Below are positions 1-64,000 of a stretch of DNA of 64,000 nucleotides, piece by piece (the stretch's first letter is position 1; every line of letters begins with the position of its first letter). The translations under genes and the position numbers were made by a program. Where the stretch lies: positions 1-64,000 of the forward strand of contig JAYZQJ010000019.1 in assembly GCA_036149055.1 (NCBI GenBank). The letters run 5' to 3'. This stretch comes from Myxococcota bacterium. Lineage in GTDB: Bacteria; Myxococcota_A; Polyangia; Polyangiales; Sandaracinaceae. The notes under the pieces are model-generated. The model ran no database searches. It saw nothing but the letters and a program-made list of their open reading frames with translations, and was not told the DNA's origin.

Positions 1-80
1 TGGCGAGGGCCGAGGGCGGCGGGGCGGGGGCCGCGGAGTCTCGGTGGCGGGCGGCGAGCGGCCATCCCGCTGCCCCTTGG

Positions 81-127
81 CCCGTCGCGCAGCGACACTC
101 TCCTCGCCTCCCGCCTCCCCTCTCCCC
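81..127. repeat. 47-bp intergenic repeat A, copy 1 (inverted relative to 1699-1745)
   Basis: 44/47 identity to the reverse complement of 1699-1745, by manual alignment. Confidence 0.85.
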
Positions 128-178
128 GTTTTCTCGAAGCGCCCGTCGAGTGGTCGCTGGCTCGTTGGGCCTGGCTCC

Positions 179-216
179 CTTCCTCGTTTCCGACCTTCCT
201 CCCTTCCCGCGAGTGG
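179..216. repeat. 38-bp pyrimidine-rich repeat B, copy 1 (direct repeat of 1915-1952)
   Basis: cttcctcgtttccgaccttcctcccttcccgcgagtgg; 36/38 identity to 1915-1952. Confidence 0.85.
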
Positions 217-242
217 CGAGGGGCGAGACGGCGACGGGGGGA

Positions 243-1622
243 TCAGGAGCGGAGGAGGCGGGAGGTGAGCATGGAGAACATGATCTTGCAGCACTCGAAG
301 GAGCCGAGGCGGGTGACGGCGACGATCTCGCGGACGGTGCGGGCGCCGTCGACGGCGTCGAGCACGAGGCGCTCGTCGGCGCTCAGGCGATCGAGGTCGA
401 CGGAGCGGAGCGCCTCTTCGTCACGGCGGGGGACGGCGTCGAAGTCGCGGATCTGCTCCTCGATGAGGCGCCACTCGTCCACGCGACGGAGGCCCTCCAT
501 GAGGATCGAGGCGAGCGGGAGGCCGAGGTCGGCGTCGTCGGCCTCGGGGCGGCGGGCGAAGCGGACGAAGCGGTAGCGACCGCGCGGCCAACGGAGCGCC
601 TCGTAGAGGAGCTCGCTCGTCTGCTGGGCGAGGACGCGGTGGAGCTCCTCCGCGCTGATGTAACCGAGCTTGACGAGCTTCGTGCCGAGCAGGCCGCGGC
701 CCTCGCCCCGGTTCTCGAGCAGGCGGTCGAGGTCCTCGCGATCGATGAGCTCCTCCTTGAGGAGATATCGGCCGAGCCGGAACTCCTGCTCGCTCTGCCG
801 CCCGAGCGCGAGCTGGACCGCGCCGTCCTTCAGGCAGAGCGCCACCGACCGGCCGCTCGCCGAGGGGACCTTCTCGATCTCGAGGACGCCGGTCTGACGG
901 GTGTGCGTCAGCACCTGCAGCACCTCGCCGAGGGCCACGTGCTCGACCCGGCCGCTCAGCGCCACGTCGCCGTCGCGCCCCGGCACGAGGCGCGAGAGCT
1001 GGTCGACGCGATCGAAGAGCGCCTCCGGCTCCCACCTGGCGTGCATCACGCCGCGGAGGGTCTCGGCGTCGCCGCCGCTGAGCTCCGCGAGCAGCTCCGC
1101 CAGTCGATCGGCGAGCAGATCGGCCGCGTCCCGGAGCCGCGACTCGGACGAGTCGCCCACCGTCTCGGCGCCGCTCGTCGACTCCAGCGGCGGCGGCGGC
1201 ACGCTCTCGTGCACACCCGGCGGCGGCTCGGTGTCGTGCTGGCGGACCTCGGCCCAGCGAGCGAGCGCGTGGCCGGTCACCGCGAGCAGCGCCTCGGGGG
1301 AGAACGGCTTGGTGATCGCGTCGAGCGCGCCGGTCTGGGCGAGGAAGCCCTCGCCGATCTTGTCGGCCTTGGCGCTCATGAGCACCACCGGCACGTCGGC
1401 GAGGTTCGACACCCCGCGCAGCGCCTGCACGAGCTGGAAGCCGTTCATCTGGGGCATCACGAAGTCGACCAGCACCAGGTCCGGCACGTCGCGCTGCGCG
1501 CGCTCGAGCGCCTCCCGCCCGTCGGTCGCCACCGCCACCTCGTAGCCAGCGCTGCGCAGGGTCCGGCTCACCACCCGGCGAACCGTCGCGCTGTCGTCGA
1601 CCACGAGCACCCGCTGCACCAT
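243..1622 (-). CDS. Response regulator (REC) fused to DUF4388/PatA-N-like domain, 459 aa
   Basis: C-terminal part of ORF 243..3605. MVQRVLVVDDS...LVLVDFVMPQMNG...ITKPF is a receiver domain, followed by ALSGRVEHVALGEVLQVL..TGVLEI (DUF4388-like). ATG at 1622 has TACTCT 7 nt upstream. Confidence 0.85.
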   Translation of the reverse strand: MVQRVLVVDDSATVRRVVSRTLRSAGYEVAVATDGREALERAQRDVPDLVLVDFVMPQMNGFQLVQALRGVSNLADVPVVLMSAKADKIGEGFLAQTGALDAITKPFSPEALLAVTGHALARWAEVRQHDTEPPPGVHESVPPPPLESTSGAETVGDSSESRLRDAADLLADRLAELLAELSGGDAETLRGVMHARWEPEALFDRVDQLSRLVPGRDGDVALSGRVEHVALGEVLQVLTHTRQTGVLEIEKVPSASGRSVALCLKDGAVQLALGRQSEQEFRLGRYLLKEELIDREDLDRLLENRGEGRGLLGTKLVKLGYISAEELHRVLAQQTSELLYEALRWPRGRYRFVRFARRPEADDADLGLPLASILMEGLRRVDEWRLIEEQIRDFDAVPRRDEEALRSVDLDRLSADERLVLDAVDGARTVREIVAVTRLGSFECCKIMFSMLTSRLLRS

Positions 1623-1698
1623 CCGCCGGAGAGTACCCCACCGCGGCCCTCTCCTCGGCGCTCGCGACTCGCCACCGCTCGACCAGCCCTTCCAAGCA

Positions 1699-1745
1699 GG
1701 GGAGACGGGAGACGAGAGGCGAGGAGAGTGTCGCTGCGCGACGGG
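1699..1745. repeat. 47-bp intergenic repeat A, copy 2
   Basis: Reverse complement matches 81-127 at 44/47. Confidence 0.85.
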
Positions 1746-1914
1746 GCCCGGGGGCAACGGGACGGAGGCTCGCCGCGCCGCGCCCCCTCTGCCGGAGGCC
1801 GGGCACGAGCTGATCTCTCCACGCCTCCCCCCTCCCCCCTCCCTGAAACGCGGCGGCCAACCCCGCGGCGATCCGGCCGCCGCCGGCCAGCGCCCAACCC
1901 CCGCCCCCTCTCTT

Positions 1915-1952
1915 CTTCCTCGCTTCCGACCTTCCTCCCTTCCTGCGAGTGG
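1915..1952. repeat. 38-bp repeat B, copy 2
   Basis: Matches 179-216 at 36/38. Both copies lie about 25 bp past the stop of a minus-strand gene. Confidence 0.85.
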
Positions 1953-1975
1953 GAGCCGACCTTCAGCGAGGAAGG

Positions 1976-3841
1976 TCAGCGGAGGTCTTCGAGCTCGGCG
2001 GTGTTGCCCTCGTAGAGGACCTCGATCAGATCGGCGTGGGTGCGCTCGATGAAGCGCCGCCGGATCTTGCCGGTCGGGGTGAGCGCGCCGCTCGCCTGGG
2101 TGAGCGCGCTCGGCAGGAGCTCGAAGCGCTTGATCTGCTCGAAGGTGGCGAGCTTCTCGTTGGCTCTCTCGACCTCGGTAGAGAGGAGCTGCCAGACCCG
2201 CGGGTGGCGGAGGATCACCGAGCGGTCGCCGCCGAGGCCGTGCTGGTCGGCCCAGCGGAACACCGCCTCGCGATCGACCTCGAGGAGCGCCACCAGGTAC
2301 TTGCGACGATCGCCGAGCACGACCGCGCGGTCGATGTAGGGGCTGCGGGTGAGCCGCAGGGCGACGCGGGCCGGGGCGACGTTCTTGCCGCCGGCGGTGA
2401 CGATGATGTCCTTCTTGCGATCGGTGATCGTGAGATAGCCGTCCGCGTCGATCGTGCCGACGTCGCCGGTGCGGAAGAAGCCCTCGTCGTCGAACGCGTC
2501 GGGCTCCTCGCGCTGCCAGTATCCCGACGTGACGCTCCGGCCGCGCACCAGGATCTCGCCGTCGTCCTGGAGCTTCACGTCCACGCCGGGGAGCGCGCGC
2601 CCGACGGTGCCGAAGCGGAACGCGTCGACGGTGTTGAGCGTGGAGGCGCCGGTGGTCTCGGTCAGGCCGTAGCCCTCGAGGATGAGCAGACCGAACGCGT
2701 GGAAGAACTCGCCCGTCGACTTCGACAGCGGCGCGGCCCCGCTCAACATGAACCGCAGCCGGCCGCCGAGGCGCTGCTTGATGCGCTCGAACACGAGCCG
2801 CTCGGCCGAGCGGTGCTGGACCGCGAGGAGGGCGCCGGGCTCCCGGCCCTCCTGCCGGAGCGCGCTGACCTTCCGCCCCACCCCCATCGCCCAGTCGTAG
2901 ACCCGCTGCTGCACGTCGCCGCGGAGCGCCGTGTTCGCCTCGATCGCCTCCTGGATCTTCTCGAACACCCGGGGCACGCCGGCGATGAACGACGGCCGCA
3001 CCTCGCCGCACTCCTCCGCCGCCTCCTCGATGGACGTCGCGAAGCTGGTCACGAAGCCCACCCGGATCTGCAGCATCACGGTGAGCTTCGCGACGATGTG
3101 CGCGAGCGGGAGGAAGAGCAGCTGCTCGTCGCTCGGGCTCACCGGCATCACCCGCCGGATCGTCGCGGTCTCGAACACGAAGTTGTCGTGCGTGAGCCGC
3201 ACGCCCTTCGGCTCGCCGTCGGTCCCGGAGGTGTAGTAGAGGGCGGCGAGCGAGTCGGCGCTGACGGTGGCCGCGCGCTGACCGAGCAGCTCCGGCGAGG
3301 CCTCGCGGGTGAGCACGCCCCGCTCGAGCAGCATCTCCCAGGAGAGGACCGGGCGGCCCCCGCTGTCCGCGTCCTCGATCGACACGTCGAGCCGGCCGGC
3401 CTCGTCGGGTCGGTCGAGCCGCGCCACCCGCTCGAAGACCACCGCGCGCTCCAGCGCGGGCAGCTCTCCCGCCTCGGCGTCCACCGCCTTCGCGAGCTGC
3501 ACGGGGTCCTCGGCGAAGATCACCTTCGCGCCGCTGTCGCGCAGGATCTCGCCGATCGCGTCCGCCCGGAGCGTCGGATAGATCGGCACCGTCACCGCGC
3601 CGCACATCAGCACGCCGAGATCCGCCATCACCCAGCGCACCGAGGTGTGCGCGAGGATGGCGACCCGGTCGCCCGGCTGGACGCCGCAGTCGGCGAGCGC
3701 GGCCGCGACCGCCGCGCTCGTGCTCTGCCAGTCGGCCCAGCTGTGCCCGCGCCAGATGCCGCCCGAGCGGTAGCGGAGCGCGGTCCGGCGCGGCGCCCGC
3801 GCGACCTGCTCCGCGAAGAGCGTCAGGACGGTCTCGCCCAC
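1976..3841 (-). CDS. fadD: Long-chain fatty acid-CoA ligase (AMP-dependent synthetase)
   Basis: YYTSGTDGEPKGV AMP-binding loop, EGYGLTET, FRTGDVG, TDRKKDIIVTAGGKNVAP, LTPTGKIRR. Confidence 0.9.
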   Translation of the reverse strand: MGETVLTLFAEQVARAPRRTALRYRSGGIWRGHSWADWQSTSAAVAAALADCGVQPGDRVAILAHTSVRWVMADLGVLMCGAVTVPIYPTLRADAIGEILRDSGAKVIFAEDPVQLAKAVDAEAGELPALERAVVFERVARLDRPDEAGRLDVSIEDADSGGRPVLSWEMLLERGVLTREASPELLGQRAATVSADSLAALYYTSGTDGEPKGVRLTHDNFVFETATIRRVMPVSPSDEQLLFLPLAHIVAKLTVMLQIRVGFVTSFATSIEEAAEECGEVRPSFIAGVPRVFEKIQEAIEANTALRGDVQQRVYDWAMGVGRKVSALRQEGREPGALLAVQHRSAERLVFERIKQRLGGRLRFMLSGAAPLSKSTGEFFHAFGLLILEGYGLTETTGASTLNTVDAFRFGTVGRALPGVDVKLQDDGEILVRGRSVTSGYWQREEPDAFDDEGFFRTGDVGTIDADGYLTITDRKKDIIVTAGGKNVAPARVALRLTRSPYIDRAVVLGDRRKYLVALLEVDREAVFRWADQHGLGGDRSVILRHPRVWQLLSTEVERANEKLATFEQIKRFELLPSALTQASGALTPTGKIRRRFIERTHADLIEVLYEGNTAELEDLR

Positions 3842-3848
3842 GAGCGGC

Positions 3849-5483
3849 TCAGAACGTGACCGCGAGGTTCGCCGTGATGTCGATGTCGAAGAGGAAGGTC
3901 GGCACCTGGAAGAGGAAGTCGACCTCGGCCACGATCCCGAAGTTGCGGACGATGCGGTAGCCCGCGTACCCGCCGACCGAGATGTTGCCGAGCCCGCTGA
4001 TGATGTAGGGCGCGTTCGACCCGTTGCCCGGGGGCTGGATCTGGACCTGCCCCGCGCCGCCGCCCGCGAACACCGAGGCGTGGAAGCCGGTCTCGGCCGG
4101 GGGCGTCACCTGCAGCTCGCCGCGCGCGCCGACGAGCAAGAACGACATCGTGCCGTACCCGGAGATCGGGGCGAAGCGGGCCCAGGCGGCCACGCCGAAG
4201 AAGGGCAGGATGTAGTAGCCGACGGCGACGCGGATGGCGGGGTGGGCCACGATGCCGCCCTGCGCCAGGCGCACGCAGTAGCTGTCGAGGTTGCAGTCGC
4301 CGGTCTGCGGATCGACCCAGGCGCTGGGATCGTGCGCGCCCGCCTCGCGGGTGGTGCCGTCGCCGCGCGCCTCGCCGGGGCGCACGTCGTCGGCCGCCAT
4401 GCCAGGCCCGGCGACGCCGAGCCCGAGGGTGCCGCCGGCGTGGATGAAGAAGCGGGGCATGTCGCCGTCGTCGCCGCCGCCACCGCCACCGCCGCCGCTG
4501 TCGTCGGAGACGCAGAGATCGTCACGGCAGACGAGCCCGGACGCGCACTCGCCGTCCATCCGGCAGGTCGAGCCCATGCCGCCGCCGCCGCCGCCCGCGT
4601 TGCAGCCCGCCATGCCGGGCGGGCACTCCTCGTCGCCGCAGGTCTGGGGCGGCGCGCGGCCGGGGAGCGCCGGCGCCGGGTGGGACCGCGTCGAGACGAT
4701 GCTCACCTCGTAGGGGTCGGTCTGGGTGCCGGCGAAGCCGGTGGGGCTGCCGTCCTGGCCGAAGGCGACGATGTAGTACTCGACGCCGGGCTGGAACACG
4801 TCGGCGCAGGGGATCTCGTAGCCGTAGCCCCCCGCCACCGACACCATCTCGACCCGGCGGAACTCCCGCATCCCGTGCGCCTTGTAGAACAGGTACACGT
4901 GGGCCGGGCTGCCGGGGATCTCGACGTAGACCGGCACCGCGGTCTGGGCGAGCTGCTCGGGGACCGGCATGTGGGGCACGTTCCCGCTGCCGCCGCCGCC
5001 GCCGCCCGCGGTCCCGCCGCCGCCCGCGGTCCCGCCGCCGCCGCCCGCGGTCCCGCCACCGCCGCCCGCGGTCCCGCCGCCTCCGCCGCCGCTGCCGACG
5101 CGGGACTGGGCGAGCTGGAAGACGGTCTGGATCTCCGGCGTGGAGGTGAGCGGATCGAGCTGGATGCCCCGATCGGCCTCGAGGGCCTGGACGAAGTAGT
5201 TGAGCCCGCGCCCGTTGTCGGCGAAGCCGCCGATCGCCACGACGCCGAGGTTCAGGTAGGTCCGGGCGAGCGGGGCCCCGGTCACGTTGCCGCGCTGGGC
5301 GGTGGACAGGGCGCGCTCGAGCAGGCTCTGCGCCTGCTCGAGCTCCAGGTTCATGTACTGGTCCATCGCCTGACGGTTCAGGTCGAGCACCTGCTGCATC
5401 GCGCCCTGCGCGGACGCGGTCGTGCTCGCCATCGCGATACCCGCCGCGCAGAGTGCGGCGCCCCAAATGGCCATTCGGTTCAT
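3849..5483 (-). CDS. Secreted TPR / Gly-rich / Cys-rich protein with probable C-terminal outer-membrane beta-barrel
   Basis: Signal peptide (ASA-Q), TPR-like helices (ARTYLNLGVV), poly-Gly linker, Cys module, amphipathic beta-strands ending LAVTF. Confidence 0.75.
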   Translation of the reverse strand: MNRMAIWGAALCAAGIAMASTTASAQGAMQQVLDLNRQAMDQYMNLELEQAQSLLERALSTAQRGNVTGAPLARTYLNLGVVAIGGFADNGRGLNYFVQALEADRGIQLDPLTSTPEIQTVFQLAQSRVGSGGGGGGTAGGGGGTAGGGGGTAGGGGTAGGGGGGSGNVPHMPVPEQLAQTAVPVYVEIPGSPAHVYLFYKAHGMREFRRVEMVSVAGGYGYEIPCADVFQPGVEYYIVAFGQDGSPTGFAGTQTDPYEVSIVSTRSHPAPALPGRAPPQTCGDEECPPGMAGCNAGGGGGGMGSTCRMDGECASGLVCRDDLCVSDDSGGGGGGGGDDGDMPRFFIHAGGTLGLGVAGPGMAADDVRPGEARGDGTTREAGAHDPSAWVDPQTGDCNLDSYCVRLAQGGIVAHPAIRVAVGYYILPFFGVAAWARFAPISGYGTMSFLLVGARGELQVTPPAETGFHASVFAGGGAGQVQIQPPGNGSNAPYIISGLGNISVGGYAGYRIVRNFGIVAEVDFLFQVPTFLFDIDITANLAVTF

Positions 5484-5518
5484 GGTCTCGACTACCCCAG
5501 GCTGATGGAGGCGGCCCC

Positions 5519-6645
<1,127 letters not shown>

Positions 6646-6649
<4 letters not shown>

Positions 6650-6963
6650 CGCCCGGCCTCACGCATGCGGCGACGCGCCAGATCGCGCGCCTTGGTCCCG
6701 AGCTCGTTGGCTCGCTCCGCGAAGCGGATCGCGTCCTGGTAGTTCGCCTCCGCCGCCTCTTCGCGCGCCTTGTCCAGGTAGGACTGGGCGGTGAAGTACT
6801 CGTAGGGGGCGTGCTCGGCGGCGTTCGATTGACGCGCCTGCTCCACCACCTGCGAGGCGGGAATGCTGTTGAAGGTGTAGAGCGTCGGTCCGCACGCGCC
6901 GAGCAGCGCCAGCGCGGCGACGAAGCCTACGATCGCCATCACGCGTCTGGTGCGCCGACCCAC
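6646..6963 (-). CDS. DUF4398-family small lipoprotein
   Basis: Lipobox LGAC; AAEHAPYEY..AQSYLDKAREEA; 4-bp overlap with the OmpA gene. Confidence 0.8.
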
Positions 6964-7070
6964 GCCTCAGCTCCTCCCAGGACAAGCCCATCCCCCCGGA
7001 AACCCCGGAGAAATGCTGGCGGCGACGCTATCAGCCCCACCCGCGAGGGTCAACATCCAGCCGCGGCGGA

Positions 7071-7622
7071 TCAGCGCGCGCGGCCCGCGGTCCACAGGCG
7101 GCCGAGCAGGGCGGCGAGCCCGACGAGCGCGATGCCGCCGAGCGCGAGCGAGCCCGTGAGGAGCGGCCCGCTCGCGTAGCCCTCGAGCCCGAACTGGCCG
7201 TGGAACTGGGCGTAGCTCCCCACCTGGCCCAGGCGATCGACGTAGAGCATCACCGCCGCCGCCGCGGCGACGACCGCGACCCCGAGCAGCACGCCGACGA
7301 TCAGCTCGCGCTGGTTCCGCACCAGCACCGCGCCGAGCACGAAGCCCAGCACCCCGAGGCCGGCCTGAGCCATGAAGCCGACCAGCGCGACCGCCGAGGG
7401 GATGCGCTGCACGTCGATCGCGTAGAGCAGGAACCAGTCGCCGTGGAAGAGATAGAAGTACACGCTCGCCGGCACGACCACGAGCACCGCGTACGAGAGG
7501 TACGCGAGGAAGCTCCGGGTCAGGGCGACCGGACGCGGGCTCATCCGCAGCTCCTGGCGCCCCGCGAGGGACGCCGACAGCCCGCTGACGAACGCCAATG
7601 CAACCAGCGCGGGGAGCGGCAC
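7071..7622 (-). CDS. Integral membrane protein of unknown function
   Basis: About five hydrophobic segments; TAGATT 6 nt before the GTG. Confidence 0.75.
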   Translation of the reverse strand: MPLPALVALAFVSGLSASLAGRQELRMSPRPVALTRSFLAYLSYAVLVVVPASVYFYLFHGDWFLLYAIDVQRIPSAVALVGFMAQAGLGVLGFVLGAVLVRNQRELIVGVLLGVAVVAAAAAVMLYVDRLGQVGSYAQFHGQFGLEGYASGPLLTGSLALGGIALVGLAALLGRLWTAGRAR

Positions 7623-7668
7623 GACGCGAATCTAAGCGCGCGCGGGTCGCGCGGTCAAAGACCGTCGC

Positions 7669-10600
7669 TCACAACCCGGCGGGGCCCTGCCCTTCGGTCA
7701 TCGCGCGCGACGCGTGGGTCAGCACGTCCACGTCGACGGCGACGTCGAGCTCCCGGCCGCTGATCGAGCCGTGGCAGCCGCCGCACATGCCGTTGAACAG
7801 CTCGCGGCGGAACGACTGGTGGGACCGCTCGCCGGGATAGAACTGCATCTGCTCGCGCTGGATGCGCTCGCCGGTGAAGGGATCGCCCTCCTCGAACATC
7901 AGCGTGTTGCCCTCGGAGTCGGTGACCCCGAGCACGATCGGCAGGCCGCCGCGGAAGGCGAAGCGGGCCGATCCGTCGACGTTGAGGTCGATGTGCCCGA
8001 GGCGCTCGCGCCGCAGATACATCATGCCGAAGTCGTCGCTGACCACGTCGCCGCCGCTCGCGTCACCGAAGCCGGCGGTGCCCGCGGGAGGCGGGTACTC
8101 GGCGTAGACGTCGAAGCCCCCGACCCGGAAGTCGATCTCGCGGTCCTCGCGCGTGTTCTGGAAGAGCAGCGTGTCGAGCAGCGGGAAGTCGAGCACCTCG
8201 ACCTCCGCCGTCGCGTCGCCGGGCACGACCATGGTGTTGCCGTTCGCCTCGTCGATCCGGGAGTGGAAGATCTCGCGGTCGGCCCGGGCGAAGATCGGGA
8301 CGGCGGAGATGTTCGCCCGGCCGGCCGCGCCGCCGATCTCGCGCAGGCTCCCGGTGTCCGGGTCGAGCTCGCAGAGCCGGTAGGCGTAGCCGCCGCTCGT
8401 CAGGTCGCCCGCGCCGCGGTCGCAGCTCACCAGCAACCGCCCGGTGGGCAGCCCCGCCGGCGAGCGGTAGGCGCCGCCCGCGGTCAAGAAGCGCTGGGAC
8501 GCGATGTAGAAGCGGTCGCCGGGATCGCGGTCGTCCTGGTCGGGGCCGATCGATCGGTTGACGAGGACGATCTCCCCGGCGCCGTCGGCGGCGTCGAGGG
8601 GCGCGGCGACCACGGCGAGGTTCCGGTCGAGCAGCTCCACGATCTCGGTCGCCGAGCGGTAGCCGACGCTCCCGCGCTGCGCGAAGAGCGGGTGGTAGTC
8701 GCCGCCGTCCAGGTTCTGCCGTCGACCGGCGAGCTGGTGGAAGTCGGGCTCGCGCTTCTCGGTGGTGAAGATCACCCGCCCGTCGGTCATGAACGACGGC
8801 ATGAGCTCCTGGTTCAGCAGGAAGGTCAGCTGCCGCACGCTCGAGTCCGACGGGTCGTAGACGTAGAGGTTCGCGTTCGGCTGCATGGCCGCCGGGGTCC
8901 GCGTCGGGCCGTCCTGCCCGAGGATGTCGGCGTCCAGGTTGCCGCGGGCCGAGGCGAAGACGATGCGCCCGTCGGGGGCGAACGCCGGGTCGAAGTCGTG
9001 GGTCAGGATCCCGTGCTGGCTGTCCATCGCCGGGGCCAGGCCCGGGATCGGCTCGCAGCCGGAGCCGTCGTCGTTCATCCAGTAGAGCCGCAGCGGCGCC
9101 GAGCCGCTCGAGCGCGCGCCGAAGGCGATCCGGGAGCCGTCCCAGCTCACCGCGGTGCCGCGCAGGTCGGCGGTCGACGGGTCGAGCCCGCAGCCGCCGA
9201 GCAGGCTGGTCTCGGCCCCGAGGGACAGCTCGTTCGTCGCCGTGTCGACGGTGGCCGGCGCCAGGACGAGGTCGGCCCCCGGGCGATAGGTGTCGAAGTC
9301 GCGCGGCTCACCCACGCCGGTCGGGCGGGAGATCCAGGCCACCGAGCGCACGATCTCGGTGTCCGGGAAGATCTCCCCCGCCGCGATCGCCTCCTGACGC
9401 TCGATCTCCCACCAGCGCAGCATCACGCAGTACGCCGGGATCTCGTTCAGGTCGCCCGCGTCCGCGTCGACGCCCGCGCAGTCGTCCGGGGTGGCGCCGT
9501 TCGGCGCGCCGCCCCCCGCCATGCCGAAGTCCTCGAAGAGCGAGCCGCCGCGGTGGAAGATGCCCGGCATGCCCGCCACCTGCTCCGGCGGGTAGAGGTT
9601 CTTCGCGATGATGCGGCTCTCGTTCGGGTTGGAGGCGTCGAGCGCGAGCAGCAGCCGCGCGGAGTCCCAGTTGCGGTAGGTGGCCACCCGCGAGAAGTGC
9701 CCCTGGGCCCCGCCCTGCAGGCGGAGGTCGTGGAACATCGAGGGGCTGTGGCAGTTCAGGAACATGCAGCCCTTGCGCACCATCATCGGCTGCACGCGGT
9801 TGGCGAAGTACCGCAACCCTTCCGTCACCCCGTCGGGCGGCGCGATCGCCTCGGGCGACTCCTCGACCAGCGCGTCGGCCCAGTCCCGGATGGTCACGTA
9901 GGCGGGGTCCTCGGCGCTGGCGAAGATGTTGCCGCCCTCGTGGAAGACGCCGCCGCGGAAGGTGCTGAGCGGGCGCCGGAGGAGGCCGCTGGTCGAGGCC
10001 GGGGTGCTCAGGTGCTGCACCGCGACCCAGAAGTTCCACTGGCTCTGCGCGCCGCCATCGTCGCCGCACCCGAGGTAGAGATCGGCGATCGGCGAGCCGT
10101 GGCAGTCGCCGCCCGCGCAGGTCTCGCGGAGCAAGGGCTCGACCTGCCTGACGAAGCGGTCGAAGTGCGCGGGGAAGCGGTCGGCGAGGCCGCGATCGTA
10201 GAGCGGGTGCGAGCCCGCCTCGGGGAGGCACTCGCCCAGGTTCACCGCGAGGCTCTCGTCCTGCACCCCGGTGCGGGTGTGCCCCGCCTCGATCCACTGG
10301 CGGAGCTGCGAGTAGGCGCTCGAGCCGATGTCGATCGTCTGGCCGTTGTTGTGGCGGATGTCGGTGGTGACCGAGACGAAGCGCTCGGTCTCGTCGAAGG
10401 TCTCCACCCGGACGTCGATCTGATCGCCCGCCTTCAGCAGCAGCAGCGCGCTCGAGTACGGCCCGTAGGGCTGGAGCACGTCGTCGCGCCGCATCAGGGC
10501 GTCGAAGCTCGAGACGTCCAGGTTGCCGAGCGAGGTGCCGTCGTCCCGCGCGACGTGGCAGCCGCTGCCGGCCGGGCCGCGAGAGCACCCGTTCGTCAGC

Positions 10601-10707
10601 ACGGGGCCCACCCGCTCTTCGTAATAGGAGAAGTCGGGGTCGTCGGTCTGCTGGCAGCCGAAGGCCAGCGCCGACGCGCCGAGGAGGCAAAGGATCCGCT
10701 GCTTCAT
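7669..10707 (-). CDS. Large c-type cytochrome-like lipoprotein with beta-propeller (PD40-like) and HzsA-like C-terminal region, 1012 aa
   Basis: Lipobox AFGC; CX8CH, CAGGDCH, CMFLNCH and CGGCH motifs; HDFDPAFAPDGRIVFAS and ELMPSFMTDGRVIF blades; NVDGSARF..QFYPGE. Confidence 0.75.
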   Translation of the reverse strand: MKQRILCLLGASALAFGCQQTDDPDFSYYEERVGPVLTNGCSRGPAGSGCHVARDDGTSLGNLDVSSFDALMRRDDVLQPYGPYSSALLLLKAGDQIDVRVETFDETERFVSVTTDIRHNNGQTIDIGSSAYSQLRQWIEAGHTRTGVQDESLAVNLGECLPEAGSHPLYDRGLADRFPAHFDRFVRQVEPLLRETCAGGDCHGSPIADLYLGCGDDGGAQSQWNFWVAVQHLSTPASTSGLLRRPLSTFRGGVFHEGGNIFASAEDPAYVTIRDWADALVEESPEAIAPPDGVTEGLRYFANRVQPMMVRKGCMFLNCHSPSMFHDLRLQGGAQGHFSRVATYRNWDSARLLLALDASNPNESRIIAKNLYPPEQVAGMPGIFHRGGSLFEDFGMAGGGAPNGATPDDCAGVDADAGDLNEIPAYCVMLRWWEIERQEAIAAGEIFPDTEIVRSVAWISRPTGVGEPRDFDTYRPGADLVLAPATVDTATNELSLGAETSLLGGCGLDPSTADLRGTAVSWDGSRIAFGARSSGSAPLRLYWMNDDGSGCEPIPGLAPAMDSQHGILTHDFDPAFAPDGRIVFASARGNLDADILGQDGPTRTPAAMQPNANLYVYDPSDSSVRQLTFLLNQELMPSFMTDGRVIFTTEKREPDFHQLAGRRQNLDGGDYHPLFAQRGSVGYRSATEIVELLDRNLAVVAAPLDAADGAGEIVLVNRSIGPDQDDRDPGDRFYIASQRFLTAGGAYRSPAGLPTGRLLVSCDRGAGDLTSGGYAYRLCELDPDTGSLREIGGAAGRANISAVPIFARADREIFHSRIDEANGNTMVVPGDATAEVEVLDFPLLDTLLFQNTREDREIDFRVGGFDVYAEYPPPAGTAGFGDASGGDVVSDDFGMMYLRRERLGHIDLNVDGSARFAFRGGLPIVLGVTDSEGNTLMFEEGDPFTGERIQREQMQFYPGERSHQSFRRELFNGMCGGCHGSISGRELDVAVDVDVLTHASRAMTEGQGPAGL

Positions 10708-10749
10708 CTGAGCTCCAACCCGGTCGGTGCTCCCACCCGCCGCGGCGGG

Positions 10750-10758
10750 ATCATACCA
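10750..10758 (-). promoter_or_regulatory. Putative extended -10 promoter (TGGTATGAT) for the 1012-aa cytochrome gene
   Basis: TG-n-TATGAT about 43 bp upstream of ATG 10707, downstream of a terminator-like hairpin. Confidence 0.45.
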
Positions 10759-10814
10759 CTCTCTCCAGCGCTCCGACCCCGGGTTCTCCCGACGCGGACA
10801 CGCCCGAACCGTCC

Positions 10815-10854
10815 AAAGCGAGCGCCCGAGGAACGTGACGTCCCCCGGGCGCTC
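10815..10854 (-). terminator. Putative intrinsic terminator after the HEAT-repeat gene
   Basis: GAGCGCCCGGGGGACG-tca-CGTTCCTCGGGCGCTC stem followed by GCTTT; the U-tract is short. Confidence 0.5.
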
Positions 10855-10908
10855 TGTGTTGCCCTCCGTCGAGGGCTCTCCCCATCCATCCCCTCCCCAG
10901 GGGCGAAT

Positions 10909-11799
10909 TCACATGTTGCGGGCCACCTCGATGGCGTCCCACACGCGCGGGCTGGTCTCGTCCGCCTGCGTGATGCTGCGGAGCGCGGCCCGCGCCTCGG
11001 AGGTGCCGATGCGGCCGAGGGCCCAGGCCGCCGCCTGGCGTCCCATCTCCTCGTCGCTGCGGAGCATGGCGTCGAGCGCCGGGACCGCCTCCGGCACACG
11101 GAAGGTGCCGAGGGCGAGCGCCGCGCGGCGCCGGACCTCGAGCGCGTCGTCGGCGAGGAGGCCGATGAGCGAGTCGTGGTCGCGGAAGAAGTTCACGTAG
11201 AGGACCTGCCCGACCGCCGCCTCGCGGACGGCCGCCTCGGAGTCGGTGAACGCCTGCACGATGGCCTCGTTACCCGAGGGCGAGTTGATGCGACCGAGGC
11301 CGCGCACCGCCGCCTCGCGGACGCGGGCGTCGCCGTCGCCGAGCGCGTCGCGGAGGTGCGGCACCCCGTGCGGGTCCATGAACTCACCGATGGCCTCCGC
11401 CGCGCGGGCCCGGCGGACCGGGTCGGCGTCGGTGGCGAGCACGGTGCGGATCTCGCGCATCACGGCGGCGAAGCCGAACGGGCGGCGGCGGAGCCACCAC
11501 GCGCTCATCTCGCGGACCAGCGCGTCGTCGCTCTCGAGGAGCTGGCGCTCGAGCAGCGGCACGCAGGCGTGACACTCCACGCGCTCACCGTACTCGAGCA
11601 GGGTGGCGAGGCGCTCCGGCGAGCCACTCTCGATGGCCTGCATCAGCGCCTCCCGATCCGGCGCCTCGGTGCCGGGGCTCAGCTCACCGCGCGAGCGGTC
11701 GTGACCCCCGGACGAGTCGTTCTCCTGAGCCGCTGCCCCGAGGGGCATGGCCAGCGCGAGGATGGCCGCGGCGAACAAGGCCTTGTTGAAGTACATCAT
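10909..11799 (-). CDS. Secreted HEAT-repeat protein with CxxC (CHAC), 296 aa
   Basis: GGGGAGA RBS before ATG 11799; signal peptide; repeats such as VRRARAAEAIG, VREAAVRGLG, VRRRAALALG. Confidence 0.85.
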   Translation of the reverse strand: MMYFNKALFAAAILALAMPLGAAAQENDSSGGHDRSRGELSPGTEAPDREALMQAIESGSPERLATLLEYGERVECHACVPLLERQLLESDDALVREMSAWWLRRRPFGFAAVMREIRTVLATDADPVRRARAAEAIGEFMDPHGVPHLRDALGDGDARVREAAVRGLGRINSPSGNEAIVQAFTDSEAAVREAAVGQVLYVNFFRDHDSLIGLLADDALEVRRRAALALGTFRVPEAVPALDAMLRSDEEMGRQAAAWALGRIGTSEARAALRSITQADETSPRVWDAIEVARNM

Positions 11800-11828
11800 G
11801 ACGTTCTCCCCGTGATTCCGCGGTTCCA

Positions 11829-14078
11829 TCAGTAGTCCGCCGCGGCCGACCAGTCGTAGCCGCCCTCGACGTTCCATCTCGAGTAGTACTGGCCGCCCAG
11901 GTCGGCCGCCTGGATGAGGATCAGGCGATCCTCGCGCGACACGTCGACGCCCTGGTCCTCCGGGTGGAGGGGCCGGTCGGCCCAGGCGAGGTCGCCGGCG
12001 TCGCCCTCGGCGGTCATGTTCATGACCTCGATGACGCGGCTCGCGCGGGCCTCACCCGGCACGACCCACTCGGGCGGGACGTCGCCGAGGGCCATCGAGT
12101 CGCCCATCATCGCCGACGGGTACATGAGCGAGACGTAGGAGGCGGGGTAGTTGACGACCTCGTCCTCGTAGTAGGCCTCGATGAGGCGGTCGCTCAGGTC
12201 GAGGTAGGGGATCTCGAAGGTGAGCATCTCGCCCTCCATCGTCGTGACCTCGACCGTGTAGAAGCGGCCCGCGTAGGGGTCCATCGCGCCGCCGTCGTGG
12301 CAACCCGCGCAGTTGCGCGTCAGGACGTCCTGCACGTTCTCGCGGCTCGCGGCGCCGTACCAGGGCAGCTCGACGCGATCCGGGATCGCGATGTGCGTGC
12401 TCATGTCGGGGCCGACCTGCTGCGCGATGGTGGTCGCGCCCATGCGGGGCTCGACGGTGTCGGAGCGGGACTCGTGGCAGCCGCCGCAGGTCCGTGTCTC
12501 GCCGGGCATCGCCTGGATCCAGAGCATCTGGTTCCGGATGGAGAGGCCGTAGCGGTCGATGGGCTGCAGGTGGTACGGCAGGTAGGCCGGCACCGCGGCG
12601 CGCCAGGAGCCGTCCTCGTAGATCGGGGTCTCGCCGAGGATGGCGGCGCCCTCGTGCATCGTGAGGCCGAACTGGCCGACCGAGCCGATCTCCGAGGAGA
12701 AGCCCTCGATGATGCGCATCCGGGTGGCCTGCGCGAGCGCCTCGCCGAGCGGGACGCCGTCGAACTGCGCGCCGTTCACGTTCTCGCGGAGCGAGGTGGC
12801 GGTGACGTCGATCGAGCCGATGATGGCCGGCTCGCTCGGGTCCGGGTTCGCGTCGACGGTCGGGGTGATGACCGGCGGCTCGTCGCGCGGGCGAACCGGG
12901 ATCGCGTAGACGTCCCACATGTCCGGGTTGTCGTAGACCAGGGTGCGGCGCTGGGTCTCCGGGTCGAAGAGGTAGATGCCGAAGTTCGGCGCGGTGTCGG
13001 CGAGCTCGTTGCGCTCGTTGACGTCACCGTCGGCCCAGGAGACGAGCAGCAAGCCGTCGCCGATCGAGCGCGGCGTGCGGTAGCGGCCGACGCCGCTGGG
13101 CGGCGAGCCCATGCCGGTCGGGACGTCGGGGGTCAGGTTCGTGAAGCGCGCCTGCTGGACGTCGATGTAGAGGTCGGGGTTGGTCGACGTCTGCGACCGC
13201 GCGTCGACGTGCATCACCGCGCCGGCCTGGATGGTGCCGCGGCGGCTGGTCGCCACGGTGATGAAGGTGCCCGGCTCCCCCGGGACCTCCTGCGCCTGCA
13301 CGATGCTGTTGAAGGACTTGCCGAACTGGCCCGCGATCGCCTGCATGTTGGTGCAGTCCGGGTTCATCCGGAAGAGCTTCACGTCGTTGACCGGCCCGAG
13401 GTGCTCCCAGCGGCTGAAGCCGATGGTGCCGTCCTGGAGCAGGAACGGGGTCGCGGTGTGCGACAGGTTCTGCGAGCAGAGGCGGCGGTCGGCGTCGCCG
13501 GCGGCGATGCTGACGGTCGCGATCTGCGTGACCACGCGGCTGTGGTTGTACTCGTCGGCCCGGGTGCCCATCGGCGTGTAGGGCTCGTTGGTCACGAAGG
13601 CGATGCGGTCGCCCGGCATGAACATCGGCTTGACGTCGTGGTAGTCGCCGAAGGTGATCTGCCGGATGGCGGCGTCGCCCTCGAGGTTGGCGAGGTAGAC
13701 GTGGTAGCGGTTGTCGCCCGCGTGCCGCATCGAGAAGACGACCTGGGTGGCGTCGAAGCTGATGTCGACGCCGTTGATGTCGACCCCCTCGAAGCCGCCC
13801 TCGGCCGTCAGGTCGCGGAGCTCACCGTCCGGGGTGGGCGGCGAGAGCACCATCAGGCCGCCACCGGGCTGGTAGCGGAGGTAGTCGATCGTCTGGCCGT
13901 TGCCGCCCAGCACGTTGTGCGAGCCGTCGTCGCGCTCGAACGCCCGGGAGACGAACACCAGCGCCTCCACGTTCGGCACCACGCTGTCGGTCGGGCCCGA
14001 TCCGCAACCGGCGAGCCCGAAGGCGGCCGTGACGGCCGCCAGCAACGCCGTCCCACCCTTTGAAATCCATCGCATCAT
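11829..14078 (-). CDS. Hydrazine synthase alpha (HzsA)-like dihaem lipoprotein, 749 aa
   Basis: C-terminal part of ORF 11829..15719. GGAGG RBS; lipobox LAGC; propeller blades; ILGETPIYEDGSWRAAVPAYLPYHLQPIDRYGLSI..PGETRTCGGCHE; second motif CAGCHD. Confidence 0.8.
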   Translation of the reverse strand: MMRWISKGGTALLAAVTAAFGLAGCGSGPTDSVVPNVEALVFVSRAFERDDGSHNVLGGNGQTIDYLRYQPGGGLMVLSPPTPDGELRDLTAEGGFEGVDINGVDISFDATQVVFSMRHAGDNRYHVYLANLEGDAAIRQITFGDYHDVKPMFMPGDRIAFVTNEPYTPMGTRADEYNHSRVVTQIATVSIAAGDADRRLCSQNLSHTATPFLLQDGTIGFSRWEHLGPVNDVKLFRMNPDCTNMQAIAGQFGKSFNSIVQAQEVPGEPGTFITVATSRRGTIQAGAVMHVDARSQTSTNPDLYIDVQQARFTNLTPDVPTGMGSPPSGVGRYRTPRSIGDGLLLVSWADGDVNERNELADTAPNFGIYLFDPETQRRTLVYDNPDMWDVYAIPVRPRDEPPVITPTVDANPDPSEPAIIGSIDVTATSLRENVNGAQFDGVPLGEALAQATRMRIIEGFSSEIGSVGQFGLTMHEGAAILGETPIYEDGSWRAAVPAYLPYHLQPIDRYGLSIRNQMLWIQAMPGETRTCGGCHESRSDTVEPRMGATTIAQQVGPDMSTHIAIPDRVELPWYGAASRENVQDVLTRNCAGCHDGGAMDPYAGRFYTVEVTTMEGEMLTFEIPYLDLSDRLIEAYYEDEVVNYPASYVSLMYPSAMMGDSMALGDVPPEWVVPGEARASRVIEVMNMTAEGDAGDLAWADRPLHPEDQGVDVSREDRLILIQAADLGGQYYSRWNVEGGYDWSAAADY

Positions 14079-14113
14079 TCGCGCCTCCAGCACAGGTCCT
14101 CGGCCCCGCACTG

Positions 14114-14129
14114 TGCAGAGATCGATCCA
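14114..14129 (-). promoter_or_regulatory. Possible sigma54 (-24/-12) promoter for the HzsA-like gene
   Basis: TGGATCGATCTCTGCA fits GG-N10-GC, about 36 bp upstream of the ATG; imperfect consensus. Confidence 0.35.
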
Positions 14130-14354
14130 TGGGGTGTGGCGCCACGTTTTGCGGCGAATGGCGGCATTTCGGGCGGTTCTCGGGGTGCCCGGCCCCCTCT
14201 CCATCCGGCGAGATGGGGGCCTCGACCCCCAAAGCGAGCCCGAGGACCGCCGACCTCGGACGGGGAGCACCGAACGCTCCGCCCCGCGGCTCGGTGACGG
14301 CTTCTCCCCCAGGGCTTGCACCGGCCCCGAGGTTGCAGCACTAAAACGGTCAGC

Positions 14355-15683
14355 ATGAACCCGCGCTCCATTCGCCGTTTTGTCCCCGCGCTGGCTGGCG
14401 CGGGCTTCGTGTGGCTCTTCACTCGCCCCGCGCGCGCGGACTGGCTGAGCGATCTGGCCGCGCCGTTCGAGAACGCGCTGGAGTCCGGCAGCTGGGGCCT
14501 CGCGCTGGCCCTGGTCTACGCCGCCGGGTTCGTGACCTCGCTGACGCCCTGCGTGTACCCGATGACGGCCATCACGGTGAGCGTCTTCGGGGCCAGCTCG
14601 GCGAAGACGAAGATGCACGCCGCCGGCCTCTCGACGATGTGGCTGCTGGGCATGGCCTCGCTCTTCGTGCCCCTCGGGTTCCTCGCCGCCTGGGCCGGCC
14701 CGGCGCTGCTGACCAACCCGTGGGTCTGGACCGGCTTCGCGGTCATGCTCTTCGTGCTGTCGCTCGGCATGTTCGGCGCGTTCGAGCTCAGCCTGCCGCC
14801 CTCGGTCCAGAACAAGCTCGCCCAGATGGGCGGCCTCGGCCCGAAGGGGGCCTTCGTGCTCGGCCTGGTGGGCGCGCTCATCGCGAGCCCCTGCACCGGC
14901 CCGGTGCTCGGCGGCCTGCTGACCTGGATCGCCACCACCGGGAACGCGACCTTCGGCGGCCTCGCGCTCTTCGTGTTCGCGTTGGGGGTCGGAACCCTCA
15001 CCTGGACGGTCGGCACCTTCGCGGTCTCGCTGCCGAAGTCGGGCGCCTGGATGGAGTCGGTCAAGAGCGTGCTGGGCATCATCCTGGTCGCGACCGGCCT
15101 CTTCTTCCTGGTGAACAACGCCTTCCCGGCGCTCGGCGACTTCGTGCTCCGGACGCCCACCTGGCTCGGGCTCGGCGCCGGCCTCCTGCTGGTGGGCCTC
15201 GCCATCGGCGCGGTGCACCTGAGCTTCCACGGCGCGAGCAAGGCGACCTTCGCCCGCAAGGCCCTCGGCCTCGCGATGGCGTCGGCGGGCGCGATCTTCC
15301 TCGTCCTCTGGGTCAACGCTCCGCCGGAGGGCGCCGAGATCGCCTGGATGAACGACTACGAGGCCGCGCGCGAGCTGGCGCGGAGCGAGAACAAGCCGCT
15401 GCTCGTCGACTTCGGGGCCAGCTGGTGCGGGGCCTGCGAGGAGCTCGAGCGCCACACCTTCCGCGACCCGCGGGTGGTCGCGGCGGCCGACGGCTTCGTG
15501 CCGGTCCGGGTGGACCTGAGCCCCGGCGAGGACGTCGAGACCGGGCGCCGGATCCTGGCCGAGTACGATCAGCGCGGCCTGCCGCTCGTGGTCCTGCATC
15601 ACTCGGACGGCGAGGAGGCGGGCCGGGTGACGAGCTTCGTCGAGGCGGAACGGATGCTGCAGCTGATGCGTGAGGTACGCTGA
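14355..15683 (+). CDS. dsbD: CcdA/DsbD transmembrane electron transporter fused to C-terminal thioredoxin
   Basis: LTPCVYPM and ASPCTGP membrane cysteines; LVDFGASWCGAC thioredoxin; no N-terminal DsbD-alpha domain seen. Confidence 0.88.
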   Translation: MNPRSIRRFVPALAGAGFVWLFTRPARADWLSDLAAPFENALESGSWGLALALVYAAGFVTSLTPCVYPMTAITVSVFGASSAKTKMHAAGLSTMWLLGMASLFVPLGFLAAWAGPALLTNPWVWTGFAVMLFVLSLGMFGAFELSLPPSVQNKLAQMGGLGPKGAFVLGLVGALIASPCTGPVLGGLLTWIATTGNATFGGLALFVFALGVGTLTWTVGTFAVSLPKSGAWMESVKSVLGIILVATGLFFLVNNAFPALGDFVLRTPTWLGLGAGLLLVGLAIGAVHLSFHGASKATFARKALGLAMASAGAIFLVLWVNAPPEGAEIAWMNDYEAARELARSENKPLLVDFGASWCGACEELERHTFRDPRVVAAADGFVPVRVDLSPGEDVETGRRILAEYDQRGLPLVVLHHSDGEEAGRVTSFVEAERMLQLMREVR

Positions 15684-15717
15684 GCTGGCACACGCCGGCA
15701 CGGGAGAGCCCCTCCGC

Positions 15718-16245
15718 ATGAAGCCCCTCCGCTCGTTCGCTTTCGTCCTGGTCGCGCTCCTGATGCACGGCTGCCCGCCGCCCGATCCGGCGCCGGACGG
15801 GAGCGTGGGCGGAGACGACGCGGGAGGCGATTCCGGCGTCTATGTCGGCGACCCGCGCCTCGAGCTCGGCACCGGAGAGGGCCGCTTCGACACCTTCGAG
15901 GACGGCGAGACCCTCGACCTGGTGAGCGGCTGCCAGGGGGCCCAGCACGTCTGGGTCGCGATGCGCGCGTGGGGCATCGATCGGCGCGGGCCGATCATCG
16001 ACGTGGAGCTGATCCGCGACTCGGACGGCGAGCGGGTCAGCCAGGTGTTCCGGGTGCGGGTGAGCTTCGACGACGTCGGCGAGGAGTACGTCGACGTGTT
16101 CGGCCTGACCCTCGTGGTCCCGGAGCCGGACACCGCGATCGGCGAGGACCTGACGCTGAGAGCCACGGTCACCGACCGGAACGAGACGACGGTCATGGAC
16201 GAGCGCCCCATCCGCATCGAGTGGGGCGAGGGCGGCTGCGGCTGA
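15718..16245 (+). CDS. Hypothetical lipoprotein
   Basis: Lipobox MHGC; LELGTGEGRF..LVSGCQGAQHVWV. Confidence 0.75.
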   Translation: MKPLRSFAFVLVALLMHGCPPPDPAPDGSVGGDDAGGDSGVYVGDPRLELGTGEGRFDTFEDGETLDLVSGCQGAQHVWVAMRAWGIDRRGPIIDVELIRDSDGERVSQVFRVRVSFDDVGEEYVDVFGLTLVVPEPDTAIGEDLTLRATVTDRNETTVMDERPIRIEWGEGGCG

Positions 16246-16286
16246 TGCCCCTGGCGCCGCGGGGACCGGCGCCGTAGAGACCTGCC

Positions 16287-17216
16287 GTGCCCGTCTTTCT
16301 CTACATCCCGTGGTGGAAGCCCGAGCCGGTGCGGATCCCGGTGCCGGACGTCGCGCGGGAGTGGTTCCCGTCGCTCGCCGACCACGTGCCGGTGCACGCC
16401 TTCGGCATGCTCGTGGCGCTGGGGGTCGTCATCGGCGCCTGGGTCGCGGCCGAGAAGGCCAAACGCGACGGCATGCACCCGAGCGTGATGAACGAGCTGG
16501 CCGGCCACATGTTCATCGGCGGCTTCGTGCTCGGCCACGTGCTCGACGCGATCTTCTATCACTGGGACGTCGTCGAGCAGAACCCGTGGTTCCTGCTCGA
16601 GCTGCCGAACGGGCTGTCGAGCTTCGGCGGGTTCGTCGGCGCGGTGGTCGGGGCGCTGATCTGGAAACTCCGCCGCGGCCACTCGATCCTCGCCTTCGGA
16701 GACATGGGCGCCTTCGCCTTCCCCTTCGCGTGGTTCTTCGGCCGCCTCGGCTGCTTCACCGCGCACGACCACCCGGGCCGGGTGACGGACTTCTTCCTGG
16801 GGGTCGAGGGCTACCAGGTGTACGGGGGCACGCCGCCCTGGCAGGTGCGCCACGACCTCGGGCTCTACGAGGTGTTCTGGTGCCTCGCGATGATGCCGCT
16901 CGTGCTCTGGCTCGGGCGGAAGAAGCGGCGGCACGGCTTCTACCTCGCGCTCGTCCCGATCCTCTACGCGCCGGTCCGCTTCGGGCTCGACTTCCTGCGC
17001 GCGACCGACATCCAGACCGCCGACCCGCGCCCGATCGCGGGCCTGACGCCCGGGCACTTCGGCGCGGTGATGCTCCTGCTCGCCGGGCTCGGCGTCGCCG
17101 CCCGGGTGCTGAAGGGGCCGAAGCCGTCCATCGCCGCCGACGCGAGGTGGCCCGAGCCGATCCCGACCCCGGACGCGTCGGACAGCCCGGATGCGCCAGC
17201 GGAGTCGGAAGCCTGA
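16287..17216 (+). CDS. lgt: Prolipoprotein diacylglyceryl transferase
   Basis: GLSSFGGFVG, FFGRLGCF, RHDLGLYE, RFGLDFLR; multiple TM helices. Confidence 0.88.
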   Translation: MPVFLYIPWWKPEPVRIPVPDVAREWFPSLADHVPVHAFGMLVALGVVIGAWVAAEKAKRDGMHPSVMNELAGHMFIGGFVLGHVLDAIFYHWDVVEQNPWFLLELPNGLSSFGGFVGAVVGALIWKLRRGHSILAFGDMGAFAFPFAWFFGRLGCFTAHDHPGRVTDFFLGVEGYQVYGGTPPWQVRHDLGLYEVFWCLAMMPLVLWLGRKKRRHGFYLALVPILYAPVRFGLDFLRATDIQTADPRPIAGLTPGHFGAVMLLLAGLGVAARVLKGPKPSIAADARWPEPIPTPDASDSPDAPAESEA

Positions 17217-17268
17217 ATCTCCGGGGCGGGGGGTGGAAGCGGCCCCGCGTCGCCGTATCTTGTTCTGG

Positions 17269-18588
17269 ATGCTGCGCGCGCGACCGATCGTCGCCACGGT
17301 GCTCCTCTCGGTGGGGGCGCACCTGGCCGTCGCGATCCTGCTGCTCCGCCTCCCGAGCGCGGCCGCGCAGCGCGCCGAGCGTCTCCCGCCCTACGAGGTG
17401 GAGGTCGATCCGGTGGGCCACCCCGAGGGGACGCCGGGCGCGGTGGCCCGAGGGCAGTCGGCGCGGGACCACGATCGGGCGACGCCCGGCGGCGTCCGGA
17501 GCGCCCAGAACATCGACGCGGCCGACCGCGGCGAGGGCGGTGACGCGACCGGCCCGACCGAGGGCATCCTTCTGATGCAGCGGGACGAGGGCATCGTCCT
17601 GTTCGACTCGCCGCTCAACAACCTCGCGGCGATGCAGAGCCAGCGCATCCGGACCGCGCGGGACCGGGCCACCCTCGAGCGACGCCGCGCCACCCCGAGC
17701 CCGCACGACGCCGTCTTCCTCGCCTCGGGCGACGGGCGCCACCGGGAGCGCCGGCCGGTCAGCCGGACGGACGCCGCCGAGGGCGCGCGCCAGGCGCCGA
17801 CCGCCAGCGTCGAGGGCGCCCTGCCCTCCCGGGCCCGGACCGGCGCGGCCGCGGCGGAGCGCGGCGTGGCGGAGGGCGGCAGCCGCCCCCGGGTCCCGGC
17901 GCGCGCGTCGGCGAGCGGCGCCGAGCGGGGCGCCCAGGCGAGCCCCGGCGTCGGCATCCTCGGCGGCCGCGGCGCGCGTCACAGCGAGGCCGCGGACGTC
18001 GCCCACGCTCGGCCGTCCATCGACGAGGGGCCCGCGGCCACGCAGTCGGATCGACAGAGCCCGCGGGTGCGCGACGACGCGAGCTCCGAGCTGCTCGCCG
18101 GCGACCTGATCCAGAGCTGGGTCGAGTCGACGGTGCGCACCGCGCGGCGCGAGGGGAGCGGGAGCGGCGGGACCGGCGGCGGGGGCGCGGCCGGGGTCGG
18201 CGGCGGGCAGCGCGAGGGCGGACGGGCCGCGAGCCACGGGCCCGGCGACGGACGCTACGCCGCGCTCGACACGAGCGACGCGCGCTACCGCCACTGGTTC
18301 ACGCGCAACCGCCGCCGTGTGCACGACGCCTTGCGCTTCCCGCGGGAGCGGGCGCTGGCGATGGACCAGGGCGTCTCGATCTACGACGTGCGGGTGCGCC
18401 GCGACGGAACCCTCGCCCGGGCGCCCCGGCTCGTGCGCTCGAGCGGCTACGACGACCTCGACCGCGCGGCCCTCGCGGCCATCCGGGCGGCCACGCCCTT
18501 CTCTCCCCTGCCCGACGATCTCGCGCCGAGCCTCGATCTGCTGCCCCTGCGCCTCGACATCGAGTTCTCGAACCCGATGGTGCGCTGA
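17269..18588 (+). CDS. TonB-family energy transducer-like protein
   Basis: N-terminal TM with S..AH (LSVGAHL); low-complexity linker; C-terminal FPRERA..VRRDGTL..LVRSSGYDDLDRAALAAIRAATPFSPLP. Confidence 0.8.
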   Translation: MLRARPIVATVLLSVGAHLAVAILLLRLPSAAAQRAERLPPYEVEVDPVGHPEGTPGAVARGQSARDHDRATPGGVRSAQNIDAADRGEGGDATGPTEGILLMQRDEGIVLFDSPLNNLAAMQSQRIRTARDRATLERRRATPSPHDAVFLASGDGRHRERRPVSRTDAAEGARQAPTASVEGALPSRARTGAAAAERGVAEGGSRPRVPARASASGAERGAQASPGVGILGGRGARHSEAADVAHARPSIDEGPAATQSDRQSPRVRDDASSELLAGDLIQSWVESTVRTARREGSGSGGTGGGGAAGVGGGQREGGRAASHGPGDGRYAALDTSDARYRHWFTRNRRRVHDALRFPRERALAMDQGVSIYDVRVRRDGTLARAPRLVRSSGYDDLDRAALAAIRAATPFSPLPDDLAPSLDLLPLRLDIEFSNPMVR

Positions 18589-18612
18589 GCCTCCTCGACC
18601 TACAACCGAGGC

Positions 18613-18897
18613 ATGGACCGCGACGCCCTCCGGCGCTTCGTCGACTCCCCCCACCGCACCTTCCGGTGGAAGGAGCGCGCCGACGACCCCGACCACTACC
18701 GCGCCGTCGAGACCGGCGACGACGGCCTCCGCTGGTACGCGTGGAGCCACCTCCCGGGCGAGGACGGCCCCCACGACGAGGTGCGGCAGACCTTCGAGGA
18801 CTTCGAGGCCAAAGGCCCGCCCTGGGACATCCCGGTGGAGACGCACTCGGCGCTCCACAAGTGGCTGCTCAGCTACCTCCGCGACCGGCGGCGCTGA
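18613..18897 (+). CDS. Hypothetical protein, 94 aa
   Basis: Protein-like composition; fills the gap exactly; TACAAC 6 nt before the ATG. Confidence 0.65.
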   Translation: MDRDALRRFVDSPHRTFRWKERADDPDHYRAVETGDDGLRWYAWSHLPGEDGPHDEVRQTFEDFEAKGPPWDIPVETHSALHKWLLSYLRDRRR

Positions 18898-21393
18898 TCA
18901 CGGCACGCAGACGAAGCGGCTCGTGCCGCCCAGCGTCGGGCGGAACTCGCAGCTGTAGCCCTCGGCGTCGCGGCACGGGGTCGAGACGCAGCTCAGCGCG
19001 CAGACGTTGATGCCGCCCTCGGCGACGCAGTAGGTCCCGCTCTCGCAGTCCGCGTTGCTGCTGCAGCCGGCGCGCGCGCAGTAGCCGCCCATCCAGGGCA
19101 CGCAGGTGCGCTGCCCGCCGCACTGGGTGAAGTCGGAGCACCGGTCCCCGTTGGCGCCGGAGCCTCGCGCGGCGCAGCCCCGCCCGTTGAGCGTCCACTT
19201 GCACGCCTCGCTCGAGCGGCAGTCGGTGTTGCTCGTGCACGTGAGCCCGCAGTGCCGCGCCGCCGGGATGGGGCCGGCGTCGAGGCAGGCGTGCGCGCCC
19301 GGGCAGTCGGTGTCGGACATGCAGCGGTCGTCCACGCAGGTGCCGTCGCAGACGGTGCCGGTCGGACAGTCCGCGGTGCTGCCGCAGCCGGTGCCGGTCG
19401 AGCGGCGGATCTCGCCGAGGTAGGTGTTGCCGCCGCCGAAGACGTAGACGCGCAGGGCGTAGGTCCCGGCCGCGGACACGTCGGCGGCCACCGACTCGTC
19501 GTCGGTCACGCTCCCGCCGGTGGCGAGGCGCACACCCGCCGGGTCGTAGAGCGCGATGTCGATGTCGCCGTCCGCGTCGACGAAGACGACGTCCGCCTCG
19601 ATGCGCCCCGGCCCGCTCATCGGGATGGCGATCCAGTCGTCGTCGCCCGAGCACACGGTGCCGTCGAAGGCGGCGACCGCCGGCGAGCCGCTGCCGAAGG
19701 AGACGCTCCGCGCGGTGGCGCGGGTGTCGTCGTCCTCGAAGCGGTCGTCGGTGCAGCAGCCGCCGGGATCCGGTGAGACCGCGGCGCTCAGGGAGTAGGT
19801 GTTCTCGTCCCCGCCGTAGCCGAAGACCCGCGCGTACAGAGTCGTGGCCGAGGACGCGTTGCAGTACTCCACCTCCTCGGTGTTCGAGATGCCCGCGCTC
19901 GTGTCGACGATGGTGCCGCCGCCGTCGCTCAGCTCGAGGTCGAGGTCGCCGCTGCTGCTCGTGAAGTCCACGCTCACGGTGATGCGGTCGCCGCGACCGA
20001 CCGAGAACGAGAAGAAGTCGGAATTGCCCGCGCAGATCTGACCATCGGAGACGGCCGAGGAGTACGGGGTGGCGCTCCCGCTGGAGTCGTCCGGCTCGCG
20101 GCCGTCGTCGGTGCAGGTCCCGCCGCCGCCCCCGCCGCAGACCTCGCGGGTGGGTCCGCAGCCGGCGCGCGCCCCGCCCTCGGTGGTCACGGTGGCGCCG
20201 CAGGAGCCGCCCATGTCGCAGCTGCCGTCGCCGGAGCAGGACTCGACGCAGCGCCCGCCCGACGCGGTGGCGGCGCAGATGCCCGACTCGCACTCGGTCG
20301 AGGCCGCGCAGAGCTCGCAGTTCCGGAGGCTGCCGTCGGGCGGCATGCCGCCCACCGCGAAGAAGGAGGTCACCGTGGTGTCGGTGCGGTGATCGCAGAT
20401 GCTGCCCGAGGGGTCGTCGTTGTCGGTCGCGCTGACCAGGAAGAACACCTCCTGCATCTCGCCCTCGTCGAGGCCGAGGCTCGGGATGCGGGCCAGGAAG
20501 TCGTCGCCCTCGGTCGCCTCGAAGGTGACCTGCTCGAAGGTGGTCACGTCCGGCTTGGTCGGGTCGTCGGGCGCGGTCAGGCTGTAATAGAGGAGCGGCG
20601 GATCGCGCAGCCCCATGTCGTCGGTGACCGTCACCTCCACCGGGTAGGTGGTGCCGCTGGTGACCGCCTCCATCGCCCGCGGCGCGCGCACCGTCACCAC
20701 CGGATCGGCGCCGGGGCAGCCGTCCTTCGGGCCCGAGCGCAGCACCACGATGTAGTCGTGCTCGACCCGCGGGTGCTCGCCGTCGTCGGCGAAGAGCTGC
20801 ACGGTCCAGCGCTCGGCGCTCGCGACCTGATCGGGGGTCGGGCACCAGTCGAAGGTCGCCCGCTTCGGGCCCTCGTTGGCCAGCGTCGCGCGCTCGGGCA
20901 GGGTGCCCCGCGAGCCGATCTCCACCGTGGCCGAGTCGTCGTCCCGCACCTCGACGTCGAAGGTGACGCAGGGCTCGCGCTCGAGGTCGTAGGTGCCGCC
21001 CGCGCCGGGGCGCACGAAGACCGGGGCCGCGTCCTCCGAGGGCAGCACCTCGACGGTGACCGTGAGCCGGTCGTACTCGCCCGAGCCGCCGTCGGTGAGC
21101 ACGAAGGTCAGGTCGTGGCGACCCGACTGGCTCGAGAGCGGCGCCCAGCGGAACAGCGCGCCGCCGGGCTCGGTGCTCAGCGAGTGCACGCGATCGAAGC
21201 TCGGGAGCATCGGATCCTCGACCCGCACCGCGACCGCCCGGCCCTCCGGGTTGTCGATGCCGAGCGTGAGGCGCAGCTCCTCGTTGACGCGCACGGTCTG
21301 ATCCGAGACCGGCTGGAAGGTCGGGCCGCTGCCGGAGGCGCAGGCGGCAAAGAGGAGCAAAGAGGCGAGAATCCAAGGCTGAGCGCGTCGCAT
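18898..21393 (-). CDS. Lipoprotein with Ig/cadherin-like domains, pre-peptidase C-terminal (PPC)-like domains and Cys-rich modules
   Basis: Lipobox FAAC; GDLDLELSD and GDIDIALYD PPC-like motifs; Cys-rich C-terminus. Confidence 0.8.
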   Translation of the reverse strand: MRRAQPWILASLLLFAACASGSGPTFQPVSDQTVRVNEELRLTLGIDNPEGRAVAVRVEDPMLPSFDRVHSLSTEPGGALFRWAPLSSQSGRHDLTFVLTDGGSGEYDRLTVTVEVLPSEDAAPVFVRPGAGGTYDLEREPCVTFDVEVRDDDSATVEIGSRGTLPERATLANEGPKRATFDWCPTPDQVASAERWTVQLFADDGEHPRVEHDYIVVLRSGPKDGCPGADPVVTVRAPRAMEAVTSGTTYPVEVTVTDDMGLRDPPLLYYSLTAPDDPTKPDVTTFEQVTFEATEGDDFLARIPSLGLDEGEMQEVFFLVSATDNDDPSGSICDHRTDTTVTSFFAVGGMPPDGSLRNCELCAASTECESGICAATASGGRCVESCSGDGSCDMGGSCGATVTTEGGARAGCGPTREVCGGGGGGTCTDDGREPDDSSGSATPYSSAVSDGQICAGNSDFFSFSVGRGDRITVSVDFTSSSGDLDLELSDGGGTIVDTSAGISNTEEVEYCNASSATTLYARVFGYGGDENTYSLSAAVSPDPGGCCTDDRFEDDDTRATARSVSFGSGSPAVAAFDGTVCSGDDDWIAIPMSGPGRIEADVVFVDADGDIDIALYDPAGVRLATGGSVTDDESVAADVSAAGTYALRVYVFGGGNTYLGEIRRSTGTGCGSTADCPTGTVCDGTCVDDRCMSDTDCPGAHACLDAGPIPAARHCGLTCTSNTDCRSSEACKWTLNGRGCAARGSGANGDRCSDFTQCGGQRTCVPWMGGYCARAGCSSNADCESGTYCVAEGGINVCALSCVSTPCRDAEGYSCEFRPTLGGTSRFVCVP

Positions 21394-21465
21394 GCGGGGG
21401 CCAGGATACCCCGGCCGGGCGCGGCGCTCCATGCGGGCCCTCCGGGTTCGGCGTAGAATGGCGGC

Positions 21466-23322
21466 GTGACTGCTTGGCTTCGCGCGGGGGGGCTCGCGCT
21501 ATGGGTGGCGATGATCGGCTGCGACAACCAGCTGCCGACCTCGGACGCCGGCCCGGACGAGCGCCCCGAGATCCTGGAGCTCCGAGCGCCCGACCCGGCG
21601 GTCGAGGGCTCCCTCATCGAGGTCCGCGGCCTCGGCTTCGACGACCTCGGCGCCGACCCTCGCCTCACCATCGACAGCGGCGGCGTCAACGCGGGCACGC
21701 TCTTCGGCATGCCGGACGACGTGGACGGCCGCCTGCTGTTCACCCTGGGGGGCGACGTGGTCGCCGCGCTCGGCTCCGGCGAGCACACCGTCACCGTGCG
21801 GCTCATGGGCGCGGGCGTGAGCTCGGAGCCGTTCATCGCCGACCTGCGGGTGGCCGCCAGCCTCCCCGTCGATCTGCTCGAGGTGCCGACCGGCGAGGCC
21901 CACCGGAACGACGTCGCGGTGCTGGTGGGCGACGGCATCGTCGGGCCCACCGAAGGCGAGCTGACGGCGCGCTTCGAGGGGACCTACACCTTCGACGAAG
22001 GCGGCTCGCGGCCGGTGGCCGTCTCGCTCCCGGTCGCGCCGCTCGAGCGCTTCGACCGCTCGCGCGGCGTCGTCGTGCTGACCACCGACCTCGGCGGCCT
22101 CGCCCCCGGCACCTTCGACGGCACCATCGCGCTCGAGTCGCGCCTCGTCTCGGGGGAGCGGAGCGAGTCCACGGCGCTGCCCGCCTCCCTCCACTTCAAC
22201 CCGCCGGAGCTGTTCAGCCTCGATCCGGCGCAGGGACACCTCGGTCAGCTGCTGAGCGTGCGCGGCGCGGGCTTCCTCGGCGGCCGGGACCGCCCCGACG
22301 AGACGACGCTGATCCGGCTCACCGGGCGCTTCACCCCGGAGGGCGGCGGCCCGGAGCCCTTCTCGGGCGAGATCGTGCCGGAGTACGTCTCGGGCAGCGA
22401 GGTCCTCTTCTTCATCGAGCCCGAGGTCCGGAGCGACGCCCTGGTCGCGAGCCTCTTCGGCCACGCGCGCGGCGCCTTCGAGGGGACGGCGACGCCGATC
22501 ACCATCGACGGCACGGAGGAGCTCGAGGGGACGACGATCCCGTTCGGCTTCGAGCTCGTGGGCGCCCGGCAGGTGGTCTTCGTGCGCTTCTTGCCGGGCT
22601 TCTACGACAGCCTGCGCCGCTTCGGGCTGCACCGCGTCTCCGACGAGGTCGAGATGGTGGTGCAGAGCCGCATGCGCGAGATCTACGAGGACTGGCGCGT
22701 GGACATCCGGTTCGAGGAGCCGGACGACCAGTCGCGGGTCGCCTACTCCATCCTCGAGATCGGCGGCCCCGACCCGAACGGGGTCGGCCTCTTCGGCTAC
22801 GACAACACGCCGGGCAAGGACGTGGGCAACCTGCGCCTCTTCGACGCGATCGGCGGCGCCAACGCCGAGACCCAGGCCGACGGCTACCCGGGCTACGGCG
22901 GCGTCTTCGTCGAGTCGTTCCTCTACTGGTCCGAGAACCCGGACCTCGGCGACGAGCGCCCGGCGGGCTCCCCCGACCCCGACCCTCTCTTCGACGAGAT
23001 CTTCGCTCCGGTGCGCGGCCGGCCCGCCACCCGCGCCGAGGGCGTCGGCGACGGGGACCCCGAGCGGGTGGCCGCGGTGCGGCGCGCGATCGACGCGCTC
23101 GGCTCGATCGTCGGCGAGACCGCCTCCCACGAGCTCGGCCACAGCCTCGGCATGGCCCAGCCCTACGGGCCGCCGACCGTCTATCACAACGACTTCGACG
23201 GCGACGGCTGCCTCATGGACTCGGGCGGCGACCGCCCGCTCGGCGAGCGCATGGATCTGCCGGGCTACGAGCGGACCCACTTCTGCTACGACCACCCGAG
23301 CTACCTCGACGAGATCTTGTAG
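21466..23322 (+). CDS. Lipoprotein with IPT/TIG-like domains and C-terminal zinc metallopeptidase motif
   Basis: Lipobox MIGC; ETASHELGHSLG..YHN..CLMD (metzincin-like); TAGAAT 6 nt before the GTG. Confidence 0.75.
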   Translation: MTAWLRAGGLALWVAMIGCDNQLPTSDAGPDERPEILELRAPDPAVEGSLIEVRGLGFDDLGADPRLTIDSGGVNAGTLFGMPDDVDGRLLFTLGGDVVAALGSGEHTVTVRLMGAGVSSEPFIADLRVAASLPVDLLEVPTGEAHRNDVAVLVGDGIVGPTEGELTARFEGTYTFDEGGSRPVAVSLPVAPLERFDRSRGVVVLTTDLGGLAPGTFDGTIALESRLVSGERSESTALPASLHFNPPELFSLDPAQGHLGQLLSVRGAGFLGGRDRPDETTLIRLTGRFTPEGGGPEPFSGEIVPEYVSGSEVLFFIEPEVRSDALVASLFGHARGAFEGTATPITIDGTEELEGTTIPFGFELVGARQVVFVRFLPGFYDSLRRFGLHRVSDEVEMVVQSRMREIYEDWRVDIRFEEPDDQSRVAYSILEIGGPDPNGVGLFGYDNTPGKDVGNLRLFDAIGGANAETQADGYPGYGGVFVESFLYWSENPDLGDERPAGSPDPDPLFDEIFAPVRGRPATRAEGVGDGDPERVAAVRRAIDALGSIVGETASHELGHSLGMAQPYGPPTVYHNDFDGDGCLMDSGGDRPLGERMDLPGYERTHFCYDHPSYLDEIL

Positions 23323-23395
23323 CTGGCGCGGCTGCAGCGAGGGACCCAGGCTGCCGGTGTAACGTCGACGCACCCCGTCGGCTCGCTTGGGAGAC

Positions 23396-24787
23396 ATGAT
23401 GCGCTGGCTTCTGTTCGTGACGCTGTTCTGGGCCGCGCCCGCCTTCGCGCAGGGCGAGGTGGACGTGGACGCCGACGTCGAGACTGACGCCGACGGCTCC
23501 GAGGTTTTGGCCGAGGCCGAGACCGGAGCCGACGCCGAGACCGAAGCCGAGGCCGAGACCGAGACCGAGACCGAGGCCGAGACGGAGGCCGAGACCGAGA
23601 CCGGAGCCCAGACCGAGGCGGTCGCCGCGGAGGCCGAGGTCGTGGCGGCGCCGGGGGCGTCGACCGCGCCGACGTGCGCGGAGGCGGCGTACGCGCGGGC
23701 CGCGTCGGCGGTGGTCCGGGTCCGGGCCGGGACGCAGTGGGGAGCGGGCTTCGTCTATCACTCGCCGCGCCACGTGGTCACCGCGTTCAGCCTGCTCGGG
23801 CTCGGGCGGGGCGCCACGGTGGTCACCCGGGACGGGACCGAGATCGGGACGCGCCTGCTCGCGCGCGACGAGGACTACGACCTCGCGGTGCTCGAGCTCG
23901 ACGCGCCGGTGGAGGACGTCGAGCCGCTCGGGCCGGCGCCGGAGACCAGCGCGCGCCGGGGCGCGACCGTGGTGGCGCTCGGGCACCCGTTCGCCCAGGT
24001 GAGCCAGCTGCTCGGGGAGCGCGGCGCGGGGCTGCTGCGCTGGTCGACCTCCACCGGCACGGTGGGCGCCGCCAACGACGTCGGGCTGCAGGCCGACGTC
24101 GCGCTCACCGAGGGGCACGCCGGCGCGCCGCTGCTCGACTGCGAGGGCCGCGTGCTCGGCATGATCACCGGGGCCGGGCTCGTCAGCGCCGACCTCGGGC
24201 TGGTCGCGCGGATCGGGCAGGCCGACACGCTCATCGCCGGGAGCGGAGAGGCCGGCGACTTCCTCGGCGACCTCCAGCTCCGCTTCGGAATCGGCGCCGC
24301 GCTGCTCATCGACGAGGACGGCCGCGTCGCGGGCGGCGGCTACCTCACCCTCGGCGCCACCCTCTTCGACCGGATCAGCTGGATGAACCGCGTCGGCTTC
24401 TTCAGCGGCGGCATCGACGACCCGATGGGCGACGTGCTCGACCACTCGCGGGAGCTCATCCGCGTCGAGACCATGCTCGGCTACCGCTTCTTCGTCGACG
24501 TGGGCGGCTTCTTCACCTTCTACGTCGTGCCGAGCGGCGGCGTGTCGATCATGAACGAGCGCCTGGGCGAGCGGCGGGTCTCGGTCACCCCGATGTGCAC
24601 GCCCAGCGACACCGAGAGCTGCATCTCCATCCAGGAGACGAGCATGGATCGCTGGATCGTGCGCCCGGCCGCGTCGCTCAGCTTCCTGCTCGGCGGCAAC
24701 TTCGAGCTCGGCTACACGATCGAGATCGGACTGGACACCGACCCGGTCCGCACGCACCACGTGGTCCGGGCCGGCTTCCTCTTCTGA
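23396..24787 (+). CDS. Secreted trypsin-like (S1C) domain protein with degenerate catalytic triad and probable C-terminal beta-barrel
   Basis: GAGFVY..VVTAFSLL..YDLAVLEL..VVALGHPF..TEGHAGAPLLDCEGRVLGM; ends RAGFLF; acidic ETEA repeats at the N-terminus. Confidence 0.75.
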   Translation: MMRWLLFVTLFWAAPAFAQGEVDVDADVETDADGSEVLAEAETGADAETEAEAETETETEAETEAETETGAQTEAVAAEAEVVAAPGASTAPTCAEAAYARAASAVVRVRAGTQWGAGFVYHSPRHVVTAFSLLGLGRGATVVTRDGTEIGTRLLARDEDYDLAVLELDAPVEDVEPLGPAPETSARRGATVVALGHPFAQVSQLLGERGAGLLRWSTSTGTVGAANDVGLQADVALTEGHAGAPLLDCEGRVLGMITGAGLVSADLGLVARIGQADTLIAGSGEAGDFLGDLQLRFGIGAALLIDEDGRVAGGGYLTLGATLFDRISWMNRVGFFSGGIDDPMGDVLDHSRELIRVETMLGYRFFVDVGGFFTFYVVPSGGVSIMNERLGERRVSVTPMCTPSDTESCISIQETSMDRWIVRPAASLSFLLGGNFELGYTIEIGLDTDPVRTHHVVRAGFLF

Positions 24788-26131
24788 TCACTCCACGAGC
24801 GAGCGCGGGACCGGCATGAGGTTCCAGGTCATGCGGCTGCGCGCGTTCTCGCGGGAGTGGATGACCTCGCGGCGCGGGCGGCCGTTCACCCAGACGTAGC
24901 GCCGGAGCTCGCCCTGCTCGTCGGCCGCGACGTAGAGCTCGGACTGGCCGTCGTCGTCGAGGTCGGCCACGAGCGACGCGTGCTCGAAGCCGCCGGAGTT
25001 GCGGTCGATGTTCTCGGTCGCCCACTCGGCGCGCGGGTCGCGGCCGGGGCGAAGCAGCCAGAGGCCGCTCGAGAACGCGGCCGCGACCATCTCGCGCTTC
25101 CCGTCTCCGTCGAGGTCGCCGACGGTGAGGAAGCGGGTGAGGCGGTCGGGGATGGTGGCGATGACCACGCCCTCGGTGGGCGCGGTGTCGTGGTCGTAGC
25201 GCCGGATCTCGACCGGCTCCGCGATCTGCACGTTCTGCCCCTGGCCGGTGGTCCGCGCCTCGACGGCCACGTAGAGCTCGTCGCGGCCGTCGCCGTCCAC
25301 GTCGCCGACCCAGATCTCCTTGGCGTGGCGGTTGCCGAGGTCGGCCACCACCGTCGGGCCGCCGCCCCCGTTCGGCACGTAGCGCACGACCTGGCCGCTC
25401 TGCTCGCCGCCGTCGAGATCGTTGGGCTCGCTCGGCGTGGCGTAGACCTCGAGGGTCCCGTCGCCGTTCAGGTCGCCGATCTCGACCTCGTGGATCCAGG
25501 TGTTCGGGGTCCGGCTGAGCTCGGTCACGCCGAAGCCGCCGCCCTCCTGCGGGCGGATGATCGAGAGCACGCCCATGTCATGGGTGCCGACCGCGATCGC
25601 GGGGCGGCCGTCGCCGTAGAGATCGGCCACCTCGGCGTCGCGCATCCGGTTGCGGGTGCCGCCGAACTCCGCCTCCCAGAGGGTCTCGCTCGACCACTCG
25701 CCGCCCGAGCGCCGCCACAGCTTCACCGCCGCGGCGGTGCCGCCGAGGGTGACGATCCCGGGCGCCGCCCCGGGGGGCTCGTACACGAAGGCCTTGTGGA
25801 AGACGTTGCTCGCCGGGTCCTCGACCGCCTCGACGTGCCACTCGCCGCCGCTCCGGGTGAGGATCTCCATGCGCGCGGCGCCCGGCACGGGGCCGTTCGG
25901 GCCGCTGTCGAACTGCGAGTAGACGAGCAGGAGGCCGTTCGGCAGCGCGTCGGGGAGCGCGGCGGTCTGCGCCGGTCGCGGCGCCTCGGTCTCCGTCTCG
26001 GTCTCCGCCTCGGCTTCGGGGGCCTCGGGGGTCTCGGCCGTCGGGGTCTCGGTGGAGGTCTCCTCGTCGTCGTCGCCGCAGCCGGCGAGCGGGAGCCCGA
26101 GGAGCGCCAGGATGCACAACCATCGCGTCAT
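24788..26131 (-). CDS. FG-GAP/VCBS repeat lipoprotein
   Basis: Lipobox LAGC; GDLNGDGTLE, GDVDGDGRDE, GDLDGDGKRE, ADLDDDGQSE. Confidence 0.85.
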   Translation of the reverse strand: MTRWLCILALLGLPLAGCGDDDEETSTETPTAETPEAPEAEAETETETEAPRPAQTAALPDALPNGLLLVYSQFDSGPNGPVPGAARMEILTRSGGEWHVEAVEDPASNVFHKAFVYEPPGAAPGIVTLGGTAAAVKLWRRSGGEWSSETLWEAEFGGTRNRMRDAEVADLYGDGRPAIAVGTHDMGVLSIIRPQEGGGFGVTELSRTPNTWIHEVEIGDLNGDGTLEVYATPSEPNDLDGGEQSGQVVRYVPNGGGGPTVVADLGNRHAKEIWVGDVDGDGRDELYVAVEARTTGQGQNVQIAEPVEIRRYDHDTAPTEGVVIATIPDRLTRFLTVGDLDGDGKREMVAAAFSSGLWLLRPGRDPRAEWATENIDRNSGGFEHASLVADLDDDGQSELYVAADEQGELRRYVWVNGRPRREVIHSRENARSRMTWNLMPVPRSLVE

Positions 26132-26178
26132 GCCCCGGCTCTATCAGCCGCGGATCGGGCGGGCAAATACCCGTCGCG

Positions 26179-26655
26179 TCAGATCGAGCGGTAGACCTGG
26201 ACCGCGAACGGGCCCGAGCCCGAGACCACCCGCGCCTCGATCCGGAAGGTGCCGGACTGGCCCGGACAGATGGGCCGCATCTGCCCGAGATACGGCTGCG
26301 GGTCGCGCGTGGTGTCCCGCTGGATCAGCACCTGGTTGGGATCGTAGACCCGCAAGTCGAGATCCGTGATGCCCTCGTCGCCCAGGCCGATGACCTTGTA
26401 GCACCAGCCGGGATGCATCGCGTGGCTGAAGTCGCGGGCGCCGCCCTCCTCGGCCTCGCCGCGGAGCGCCTCGCCGTCGCGGATCATCCAGGGCGCGACC
26501 TCCGCGCCGCGCTCTCGGAGCCGCGCCTCGAGCGCGTCCGCCGGCGGCGTCTCCGGCTCCTGCGGCACGTCGTCGTCCGGCGGCGCCTCCCCCACGATCG
26601 CGTCACACCCGCCGAGGAGCAGGCCGAGGACGAGGATCAGGCGAGAGGCGCGCAT
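26179..26655 (-). CDS. Small lipoprotein with PPC-like jelly-roll domain
   Basis: Lipobox LGGC; CYKVIG..ITDLDLRVYDP. Confidence 0.75.
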   Translation of the reverse strand: MRASRLILVLGLLLGGCDAIVGEAPPDDDVPQEPETPPADALEARLRERGAEVAPWMIRDGEALRGEAEEGGARDFSHAMHPGWCYKVIGLGDEGITDLDLRVYDPNQVLIQRDTTRDPQPYLGQMRPICPGQSGTFRIEARVVSGSGPFAVQVYRSI

Positions 26656-26681
26656 CGGGCTGGGTGTAGCGCGGCGGGCCG

Positions 26682-26720
26682 AGAAACGAAAGAAGCCGCC
26701 ACGGTCCGACCGCGGCGGCT
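26682..26720 (-). terminator. Intrinsic terminator after the RCC1-repeat gene
   Basis: AGCCGCCGCGGT-cgg-ACCGTGGCGGCT stem followed by TCTTTCGTTTCT. Confidence 0.75.
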
Positions 26721-26742
26721 CCTCGAGGTTCCCCGGGCCCGG

Positions 26743-28209
26743 TCAGGGCGCGGTGGACGTGCCCATGACCATCACCGGCTCGAACCGGTTCATGCGGCTT
26801 CCGTCGCCGAGCTGCTTGTTGTTGTTGTTGCCCCAGCACCAGACGCTGCCGTCCCCACCGCGGGTCACGCAGGTGAAGGACGCGCGGGCGGCGATGAAGG
26901 TCGCGTCGTCGATGCCGCTGACGGTCACCGGGGTGGCCGAGCAGTCGACGTTCTCGCTGTCGAGCATGCAGTTGGTGCCGTGCGACTCGAGCCCGTCGCC
27001 GAGCTGACCGTCGCGGTTGAGACCCCAGCAGGCCACGGTGCCGTCGTCGCGCAGGGCGCAGCTGTGGTTGGAGCCGGTGGCGATCATGACCGCGTCGTCC
27101 ACCCCCGCGACCGCGGTCGGCGCGGGCACGTTGTCCGCGTCGGCCTGGCCGGCCTGACGGCCGCGGTTCTCGCCCCAGCAGACCACCTGGCCGGGGCCGC
27201 CGGTGCCCTGGACCGCGCAGACGTGCTGGCTGCCGAGGTCGAGGTCGCTGGTCGCGCCGAGCGGGCTGACGCCGCCCACCACGACCGGGGTGTCGGAGCA
27301 GTCCCACATCTCGGTCGTGTCCACCACGCAGGTGTCGTGGGCGACCGGGCGGCCCATGTCGTCCACGTCACCGAGCTGACCGCGCTGGTTGCGGCCCCAG
27401 CAGTAGACCTCGTCCGCGGTGCGGGCGCAGCTGAAGCTGAAGCCGCTGGTCACGATCTCCTCGACGCCGGTGATCTGGCCGGTGCCGTCGGGCGTGAGGA
27501 CCTGGACCGGGGTGATCTCGATCTCCGGGCGGCTGCCGTGGCCGAGCTGGCCGCGGGCGCCGTTGCCCGCGCAGAACGCCGCGTTGGTGGCGCCCGCCGC
27601 GTAGCAGAGGTGGCCGTCGCCGACCGCGATGCTGGTGATGCCGTCGATGGTCGGGAAGTCGCGCTCCGCGACCTCGCGGATGTCCGGGATACCGCCGATG
27701 ACGTCCGGGATCGTCTCGCGACCCCAGCACCAGAGCTCGCCGCCCGGGCGCACCGCGCAGCTCCCGCCGAAGCCGCGGATGCTGAGCAGCTCGGCGTCGT
27801 CGAGGAGCGGACGGCCGCTGCCGCTGTCGTAGCGGGTCGCGCTCGGGATGCCGGTGCAGTCCTCGGGCTCGGAGCCGACCTCGGCGCAGTTCTCGTGGCG
27901 GGTCCGGCCGTCGCCGAGCTGCGACTCCTGGTTGCGGCCCCAGCAGTAGACCTGCCCGTTGGCCTGGCGGCCGCAGGTGTGGAGCACGCCGAGCGCGACC
28001 TCGACGTACTCGCAGTCGATGCACTCCTCGACCCCGGAGTCGGTCACGACGCCCGAGTCCTCCGGCTCCACGCCGGTGTCGCGATCCACCCCGGTGTCGG
28101 CGGTCATGCTGCCGCTGTCGCCGGCGTCCGGGTCCCCGTTTCCATCACCGCACCCGTTGAGGAGCAGCGCCGCGAGCGCGGTCCAGACCAAGAAAGCGTT
28201 CGAATTCAT
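26743..28209 (-). CDS. RCC1/BLIP-II repeat lipoprotein
   Basis: Lipobox LNGC; repeated HTC..VYCWGRNQ..QLGDG; AGGGGA RBS before ATG 28209. Confidence 0.9.
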   Translation of the reverse strand: MNSNAFLVWTALAALLLNGCGDGNGDPDAGDSGSMTADTGVDRDTGVEPEDSGVVTDSGVEECIDCEYVEVALGVLHTCGRQANGQVYCWGRNQESQLGDGRTRHENCAEVGSEPEDCTGIPSATRYDSGSGRPLLDDAELLSIRGFGGSCAVRPGGELWCWGRETIPDVIGGIPDIREVAERDFPTIDGITSIAVGDGHLCYAAGATNAAFCAGNGARGQLGHGSRPEIEITPVQVLTPDGTGQITGVEEIVTSGFSFSCARTADEVYCWGRNQRGQLGDVDDMGRPVAHDTCVVDTTEMWDCSDTPVVVGGVSPLGATSDLDLGSQHVCAVQGTGGPGQVVCWGENRGRQAGQADADNVPAPTAVAGVDDAVMIATGSNHSCALRDDGTVACWGLNRDGQLGDGLESHGTNCMLDSENVDCSATPVTVSGIDDATFIAARASFTCVTRGGDGSVWCWGNNNNKQLGDGSRMNRFEPVMVMGTSTAP

Positions 28210-28277
28210 CTCGTCCCCTAGCTCTGCCGAGCCCACCGCTTCGGCGTGCGGGAAACTAGTAGAAGGCCCGTCGGCGT

Positions 28278-29636
28278 TCAACGGGCAGGCGCAGGCGCCA
28301 CCAGCACGAGCACCTCGCCGGCCCGGGCCGCCCCACCCTCGGAGAATGTGTCCACGGTGATCACCCAGGTCCCGGGCTCGAGGCGGCGCTCGATCTCCCG
28401 ATCGGCCCGCTCCACGCAGGCGTCGCCGCTCGCCCGCTCGCGCAGGAGGTGCACGTCGACGTCGGTGTCACCCCGCCCGACCGCGAGGATCCGCACGTCG
28501 AGGGGCGCCTCCAGCCGGAACCGGTAGACCAGCTCGCGGCCGGATTCGTCCTGCGGAGCCTCACACCCCGGGTAGGCGTCGATGGCGCTCGAGCCCTCGG
28601 AGCGGGTGTCGCGGAGCTCGGCGAACGGGAGCCTGCGCAGCTCCCAGGGGGCCTGCGCGGTGCCGCGCCCCTCGGCCGCCGGCGGGGCCGGGTCGAGCGC
28701 CGCCTCTCCGTCGAGCACCGTGCGGCGCAGGGCGTCGAGACCCCGGAGCGCGAGCAGGTTCCGGGCGTTGTGGCCGTGCTGCAGCCCCTGCGCGTCGAAG
28801 CGGCACGCGAGCCCGCGGCTGCCCTCGATGAAGATGTTCGGGTGCACGCCGTCCCCGGCCAGGCCGCGGCGCGGGAGGCCCTCCATCACCTGGTGGTAGT
28901 CGAGGTAGGGGAGCGCCATCGCCTCGGCGATCGCCCAGCTCACCTGGTTGTAGCGGGCGACCCAGCGGTCCGCGTCGTCGTCGTCGTCGCGAGGCGGGAT
29001 GGAGTTGAGGATCGGGATGACGCCGTTGTCTCCGAGCATCTCGGCGATGCGCATCATCCGGGTCGCGTAGACGTAGTCGTCGCGCCCCTCGACGTCGTTG
29101 CCGCCGTTCATGACGAAGGCGAACCGCGGCCGGATGGCGCGCACCTCGGCGAGCACCGGCGGCGGGTTGCCGCTGAGCACGTGCCGGGCGCTCCAGCCCT
29201 CGTGCGCCGCGCGGCTCTGGCGCCGGAAGGAGTCGCGGCCGCCGGCGTGGCGGTTGCGGAAGTGCTCGATGGTGGCCGCGAGCGAGGCGTGCGCCCCGAG
29301 CTGGACCTCCTCGGGGTCCGCGAAGCAGCGGAGGAAGCCGCGGCTCACCGTGCTCGAGTCGCCGACCTTCATGAAGACGTCGTCCTGGCGCCGGTCGCTG
29401 CGCCCCCGGATCCCCCGCAGGTTCTCGACCACCCGCGGCGTGAACGGGGAGAGCTCGGGCACCGGGCGCACCCGGAGCGCGGGCGGCGCGGGGGCCTCGG
29501 TGGGGGCGGCGCGCTCGGTGGCCGGGGCGCTGGCGCGGGCGGGCGGCGCGGCCTGCCGCTCCTGGGGCTGGGCGGGGCTGCTGCAGCAGAGGAGGGCCAC
29601 CACCAGCGCGGCCGACGCGGATCGCTCGAACGTCAC
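28278..29636 (-). CDS. SGNH/GDSL hydrolase family protein with C-terminal PPC-like domain
   Basis: KVGDSS, MNGGND and DGVHP blocks. Confidence 0.82.
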   Translation of the reverse strand: MTFERSASAALVVALLCCSSPAQPQERQAAPPARASAPATERAAPTEAPAPPALRVRPVPELSPFTPRVVENLRGIRGRSDRRQDDVFMKVGDSSTVSRGFLRCFADPEEVQLGAHASLAATIEHFRNRHAGGRDSFRRQSRAAHEGWSARHVLSGNPPPVLAEVRAIRPRFAFVMNGGNDVEGRDDYVYATRMMRIAEMLGDNGVIPILNSIPPRDDDDDADRWVARYNQVSWAIAEAMALPYLDYHQVMEGLPRRGLAGDGVHPNIFIEGSRGLACRFDAQGLQHGHNARNLLALRGLDALRRTVLDGEAALDPAPPAAEGRGTAQAPWELRRLPFAELRDTRSEGSSAIDAYPGCEAPQDESGRELVYRFRLEAPLDVRILAVGRGDTDVDVHLLRERASGDACVERADREIERRLEPGTWVITVDTFSEGGAARAGEVLVLVAPAPAR

Positions 29637-29695
29637 GACCGGATGGGCTAGCAGATCCTGGCGGCCGGCTCACCCCGAGGCCATGGTCGGGCGCG

Positions 29696-30376
29696 ATGAA
29701 GCGGAGCGAGAAAGCCGCGCGCGTCCAGCGCATCCTCGACGAGCTCTACCCCGAGGTCCCCATCCCGCTGGACCACGAGAGCGAGTTCCAGCTGCTCGTG
29801 GCGGTGCTGTTGAGCGCCCAGACCACCGACAAGAAGGTCAACGAGGTCACCCCGGCGCTCTTCGCCGAGGGCCCGACCGCCGAGGCGATGGCCCGCATGA
29901 GTCGTGAGCGGATCCTCACGCTCATCCGGCAGCTCGGCCTCGCGCCGCAGAAGGCCAAGGCGCTCGAGGGCCTCTCAGCGAAGCTGATCCGGGAGCACGG
30001 CGGCGCCGTCCCGCGCACCTTCGAGGCCCTCGAGGCGCTGCCGGGCGTGGGTCACAAGACGGCGAGCGTGGTGATGGCCCAGGCCTTCGGGGTGCCGGCC
30101 TTCCCGGTCGACACCCACATCCATCGGCTCGCGGCGCGCTGGGGCCTCAGCGACGGCTCGACCGTGGCCCGCACCGAGCGCGACCTGAAGCGAATCTTCC
30201 CCGAGACGCGATGGAACGATCTGCACCTGCAGATCATCTACTTCGGCCGCGAGCACTGCCCGGCCCTCCGCCACGACCTGACCGCCTGCCCGATCTGCAG
30301 CTGGGCGGCGACCAAGAAGCGCATCGCCGAGGAGGCCGCGGCCAATCGGCCCAAGCGCCGCTCGAGGACGCGCTAG
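29696..30376 (+). CDS. nth: Endonuclease III
   Basis: LLVAVLLSAQTTD, HhH motif LPGVGHKTA, FPVDTHIHRL. Confidence 0.93.
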   Translation: MKRSEKAARVQRILDELYPEVPIPLDHESEFQLLVAVLLSAQTTDKKVNEVTPALFAEGPTAEAMARMSRERILTLIRQLGLAPQKAKALEGLSAKLIREHGGAVPRTFEALEALPGVGHKTASVVMAQAFGVPAFPVDTHIHRLAARWGLSDGSTVARTERDLKRIFPETRWNDLHLQIIYFGREHCPALRHDLTACPICSWAATKKRIAEEAAANRPKRRSRTR

Positions 30377-30385
30377 CATCCGCGG

Positions 30386-32878
30386 GTGCTTCGCACCGTC
30401 ACCCTCGCCCTCGCCCTCTGCAGCGCCGCGCCGCTCGGGACGCCCTCCCGAGCCGAGGCGCAGTGGGAGCGCGACACGTCGTCGATCGATCTGCCCGGCT
30501 ACGGGGTCACGGCGCCCGACGTCGCCGAGGCGGTGGAGCTGAACCCGAGCGCCCTCCCGTTCCTGTCCTCGTGGGGGCTCGCCTACGTGCACTCCGACAC
30601 CGCGGACGGCGGGCAGCGGCTGGGGAACGGCGACGGGTTCTACGCGGCGTCGCCGCTGCTCTTCGGGTTCGCGGCCGGGATGTCGGTGAGCTCGATCCGC
30701 CCCACCCTCGCCATCCCGGAGGACGCCGAGCGCACCATGATCTCGCTCGCGCTCGCCTGGGGCATGCAAGACGCCTTGAGCATCGGCGCCGCGCTCCGGA
30801 TCCTCGCCTCGGGCGACGTGCGGTTCGACGGGGTGACCACCCTCGATCTGTCCGCGAGCTGGCGGCCGGTCGACTGGCTGGCGCTCACCTTCCTGGCGCG
30901 CGACGTGGTCGGGCCGCGGCTCGGCGGGACGCTCGAGAGCGTGCCGCGCTCGTTCTTGCTCGGCACCGCCATCCGCCCGTTCGGGAGCCGCGTCCTCACG
31001 CTGGACCTCGCCGGGGTCATCGACGACCGCGGTCGGATCGGCGCGCGCGCGGCGGCCGAGGCGACGGTGCCCTACGCCGGGCGGCTCATCGCGGCGGCCG
31101 AGCTGTCCCGGCTCGACGGGCCGGACCCGGACGTGCGCGTCACCGGGGGCCTGGCGGTGGACTGGGGTCAGGTCGGGGTCGGAGGCGGCGTGACCGTCGG
31201 TGACGGCTTCGAGGCGGCCCCGGGATGGTACGCCTCGGCGCGCCTCGAGGGCGCGGAGCGCGAGGGCCTCCCGCGCGGCGCCTACGTGGTCGACCTCGAG
31301 CTCGGCGGGGTCGGCTCGCGCGGCATCGTCTACGCCGTGCGCCGGCTCGAGCGCGCGCTGCACGACGAGCGGGTCGCGGGCGTCTACCTCCGGCCGCGCG
31401 GCAGCGGGATCGGGCTCGCGTACGCGCAGGAGATCCGGCTGCTCGTCGCGCAGCTGCGCGAGGCCGGAAAGCCCGTGGTCTGCCACCTCGACGACGCCGC
31501 CGGGAGCGAGTGGTACGCCTGCGCGGGGGCCGACCGGATCCTGCTCGACCCGGCCGGGGGCGTGCGACTCACCGGCGTCTCGAGCGAGCTGATCCACTTC
31601 GGCGAGGTGCTCCGGAACCTCGGCGTGCGCGCCGACTTCGTCCGGATCGGCGCGTGGAAGGACGCGACCGAGCAGTTCATGAACGAGGGCCCGACGGGGC
31701 CGGCCCGCGCCCAGACGGAGGGGGTGCTCGACCTGGCCTACCGGCGCCTGGTGTTCGACGCGGCGGCGGACCGAGGCATGGACGAGGGCGACCTGCGCCG
31801 CTGGATCGATCGCGGGCCGCTCCTGCCGCGTCAGGCGATCGAGGCCGGCGTGGTGGACGCGCTGGCCGACGAGAACGAGCTGGACGCCGCCCTCCACGAG
31901 GCGTTCGGCGGCTCCTTCCCCCGGGAGTCGGGCGCGCCCTGGGAGGCGGCGGAGCGCTGGGGTCACCGCCCGCAGATCGGCGTCGTCGTGGTCGACGGGA
32001 CGATGGTCGACGGCGAGAACGTCGACATCCCGCTGCTCGGGCTGCACTTCAGCGGCGGGCGCGCGGTCTCGCGGGCCATCGATCGCCTCGCCGCCGATCC
32101 CTCGGTGCGCGCCATCGTGGTCCGGGTCGACTCGGGCGGGGGCTCGGTCCTCGCCGCCGACCAGATCCACCGCGCCATCCTGCGGGCGCGACGGCGCAAG
32201 CCGGTGATCGCGTCGCTGGGCGCGGTGGCCGCGAGCGGCGGCTACTACATCGCGTCCGCCTGCCACGAGATCTGGGCCGACCCTTCGACGATCACCGGCT
32301 CGATCGGGATCTGGTTCGGCAAGGTCGACTTCGCGCCGCTCGGCGAGGAGATCGGGGTCGGCCTCGAGCAGGTCGGCCGGGGTCGGCACGCCGGCGCGAC
32401 GTCGCTCTACCGCGCCTTCACCCCCGAGGAGCGGCACGCGCTCTCCGCGAGCGTGCGGGAGTGGTACCGATCGTTCCTCCGGCGGGTGGCGCGGGGTCGC
32501 GGCATGACCGTCGCGGAGGTCGACGCGATCGGCCGCGGCCGGATCTGGATGGGCGATCAGGCGATCGACAACGGGCTCGTCGACCACCTCGGCGGGTTCG
32601 GCTCCGCGCTCGCGGCCGCGCGCCAGGCGGCGGGGGCGAGCCCCGAGATCGGCATCCGGATCGTGCCCGAGCGTCCGGCGACCCTGCTCGACTACGCGCT
32701 GAGCCTGCTCGGCCTCGGGGCCTCGCCGACCGACCCGGTCGCGCTCGAGTCGCAGGACGCGGCGCTCGCCCGCCTGGCGCCGGAGCTGCGCGCGACCGCG
32801 TCGGCGGCCGCGACCCTCCGCCTCCTCGGGAGCGGATCGGCGATGGCGCTCATGCCCCACGCGATCGTGCCGCGGTGA
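30386..32878 (+). CDS. sppA: Signal peptide peptidase SppA (S49, two domains) with N-terminal beta-barrel-like extension
   Basis: VRVDSGGGSVLAAD, SLGAVAASGGYYIA, TITGSIGI, GRGRIWMG, GLVDHLGG. Confidence 0.88.
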   Translation: MLRTVTLALALCSAAPLGTPSRAEAQWERDTSSIDLPGYGVTAPDVAEAVELNPSALPFLSSWGLAYVHSDTADGGQRLGNGDGFYAASPLLFGFAAGMSVSSIRPTLAIPEDAERTMISLALAWGMQDALSIGAALRILASGDVRFDGVTTLDLSASWRPVDWLALTFLARDVVGPRLGGTLESVPRSFLLGTAIRPFGSRVLTLDLAGVIDDRGRIGARAAAEATVPYAGRLIAAAELSRLDGPDPDVRVTGGLAVDWGQVGVGGGVTVGDGFEAAPGWYASARLEGAEREGLPRGAYVVDLELGGVGSRGIVYAVRRLERALHDERVAGVYLRPRGSGIGLAYAQEIRLLVAQLREAGKPVVCHLDDAAGSEWYACAGADRILLDPAGGVRLTGVSSELIHFGEVLRNLGVRADFVRIGAWKDATEQFMNEGPTGPARAQTEGVLDLAYRRLVFDAAADRGMDEGDLRRWIDRGPLLPRQAIEAGVVDALADENELDAALHEAFGGSFPRESGAPWEAAERWGHRPQIGVVVVDGTMVDGENVDIPLLGLHFSGGRAVSRAIDRLAADPSVRAIVVRVDSGGGSVLAADQIHRAILRARRRKPVIASLGAVAASGGYYIASACHEIWADPSTITGSIGIWFGKVDFAPLGEEIGVGLEQVGRGRHAGATSLYRAFTPEERHALSASVREWYRSFLRRVARGRGMTVAEVDAIGRGRIWMGDQAIDNGLVDHLGGFGSALAAARQAAGASPEIGIRIVPERPATLLDYALSLLGLGASPTDPVALESQDAALARLAPELRATASAAATLRLLGSGSAMALMPHAIVPR

Positions 32879-32936
32879 GGCACGCGTCGGTGCCAACGGG
32901 GTAGCGGAGAATCCACCGAGTCGGTAACGTCGCAGC

Positions 32937-33713
32937 ATGGCTCCAGCGCATCGCGCGTGCCTCGGCTTGCTCTGCTTTCTGTTCGTCCTGGGCCCCCCGG
33001 CCGCTCGGGCCCAGGAGGAGGTCGCGCCGGAGGACGCCGTCGACACGACCCCGCCCGAGGCGGTCGAGTTCTTCCGTCGGGCGCGCGAGCACTACGAGGC
33101 GGGCCAGTACCGGGAGGCCGCGGAGGCGCTGGAGCGGGCCCTCGTGCTCGACCCCGAGTCGCCGACCCTCGTGTTCAACCTCGCCCGCGTGTACGAGCTG
33201 CTCGGCGAGCTCGATCTCTCGTTGCGCTACTACGAGCTCTACCAGCGCCTCCTGCCCCAGCAGCAGGCGCGCGAGCAGGCCCGGGCCGAGGCCACCATCC
33301 GGCGGCTGCAGGGCGCCCGGACCTCCGAGGACTTCGAGCCGCCGCAGCCCGAGCAGGTCGAGGCCCTGAGGCAGCTCCCCGGGCTGGTGGTGGTGCGCGA
33401 GAACGGGGTCGCCGACCTCGGCTTCTGGCTGACGCTCGGGGTCGGGGCCGCGTCGCTCGCCGGCGGCGGCGTGCTCGGCGCGCTGACCCTCGACGCGCGC
33501 AGCAACGCGAACACCTTCGCCAACGCGGAGGGCCTGGGCATCGCGGCCGACGTGACCCTCGGCCTCGGCGCGGCGCTCGTCGTCTCGGCGCTCCTCCTCT
33601 ACTTCCTCCGGGAGCACACCGTGGAGCGCGCCCCGATCCGGAGCGCCGACGAGGAGGACGCGCCGCAGGCCCGCCTCGAGCTCGGCCTCGGCAGCGTGGG
33701 GGTTCGCTTCTGA
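32937..33713 (+). CDS. Secreted TPR protein with hydrophobic C-terminus
   Basis: Signal peptide; AREHYEAGQYREAAEALERA..LVFNLARVYE. Confidence 0.8.
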   Translation: MAPAHRACLGLLCFLFVLGPPAARAQEEVAPEDAVDTTPPEAVEFFRRAREHYEAGQYREAAEALERALVLDPESPTLVFNLARVYELLGELDLSLRYYELYQRLLPQQQAREQARAEATIRRLQGARTSEDFEPPQPEQVEALRQLPGLVVVRENGVADLGFWLTLGVGAASLAGGGVLGALTLDARSNANTFANAEGLGIAADVTLGLGAALVVSALLLYFLREHTVERAPIRSADEEDAPQARLELGLGSVGVRF

Positions 33714-35212
33714 TGCGCGCGCCGACTCGCCTGGCCCCCCTGCTGCTCACGGGCCTCGCCCTCCTGGCCGCCGGGTGCAGCATCCTCGCCGGCGCGCCTC
33801 CCGACGAGGGGCTGCCCTGCCGCGTCGACGGCGCCGACCCGTGCCCGGGCGCCTACGGCGGCGAGAGCTTCCGCTGCAGCGACCAGACGGGCGGCGACGG
33901 CTTCTGCGTGCAGTGCTCGCAGGAGGTCTGCAACGGCGAGGACGACGACTGCGACGGCGTGGTGGACAACGGCTTCGACGAGGACGGCGACGGCGTGAGC
34001 AGCTGCGGCGCGACGGGGGGCGTGGTCGACTGCAACGACGCCGACCCCTCGGTCTACCCGGGGCGCCCCGACGACCCCTGCGACGGCTCCGACAACGACT
34101 GCGACGGGAGCACGCCGGACGGCACGAACTGCCGGGCGGAGGAGATCTGCAACCCGCTCAGCTGCACCGACCCGAGCTGCTCCGCGAACGATCGCTGCCA
34201 GGAGGTCAACTGCCAGAACCTCCCCGACATCTGCGCCGCGGATCAGTTCTGCGACCTGGAGACGGATCCGCCGAGCTGTCAGCCGCTCGTCCGGGACTGC
34301 CGCATGCCCGCCTTCGCGTGCTCGGCGCCGCAGCGCTGCAACCCGGAGAACGGGCAGTGCGTGGACGTCATGCAGAACGGGCGCGGCTGCACCTATGACG
34401 CCGAGTGCGCCTCGACCCAGTGCATGAACGCCGAGGCGCTGCGCCTGCTGCCCGAGCACCTCGACGCGCGCTCGGGCATCTGCACGCGGAGCTGCTGCGT
34501 CGACGCCGACTGTGACGTGGGCGAGGTCTGCTGGGCGCCCGGCAGCGGCGCGCGCGGCTGCGTGCCCACGTCCATCCTCGCGATGGGGAGCTTCGGCGCG
34601 CCGCCGGCCAACGCCTGCCAGGGCAGCTCGGTCTGCGGCTCCGAGTGGTGCGCGCTCGGCGTCGACGACGCCTACACCATCTCGAACCGGGGGACGCTCT
34701 CGTGCCGCGGGCCGGTCGGCACTCCCGCCACCTGCGGCTCGACGCTCGACTGCGTGAGCTTTACGGACACGAGCACCTTCTGCGCGGGGGGCGTGTGTCG
34801 CTTCGAGAACTGCAGCCGGCCGTCCGACTGCCCGACCGGCATGTGCGCGGGGGGCCGATGCCGCGACTCCTGTCGCAACGCCTCGGAGTGCCCCGGGAAC
34901 CCGGACGACGCGGCCTGCGTCTACGCCGCGCTCGACGTGTCCGGGCGCACCGACTACTTCCCGATCTGCTTCTACACGGGCGGCGGCAAGGAGAACGGGG
35001 AGGCGTGCGCGTCGGACGACGAGTGTCGCGACCTGACCTGCCTCGGGCCCAACGGGCGCCGCGACAGCGAGCCGCTCCGGTGCCGCGCCACCTGCTGCCG
35101 CGACAGCGACTGCGGCGACATGGGGCAGTGTCGTCCGGTCTTCACGGGCAACTGGGAGATGCACTGCCTCCCGCGCCCGATGTTCACGTCGGGCGGCGTC
35201 GCCTCTCCCTGA
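33713..35212 (+). CDS. Cys-rich lipoprotein with MopE-like putative metal-binding repeats, 499 aa
   Basis: TGATG overlap with the TPR gene; lipobox AAGC; EVCNGEDDDCDG, DCNDADPSVYPG. Confidence 0.82.
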   Translation: MRAPTRLAPLLLTGLALLAAGCSILAGAPPDEGLPCRVDGADPCPGAYGGESFRCSDQTGGDGFCVQCSQEVCNGEDDDCDGVVDNGFDEDGDGVSSCGATGGVVDCNDADPSVYPGRPDDPCDGSDNDCDGSTPDGTNCRAEEICNPLSCTDPSCSANDRCQEVNCQNLPDICAADQFCDLETDPPSCQPLVRDCRMPAFACSAPQRCNPENGQCVDVMQNGRGCTYDAECASTQCMNAEALRLLPEHLDARSGICTRSCCVDADCDVGEVCWAPGSGARGCVPTSILAMGSFGAPPANACQGSSVCGSEWCALGVDDAYTISNRGTLSCRGPVGTPATCGSTLDCVSFTDTSTFCAGGVCRFENCSRPSDCPTGMCAGGRCRDSCRNASECPGNPDDAACVYAALDVSGRTDYFPICFYTGGGKENGEACASDDECRDLTCLGPNGRRDSEPLRCRATCCRDSDCGDMGQCRPVFTGNWEMHCLPRPMFTSGGVASP

Positions 35213-35245
35213 GCGCGGCCGCCGTGTTATCCTGGGGCGTCTGAC

Positions 35246-36778
<1,533 letters not shown>

Positions 36779-36808
36779 CCGCGCGCGGCTAGCGCAAAGT
36801 CACGGCCA

Positions 36809-39208
36809 CTAGCGCAGGGTCACGACGGTCATCCGCTCGCCGCCCTCTTCGACCGTGCCGGGGCGAACGCTGCGCACGTACTGGCCGGCGTGCTGGCCGA
36901 GGTGCTCCCGGATCGCGTCCCGGAGCGCGCCGCTGCCGACGCCGTGGAGGATGTAGGCGAGGTGCTCGGATGCGCCGAACATGCGGTCGAGGAACGACTC
37001 GGTCATCGAGATCGCGTCGTCGACCCGCATGCCGCGCACGTCGAGCGTGTTGTCCGAGGCGGGGCCGCGGCTCCGGGGCGCGGGCGGGGCGGCGGGCTTG
37101 GCCGGCGGCTCCTCGCGGGGGGCGTCCTTCTTCCGGATCTCCGCCACCTTCACCCAGAGCTTCACCGGGCCCGCGGCGACCCGGACGCGGCCCTTGCTCG
37201 GCGCCTCGACGACGTCGACCTCGGTGCGCAGGCGCGGCACGTAGACCCGCTGGCCGACCTCGATGTCGGTGGCCTCGACCGGCGCGCCGACCTCCTTGGG
37301 GGGCGGGGCCGGCGGCGCGGCGACCACGTCCTTCAGCTCGCCGTCGACCTGAGCGCCGACGCCGTCGAGCTGCTCGCGGATCTTGCGCAGCGCCTCCTCG
37401 TCGTGCCGCTCGCTCTTGCGGAGCGCCTTGCGGACCTCCTTGAGCTGACCGCGCGCCTGACGCAGCTGATCCATCAGCCGCGCGCCCTCCTCGGAGAGCT
37501 TCTTGTGGTCCCGCTGGCGCTGCCGCTCGAGCTCGGCCGCCGCCTCGTCGCGCAGCCGCTCGGCCTCGCGGCGCGCCTCCTCGGCCTGGGCCCGCTCGGC
37601 CTCGAGCGCCTCGAAGCGCGACTCGAGCTTCTGCACCAGCGCGTCGAAGGTGCGGCTCTCGTCGGGCAGCAGCTCCCGGGCCCGCTCGAGCACCCTGGAG
37701 GGCATACCGAAGCGCTGCGCCACCGCGAGCGCGCTCGAGCTGCCGGGCACGTCGCGGCGCACCACGAAGGTCGGCGCCATGCGCTGCACGTCGAAGCCGA
37801 CCGACGCGTTCCGGAGGCGCGAGTCCTCCACCGCCATCGCCTTGAGCCGCTCGTAGTGGGTGGTGACCCCGAGGGCGGCGCCCTTGTCGCAGAGCGCGTC
37901 GACGAGCGCGCACGCGAGCGCCGCGCCCTCGTGCGGATCGGTCCCCGTCGCGATCTCGTCGAGCAGGACCATCGCGCTCGGCCCGGCGGCGTGCAGCACG
38001 CTCACGAGGTTGGTCACGTGCGCGCTGAAGGTGGAGAGGTTCTTCTGCAGCGACTGCTCGTCGCCCACGTCGGTGAGGATCGGCGCGAAGAAGCCCGCCT
38101 CGCTCCCCTCGGCCGCGGGGACCGGGAGGCCGGCGCGGGCCATCAGCGCGGCGAGGCCGAGGACCTTGAGCGAGACCGTCTTGCCGCCCGCGTTCGGGCC
38201 GCTCATCACCAGCGCGGAGCCCGCCTCGAGCTCGAGGTCGTTGGCCACCACGTCCACGCCCTCCAGCGCGAGGAGCGGGTGGCGCGCGTCGAGGAGCCGC
38301 ATCTTCGGCGCCCGCGACAGCGTCGGGATCGTCGCGCCGAGATCCTTGGCGAGCCGGGCGGCGGCGTTCCGCAGATCGGCCCGGTCGAGGGCCTCGACCG
38401 CGGCGTTCACCTCGGCCACGCGATCGCGCACGCGACCGCTGAGGATGCCGAGGATGCGCGCCTCCTCCCGATCGAGCTCGCCCTGGGCCATCTTCAGGCG
38501 GTTGCCCTGGTTGACGATGGCCTTGGGCTCGACGAACACCGTGGCGCCGCTCCCGCTCGTGCCGTGCACGATGCCCGGGAGCTTCTCGTGCGCGTCGGTG
38601 CGCACGGGGATCACGTAGCGGCCCTCGCGCAGAGTGTGGAAGCGGTCCTGCACGATGTCGGCGTGCTTGATCAGCATCGCCTCGAGCCGGCCCACGATCC
38701 GGGCGCGGAGGTTGGCCACCTCGGTCCGCAGCCGCCCGAGCTCCGGGCTGGCCGAGTCGGCGAGGGTCCCGTCCGGCTCGACCGCGCGCTCGAGCTCGTC
38801 GACGAGGCGGTCGAGCGTGGGGTCGGTGCTGCACGAAGCGTGGAGCGCTGGCGCGCGATCCTGATGGCGGGCGAGGAACTTCCGGAGCGCCCGGGCGGCG
38901 CCGAGGGTGGTCGCGACCGCGCGCAGCTCGGGGCCGTCGAGCGCGCCCTGCTTCTCGAGGCGCGCGAGGGACCGGCGCACGTCCCGGATCCCGTCGAGCG
39001 GGAGCGGCTCGTCGAGGCGGAGCAGCTCCGCGGCCTCGGCGGCCTCCACCATCGCGACCCGCGCGGGCTCGTAGGCGTCGTGCACCTCGAGCGCCTCGAG
39101 GGTCTCGCGGAGCGGACCGGTGCACCGCGCGGCCACCGCCTCCACGAGGCGCGGCCACTCCAGGTCTTGCTGGGCCTTGGTGAGCCCGTCGAGCTCTTCG
39201 TCGCGCAT
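36809..39208 (-). CDS. mutS2: MutS2 with C-terminal Smr domain
   Basis: GIVHGTSGSGATVFVEP, SGPNAGGKT, DVGDEQSLQKNLSTFS, LLDEIATGTDP, TTHY; Smr motif LDVRGM..HGVGSGALR. Confidence 0.93.
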   Translation of the reverse strand: MRDEELDGLTKAQQDLEWPRLVEAVAARCTGPLRETLEALEVHDAYEPARVAMVEAAEAAELLRLDEPLPLDGIRDVRRSLARLEKQGALDGPELRAVATTLGAARALRKFLARHQDRAPALHASCSTDPTLDRLVDELERAVEPDGTLADSASPELGRLRTEVANLRARIVGRLEAMLIKHADIVQDRFHTLREGRYVIPVRTDAHEKLPGIVHGTSGSGATVFVEPKAIVNQGNRLKMAQGELDREEARILGILSGRVRDRVAEVNAAVEALDRADLRNAAARLAKDLGATIPTLSRAPKMRLLDARHPLLALEGVDVVANDLELEAGSALVMSGPNAGGKTVSLKVLGLAALMARAGLPVPAAEGSEAGFFAPILTDVGDEQSLQKNLSTFSAHVTNLVSVLHAAGPSAMVLLDEIATGTDPHEGAALACALVDALCDKGAALGVTTHYERLKAMAVEDSRLRNASVGFDVQRMAPTFVVRRDVPGSSSALAVAQRFGMPSRVLERARELLPDESRTFDALVQKLESRFEALEAERAQAEEARREAERLRDEAAAELERQRQRDHKKLSEEGARLMDQLRQARGQLKEVRKALRKSERHDEEALRKIREQLDGVGAQVDGELKDVVAAPPAPPPKEVGAPVEATDIEVGQRVYVPRLRTEVDVVEAPSKGRVRVAAGPVKLWVKVAEIRKKDAPREEPPAKPAAPPAPRSRGPASDNTLDVRGMRVDDAISMTESFLDRMFGASEHLAYILHGVGSGALRDAIREHLGQHAGQYVRSVRPGTVEEGGERMTVVTLR

Positions 39209-39255
39209 GCTTCCTGCGAGGCGAGCCGCGGACCATAGCGACCTGCCCCGAGGGA

Positions 39256-39429
39256 TCAAGCGGCCTCGTCGTCTCCGCGCCGGGGGAGCGACGTGGCCGA
39301 GCCGCGGGTCTTCCCGTCACCCCGGGCCCGGGCGACCGCGTAGAGGATCAGCGTCGAGCCGCCCAGCAGGAGCAGGACCAGAAAGCACCCGCCGATCGCG
39401 TAGATGTAGCCGATCCAACCGCCGCCCAT
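39256..39429 (-). CDS. Small single-pass membrane protein, 57 aa (below the ORF-track cutoff)
   Basis: Manual translation MGGGWIGYIYAIGGCFLVLLLLGGSTLILYAVARARGDGKTRGSATSLPRRGDDEAA*; GC3-rich codons. Confidence 0.6.
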   Translation of the reverse strand: MGGGWIGYIYAIGGCFLVLLLLGGSTLILYAVARARGDGKTRGSATSLPRRGDDEAA

Positions 39430-39491
39430 GGGGGCACTCTGTCACGCGCGCGGTCTCGGCGCCGCTCCGGCGCGGTGATATGCTCGCGCCG

Positions 39492-42400
39492 GTGGGCTTC
39501 CCTTCGCGTCTCCCGGTCGCGCTGACCGCGCTCCTCGCGCTCGCCGCCTGTGATCCAGGTAAGAGCGGCGTGCAGATCGAGCTCTACGCGCAGGCCGATG
39601 TCTCCCAGCTCGCGGTGACCGTCGTCTCGCTCGACTCGCCGAGCCTCCCCGCCGCGATGCCGGCGCCGCGCACCTTCACCCCCGCGCGCAGCGTGAGCGA
39701 GATCGACGCGGCCCCGCTCCGGGTGGGGATCGAGCTCGACGCGCCGGCCACCATCCTCGTGCACATGGTGGCGACGACCCCCGACGGCGGCCGCCTGGTG
39801 GCCACCCGCTGCTACGGGGTCAGCGGCGTCGTGACCGACTCCGTCGTGCTGGTCGGCCCGGTCGACGCGCTCGACATCGACGGCGACACCTGGCTCGCCG
39901 ACGCCCAGACCTCCTGCCGCGAGCCGGCCGAGGGCGGCGGGGAGCGGGCCTGCGAGGACACCGACTTCCTCTGCCCGGACATGCGAGCGAGCGACTGCGA
40001 CGACGCGGACGCGACCATCTTCCCGGGCGCCCCCTTCCAGTGCCAGAACGGCGTCGACGAGGACTGCGACGGCGACGTCGACGAGGCCTGCGGCGACAAC
40101 GACGGGGACGGGGTGGACGCCTGCGCGCCCGGCGCGTCGGTGGGCTGCGACTGCAACGACAACAACCCCGCCATCAACCCGCGCGCGGTGGACACCTGCC
40201 TCGACGGGATCGATCAGGACTGCGACGGCGCGGACGCCTGCTGCGACGAGGACGGCGACGGCATCGAGCAGTGCAGCCTCGAGGACCGCTTCCCCGACTG
40301 CGTGGACCGCCCCAGCCAGTGCGACGGTTGCGACCCGAGCGCCATCAACCCGGCCGCGACCGAGGTGTGCGACGCCGTCGACAACAACTGCAACGGCCTG
40401 ACCGACGAGCTCGACGAGTGCCGGGACGCCGACGACGACGGCGACGGCTACCCCGCCTGCGGCCTCGAGGATCCGGGCGACCCCTGCGAGCCGCGAGAGT
40501 GGGACTGCGACCCGGCGATCCACCCGGACGCGCGCGAGCGCTGCGGCAACTCGATCGACGAGGACCTCGACGGCATGCTCGACGAGAGCTGCCCGCCCGG
40601 CGACATGGATCGCGACGGGCAGGAGCCGCCGGTCGACTGCGACGACAGCGACCCGCTGACCTACCGCCGCGGCATGAACGAGCCGGTCATCGACCGCTGC
40701 GAGGACGGCGTGGCCCAGAGCTGCCTCCTCGACGACGACCGGAGCTGCGCCGACGACACCGACGGCGACGGCTACGTCGAGCCCGAGACCTGCGAGATGG
40801 CGATGGGCGCGGTGCCGGGCGCGATGATCAACCCCGACCAGGCCGACCACTGCGCCGGCGGGGTCATGGGGACCGACGGCTGCTGCGACGGCGCGGACAA
40901 CAACTGCGACGGCGTCATCGACGAGGTGCTCGACGAGACCGGCTCGGTCGGCTGCGTGACCGCGGGCTTCGTGCGCTACGCCGACTCCTTCACCAACTGC
41001 GGCGGCTGCCGCATGGCCTGCGACATCGCGACCGCCGATCAGTGCACCGCGGGGGCGTGCGACTGCGCCTCCGAGCCGGGCGTCGGGGCGTGCGAGGGCG
41101 CGACCCCGAACTGCTGCGGCGGCGGCATCGGCTGCGTCGATCTGATGGCCGACCCGAACAACTGCGGCGCGTGCGGGCGGAGCTGCGGCGAGGGCGAGAG
41201 CTGCGTGGCCGGCGTCTGCGCGTGTGGCGCGGCGCGCGGCACCATGGACGAGCGTCAGGCGTGCCCGGAGGCGGCCGGCGCGGCGGGCCGCGAGGCCAAC
41301 GTCTGCTGCGGCGGGAGCTGCATCGACGTCACCGGCGACGTGAACAACTGCGGCGGCTGCGACGTGCGCTGCGGCCCGAGCACCGTCTGCACCGACCGGA
41401 TCTGCGGCTGCAGCATGCCCAACCTGGCGAGCTGCAACGGCATGCTCCCCGACGCCGACGGCTGCGAGACCGACACGCTGAGCAGCCTCGCGCACTGCGG
41501 CGGGTGCGGGCGCCGCTGCTCGCTGTCGAACGCCGGCGAGACCTGCAACGCGGGCTCCTGCGAGATCACGACCTGCGAGGCCAACTTCGACGACTGCAAC
41601 GGCCTCGACCGCGACGGCTGCGAGATCGATCTCCGCACCCTGGCCAACTGCAACGCGTGCGGCGTCACCTGCGACCTGGCCAGGGCGAGCGAGACCTGCG
41701 CCAGCCGCCGCTGCGAGATCGTCGCCTGCCAGAGCGGCTGGGCCGACTGCGACGCGAACGACGCCAACGGCTGCGAGCGCCGCCTGGGCACGGTGTCGGA
41801 CTGCGCGAGCTGCGGCGACACGTGCAGCCTGCCGAACGCGACCCCGATGTGCAGCGGCGGCACCTGCCGCATCGCGACCTGCAACGACGGGTGGGCGAAC
41901 TGCGACGGCAACGACGCCAACGGCTGCGAGACCAACATCGACACGGACGCGAGCTGCGGCGCCTGCGGCAACAACTGCGGCCCCAACGCCAGCTGCGTCT
42001 CGCGCATGTGCGTGTGCGATCCCGGCCGCCTCGACTGCTCGGCCGGCGCCCCCTACTGCGAGGTCCCCTTCTCCACCTCGAACTGCGGCGCCTGCGGCAC
42101 GACCTGCGGCACCAACGAGACCTGCAACGCCTCCGGCGACTGCGCGTGCGGCGGGACCACCCGGCCGACCGGCCCGGCCTGCGTCTCGGGCCAGGGCTGC
42201 TGCGGCGGGGGCTGCGTGCCCCTCAACACGACGACCAACTGCGGCAGCTGCGGGGTCACCTGCGACGCGGGCGAGACCTGCAACGGCACCTCGTGCCGCT
42301 GCGGCGGCGGCCCGGCCTGCGCGGGCGCCGACAGCTGCTGCGGCGGCAGCTGCGTCGACACCACCACCGACGAGAACCACTGCGGCGGCTGCGGGACCAC

Positions 42401-42806
42401 CTGCGACATGGGCGAGACCTGCACCGGCTCGAGCTGCCGCTGCGAGGGCGGCCCCGCGTGCAGCGGGAGCGACGTGTGCTGCGCCGGAGACGGCTGCGCC
42501 GACCTGATGAACGACGTGAACAACTGCGGCGGCTGCGGCGTGAGCTGCGGCGCCGGCGAGATGTGCAGCGGCGGCCGCTGCGTCTGCAACGGCGACATGG
42601 GCTCGGTCGGCGGCGGCGCCGCCTGCGGCGGCCTCACCCCGACCTGCTGCGCCGACGGCTGCACCGACACCGACACCGACGCCGACCACTGCAACATGTG
42701 CGGCAACCGGTGCATGGGCGCGCGCGTCTGCATCGCCGGCTCCTGCGTGATGAGCGGCATGCCCGACAGCGGCATGCCCGACGGCGGCATGCCCGACGGC
42801 GGCTGA
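39492..42806 (+). CDS. Giant Cys-rich lipoprotein (MopE-like and Stig1-like repeats), about 1104 aa
   Basis: Lipobox LAAC; DCDD..IFPGA..CQNGVDEDCDG repeats, then D.NNCGAC and CD.NDANGCE repeats. GTG start chosen from the TGaTATGCT box; ATG 39480 is an alternative. Confidence 0.85.
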   Translation: MGFPSRLPVALTALLALAACDPGKSGVQIELYAQADVSQLAVTVVSLDSPSLPAAMPAPRTFTPARSVSEIDAAPLRVGIELDAPATILVHMVATTPDGGRLVATRCYGVSGVVTDSVVLVGPVDALDIDGDTWLADAQTSCREPAEGGGERACEDTDFLCPDMRASDCDDADATIFPGAPFQCQNGVDEDCDGDVDEACGDNDGDGVDACAPGASVGCDCNDNNPAINPRAVDTCLDGIDQDCDGADACCDEDGDGIEQCSLEDRFPDCVDRPSQCDGCDPSAINPAATEVCDAVDNNCNGLTDELDECRDADDDGDGYPACGLEDPGDPCEPREWDCDPAIHPDARERCGNSIDEDLDGMLDESCPPGDMDRDGQEPPVDCDDSDPLTYRRGMNEPVIDRCEDGVAQSCLLDDDRSCADDTDGDGYVEPETCEMAMGAVPGAMINPDQADHCAGGVMGTDGCCDGADNNCDGVIDEVLDETGSVGCVTAGFVRYADSFTNCGGCRMACDIATADQCTAGACDCASEPGVGACEGATPNCCGGGIGCVDLMADPNNCGACGRSCGEGESCVAGVCACGAARGTMDERQACPEAAGAAGREANVCCGGSCIDVTGDVNNCGGCDVRCGPSTVCTDRICGCSMPNLASCNGMLPDADGCETDTLSSLAHCGGCGRRCSLSNAGETCNAGSCEITTCEANFDDCNGLDRDGCEIDLRTLANCNACGVTCDLARASETCASRRCEIVACQSGWADCDANDANGCERRLGTVSDCASCGDTCSLPNATPMCSGGTCRIATCNDGWANCDGNDANGCETNIDTDASCGACGNNCGPNASCVSRMCVCDPGRLDCSAGAPYCEVPFSTSNCGACGTTCGTNETCNASGDCACGGTTRPTGPACVSGQGCCGGGCVPLNTTTNCGSCGVTCDAGETCNGTSCRCGGGPACAGADSCCGGSCVDTTTDENHCGGCGTTCDMGETCTGSSCRCEGGPACSGSDVCCAGDGCADLMNDVNNCGGCGVSCGAGEMCSGGRCVCNGDMGSVGGGAACGGLTPTCCADGCTDTDTDADHCNMCGNRCMGARVCIAGSCVMSGMPDSGMPDGGMPDGG

Positions 42807-42857
42807 CCCGCGCCCGCTTGCACCCCCAACCCCCACGTAGTAGCCCGGCAGGCACTC

Positions 42858-44141
42858 ATGGAGCACTTCGGTAGCTCGGTTCCGCTCTGGGCGGTGATCC
42901 CCTTCGCGGTGATGCTGCTCGGGATCGCGGTGCTGCCGCTGGTCGCCCATCACTGGTGGGAGAGCAACAAGAACCGCGCGATCTTCACCGCGGTCGTCGC
43001 CACCCCGATGGTCGGCTACCTGCTGTGGAAGTTCCCGGTCGGCCTGCTGCACAGCGGCGAGGAGTACGTCTCCTTCATCGCGCTGCTCGGCTCGCTCTAC
43101 GTGATCGCCGGCGGCATCCACGTCTCGGGTGACCTGCGCGCCAGCCCCGGCACCAACACGGCCATCCTCGGCCTCGGCGCGGTGCTCGCGAACCTGATCG
43201 GCACCACCGGCGCGAGCATGCTGCTCATCCGCACGCTGCTCCGCACCAACGGGCAGCGCGAGCACGTCGCCCACCTGCCGTTCTTCTTCATCCTGCTGGT
43301 GTCGAACTGCGGCGGCCTGCTGACCCCGATGGGCGATCCGCCGCTCTTCCTCGGCTACCTGCGCGGCGTGCCCTTCACCTGGACGCTGAAGCTCTGGCCG
43401 TTCTGGCTGATGGCGGTCGGCTACCTCCTCGTCGTCTTCTACGTCTTCGACCGGCGCGCCTACGGCAAGGAGCAGGCGAAGAACATCGCGCGCGACGAGG
43501 TGGAGCGCGTGCCGCTCAGCGTGCAGGGCGCGATCAACGCCCCGCTCCTCGTCGGCGTCATCGGCGCGATCTTCCTGCCCATCGGCTGGCGCGAGGCGGT
43601 GATGGTCGCCCTCACCCTCATCAGCGTCTTCGCCGGCCCGCGCCCGGCGCGGAAGGCCAACGGCTTCACCTACGGGCCGATCCTCGAGGTCGCGATCCTC
43701 TTCGCGGGCATCTTCGTCACCATGGTGCCGGCGCTCGCGCTGCTCGAGTCGCGAGGCGACGAGCTCGGCCTCGACGCGCCCTGGCAGTTCTTCCTGGTCA
43801 CCGGCGGCCTGAGCTCGATGCTCGACAACGCCCCGACCTACCTGACCTTCCTCGCCACCGCGATCGGCCTCGACATCCAGCAGGACGGCGCGGTGATGCT
43901 GCAGCTGACCGAGGGCGCGGTCCCCGAGACCTTCCTCGTCGCCATCAGCACGGCGGCGGTGTTCATGGGCGCCAACACCTACATCGGCAACGGCCCGAAC
44001 TTCATGGTGAAGGCCATCGCGGAGGAGGTCGGCTACCGCATGCCGAGCTTCTTCGGCTTCGCCCTCCGCGCCCTGATCGTGCTCCTCCCCATCTACATCG
44101 CGATGGTCGTCTACCTGTCCTTCGCCTGGCCTCCCGGCTGA
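42858..44141 (+). CDS. Putative sodium:proton antiporter (IT superfamily)
   Basis: IGTTGASMLL, GGLLTPMGDPPLFLGY, LSSMLDNAPTYL, GANTYIGNGPNFMVKAIAE. Confidence 0.88.
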   Translation: MEHFGSSVPLWAVIPFAVMLLGIAVLPLVAHHWWESNKNRAIFTAVVATPMVGYLLWKFPVGLLHSGEEYVSFIALLGSLYVIAGGIHVSGDLRASPGTNTAILGLGAVLANLIGTTGASMLLIRTLLRTNGQREHVAHLPFFFILLVSNCGGLLTPMGDPPLFLGYLRGVPFTWTLKLWPFWLMAVGYLLVVFYVFDRRAYGKEQAKNIARDEVERVPLSVQGAINAPLLVGVIGAIFLPIGWREAVMVALTLISVFAGPRPARKANGFTYGPILEVAILFAGIFVTMVPALALLESRGDELGLDAPWQFFLVTGGLSSMLDNAPTYLTFLATAIGLDIQQDGAVMLQLTEGAVPETFLVAISTAAVFMGANTYIGNGPNFMVKAIAEEVGYRMPSFFGFALRALIVLLPIYIAMVVYLSFAWPPG

Positions 44142-44448
44142 GCTTCCTGGAGGGTTTGGTGCAAACCCTCCCCCCATTGGGCAAAGCGCCAATGGGGCCA
44201 CCCTCCCGACTCCGTCGGCGCGTCGCGCTTCGCGCTCGCGCCGCGACCCCAGCGACGGGGCGCTGGGGGCCTTGCGGCTCGCGCTCGCGCTGCGCGCTCG
44301 CTGGCCGCCCGCTGCCGCGGGATCGAACACAGGTGGTGGTGGTCCGTGCGGCGACCTCGCTGCGCTCGTCGCCTGCCGTCGTCTCGGGTCTGCGTCGTGG
44401 AAGCGGGCTCGGGCTGCCCCCGCGCAATTGTTTGCCACCTCCCGACTC
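44137..44448 (+). repeat. About 312-bp structured dispersed repeat, copy 1 (REP/MITE- or ncRNA-like)
   Basis: Aligns end to end with the reverse complement of 50799-51209; several hairpins, e.g. GGAGGGTTTG-gtg-CAAACCCTCC. Confidence 0.9.
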
Positions 44449-44513
44449 TCCACCCCGCCCCTGCCCCAGAAAAATTGCGGAACGTACGCAGAGTGCTCAA
44501 ACCTAGAGGAGAT

Positions 44514-46544
44514 ATGCGCGCATCGATCGGCTGCTGGATCGGGCTCCTCGTGACCGCGTGCGCCGGAGGCCCCGCGACGACGGGGCCGGCGGCGGACGAG
44601 GAGACGACCGTCACCGAGGCGACGCGCCCGCCGCGGACCGACAACGCGGGCGCCGAGGAGCCGTCGCGCCCCGACTCGGGGCCGATCCCCGTCTTCGCGG
44701 GCGGGGAGGAGGTCGGCCGGGTCAGCCGCGAGGACGCGCGGCGCCGCGGGCTGACGGTGATCGACCTCGGCGACGCCTGGACGCCGCGCATCCTGCGGGG
44801 CGCGCCGGAGCTCGGCAGCGAGGGGCAGCAGCCCTACGCGGCGCGCTACTCGCGGCTCGCGAACGAGCAGACCCGCCAGCAGCGCCGCGACCCGACCGAG
44901 CGACACCTGGAGCTCTTCGGCATCTTCCCCACCGTCGACGTGGTGCGGCGGCGCCTCGCCGATCGGGAGCGACACGCCTGCCACGACGCGGTGGACGACG
45001 CGCCGATCGAGGCGCTCGAGGAGTCGCTCCGCCCCGGCGCCGACCGCGCCGAGCAGCGTCGCCGGGTGGGCGCCATCCGCTGGATCACCAGCCGCCTCGA
45101 GCGGGTGGCCCGGAGGCGCCGCCTGGACTCGATCGACGCGCTGGCCGACGACGACGAGTACGGCCGTCAGCTGCGGCGCCTCCGGCAGCTCGAGGCCACG
45201 GTGGCCGCCATCGACGCGGTGCAAGCCCACCTGCGCTGCGAGGGCACGCTGCACGCTCGGGCGCGCGACGGAGTGCTCGACGCCTGGACGGGGCGAGGTC
45301 TCCGCGCGTGGCAGAGCAAGCACATGATCATCAGCCTCGCCTCGAGGCTCGACGACGCGACGCGGGCCACCCTGGCGATGGACAGCCGGGAGCTCGACTT
45401 CCGCTCGCTCCTCCGGGTGCTGCGCGAGCGGGTGGTCGACGCGAGCGGCGTCATCGAGGACGGCACCGCGAGCAACCAATGGGGCACCGTGCTCGGCCGG
45501 CAGCTCGAGGTGGACGAGGAGTTCCGCTGGGCCGAGCGGCTCGATCCGCTCCCGAACGGCGCCCCCGATCTCGTCTCTCGCTTCACCGACGCGGCGGCGA
45601 CCGAGCTCGGCTGGACCGACCCGGCGGCGGCGCTCGCCTGGATCGAGGCGCACGCCGCCGAGCGCACCGACGAGAACCTCGTGGCGGTCCGCCTCCCGGA
45701 GCGGCCCGACTACCACGCCGAGCACATGGACCTGCGGGTCGAGATCGACCGCGGCGACGTCTGGTACACGTTCCCCTACACCGACGAAGGCCGCCCGCGC
45801 GGCTTCCCGGTGCGCAACCGCCCCACCACCACGATCTTCGCGCGCCGCCCGAACGGGCAGGAGGTCGCGCTCGTCCGGTGGAACACGACGATCGGCGGCT
45901 GGCAGCCCGAGATGAACCCCGAGGGCGGGGTCGGCATGCGCTACAAGGAGTCCGACGTCGGTGAGCGCGTGTGGCGCGACGTGATCGCGAGCCCCGCGTG
46001 GCTCCCGCCCCCGGCCACCCCGGACGACGAGCTGATGCGGCGGCGCGGCGATCGGTGGTTCGTGAACGACTCGATCACCGGCCCCGGCTACGACAGCGCC
46101 TACGGCCTGGCGATGGTCATCCACCACCAGATCCTCGGGGATGGCGAGGACGAGGACGACTGGCGGGACAACGGGATCCGGAGCCACGGCTCGGTGAGCT
46201 ACCGCTCGATCCTCCGCGGCTACAGCCACGGCTGCCACCGCCTCTTCAACCACCTCGCGGTGCGCATGACCTCGTTCCTGCTTAACCGCCGACGCCACGA
46301 GGTCCGCGGGCGCATCCCCGCCTCGCTCCGTCGCGAGCTCCACCCGGAGGGCGCCGAGGAGCCACTCACCCTCGAGATCACCAACCGCGGCTTCCTCTTC
46401 GAGCTGACCCCGCCCGTCCCGGTCGAGGTCCTCCGCGGCAACGTCCGCGGCCGCCCCACCCGCGCGCCCGCCGGCTTCTTCCCGCTCCCGGAGGAGCTGC
46501 AGGAGCAGGCGCGCGAGCAGCTCTCCGAGGACCCGAGCCCGTAG
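44514..46544 (+). CDS. L,D-transpeptidase (YkuD-like) lipoprotein with peptidoglycan-binding-like region
   Basis: GAGGAG RBS; lipobox VTAC; DGVLDAWTGRGLRAWQ; SPAWLPP; IRSHGS..YSHGCHRL catalytic motif. Confidence 0.82.
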   Translation: MRASIGCWIGLLVTACAGGPATTGPAADEETTVTEATRPPRTDNAGAEEPSRPDSGPIPVFAGGEEVGRVSREDARRRGLTVIDLGDAWTPRILRGAPELGSEGQQPYAARYSRLANEQTRQQRRDPTERHLELFGIFPTVDVVRRRLADRERHACHDAVDDAPIEALEESLRPGADRAEQRRRVGAIRWITSRLERVARRRRLDSIDALADDDEYGRQLRRLRQLEATVAAIDAVQAHLRCEGTLHARARDGVLDAWTGRGLRAWQSKHMIISLASRLDDATRATLAMDSRELDFRSLLRVLRERVVDASGVIEDGTASNQWGTVLGRQLEVDEEFRWAERLDPLPNGAPDLVSRFTDAAATELGWTDPAAALAWIEAHAAERTDENLVAVRLPERPDYHAEHMDLRVEIDRGDVWYTFPYTDEGRPRGFPVRNRPTTTIFARRPNGQEVALVRWNTTIGGWQPEMNPEGGVGMRYKESDVGERVWRDVIASPAWLPPPATPDDELMRRRGDRWFVNDSITGPGYDSAYGLAMVIHHQILGDGEDEDDWRDNGIRSHGSVSYRSILRGYSHGCHRLFNHLAVRMTSFLLNRRRHEVRGRIPASLRRELHPEGAEEPLTLEITNRGFLFELTPPVPVEVLRGNVRGRPTRAPAGFFPLPEELQEQAREQLSEDPSP

Positions 46545-46547
46545 ACG

Positions 46548-47444
46548 CTACCGGTGGCGGGCGAGCTGGCGGACGAACGCGCCGGCGCTCTCGGGGCGCT
46601 CCGCCGGGACGCGGCTGAGCGCGGCGGCGAAGATCGCGTCGAGCTCGACCGGCAGGTGCGGCGCGTGACTCGAGAGCGGCGCCGGATCGTCGAGGACCTT
46701 GGCGGTCATCACGCCCATCGGGGTGTCGGCGTCGTGCGGCGGGACGCCGGCGAGCATCTCGTAGGCGACGCAGGCGAGCGCGTAGACGTCGCCGGTCGCG
46801 TCGGACATCGCGCCCTCGCACGCCTCGGGCGGCAGGTAGTGCGGCGTGCCGAGCAGGATGCCGGCCCGGGTCAGCTTCTCGGCCGCGTCGCGCACGCTCA
46901 CGACGCCGAAGTCGACGAGCTTCACCATCGCCCCGTAGCCGGTCTGGGCGAGGAAGAGGTTCGAGGGCTTCACGTCGCGGTGCACGATGCCGAGGGCGTG
47001 GAGCGCGTCGAGCGCGCTCGAGACCGGCGCGAGCCAGCGGAGGGCGCCTTCGATGTCGAAGCGCTCGCCTCGCTCGAGCGACGCCTCGAGGTCCTCGCCG
47101 CGCAGCAGCTCCATCGCGAGGAACGGCAGGCGCACGCCGCCGACGTCGGCCTCGCCGAGGTCGACGACCTCGACCACGTGCGGGTGGCGGATGGACGCGG
47201 CGACCCGCGCCTCGCGCTCGAAGCGGGCCCGGGCCGTGTGGTTCTCGGCCACGTCGCGGTGCAGGAGCTTCAGCGCCACCTCGCGACCGAGCAGCACGTG
47301 CTCCGCCTCCCAGACCTCGCCCATGCCGCCCTGCTGCAGGAAGCGCTTGAGGCGATAGCGGTCCGCGACGAGGGCCCCGGCGCCGTGCTGGGACGACGGG
47401 GAGCTCGAGAGGGGGCTGGCGAGGGTCGGGGCGGACATCGTCAT
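46548..47444 (-). CDS. Cytoplasmic Ser/Thr protein kinase (kinase domain only)
   Basis: GGMGEV, VALKLL, HRDVKPSN, DFG, GTPHYLPPE; exact start uncertain. Confidence 0.88.
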   Translation of the reverse strand: MTMSAPTLASPLSSSPSSQHGAGALVADRYRLKRFLQQGGMGEVWEAEHVLLGREVALKLLHRDVAENHTARARFEREARVAASIRHPHVVEVVDLGEADVGGVRLPFLAMELLRGEDLEASLERGERFDIEGALRWLAPVSSALDALHALGIVHRDVKPSNLFLAQTGYGAMVKLVDFGVVSVRDAAEKLTRAGILLGTPHYLPPEACEGAMSDATGDVYALACVAYEMLAGVPPHDADTPMGVMTAKVLDDPAPLSSHAPHLPVELDAIFAAALSRVPAERPESAGAFVRQLARHR

Positions 47445-47667
47445 CACGCGACTCAACGGCGGACCGGGTCGCGACTGGAGTCCTAGGACCGTCCACGAAG
47501 ACTGCAACCATCCGTCACGAGCGGATGCTCACACCCCGGCGCCCCGACCCGTCCCATGCGGCCATGGCCGTGTCTTTCGTGCGTCGTTCGCGGTCCGGGG
47601 GAGGAGTCGGCAAGGAGGTCGTACACAACGGCCCGGGCCTGGTAGACTCCCGAACGCGGCCCCCACC

Positions 47668-49020
47668 ATGAACGCCCCCCGCGACCGAAAGCCTCCCACC
47701 CTTCAGCGACTGGTGGCGATGTTCCGCTCGGCGCTCGAGGCGCTGGGCCACTCGCCCGCCGAGCCGGAGCTCGAGGAGTGGGCGGTGCTCATCCACGCGA
47801 GCATGAGCGGCCGCGGCCGCAGCTATCACACCGTGGAGCACGTCTTCGCGGTGAGCGGCGGCACCGACCCGATCGGTGTGCTGGCGGTGCTCTTCCACGA
47901 CACGGTCTACTGCGAGGTCGACGGAGGCCTGCCCCGCGGGCTCGAGCCGCACCTCGCCGACGCCCTCGAGGTGGAGGACGGGCAGGTGGAGCTCGGCGCC
48001 TTCGACCCGAAGGAGGACCCGCTCCGGGCGCTGGTCGCGCGGCTCTTCGGCTTCACCCCCGGCCAGGGCGTCACCTTCCAGTCCGGGCTGAACGAGCTGG
48101 CGAGCGCGCTCCTGGCGGTGCGGGCGCTGCGCTCGCACCTGACGCCGTCGGAGCTGGCCCAGGTCGTCACCTGCATCGAGGCGACCATCCCCTTCCGCCC
48201 GCAGGAGGCCGAGGAGACCCTGGCCTCCCGGCTGGCCGAGGCCGACCGGGAGCACGCGCTGGGGCTCGGCGAGGCGGGCGTCGACGCGGCGGTGCGGCGG
48301 GCGGTCAACGTGGCCAACCGCGACGTGGGCAACTTCGCCTACGAGGATCCGGCCGCCTTCCTGAGCCACACCTGGGAGATCCTCCCGGAGACCAACCCGA
48401 CCCTGCGCATGCCGGCCTACACGCTCGGCGAATACCGGCAGGCGATGGCGCGCATGGAGGGCTTCTTCGGCACCCTGAACGCGGAGCGGGTCTACCGCGT
48501 GTTCCGGGGCACGCCCCCGGTGGAGGAGCTCGCGAGCCTGCTCGAGCGCTCCCGCAGGAACCTCGCGCGCGGCACCCGCTACCTGCGCGAGAAGCTGCTG
48601 AGCGCGCGGCTGCTCGAGACGTTCGCCAACCTCACCGGCGGCGACGCGCCGGTCTCGCTCTTCATGGGCGACCTGCCGCACGAGGGCGAGTCCGACAGCC
48701 TGCGCCTCGAGCACATGCTGCCCCGGCTCGACGGGCCGAACGCGAGCGACGTCGACCCCGACGTGCTCCGCCTGCTCGAAGAGGGCCGCAAGAAGGAGTC
48801 CGCCTTCGACCTGCGTCACTCCCCGCTCGCGGCCTACCTCTACGCGCGCCTCGGCGACGCGGCGAGCGACCGCGCGCTGGCCGCCGACGACGGCTGGCCG
48901 CTCCTCGAGGCCCTCCCCGCCGCGCACGTGATCGAGATCGCGAGCCTCTGCCAGCCGATCGCGGTCACCCGCGCCAGCGGCCTCGCCGCGATCGTCGCTC
49001 GCCTCCAGAGCGCCGGCTGA
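47668..49020 (+). CDS. HD-superfamily-like metal-dependent hydrolase, hypothetical
   Basis: RSYHTVEH..LAVLFHDTVY..IEATIPF..ANRD pattern. Confidence 0.65.
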   Translation: MNAPRDRKPPTLQRLVAMFRSALEALGHSPAEPELEEWAVLIHASMSGRGRSYHTVEHVFAVSGGTDPIGVLAVLFHDTVYCEVDGGLPRGLEPHLADALEVEDGQVELGAFDPKEDPLRALVARLFGFTPGQGVTFQSGLNELASALLAVRALRSHLTPSELAQVVTCIEATIPFRPQEAEETLASRLAEADREHALGLGEAGVDAAVRRAVNVANRDVGNFAYEDPAAFLSHTWEILPETNPTLRMPAYTLGEYRQAMARMEGFFGTLNAERVYRVFRGTPPVEELASLLERSRRNLARGTRYLREKLLSARLLETFANLTGGDAPVSLFMGDLPHEGESDSLRLEHMLPRLDGPNASDVDPDVLRLLEEGRKKESAFDLRHSPLAAYLYARLGDAASDRALAADDGWPLLEALPAAHVIEIASLCQPIAVTRASGLAAIVARLQSAG

Positions 49021-49377
49021 TCAGAGCAGCGCCTCGCGCCACTCGGCCTCTTTGAAGCCGACCAGCACGACGCCGTCGCCGATCGCCAGCGGCCGCTTGA
49101 TGAGCTTTCCGTCGGCGGCGAGCGCGTCGATCGCCTCGCCGTCGCTCATCGACGGGAGCTTCTCCTTGAAGCCGCCCTGCCGGTAGGACTGCCCCGAGGT
49201 GTTGAAGAAGCGCTTGAGCGCGTGCCCGGAGTCCTTCCACGCCTTCTTCAGCTTGGTCTTGGCGGGGGGCTTCTCGGTGATGTCGACGGACTGGTACTCG
49301 ACGCCGTTCGCGTCGAGCCACTTCAGCGCCTTCCGGCAGGTGCTGCACTTCGGGTACTGGTACACGGTCAGGCTCAT
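49021..49377 (-). CDS. ArsC/Spx/MgsR family protein, 118 aa
   Basis: YQYPKCSTCRKALKWL..FFNTSG..LIKRP..VGFKEAEW. Confidence 0.9.
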   Translation of the reverse strand: MSLTVYQYPKCSTCRKALKWLDANGVEYQSVDITEKPPAKTKLKKAWKDSGHALKRFFNTSGQSYRQGGFKEKLPSMSDGEAIDALAADGKLIKRPLAIGDGVVLVGFKEAEWREALL

Positions 49378-49416
49378 GGCGCGGACCCTAGCGCATCCGA
49401 TGCTACCGTCGGGGCC

Positions 49417-49986
49417 ATGACCGTCGCCGAGTGGCTGAAGGGTGAGGGCGCGCACCACGACCTGGTCGAGTGGGCGAGCGCCCACGGGGACGACTGGGAC
49501 GCGCTCTGGCGGGCCTGCCCCCGGGGCGACTGGCTGCTCGGGATCGCGGCGCGCCGCGGCGTCGATCGGCGCGCGCTCGTCGAGGCGGCCTGCGCGTGCG
49601 CCGCGCTGGCCTTCGATCACCTGCCCGAGGCCGAGACGCGCCCGCAGGCGGCGGTCGAGGCGGCCCGCGCCTGGGTCGCCGGCGCCGACGACGAAGCCGC
49701 GCGGGCGCGGGCGAGCGCGGACGTCGACGCCGCCATCGAGGGGGCGCCCGATCCGGCGGTCGCCGCCGCCGCCACCGCGGCCCTCGCCTGCCTCGGCGCG
49801 ATCGACGATCCCTCCGAGGCCGCGACCGCCGCCGCCAGCGCGATCCACGCCGCGGCCCTCGACGCCGTCGACTGCGGCCTCGGGAGCGCGGTCCGCTACG
49901 CCCAGGCCGAGACCGCCGACCGGGTCCGCGCGGTCTTCCCCGCCCCGCCGTCCGATCAGAGCGACGCCGTTCAGAGCAACGGGTAG
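49417..49986 (+). CDS. Ala-rich helical protein, Imm5-like putative immunity family
   Basis: WRACPRGDWLL..AACACA..ETRPQAAVEAARAWVAG; family assignment tentative. Confidence 0.6.
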   Translation: MTVAEWLKGEGAHHDLVEWASAHGDDWDALWRACPRGDWLLGIAARRGVDRRALVEAACACAALAFDHLPEAETRPQAAVEAARAWVAGADDEAARARASADVDAAIEGAPDPAVAAAATAALACLGAIDDPSEAATAAASAIHAAALDAVDCGLGSAVRYAQAETADRVRAVFPAPPSDQSDAVQSNG

Positions 49987-50711
49987 GCCCCGAACAGGCA
50001 GCAGGCGCCGAAGAGGGTCACCAGCAGGAGCGCGGGCGCGAGGGCGGCGAACGCCGCGCGTCCATCCGAGAGGCCGTGGCTGTGCTTGGCCACCATGGCG
50101 AGCTCGCCGATGAGCCACAGCTCGGTGGCGAGCACCAGGACCGTCGCGACGACCGGGTTGGCGGAGACCCGCGTGAACGCGAACACGAACGGGTAGAACA
50201 CGAGCGGGGCGTGCGCGTAGGCGCAGCCCCAGACGCTGGCCGCGATCCCTCGCCCGCCGGCGAGCCGCACGGCGGCGTGGAAGGCGACCGCGCGGCCGAG
50301 GAACAGGGCCCCGTGGAAGATCATGAGGCCCACGAAATGCAGCACCGCCAGGGGGACCGCCGCCTGCCACCTCAGGAGCGCGGGGACGGTGGCGGCCGAG
50401 CTCACCGCGGCCAGCGGCACCAGCAGCGTGACGAGGTACACCAGGGCGGCGCTCCATCGGCCCGGCGCGGCGCCGGCGAAGGTGGCGCTCGAGCGGAACA
50501 GAACGTCGGTGGTCGTTCGCCACCATCGCTCGACTGCGCCGCCGACCGGCCGCTCCCAGGCGATCCGATCGAGACCGAGACGGGCGCGACAGGCGGCGCA
50601 GCTCTCGGCGCTCCCGCCCATGCACTCCGGGCACACGAGATCCCCGCAGCGCGCGCAGAGGGTCTCGGCCGGCGCGTCGGGGTGCCGCCCGCACCGGGCC
50701 TGCTCGGGCAT
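49971..50711 (-). CDS. B-box-like zinc finger plus Yip1-like membrane protein (paralog 3)
   Basis: CGRHP..CARCGDLVCPEC..CAAC, IAWER, about 5 TM helices. Confidence 0.75.
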   Translation of the reverse strand: MPEQARCGRHPDAPAETLCARCGDLVCPECMGGSAESCAACRARLGLDRIAWERPVGGAVERWWRTTTDVLFRSSATFAGAAPGRWSAALVYLVTLLVPLAAVSSAATVPALLRWQAAVPLAVLHFVGLMIFHGALFLGRAVAFHAAVRLAGGRGIAASVWGCAYAHAPLVFYPFVFAFTRVSANPVVATVLVLATELWLIGELAMVAKHSHGLSDGRAAFAALAPALLLVTLFGACCLFGAYPLL

Positions 50712-50798
50712 CTCCAACGTCACTGCGTCTCCATCAACACACGGAGACTTGCACGATGCCAGGGTGCGAGTCGAGGGTGCAAGTCGAGGCTGCCGGTC

Positions 50799-51209
50799 GA
50801 GTCGAGAGGTGGCAAACCATGGCGCGGGGGCAGTCCAAGCCCGCCTCCGCGACGACTGACCCGAGACGACTGACCCGAGACGACTGACCCGAGACGACGG
50901 ACCCGAGACGACGGACCCGAGACGACGGACCCGAGACGACTGACCCGAGACGACTGACCCGAGACGACGGCAGGCGACGAGCACAGCGAGGTCGCCGCAC
51001 ACGCCACCACCTGTGTTCGATCCCGCGGCAGCGGGCGGCCAGCGAGCGCGCAGCGCGAGCGCGAGCCGCAGGGCCCCCAGCGCCCCGCGCTGGGGTCGCG
51101 GGGCCAGCGCGCGAAGCGCGCGAGGCCCCGACGGAGTCGGGAGGGGGGCCCCATTGGCGCTTTGCCCAATGGGGGGAGGGTTTGCACCAAACCCTCCAAC
51201 AAGCTCAGC
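50799..51209 (-). repeat. Structured dispersed repeat, copy 2 (411 bp including the tandem expansion)
   Basis: Reverse-complement homolog of 44137-44448. Confidence 0.9.
50851..50962. repeat. Tandem repeat, 8 x 14 bp gacgac(t/g)gacccga
   Basis: Counted directly; variant order t,t,t,g,g,g,t,t; no spacers. Confidence 0.95.
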
Positions 51210-51741
51210 GCTTCACGTCGTCGAGCAGCCAGGGCTCGAAGTCGGGGTCTCCCTGGCTGGCGTGGTGCAGCACCGAGATGTCGCCCGTGCCCTCGAAGAC
51301 GACCGCGCGCACCTGCGAGAAGTTGTGCACGTTGGCCTCGCGCAGCTTCGCGCGGAGGTCGTCCTCGGTCACCCGCGCCTTCGCGAGGTTGGCCTTCAGG
51401 ATGCGCTCGCCGTCCATCAGCAGCAGCGGCGAGTTGTCGATCGCGCGGTGGAAGCGGTCGAAGCGCCGCCGCAGAACACTGATCACCCGCTGGGCGACGA
51501 ACAGCGTCGCGAGCCCGGCGAGCCCCTGCCCGAGCGAGATGCTGTCGGAGATCATCGTGCTCGCCATCAAGGTGCCGACGCCGACGGTCATCGCGAAGTC
51601 GTAGGAGCTCATCTTCGAGAAGCTCCGCAGCCCGTTGATCCGCACCGCGAGGATGACCGAGAGATAGACGACGACGCCGGTGACCGCGACCCGGATGAGG
51701 GTCCCCAGCTCCGGCAGCTCCTTGGCCCAGTCCACATCCAT
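51205..51741 (-). CDS. DUF421/YetF family membrane protein, 178 aa
   Basis: GLRSFSKMSSYDF..PLLLMDGERIL..LRAKLRE..VRAVVFEGTGDISVL. Confidence 0.88.
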   Translation of the reverse strand: MDVDWAKELPELGTLIRVAVTGVVVYLSVILAVRINGLRSFSKMSSYDFAMTVGVGTLMASTMISDSISLGQGLAGLATLFVAQRVISVLRRRFDRFHRAIDNSPLLLMDGERILKANLAKARVTEDDLRAKLREANVHNFSQVRAVVFEGTGDISVLHHASQGDPDFEPWLLDDVKR

Positions 51742-51827
51742 GCCCGGCGAGGGCTGCAACGCGCGGTCCGACCGGCTCGCGCGGGCGCGCGCCTCACGCG
51801 GGCGGGGCGCCTCGCCCCGATCGGGGC

Positions 51828-52844
51828 TCAACGACTCGCGGCGAAGTTCTGCGTCCAGAGCGGCTCGCCGCCCGCGCTGAGCGCGTGGCCCACGCCCAGG
51901 AGCCGGAAGCTCGGGTTCATGATGTTCCGGCAGTGCCCCTCGGAGGTCATCCAGGCGTCGACCACCGCGCGCGCGGTCGGCTGGCCGCGGGCGATGTTCT
52001 CGCCGAGGAAGGTGCCGGGGAAGCCGGTGGCCGCCACCCGGTCGCCGAGGGTCCGGCCGTCGAGGCTGTCGTGGCTGAAGTAGCCCTGGTCGGCCATGTC
52101 CTTGCTGTGGAGGCGCGCCGAGAGGCGGAGGAGCACGTCCATCTCGAGCGCGGGCGCCGGGCCGAATTCTTCGCCGCCGCAGACCGCGCCCGCCGCGCGC
52201 CGCGCGTTCGTCTCCTCGAGCACGCCCCACTCGAGCTCGGTCCACGCGGTCGGCCAGTCGTCGCCGGGATCGACGCACTCCGGGGTGAAGCAGTCGTCGT
52301 CGTCGCAGTCCACCAGCCCGTCGAGGTCGTCGTCCTCGCCGTTGCCGCAGAGCGTCTCCTGCCCCGAGATGCGCAGCGTGAAGTCGCCGACGTCGTCGAC
52401 CCCGGCTCCGTCGACGACCACCGTGATCGTCTCGCACTCGTCCAGCTCCGCGACCAGCTCGGAGTGCGAGCCCGAGGGCGCGTCGTCGTTGCACGCGAGG
52501 GCCCGCCCGCCGCAGCTCCCCTGCCGGAGGGTGAGCACCGTGTCGATCGCGCTGCCCGCGGTGCTGAAGGTGAAGCGCCCCGCCCACGGCGCGGTCCACT
52601 GGAAGCTCGCGTCCTCGATGGTCACGCCGCCGCCGACCACGCAGCGCGCGTCCCCGTACTGATCGTCGCGCCCGACGGTGCTGCCGTGGTGCACGAACGG
52701 GAAGAGCCCCCCGACGTCCTCGTCGCAGCTCGAGGGCTCGCGGGCCGGGCAGTGGGCCGCCCGATCGACCATCGGCGTGGGCGCGGGCTCTCCGCCTTCG
52801 CAGGCGGTCAGGAGGAGGAGCGAGGCGAAGATCAGGCGGCGCAC
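51828..52844 (-). CDS. CAP/SCP-domain lipoprotein with PPC-like domain
   Basis: Lipobox LTAC; ARLHSKDMADQGYFSH, GENIARG, WMTSEGHCRNIM; GTG start inferred from the TATGCT box. Confidence 0.88.
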   Translation of the reverse strand: MRRLIFASLLLLTACEGGEPAPTPMVDRAAHCPAREPSSCDEDVGGLFPFVHHGSTVGRDDQYGDARCVVGGGVTIEDASFQWTAPWAGRFTFSTAGSAIDTVLTLRQGSCGGRALACNDDAPSGSHSELVAELDECETITVVVDGAGVDDVGDFTLRISGQETLCGNGEDDDLDGLVDCDDDDCFTPECVDPGDDWPTAWTELEWGVLEETNARRAAGAVCGGEEFGPAPALEMDVLLRLSARLHSKDMADQGYFSHDSLDGRTLGDRVAATGFPGTFLGENIARGQPTARAVVDAWMTSEGHCRNIMNPSFRLLGVGHALSAGGEPLWTQNFAASR

Positions 52845-52865
52845 GCGCGGAAGCATAGCGACTGC

Positions 52866-53705
52866 TCAGTCCGGCAGCAGCGCGAGCTCGAGCAGCAGCC
52901 ACGAGCCGCCGAAGATGCAGCCCGCCCCGAGCACCAGCAGCGCGAGGAACGGCGCCCAGCCCGCGAAGGCGGCGCGTCCGGAGGGGAGCCGGTGGTGCAC
53001 CCGGGCCGCCGCCACGAGCCCGATCGCGACGAGCGCCTCGACGCCGAGCAGCAGCAGCAGCACGAGGAGCCCCCGCACCGGAGCGGGCACGAGCTCGAGC
53101 GCGAACAGCCCCGCCGTGAGCAGGTACGCTCCGTGGGCATACCCGGCGGACCAGAGGCTCACCCGCCAGCCTCGACGAGAGCCCGAGAGCCTCGCGGCGA
53201 GGTGAAAGGCCAGCCCGCGGAGCGCCGCCCACCCGATCTGCGCGAGCGCCGCCCCCAGCAAGAGCGAGAGCCACACCACAGCGACGCCGAGCGCCACGCC
53301 GGGCCGGGGGGGCCGTACGTAGGAGCTCCAGCCGCGGTACAGCACCACCCCCAGGGGCGCGATCGCCTGCGCGACCCCCACGAGGGCCACGAAGGTCAGC
53401 GCGCGCCGCCAGTCGCCGGCCGCGGCGCCCTCGATCGTGCGGACGGGCGCGAGCACGAGGCGGCGAGCGGTGACGAGCCACCGGCGCCACCACGCACCGT
53501 CGGCGGTCTCCCAGGGCAGCGGCGCGCCGCCGCCGACCCGCTCGCGACACGCCTCGCAGAGATCGTCCCGGAGCGCCTCGTGGTCCAGGCAGCGCTCGCA
53601 CACGTTGTTGCCGCAGCGCGCGCACGTCCGGATGGCGGCCGCGTCGTGGACCGCGCAGACGGCGCCCAGCGCGACCGTATCGTCGCTCCCGTGGTCCTCG
53701 CTCAC
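52866..53705 (-). CDS. B-box-like zinc finger plus Yip1-like membrane protein (paralog 2)
   Basis: CAVH..CARCGNNVCERC..CEAC, LPWE; GTGA overlap with the upstream paralog. Confidence 0.78.
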   Translation of the reverse strand: MSEDHGSDDTVALGAVCAVHDAAAIRTCARCGNNVCERCLDHEALRDDLCEACRERVGGGAPLPWETADGAWWRRWLVTARRLVLAPVRTIEGAAAGDWRRALTFVALVGVAQAIAPLGVVLYRGWSSYVRPPRPGVALGVAVVWLSLLLGAALAQIGWAALRGLAFHLAARLSGSRRGWRVSLWSAGYAHGAYLLTAGLFALELVPAPVRGLLVLLLLLGVEALVAIGLVAAARVHHRLPSGRAAFAGWAPFLALLVLGAGCIFGGSWLLLELALLPD

Positions 53706-54553
53706 GGGTCGAGCCACGGCATGCTCGCGAAGAACACGATCGTGAGCACGCAGCAGCCGAGGCCGAGGACCGTGAACACCAGGAACGGCATCCAACCGGC
53801 GAGCGCGGCGCGGTTGGGCGGCAGGTCGTGGCGCACCCGCGCGAGCGTGGTCAGCTGGATCGCGGTCCACACCTCGATGGCCAGATACACCAGCATCGAG
53901 ATCACCGGCCCGACGACCGGCAGGTTGCCCAGGATGGCGGCGACGAGCGTGGTCAGCTGGATGGCGTGCACGTAGCTCGTGCCCCAGACGCTGACCGCGA
54001 GCCCGCGCCCGCCGCCCGAGATGGCGACGCCGGCGTGAAAGATCAGCGCGCGCATCCCCACCATGAAGAGGTGCCAGCCGACGAGGATGAGCGGATACGC
54101 CACCGCCACGCCGATCGCGATCGCGGCGAAGAGCGGATCCTGGGCCTCCGGCCCGATCACGCTCTCCCACATGCCGAACGCGAGCAGGCACCCCGCGCCG
54201 CAGAGGAGAAGCGACGTCTGCACCGCCGCCACCGCGCCCCCCGTCACCGCCGCGTACCCGAAGGCCGCCGTCCACGGCCCCGGCGCGCACCCCTCGAGGG
54301 TGTCGGTCGGCCGGAGCAGCATCTGGCGAGTGGTGTTCAGCCAGCGCCGGAACCAGGGCTCGCCGGCCCGCTCCCAGGGGATGACCCCGCCGCCGACGCG
54401 CTCCCGGCAGCTCTCACAGTGATCGGGCAGCGCCCCGTCGGGCTCCAGGCAGGCCGGGCAGACGTTGTTCCCGCAGCGCGCGCACGTCCCCGTGGCCGCC
54501 GCCCCTTCGTGCGCGGCGCAGACCGCGACCGTCGTCTCCGGCGTCGGCTCCAT
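53702..54553 (-). CDS. B-box-like zinc finger plus Yip1-like membrane protein (paralog 1)
   Basis: CAAH..CARCGNNVCPAC..CESC, IPWER, about 5 TM helices. Confidence 0.8.
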   Translation of the reverse strand: MEPTPETTVAVCAAHEGAAATGTCARCGNNVCPACLEPDGALPDHCESCRERVGGGVIPWERAGEPWFRRWLNTTRQMLLRPTDTLEGCAPGPWTAAFGYAAVTGGAVAAVQTSLLLCGAGCLLAFGMWESVIGPEAQDPLFAAIAIGVAVAYPLILVGWHLFMVGMRALIFHAGVAISGGGRGLAVSVWGTSYVHAIQLTTLVAAILGNLPVVGPVISMLVYLAIEVWTAIQLTTLARVRHDLPPNRAALAGWMPFLVFTVLGLGCCVLTIVFFASMPWLDP

Positions 54554-54608
54554 CGCCCGGAGCCTGCCACCCTCCCCCCGCCCTCGTCCACGCTCCTGCC
54601 GCGCTGCA

Positions 54609-56858
54609 CTACTCGAGACGGACGGCGCCGTCTCGGGCGGTGACGAGGACGCGGCGATCCCGGAAGGAGGGGTCGGACGCGATGCGGGCGGCGAGCGGGG
54701 TGAAGACGCGCTCCTCGATCACGCGGCGCAGCGGGCGGGCGCCGTAGCGAGGGTGGAAGCCGAGCTCGGCGAGGCGATCGCGGGCGTCGGGGTGGACCAC
54801 CAGCTGGAGGTTCCGGCGCTGCAGGCCGGCGCGCGAGAGCGCCTTGCGGAGCTCGAGATCGCAGACCCGGCGCACGTCCTCGCGGTCGAGGTGGCGGAAG
54901 CTCACCACCTGATCGAGGCGGTTGACCAGCTCGGGGCGGAAGCGATCGCGGACCGCGCGGGCGAAGTCGTCCCGGGGCGCGGCGTCGAAGCCGACCGGCG
55001 CGCGCTCCCCCGCGCCGACGTTGCTGGTCAGCACGATGACCGTCATGCGGAAGTCGACGAGGCGGCCCATCGCGTCCGTCAGGCGCCCCTCGCCGAGCAC
55101 GCCGAGCAGCAGATCGAAGACCTCCGGGTGCGCCTTCTCCAGCTCGTCGAAGAGCACCAGCGAGAGCGGCTGACGGTGGACCTGCTCGGCGAGGCTGGTC
55201 ACGCCGCGGCCCACCTGCCGGAGCCGATCGACCGCGCCTGGCACCATGTACTCGCTCAGGTCCACCCGGACGAGGCGCCCCGCGTCGCCGAAGAGCACCC
55301 GGGCGAGCTGCTTGGCGAGCTCCGTCTTGCCCACGCCGGTCGGGCCGACGAAGAGGAGGTTGCCGAGCGGCCGCTCGGGGTCGGCCAGCCCGGCCTTGAA
55401 GCGCGCGAGGACCCGGCCGGCGCCGTGACACGCCGCGTCCTGGCCGATGACGCCCTCGCGGAGGCGCGCCGCCATCTCGTCCACGGTGGCCGACGCCTCG
55501 TCCGCGATCAGCTCGGCCGGGAGCCCGACGTGGCGCGCGTACCAGCGCGAGGCGTCGGCCGGGTCGACGCGGCCGGGGCGCTGCTGAGCGAGCCAGTCGA
55601 GCATCGCGAAGCCCTTGCCGGGGAAGCGCTGGTGGCGCCCGAACGCGTCGAGGTGCCGCACGAGCCGGTCGAGCGCCGCCGGGTGCACGTCGAGCTCCTT
55701 GCGCGCGGCCCAGGTGCGCATCAGCGCCACCACGCGAGCGCGGGAGGGCTCCTCGATCCGGACGATCCGGAAGGCGTCGAGGAGGCGGCCGGCGCGGCGA
55801 CGCGCCTCGACCAGCTCGCCCTCGGTGCACTCCGCGATCACCGGGAGCTGCCCGCCCATCACCGCCGGGGCGAGCAGCTCCGCGATGGAGCTGCCGTCGC
55901 CCTGGGGCCGGAGCAGGGGCGGCAGCGGGCCGAGGTAGAGCAGCTCGTCCTCGCCCTCGAGCTCGCGCACCATGTCGAGCACGCGCTCCTGCCACATGCC
56001 GAGGTAGATCATGCCGGCCAGGATGCGGTCCGCGCTCGTGGCCCAGAGCCGCGCGGGCACGTCTCGACCGGCGCGCTGCTGACGGAGCAGCCAGCGTGCG
56101 AGCCGTCGCACGAAGGTCGTCTTGCCGACGCCGCGCTCACCCACCAGCAGCAGCGAGGGCCGGACCGGCTGGGCGAGCGCGCGGACCTCCTCGTCGAAGA
56201 CGGGGTCCTCGCCGATCACGGGCGCGAGCTTCTTGCGGCCGGCGCGCTCCACCCACTCGTCGGCCACCGCCTCCATCGTGCGCGTCTCGCCCCGGCCGAA
56301 GGCGAGCGACAGCTCGAGCGCGCGCGGCGCCTCCTTCTTCAGCCACTCCGGGGTCCAGGGCACCACGCGCTCCTCGCCCTGGCGACGGAAGGCGAAGAGC
56401 CACGCGGGGTCCTCACCGAGGAGGGCGCCGCTGACCGCCTGCTCGAGCACCTTCGCGGCGCTCTCCAGGCTCTCGAGCATCAGCCACCAGCGGAACCGCG
56501 GGAGCATCACGCGGTAGGCGCCGCCCTTCATCTGGCACCACACGTAGGAGAGCTTCAGCGGGACCTCGCGCGCGCCGACCACCGGCTGCCGCTCCACCAC
56601 CGAGGCCGGGTGGATCGACAGGGGCACGGTCCGCACGTGGAGCTCCTCGCTCCAGAGGTAGCGGCCGAGCTCGTCCTCGCGGGTGGCGAGGAGCCCCCGG
56701 AGCGCGGCGTCGAGCTCGGCGAGCGCGTCCTCCAGCGTCTCGGCGTAGGCGCTCGGAGGGAGCTCGTCGAAGAACGACTCGCGGGTGCGGACGAGGGTCG
56801 CGAGGACCCGGCCGTCGTCGAGCTCGACCACGTGCACGCGGAGGCTCTTCTCGATCAC
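54609..56858 (-). CDS. Atypical ClpA/B-like double-AAA+ ATPase, short form (749 aa)
   Basis: GERGVGKT; FPGK; GVIGQDAA; GPTGVGKTELAK; FDELEKAHP; RPELVNRLD; YGARPLRR. Confidence 0.88.
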   Translation of the reverse strand: MIEKSLRVHVVELDDGRVLATLVRTRESFFDELPPSAYAETLEDALAELDAALRGLLATREDELGRYLWSEELHVRTVPLSIHPASVVERQPVVGAREVPLKLSYVWCQMKGGAYRVMLPRFRWWLMLESLESAAKVLEQAVSGALLGEDPAWLFAFRRQGEERVVPWTPEWLKKEAPRALELSLAFGRGETRTMEAVADEWVERAGRKKLAPVIGEDPVFDEEVRALAQPVRPSLLLVGERGVGKTTFVRRLARWLLRQQRAGRDVPARLWATSADRILAGMIYLGMWQERVLDMVRELEGEDELLYLGPLPPLLRPQGDGSSIAELLAPAVMGGQLPVIAECTEGELVEARRRAGRLLDAFRIVRIEEPSRARVVALMRTWAARKELDVHPAALDRLVRHLDAFGRHQRFPGKGFAMLDWLAQQRPGRVDPADASRWYARHVGLPAELIADEASATVDEMAARLREGVIGQDAACHGAGRVLARFKAGLADPERPLGNLLFVGPTGVGKTELAKQLARVLFGDAGRLVRVDLSEYMVPGAVDRLRQVGRGVTSLAEQVHRQPLSLVLFDELEKAHPEVFDLLLGVLGEGRLTDAMGRLVDFRMTVIVLTSNVGAGERAPVGFDAAPRDDFARAVRDRFRPELVNRLDQVVSFRHLDREDVRRVCDLELRKALSRAGLQRRNLQLVVHPDARDRLAELGFHPRYGARPLRRVIEERVFTPLAARIASDPSFRDRRVLVTARDGAVRLE

Positions 56859-59800
56859 GGCGTCCCCCGCTCGCGGCTCGCGCGCAGCCAGACCAGCGGG
56901 CGCAGCGCGTCGATCGGCCGCCGCGACCGCTCCACGATCACCTGCCCGCTCGGGTAGTCCTCGATCTCCAGCGGGGCCGCCTCACCCGGGCGTGGCGGCG
57001 GGTCGAAGCGCAGGCGCCGGACCGCCGGGAGGAGGCCCGCCGGGTCGGGCGGCAGCGGGGACTCTCCCCGCTCGAGCGCCCGCTCGAAGCGCCGCGCCGC
57101 GTCGTCGTGCGCCTCGAGGACCGCAGCGCAGGACTCGGCGTCGTGGAGGGTGACCCGCACGATCTCCGCGCCCGACAGGAGCGACGACCAGACGTGGCAG
57201 CCGCGCTCGCCCTCGAGGAAGCTGCGGGTCGCCACCCCGTAGAGCTCGAGGACCAGCTGCGTCGGCCGGGTCGCGAGCAGCGCGCGCAGATCGACGGCCT
57301 CGCCCGACGCCTGGATCTCGCCGTCCGGGGTGCGCGCCGCGGCCGCCACCAGCTCGCCGCGCAGCCCCGCGTAGAGCTCGGCCAGCCACCCGAAGAGCCC
57401 GTCCGGGGCGCGGTCGTAGCGCGGCGGGCGCCGGCCCTGCCCGACCCGGAGCAGCTCGAGGAAGACGCGATGCTCGGCCGGCTCGGCCAGGCGCCCCACC
57501 GCGCGCTCGAGCAGCGTGATCTCGCCGACGCGCCGGAGGATCTCGTTCTTGGAGAGCGCAGCCGAGGGCCCGCGCACCGCCCGGCGGTCGAGGCGCTTGA
57601 CCTTCGACTTGAGGCGCCAACCAGAGTCCCCCTCGGAACGCTCCCGCACCGCGTCGACCTCGAGCTCGCGCGCCACGTCGGCGTTCGCGTGGGTCCGCAG
57701 ATCCAGGTCGGCGCGCAGCGCCTCGAGATCGGCCCGGAAGCGGTCGAGCGCGTAGAGCGTGCTGGCGCCCCGCGCGTCCCCACGCCCGACGCGCTCCATC
57801 AGCGCGCTCCGCCGCGCCTCGAGCGCCTCGAGCGCCTCGCTCTCCTGCAGGTCGCGGGTCCGGGCGAGCAGGCGCGGGAGGAGCTTCACCAGGGACGACG
57901 CCGGCTGCTGGAGCAGCCCCTCGAGCGCGTGGCGCGCGTCCTCGAGCGGCGCCTCCACCAGCGCGTCGATGTGCAGCCGGTACGCCTCGCCCTCGACGTA
58001 GACCCGCGCGATCCGCATCTCCGCCCGACTGCCGCGGGCGAGCTCGTCCGACAGGAGCGCGCCCACCGTCGCCTCGAGGTGGCGCTTGACGCTCCGGGCG
58101 CCGTCGCGCGCGTCGAAGGCGTCCTCGGCCATGCGCTTCACCGCCTCGGGGTGAGGGAAGACGAAGACCCGCCGGTCGGTCAGGCCGCGCCGCGCGAGGA
58201 GCTGCGCGAGCTCCTTCTCGCAGACCCGCTCGGCGACCTCGGGCGTGAGCGGCGCGAACGGCACCACGCGATCGATCCGGTTGAAGAGCTCGGGCGGGAA
58301 GAACTCGCGCACCGCTCGATCCACGTCGCGCAGCACCGCGTCCGCCCGCTCACCGAAGCCGACCGCGGCCCGCGGCTTGGCGCCGAGGTTCGAGGTCATC
58401 ACGATCACCGCGCGCCGGAAGTCGGTGACCGCGCCCCCCGCGTCCGTCAGCCGCCCCTCGTCGAGCAGCTGCAAGAGGAGCTGCAGCACCGCCGGGTGCG
58501 CCTTCTCGACCTCGTCGAGCAGCACCACGCAGAACGGCTGCTGGCGCACGGCGTCGGTCAGCTGACCGCGCGGATCGAAGCGATCCCCGATGAGGCGCGC
58601 CACCGAGTCCGGCCCCGTCATCTCGCCCATGTCGACGCGGACGAGGCGCGACTCGTCGCCGTAGAGGAAGCCGGCCAGGGCCTTGGCCATCTGCGTCTTG
58701 CCGGTGCCGGTCGGCCCGGTGAAGAGGTAGGTCGCGAACGGGCGCTCGGGGTCGGTGAGCCCGGCGCGGATGCGCGCGACCAGGTCCACCGCGGCCCGCA
58801 CCGCCTCGTCCTGCCCGAGCACGTGCTGCGCGAAGCTCGCCTCGAGCGCGTCCGGGTCCAGCGAGGCGTCGGGGCGGAGCAGCACCTCGGGCAGGCCGGT
58901 GCGGCGCGCGAGGAAGCGCACCACCGCGTCGCCGTCGATCTCGACCTGGGCCTCGACCTCGACCTGGGCCTCGAAGGAGGCGTCGGCCGCGAGCCGGCGG
59001 AGGAGATCGACCGCGACCCCGGGCCGCGCGGTCCCGGGGTGGAGCGTCTCGCCGAGCTGCAGCACCGCGCGGTACACGTCGGGCGTGAAGGCCACGCGGC
59101 GGCTCGGCTCGAGCTCCCGCGCCTCGTGCAGCAGCAGGTGCATCGTCTCGGCCGGGTCGGTGGGCGTGACCCGCAGGGTGGCGAAGCGGTCGGCGAAGGT
59201 CGGCGCGTGCTCCTGCAGGCGGTGCCACTCGCTCGGCGTCGCCTCGCCGATGATCGTGATCTCGCCGCGGGCGACCGGGCCGCGGAAGAAGTCGGCCAGG
59301 CTCCGGTCGCTCTCGCGGCTGCGCCCGGCGGTCCCGAAGGCGTGGAGGTCCTCGACCCACAGCACGACCCGCGGGTCGGTCGCCTCGTGCGCGAGCTCCA
59401 CGCAGCGCTGCTCCCACTCGCCGATGTGGCTCATGCCGGCGAGGATGCGCGCGGTCGACACCCGCCAGACCTCGTGCGCGCGGTCCAGGTTGCGGTGCGA
59501 GGGGAAGTCGTCGGCCTCGAGCAGATCGCTCGCCCAGCGGTGGAGCAGCGTCGTCTTGCCCACGCCCGGCGGGCCGAGGAGCACCACCGGCTGCTTGCGG
59601 GGGCCGTCGAGCAGCTGCCCGAGCTGCGCCCGCCAGGGCTCGCGCGGTCGGCCCAGGGGGATCGCTCCGTCGGCGATCCGGGCGGTGAGGTTCTCGCCGA
59701 GCGCGCGGAGCTGCTTGCGCCCGTACCGCGACCGTCGCTTCTTCTTCTTCCGCCGGCCGCGATCGGGGTCGAGCTCGAGGTCGGCGAACGGGTCCGGATC

Positions 59801-60325
59801 CGCGCCGACGTCGTCGATGAGCTGCGGCACGCGCTCGGAGAAGCTGAACGCGCGCAGCATGTCCTTGCCGTCGGTCACCAGCTCCTCGGTGACGAAGTCG
59901 GCGCCGATGGCCTTCCACGCGTGGGCGAAGAAGCGCCTCGCCTGCGGGGCGAGCGGCGCGTCCTCGTCGACCACGAAGAACTGGTTCGCGAGCAGCGGGT
60001 GATAGGCGATGGCGACGCGCTCCCCGGGCCGCCGCCAGCGCGGCTCCCGCACGAGCGGGAAGAGCCCCGAGACGCGCTTGCGATCGGCGACGGTCAGCTC
60101 GAGGTGCACGCGCTCGAGCCGCCGGCCGCGCACGAGCTCCAGGGCCGCGACCTCCTCGGGGCTCATCTGCCGGATGAGGCGCCGCAGCTCGTCGGCGAGC
60201 CCGCGCTGGATCTTGGTCGGGCTCTTGCCCTGGCGGCGGAGCGCGTGGGCCCCGAGCCCGACCGTCGCCCACTCGAGCTGGCCGCGTCGTCGGCGCTGGT
60301 AGACGGTGACGGTGACCTGGGTCAC
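56855..60325 (-). CDS. Atypical ClpA/B-like double-AAA+ ATPase with C-terminal PCRF-like extension (1156 aa)
   Basis: GPPGVGKT; GPTGTGKT; LDEVEKAHP; PELFNRID; DGARSVKR; C-terminal LVLELYG..FLEGERGCH. Confidence 0.88.
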   Translation of the reverse strand: MTQVTVTVYQRRRRGQLEWATVGLGAHALRRQGKSPTKIQRGLADELRRLIRQMSPEEVAALELVRGRRLERVHLELTVADRKRVSGLFPLVREPRWRRPGERVAIAYHPLLANQFFVVDEDAPLAPQARRFFAHAWKAIGADFVTEELVTDGKDMLRAFSFSERVPQLIDDVGADPDPFADLELDPDRGRRKKKKRRSRYGRKQLRALGENLTARIADGAIPLGRPREPWRAQLGQLLDGPRKQPVVLLGPPGVGKTTLLHRWASDLLEADDFPSHRNLDRAHEVWRVSTARILAGMSHIGEWEQRCVELAHEATDPRVVLWVEDLHAFGTAGRSRESDRSLADFFRGPVARGEITIIGEATPSEWHRLQEHAPTFADRFATLRVTPTDPAETMHLLLHEARELEPSRRVAFTPDVYRAVLQLGETLHPGTARPGVAVDLLRRLAADASFEAQVEVEAQVEIDGDAVVRFLARRTGLPEVLLRPDASLDPDALEASFAQHVLGQDEAVRAAVDLVARIRAGLTDPERPFATYLFTGPTGTGKTQMAKALAGFLYGDESRLVRVDMGEMTGPDSVARLIGDRFDPRGQLTDAVRQQPFCVVLLDEVEKAHPAVLQLLLQLLDEGRLTDAGGAVTDFRRAVIVMTSNLGAKPRAAVGFGERADAVLRDVDRAVREFFPPELFNRIDRVVPFAPLTPEVAERVCEKELAQLLARRGLTDRRVFVFPHPEAVKRMAEDAFDARDGARSVKRHLEATVGALLSDELARGSRAEMRIARVYVEGEAYRLHIDALVEAPLEDARHALEGLLQQPASSLVKLLPRLLARTRDLQESEALEALEARRSALMERVGRGDARGASTLYALDRFRADLEALRADLDLRTHANADVARELEVDAVRERSEGDSGWRLKSKVKRLDRRAVRGPSAALSKNEILRRVGEITLLERAVGRLAEPAEHRVFLELLRVGQGRRPPRYDRAPDGLFGWLAELYAGLRGELVAAAARTPDGEIQASGEAVDLRALLATRPTQLVLELYGVATRSFLEGERGCHVWSSLLSGAEIVRVTLHDAESCAAVLEAHDDAARRFERALERGESPLPPDPAGLLPAVRRLRFDPPPRPGEAAPLEIEDYPSGQVIVERSRRPIDALRPLVWLRASRERGTP

Positions 60326-63300
60326 GACGCCTCGCCTTCCTCGTCCTCGTCCTCGGCGAGCACGTCGATCGAGGCGTCCGCGCGGCCGCTCCGCTCGAGC
60401 CAGAGGAGGTGGGTCAGCGCGATGGCCTCGAGGCGCGCCCAGTACTCGGCCAGCGAGAGGGTCAGCGTCGCGCCGCCGGGGAGCGTGAGCACCTCACCCT
60501 CGTGCTCGCGCACCGCGGGGAGCAGGCGCCGCCGGGTCGACGAGGGGATGGGCTCCGGGTGGAGCCGCGGCGAGTCGAGGGCGTCGTCGGGCAGGTCGGC
60601 GGCGTGGCGCAGCGTGGTCACGACGAAGGTCGCCGGGGTCGCCCCCTCGTGCCCGCGGTAGCGGTGGAGCCCCGCCTCGAGCGCGAGCAGGTGACCGGCG
60701 TGACGGCCGCGAACCCGGAGCAGGAGCGCGAGGGGGCCGCGGTCGGGCTGGGCGAGGCGATGGGCGAGCGCGTCGGCGTCGCGCGGCGGGCCCCAGCGCC
60801 GCTCGGTCGGCCAGTCGGCGGGCTTCGGCGCCGGGTCCTTCTCCACGTGGCCGAGGATCTGCCAGCCGAGCCGCTCGCGCGCCTCGAGCAGCCCGCCGAG
60901 CCAGCGGTTCAGCGGGCGCTGCCCGTCGTGCTCCTGCACGCGCACCGTGATCGCGTGGCGCTCGTCGTTCGCGATCAGCAGCTCCAGCAGCGCGGCGCGG
61001 AAGGTGAGGTCCGCCTGGCCGACGAGCGCGGCCATCTCCGACACCGGCTCCCCGGCGAGCGAGGCGACGACCGACAGCTCCTCGATGGACTCGATCTCGG
61101 CCACCGCCGCGTCCACCGCGTCGAGCCGCTCGCGCAGCCCGGCGAGCTCGGATTGCAGCATCGCCGCCTCCGTCCCGCGCACGCCGTCGCCGTAGGACAC
61201 CTCGGCGAGCAGGTACTGCGCGCGCTCGCGGAGCTCGGCCGCCGTCGGGACCTCGCGCGTCTCGTGGGCCCAGCGGCGGGTGGCCGAGACCCGGGCGAGC
61301 AGGGCCGCGTCCTCCCGGGCGCTGCGGGGCGGGCCGCGCAGGATCTCGTAGACGAGGCCGTCGCGGGTCTCGGCGTGCAGGCGACCGCCCTCGGGCGCCG
61401 GATCGCGCTCGCCGCGCACCACCAGCCGCGCGTTCCGGGCCGCGGCGCCGAGCGGACCGAGCGCCCGGGCCAGCGGCGCGACGAGCGCGTCCTCGAGGTG
61501 CCGACGCAGCGCCCGCGCCCCGTAGGCCGCCTCGAAGCCGCCGTCGGACAGCGCGTCGAGCGCCGCCTCGCTGACCTCGAGCGTCGCCCCGAGCTCCACC
61601 AGCCCGCGCCGCATCGCGAGGCGCTCGACCGTCAGCCCGGCGATCGCGCGGATCTCGCCGCGGCTCAGCGGCGCGAACGGGATCACGCGATCGATGCGGT
61701 TGACCAGCTCGGGCCGGAACCAGCCCTCCACCGCCTCCAGGTACCGCGCGCCCTCGTCGACGGCCGGCGGGTCGATGCCGACGGCGCGGCTGCGGTGCCG
61801 CGTGCCGAGGTTGCTGGTCATGACCACGATCGCGTCGTGGAAGTAGGCGGTGCGGCCGCGGGCGTCGGTCAGGCGGCCCTCGCCGAGCACGCCGAGCAGG
61901 AGGTCGAACACGCTCGGGTGCGCCTTCTCGATCTCGTCGAGCAAGACGACGCAGAACGGCTGCTGACGCACCGCGCTCGTCAGCTGGCCCTCGCCGCTCG
62001 CGCTGCCGTGGACGAGCCGCGTCGCCGCGCCCGGATCGGCCATCTCGGACATGTCGAAGCGGACGAGCCGCTCGGCCGAGCCGAAGAGGAGCTCGGCCAG
62101 CGCGCGGCAGAGCGCCGTCTTGCCCACCCCGGTCGGCCCGGCGAAGAGGAAGCTCGCGAGCGGCTTGTCGCCCGGCGCCAGCCCCGCCTTCACCACCGCC
62201 AGCGTGTCCACCAGGCGGTCCACCGCGTCGGCCTGGCCCACGATCCGCCGCGCGAAGAACGCCCGGGCCCGCTCACGACGCCAGGCGACGTCGTCCCGCA
62301 GGAGCAGCTCGGGCACGCCCGTCTGAGCGGAGAAGAGCGCGTAGACGTCCTCGGCCCGCAGCCGCTTCGCCTCCGCGTGGTGGGCGCGCTCGGCGCTCGC
62401 GCGCAGCTCCTCGAAGAGGCGCACCGCCTTGCCGGGGAAGGCGCGGTAGGGGAGGAAGCGGTCGGTCAGCTCGACGACGGCGCCGATCGCGCCGCGATCC
62501 AGGTTGGCGCGCTGCGGCTCCCTGCGCGCGGCGTACTCGATGCAGGCCTCCAGCGCGGCCCGCCCGGCCCGCGCGTCCTGCGGCTCGAGGCGCAGCGGGT
62601 GCATCGAGGCGAAGAGGCCGGGGTGACGGCTCGCGAAGAGATCCGCCGCCTCGGGCGTCAGCTCCCCGACGACCCGGACTCGCCCGTCGTCGAGCCAGGG
62701 GCGGATCGCCGACGGGAGGTCCACGTACGCGCCGGCGTGGTCGCCGAGCAGGTCGCGCAGGTCGTCGAGCCAGAGCACCGCGTCGAGGGTCTCGGCCGCC
62801 GCGAGCACGCGCTCGACCCGGGCTTGCCACTGCCCGGCCCCGCTCATGCCCGCCACGAGCTGCGCCCCGCTGGTCGCGTAGAGGAACGGCGCGTCCTCGC
62901 CCTTCGCGCGGAGCCAGCGCTGGACCAGGGTCGTCTTGCCGACCCGCGACTCCCCCACCAGCAGCACCGAGCGGCGCGCCTCGCCGCCGAGCAGGGCGTC
63001 CAGGATCGCCCCCGGGGCCTCCTGCCCGACCGGGTCGGGGCCGCGCACGTCCTCCGGGACCACCCGCCGACCGATCGCGCCGAGCACGCGCTTCGCCTCC
63101 GCCCGGCGACGCGCGTCGTCCACCCGGCGTCGCAGCGCCCGGGCCCCCGCGCCGGGGAGCGCGCGTCGGTCGACCTCGACGGTCACCCGGGACAGCTCGC
63201 GCTCCCGGGCCGACATCAACGCGAGCAGCGCGGTCGCGTCCGGCGCGAGCACGTGCAGGTAGCGCTGCACCTCGGCCTTCAGCACCTCCTCGAGCGACTC

Positions 63301-63669
63301 CTTCGGCCCGACGAACACGGTCAGCCCGTGGGGCAGCGCGACCGCCCAGCGATCCCGGCGGTGCGGGAGGACCACGCAGGGTACGGTCAGCGGGATCGGC
63401 CGGGCGACCGAGCGCGGCGCCGTGGGATGCGCCACCTCGACGTCCACGTGCACCAGCTCGGCGTCGGGCAGCGAGAACGCCGCCTGGGTCGCGGCGCCCG
63501 CCCGCTTCAGGTGCACGCCGAGCGCGAGCTGGTGCTGGAGCACCGCGTCGGCCGGGCTCGCGTAGGCGACGAGCGAGGGCCCGGCGACCGCGCGCGCGAG
63601 GACCTTCCCGCTCTCGAGCGTGTCGAGGAGGATCCAGGTCTCGATCGGCAACGAGGCGCGCGCGCTCAC
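60322..63669 (-). CDS. Atypical ClpA/B-like double-AAA+ ATPase with C-terminal PCRF-like extension (1115 aa)
   Basis: GESRVGKT; RFLPYRAFPGKA; GPTGVGKT; LDEIEKAHP; YGARALRR; C-terminal LLLRVRGRHAGHLLALEAGLHRY. Confidence 0.88.
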   Translation of the reverse strand: MSARASLPIETWILLDTLESGKVLARAVAGPSLVAYASPADAVLQHQLALGVHLKRAGAATQAAFSLPDAELVHVDVEVAHPTAPRSVARPIPLTVPCVVLPHRRDRWAVALPHGLTVFVGPKESLEEVLKAEVQRYLHVLAPDATALLALMSARERELSRVTVEVDRRALPGAGARALRRRVDDARRRAEAKRVLGAIGRRVVPEDVRGPDPVGQEAPGAILDALLGGEARRSVLLVGESRVGKTTLVQRWLRAKGEDAPFLYATSGAQLVAGMSGAGQWQARVERVLAAAETLDAVLWLDDLRDLLGDHAGAYVDLPSAIRPWLDDGRVRVVGELTPEAADLFASRHPGLFASMHPLRLEPQDARAGRAALEACIEYAARREPQRANLDRGAIGAVVELTDRFLPYRAFPGKAVRLFEELRASAERAHHAEAKRLRAEDVYALFSAQTGVPELLLRDDVAWRRERARAFFARRIVGQADAVDRLVDTLAVVKAGLAPGDKPLASFLFAGPTGVGKTALCRALAELLFGSAERLVRFDMSEMADPGAATRLVHGSASGEGQLTSAVRQQPFCVVLLDEIEKAHPSVFDLLLGVLGEGRLTDARGRTAYFHDAIVVMTSNLGTRHRSRAVGIDPPAVDEGARYLEAVEGWFRPELVNRIDRVIPFAPLSRGEIRAIAGLTVERLAMRRGLVELGATLEVSEAALDALSDGGFEAAYGARALRRHLEDALVAPLARALGPLGAAARNARLVVRGERDPAPEGGRLHAETRDGLVYEILRGPPRSAREDAALLARVSATRRWAHETREVPTAAELRERAQYLLAEVSYGDGVRGTEAAMLQSELAGLRERLDAVDAAVAEIESIEELSVVASLAGEPVSEMAALVGQADLTFRAALLELLIANDERHAITVRVQEHDGQRPLNRWLGGLLEARERLGWQILGHVEKDPAPKPADWPTERRWGPPRDADALAHRLAQPDRGPLALLLRVRGRHAGHLLALEAGLHRYRGHEGATPATFVVTTLRHAADLPDDALDSPRLHPEPIPSSTRRRLLPAVREHEGEVLTLPGGATLTLSLAEYWARLEAIALTHLLWLERSGRADASIDVLAEDEDEEGEAS

Positions 63670-63698
63670 GGCGACGCGAGCCTACCCGATCTCGGGCT

Positions 63699-64000
63699 TC
63701 ACCAGCGCAAGAAGACTGACCGCGCGGAGAGGTCCGACGAGAGCACCCGCCGGCGCCAGGCCTCGGCGTCCCCGTCGATGAACGTGGCCACCACCAGGGT
63801 GATCAGCCCCGCGCCGATCAACGCCACGCTGACGCCGATGGTGATCTCGGCGGCCCCGATGTCCGCCTCGCTGCAGCTCCCGGCGCAGACCGCGAGCGCG
63901 ACCGAGGCGCCCAGCAAGGTCGCGAGCCCGGCGCCCGCGGTGGCCCCGCCGCCGATGTAGAGGCCGTCCGCGTGCGCCGCCTGCCGCTCCGCCGCCTCGA
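63699..64000 (-). CDS. 3' end of a membrane protein, truncated by the window edge
   Basis: Frame stays open to the window end; two hydrophobic helices; ends SVFLRW. Confidence 0.6.
   Translation of the reverse strand, partial: EAAERQAAHADGLYIGGGATAGAGLATLLGASVALAVCAGSCSEADIGAAEITIGVSVALIGAGLITLVVATFIDGDAEAWRRRVLSSDLSARSVFLRW

Follow-up and report, generated by a model that had tools for sequence, protein, structure and literature searches.

The known bacterial Clp ATPases form rings from a single protein, and degrons or adaptors direct them to their targets. We describe here, within a window of 64,000 nucleotides (the whole stretch of DNA that was analysed), three adjoining genes whose products resemble the class I enzymes ClpA and ClpC (TIGR02639): their tandem D1-D2 array is matched to ClpA in one stretch, D2 is intact and an IGL-type loop is present. 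The trio differs from these enzymes in its alpha/beta N-domain, which is not helical, in a degenerate D1, in the lack of GYVG, in its division into three specialised paralogues and in an RF2 tail. Its scores of 270-325 bits lie well below the TIGR02639 cut-off of 993, and the best scores with the NCBIfam ClpA, ClpB, ClpV and ClpG models, 275-326 bits, are likewise under cut-offs of 885-1900. No paper describing a Clp trio with release-factor tails was found in the literature.

The operon and its ATPase and N-terminal modules

All three genes lie on the minus strand. P1 (60322..63669, 1115 aa) and P2 (56855..60325, 1156 aa), open reading frames as described in an earlier note on this DNA, encode Clp/Hsp100-type double AAA+ ATPases with an RF2-derived tail, while P3 (54609..56858, 749 aa) encodes a third paralogue without a tail. 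The frames adjoin, each start overlapping the preceding stop. The order P1-P2-P3 is conserved at 13 of 14 relative loci, and a second phylum shows it at 13 of 16; in the unlinked cases, the missing partners were found elsewhere in the same genome. P1, P2 and P3 form clades which each span phyla (FastTree support 0.96, 0.86 and 0.99, respectively).

Distribution is patchy, the trio being present in 16-17 of 401 genomes and in 17 of 251. A search of the phylum of G403 with one fast-evolving query returned, out of 251 genomes, only the query genome itself, and a contig scan with generic Clp patterns, covering 1 of 64 parts, is a sample and not a census. One match (G068, E 7.7e-4) was discarded as spurious, as it contains an internal stop. 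Conserved neighbours at the loci include no translation, protease, defence or partner gene. In RNA-run contigs the operon and its neighbours show similar low depth, and transcription is therefore not taken as shown.

The D1 modules of P1 (62305..63057, residues about 205-455) and P2 (58976..59710, residues about 206-450) are degenerate: P1 keeps Walker A and has lost the Walker B Glu and the Arg fingers. Over the family, the Walker B Glu is found in 1 of 18 P1 and none of 78 P2 sequences, is outside the five commonest residues in P3, and Arg fingers are rare. The D2 modules (P1, 61435..62262, residues about 470-745; P2, 58016..58843, residues about 495-770) have intact ATPase motifs, Walker A, Walker B, sensor 1, Arg finger and sensor 2 being kept at all five positions in 118 out of 118 sequences; D2 would be the sole hydrolysing ring. 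Both modules also carry a ClpP-type loop, and an IGL/IGF-type motif, a putative ClpP-docking site, occurs in 95 of the 118.

The GYVG pore-1 loop is absent from D2 in all 118 sequences, where the loop has 11-12 residues instead of 17. The D2 pore loop of P1 is short and without an aromatic residue, that of P2 has one in 59 of 78 family members, and P3 retains the D1 pore Tyr in 22 of 22; the grip residues are divided among subunits. The GYVG Tyr is regarded as essential for threading in the portion of PMC9663308 drawn on here; with the motif missing throughout, pulling may be weak. The term unfoldase, applied to these proteins in the earlier note, is borne out in part: D2 is catalytically intact, but D1 is degenerate and the grip loop is missing.

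The N-terminal domains of P1 (63100..63669, residues 1-190) and P3 (56343..56858, residues 1-172) are related by hhalign (74%, E 3e-5), whereas the remaining profile matches are weak (6% between P1 and P2, 1% between P2 and P3). No Pfam family was found on any of the three N-termini, and no sequence repeat is detectable between the two halves of each domain. The P3 domain is modelled as two three-strand-plus-helix units, an alpha/beta arrangement distinct from the helical Clp N-domain. In structural comparison, HicB antitoxin N-domains rank highest for it, weakly matched at Z 5.7-6.2 (top row: Z 6.2, rmsd 3.1, 80 aligned), values under 8, which may reflect a common fold. Foldseek gives HicB a probability of 0.99 with E 0.2 and nothing at E<=1e-3, an atlas search produced no usable match, and Pfam HicB matched none of 14 members. 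A weak resemblance to dsRBDs (Z 4-5) was also seen.

RF2-derived tails without domain 3

Release-factor-like C-terminal domains had been proposed for P1 and P2 from short motifs. In P1 these lie at residues 905-1004 (nt 60658-60957) and in P2 at residues 953-1107 (nt 57005-57469), close to the ranges originally given (about 60450-60960 and about 56960-57470). Comparison of the complete tails (P1, 60325..61302, residues 790-1115; P2, 56858..57943, residues 795-1156) bears the proposal out: likeness to release-factor domains 2 and 4 exceeds chance by profile for P1 and by structure for P2, and RF2 similarity extends to domain 1. The helical segment noted after D2 is indeed there, but corresponds to RF domain 1 and is part of this wider match.

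A P1-tail profile built on 14 sequences (the frameshifted P1 of L029 was excluded from tail alignments) retrieved 16 PDB sequences at E<=10, 15 of which are RF1 or RF2, with RF2 ranking first (E 5.8e-4). By hhalign, the P1 tail matches RF2 at 87% (E 4e-6) with a score of 50; the reversed control scored 17.8, and none of 12 block shuffles exceeded 21.8. For P2, sequence evidence is weak (9%, E 0.004), its profile finding only coiled-coil noise and no release factor among PDB sequences. The P2 tail model is confident (pLDDT 92.8), and VIA aligned it to E. coli RF2 (1gqe) over model residues 14-359 (Z 13.1, 279 aligned, rmsd 6.9), the domain 2/4 core of about 140 residues superposing at 3.0 Å (Z 12.0). 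The top 45 VIA entries are release factors (Z 13.1 to 6.9; first unrelated chain 6.6), and class I release factors make up all the Foldseek matches listed, 26 of them at E<=1e-3.

The tails of the window had no release-factor match in Pfam or NCBIfam, and BLAST between the two tails was not significant. Pfam PCRF matched 4 of 14 P1 relatives below the cut-off (best E 0.003) and 0 of 16 P2 relatives; the cut-off was passed only by the tails of four single-gene relatives (E 9e-19 to 2e-7). These bridge the gap, aligning to RF2 at 99.9% (E 5e-34), to P1 tails at 92% and to P2 tails at 95%, and keeping in domain 1 the aromatic motif typical of RF2. The tails thus derive from RF2, an origin which rests on how PDB sequences rank, on the profile match and on the domain-1 motif that is shared, and they have the fold of its domains 1, 2 and 4.

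In P1, profile evidence places helical domain 1 at nt about 60961-61302, followed by domain 2 (nt about 60595-60960), which contains an inserted Trp/Pro-rich loop; a probable domain 4 remnant (nt about 60370-60537) was located by the P1-P2 profile alignment. In P2, the structure model features the domain 1 helices (nt about 57491-57943), domain 2 (nt about 57140-57478), one helix replacing domain 3 (nt about 57041-57139) and domain 4 (nt about 56876-57040). Domain 3 has been deleted from both. The distance from the His motif of domain 2 to the first strand of domain 4, 122-124 aa in RF2 (12/15 measurable), is 57-60 aa in P2 tails (interquartile, n=145) and, in the 30 P1 tails measured, 44-56 aa, a shortfall of about 65-75 aa at domain 3; the four single-gene forms measure 107, 102, 84 and 41 aa.

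Loss of the hydrolytic domain agrees with the non-hydrolytic role suggested earlier, and neither translation contains GGQ, as had been noticed. Among relatives, GGQ is found in 0 of 30 P1 tails, and its letters occur in 5 of 134 P2 rows, every time in another column; the letters SPF turn up, at whatever position, in one P1 tail out of 30 and in none of the 134 P2 rows. Residues invariant in RF2, at the tip of helix 5 and around the SPF loop, are not retained either, and the residues conserved in the tails resemble fold-core residues. The module had been called decoding-like: this is apt for the fold, but too strong for codon reading, since GGQ and SPF are missing from both tails.

A candidate ribosome-directed ring and its alternatives

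Our tentative preference, held at less than even confidence, is for a heteromeric, ClpP-coupled Clp ring docked on ribosomes by a codon-blind RF2 mimic. P1, P2 and P3 likely assemble into one mixed ring, presumably a hexamer, as suggested by their conserved order, the presence of unlinked partners, clades that span phyla and the split of grip residues. The tails would dock this ring without reading a codon, the motor would draw a stalled chain, or a protein bound to the ribosome, away from it, and the extracted protein may be handed to ClpP, a link suggested by the IGL-type loop and by two ClpP-family matches in the genome. The two parts of RF2 which face the ribosome, domain 1 and domains 2/4, are retained and domain 3 is cut out; P1 tails remain acidic like RF2, and a ribosomal L7/L12 C-terminal-type domain is fused to 2 of 14 P1 tails (E 1e-4).

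Docking is weakened by the pace of tail evolution, about twice that of true RF2: in the same 13 genomes, mean pairwise identity is 34% against 64% for domain 2, and 24-35% against 67% for domain 4. It is further weakened by the lost RNA-contact residues, the lack of translation neighbours, the patchy spread, an intact RF2 in 14 of 14 carrier genomes checked, and the weakly acidic P2 tails (net charge +3 to -13). Pulling may be weak given the loss of GYVG. In Clp topology, a tail behind D2 lies at the ClpP end of the ring, remote from where substrates enter. A complex prediction for the P1 and P2 tails scored 0.00, which counts neither for nor against binding. A more specific version, possible but rather doubtful, is a three-subunit ribosome quality-control machine, in which RF2 mimics would settle on stalled or hibernating ribosomes, the HicB/dsRBD-like N-domains would pick the client and D2 would extract it for ClpP.

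Fast divergence and the loss of RNA-contact motifs would also be accounted for if the RF2 fold had been recruited to serve the mixed ring as an arm, structural or regulatory, or to receive a non-ribosomal protein, ribosome contact having been lost. New conserved loops in P1 tails (His941, Trp953, Gly960 and Pro961, at 97-100%), the tail-less P3 and the absence of translation neighbours point the same way. We consider this unlikely, as it does not account for the retention, across phyla, of a complete RF2 body (domains 1, 2 and 4) both by single-gene forms and by two of the three paralogues.

The patchy, self-contained module has fast-evolving ends (identity 30-40% for N-domains and 24-35% for tail parts, 59% for D2), as might befit a conflict system, with tails as RF2 decoys and HicB-like N-domains as baits for proteins by which phages or competitors attack translation and which the ring would remove or answer. 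HicB antitoxin domains head the N-domain rows, but at Z values compatible with a common fold; no defence neighbour is conserved, and PADLOC gives generic D2-type AAA+ matches only, with nothing on the tails or on the N-domain of P3. Such a role seems improbable.

Lower still we place the binding of particular RNAs off the ribosome, the ring remodelling RNA-protein complexes. According to PMC5897788, chloroplast PrfB3 is a paralogue of RF2 that lacks both SPF and GGQ and binds the 3' end of petB. It is also among the P1-tail feature look-alikes at 0.82, a lead only; the dsRBD likeness of the N-domain and the lost protein-threading pore loop fit as well. All 13 P1 tails compared are, however, net acidic (-4 to -18), a trait shared with RF2, and the retained ClpP-type loop suggests protein substrates. 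A gradient of loss, in which some RF2-like tails still have a remnant of domain 3 and others have none, might suggest that the tails are functionless and decaying, left over from an ancient fusion of clp with prfB; this is very improbable given their conservation: 254 clusters (50% identity) contain the P2 tail, with invariant residues in 146 rows, a confident fold and retention in two phyla.

Relation to known systems

If the ribosome-docked mixed ring is correct, three paralogues carrying a disarmed release factor would represent a new way to aim a Clp motor, and ribosomes might be rescued or recycled by a route not seen before. Should the tails not bind ribosomes, the locus still offers a clear, traceable co-option of RF2 in bacteria, with intermediates still found in genomes. 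The whole system consists of three genes, and is therefore directly testable.

With RF2 (PrfB; Pfam PCRF PF03462 and RF-1 PF00472; PDB 1gqe) the tails share domains 1, 2 and 4, alike in fold and in arrangement along the chain; they differ in lacking domain 3, GGQ and SPF, in being fused behind a Clp D2 and in having about half its conservation. The P3 N-domain, a weak match to that of the HicB antitoxin, differs from it in being a tandem copy on an ATPase, and no hicA-like neighbour was seen. PrfB3, like the tails, is an RF2 derivative devoid of SPF and GGQ, but is a stand-alone plant protein binding an mRNA end, and the portion of PMC5897788 consulted describes no fusion to an ATPase.

Dead release-factor derivatives staying on or in ribosomes have precedent in Dom34/Pelota and MRPS35, as outlined in PMC6514570. 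Dom34 has the eRF1 fold, unrelated to the tails, while in MRPS35 only the hydrolase domain survives, the opposite of what is seen here. The quality-control machine, if real, would be a bacterial functional counterpart of the pathway that eukaryotes run with Pelota plus Cdc48, built from unrelated parts.

Three Clp-type genes and the origin of the tails on two of them

Three neighbouring minus-strand genes, P1 (63669-60322, 1115 aa), P2 (60325-56855, 1156 aa) and P3 (56858-54609, 749 aa), encode Clp/Hsp100-type double AAA+ ATPases and overlap one another at consecutive start and stop codons. ClpA and ClpB models are the top scorers for all three, yet far under their cut-offs, and the AAA+ cores share about 37% identity. 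Each gene occurs once in the genome, where five other Clp-type ATPases, two ClpP-family matches, intact RF1 and RF2 and an ArfB-like ORF are also encoded; named homologues come from Sandaracinaceae, Polyangiaceae and Byssovorax, which makes a myxobacterial host probable.

The earlier note had proposed release-factor-like C-terminal domains on two of the AAA+ proteins, and this is borne out, for P1 by profile and for P2 by predicted structure: both tails are derived from RF2. Searched against the PDB, a profile of 14 P1 tails retrieved 16 sequences at E<=10; RF2 took the top 13 places (best 5.8e-4), and two more were RF1. A Pfam PCRF match is seen, below its cut-off, in four of the 14 members. 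By hhalign, the P1 tail matches 15 RF2 sequences at 87% (E 4e-6, 170 columns across domains 1 and 2), with reversed and shuffled controls scoring <22. Sequence evidence by itself is weak for the RF2 likeness of the P2 tail; its AlphaFold2 model (146 rows) is confident (pLDDT 92.8, pTM 0.90), and the matches listed by Foldseek against known structures are all class I release factors, at low whole-chain TM-scores (0.18-0.33). VIA aligned the model to E. coli RF2 with Z 13.1 (279 aligned, rmsd 6.9), about 140 residues of domains 2/4, the core, fitting many RF1/RF2 chains at about 3 Å; the first unrelated chain stands at rank 46 (Z 6.6). The two tails give no significant match to each other by BLAST, and match at 88-93% in profile alignment.

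The helix-5 tip has a role in RF2, and no conserved counterpart of RF2's invariant helix-5 glycines or SPF-loop residues occurs in P2 tails (146 rows), where Arg1103 (100% of rows) and Asp1123 (98%) align with RF2 domain 4. In both tails SPF is lost and GGQ, as already noticed, is missing at its place; the roles of these motifs in release factors are described in the available portion of PMC5897788. The spacing across domain 3, 122-124 aa in RF2, drops to 107, 102, 84 and 41 in single-gene forms (lone tailed relatives), with P2 tails at about 59 and P1 tails at about 50. Of the "decoding-like" module proposed earlier, the RF2 domain fold thus stands, but not the residues for decoding.

Downstream of the trio, three similar minus-strand ORFs (53702-54553, about 52866-53700 and 49971-51002) have a short Cys-rich, zinc-finger-like start, with a B-box match in the first (E 0.003), and then hydrophobic helices; relatives do not keep these ORFs next to the operon. 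Between genes, a repeat about 260 bp long (about 50945-51210 and 44137-44390; best copies 92-95% identical) yields 226 blastn segments across the genome at E<1e-8 and shows a high summed depth of contigs in the RNA runs; it is possibly a MITE or REP-like element.

Distribution and variant architectures

Among 401 genomes of the same phylum, P1-tail matches occur in 16 (one spurious) and P2-tail matches in 17, nearly the same genomes, and the P1-P2-P3 order is kept in 13 of 14 relative loci, P1 being separate from P2-P3 in G201. In the phylum of a Pirellulaceae genome, the P3 N-domain query matches 17 of 251 genomes. Complete trios, in the same order and with a tail-less P3, make up 13 of the 16 loci fetched there; for the other three, the best-matching P1- and P2-like long ORFs lie elsewhere in the genome, clearly so in two, the P1-like match of G531 being weak. 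In G403 the three types are spread over three contigs. No conserved neighbour gene besides the trio was found in relative loci of both phyla, apart from synteny between closely related genomes.

A FastTree tree of 111 cores, including 14 canonical Clps, sets the family apart from the latter (support 1.0). The P1, P2 and P3 clades each span phyla (0.96, 0.86 and 0.99), with the exception of two L055 genes, and single-gene forms branch outside the trio. These forms, drawn from a small sample of genome contigs, are hosted by Planctomycetota, Polyangiaceae and one other MAG. Four of their tails exceed the PCRF cut-off. The match of these tails to RF2 (99.9%) extends over 309 columns and takes in the domain-1 aromatic motif; they align to both window tails as well, and some retain a domain 3 remnant without GGQ. 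Tails on all three ATPases of one deltaproteobacterial trio (L055:5689-15988) suggest that the trio arose by triplication of a tailed ancestor, with later tail loss in P3.

Other architectures were also observed. Two Planctomycetota single-gene forms (L057:1221-5039, L060:2-3343), whose near full-length RF2 tails hold a GGQ-less domain 3 remnant, have a different N-terminus, with HEAT repeats in L060 (Pfam) and a HEAT look-alike in L057. Two P1 orthologues, L024:8149-9240 (G215) and L028:5300-6436 (G201), carry at their end an additional domain of the ribosomal L7/L12 C-terminal type (Pfam E 1e-4). One Polyangiaceae genome, G405 (L071, L161, L162), carries both a single-gene tailed ATPase and a trio, its P1 about 12 kb away from P2-P3.

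Motor modules and the P3 N-domain

Motif columns were placed by alignment to canonical Clp ORFs in 18 P1, 78 P2 and 22 P3 sequences. KYR, GYVG and IGL are named as Clp motifs in the accessible text of PMC9663308. In D2, the second AAA+ module, the Walker A Lys, Walker B Glu, sensor 1, Arg finger and sensor 2 are invariant in all 118, GYVG is found in none, and the pore loop, 5-6 residues shorter, has an aromatic residue in 59/78 P2, 0/18 P1 and 1/22 P3. In D1 the Walker A Lys is retained but the Walker B Glu and the Arg fingers are gone; the D1 pore Tyr occurs in 22/22 P3 and 40/78 P2, whereas P1 has Phe or Gly there. Grip residues so divided among subunits are the pattern that a mixed ring would show. 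A Glu two places ahead of the D1 sensor-1 Thr (18/18 P1, 60/78 P2, 22/22 P3; Ala or Ser in 5/5 canonical rows) may, speculatively, be a relocated catalytic residue. An IGL-type loop is found in 95 of the 118 sequences.

The P3 N-domain is modelled as two three-strand-plus-helix units (pLDDT 89.5). HicB N-domains give its best structural rows (Z 5.7-6.2), and dsRBDs, release-factor domain 3 and HPF/YfiA come next (Z 3.5-5); none of these scores reaches the tool's reliable level.

Possible function and relation to known systems

We tentatively favour a mechanism in which the tails would dock the motor on ribosomes, since single-gene forms and trios across phyla have retained the whole RF2 body minus its catalytic arm, and since other release factors that have lost activity remain ribosome-associated (PMC6514570, available portion). 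The case is not strong. Against docking stand the low tail identity, the loss of the codon-reading motifs, the unsupportive neighbours and a normal RF2 in every carrier tested (14/14). Within the same 13 genomes, mean identity is 34% for tail domain 2 vs 64% for RF2; the tail value resembles that of the N-domains (30-40%) and is lower than those of D1 (43-48%) and D2 (59%). The RF2 genes of six relatives (L136, L137, L139, L140, L141, L146) show one in-frame stop near their start, in line with the programmed prfB frameshift; the RF2 of the trio genome itself reads open.

Less probably, the tails were co-opted as an arm with a structural or receptor role. A decoy-based conflict system appears unlikely, PrfB3-like RNA binding by the tails slightly more so, and a mere relic very improbable.

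In the open full-text literature, judged by titles and abstract openings, no paper on a Clp-release-factor fusion was found; "Clp" does not occur in the main text of PMC6514570, and the sole Clp fusion mentioned in the accessible text of PMC8195603 is with a Death-like domain. There is a real chance that the trio represents a new pathway: its proteins are built from known parts but fall outside both RF2 and ClpA/B/C.
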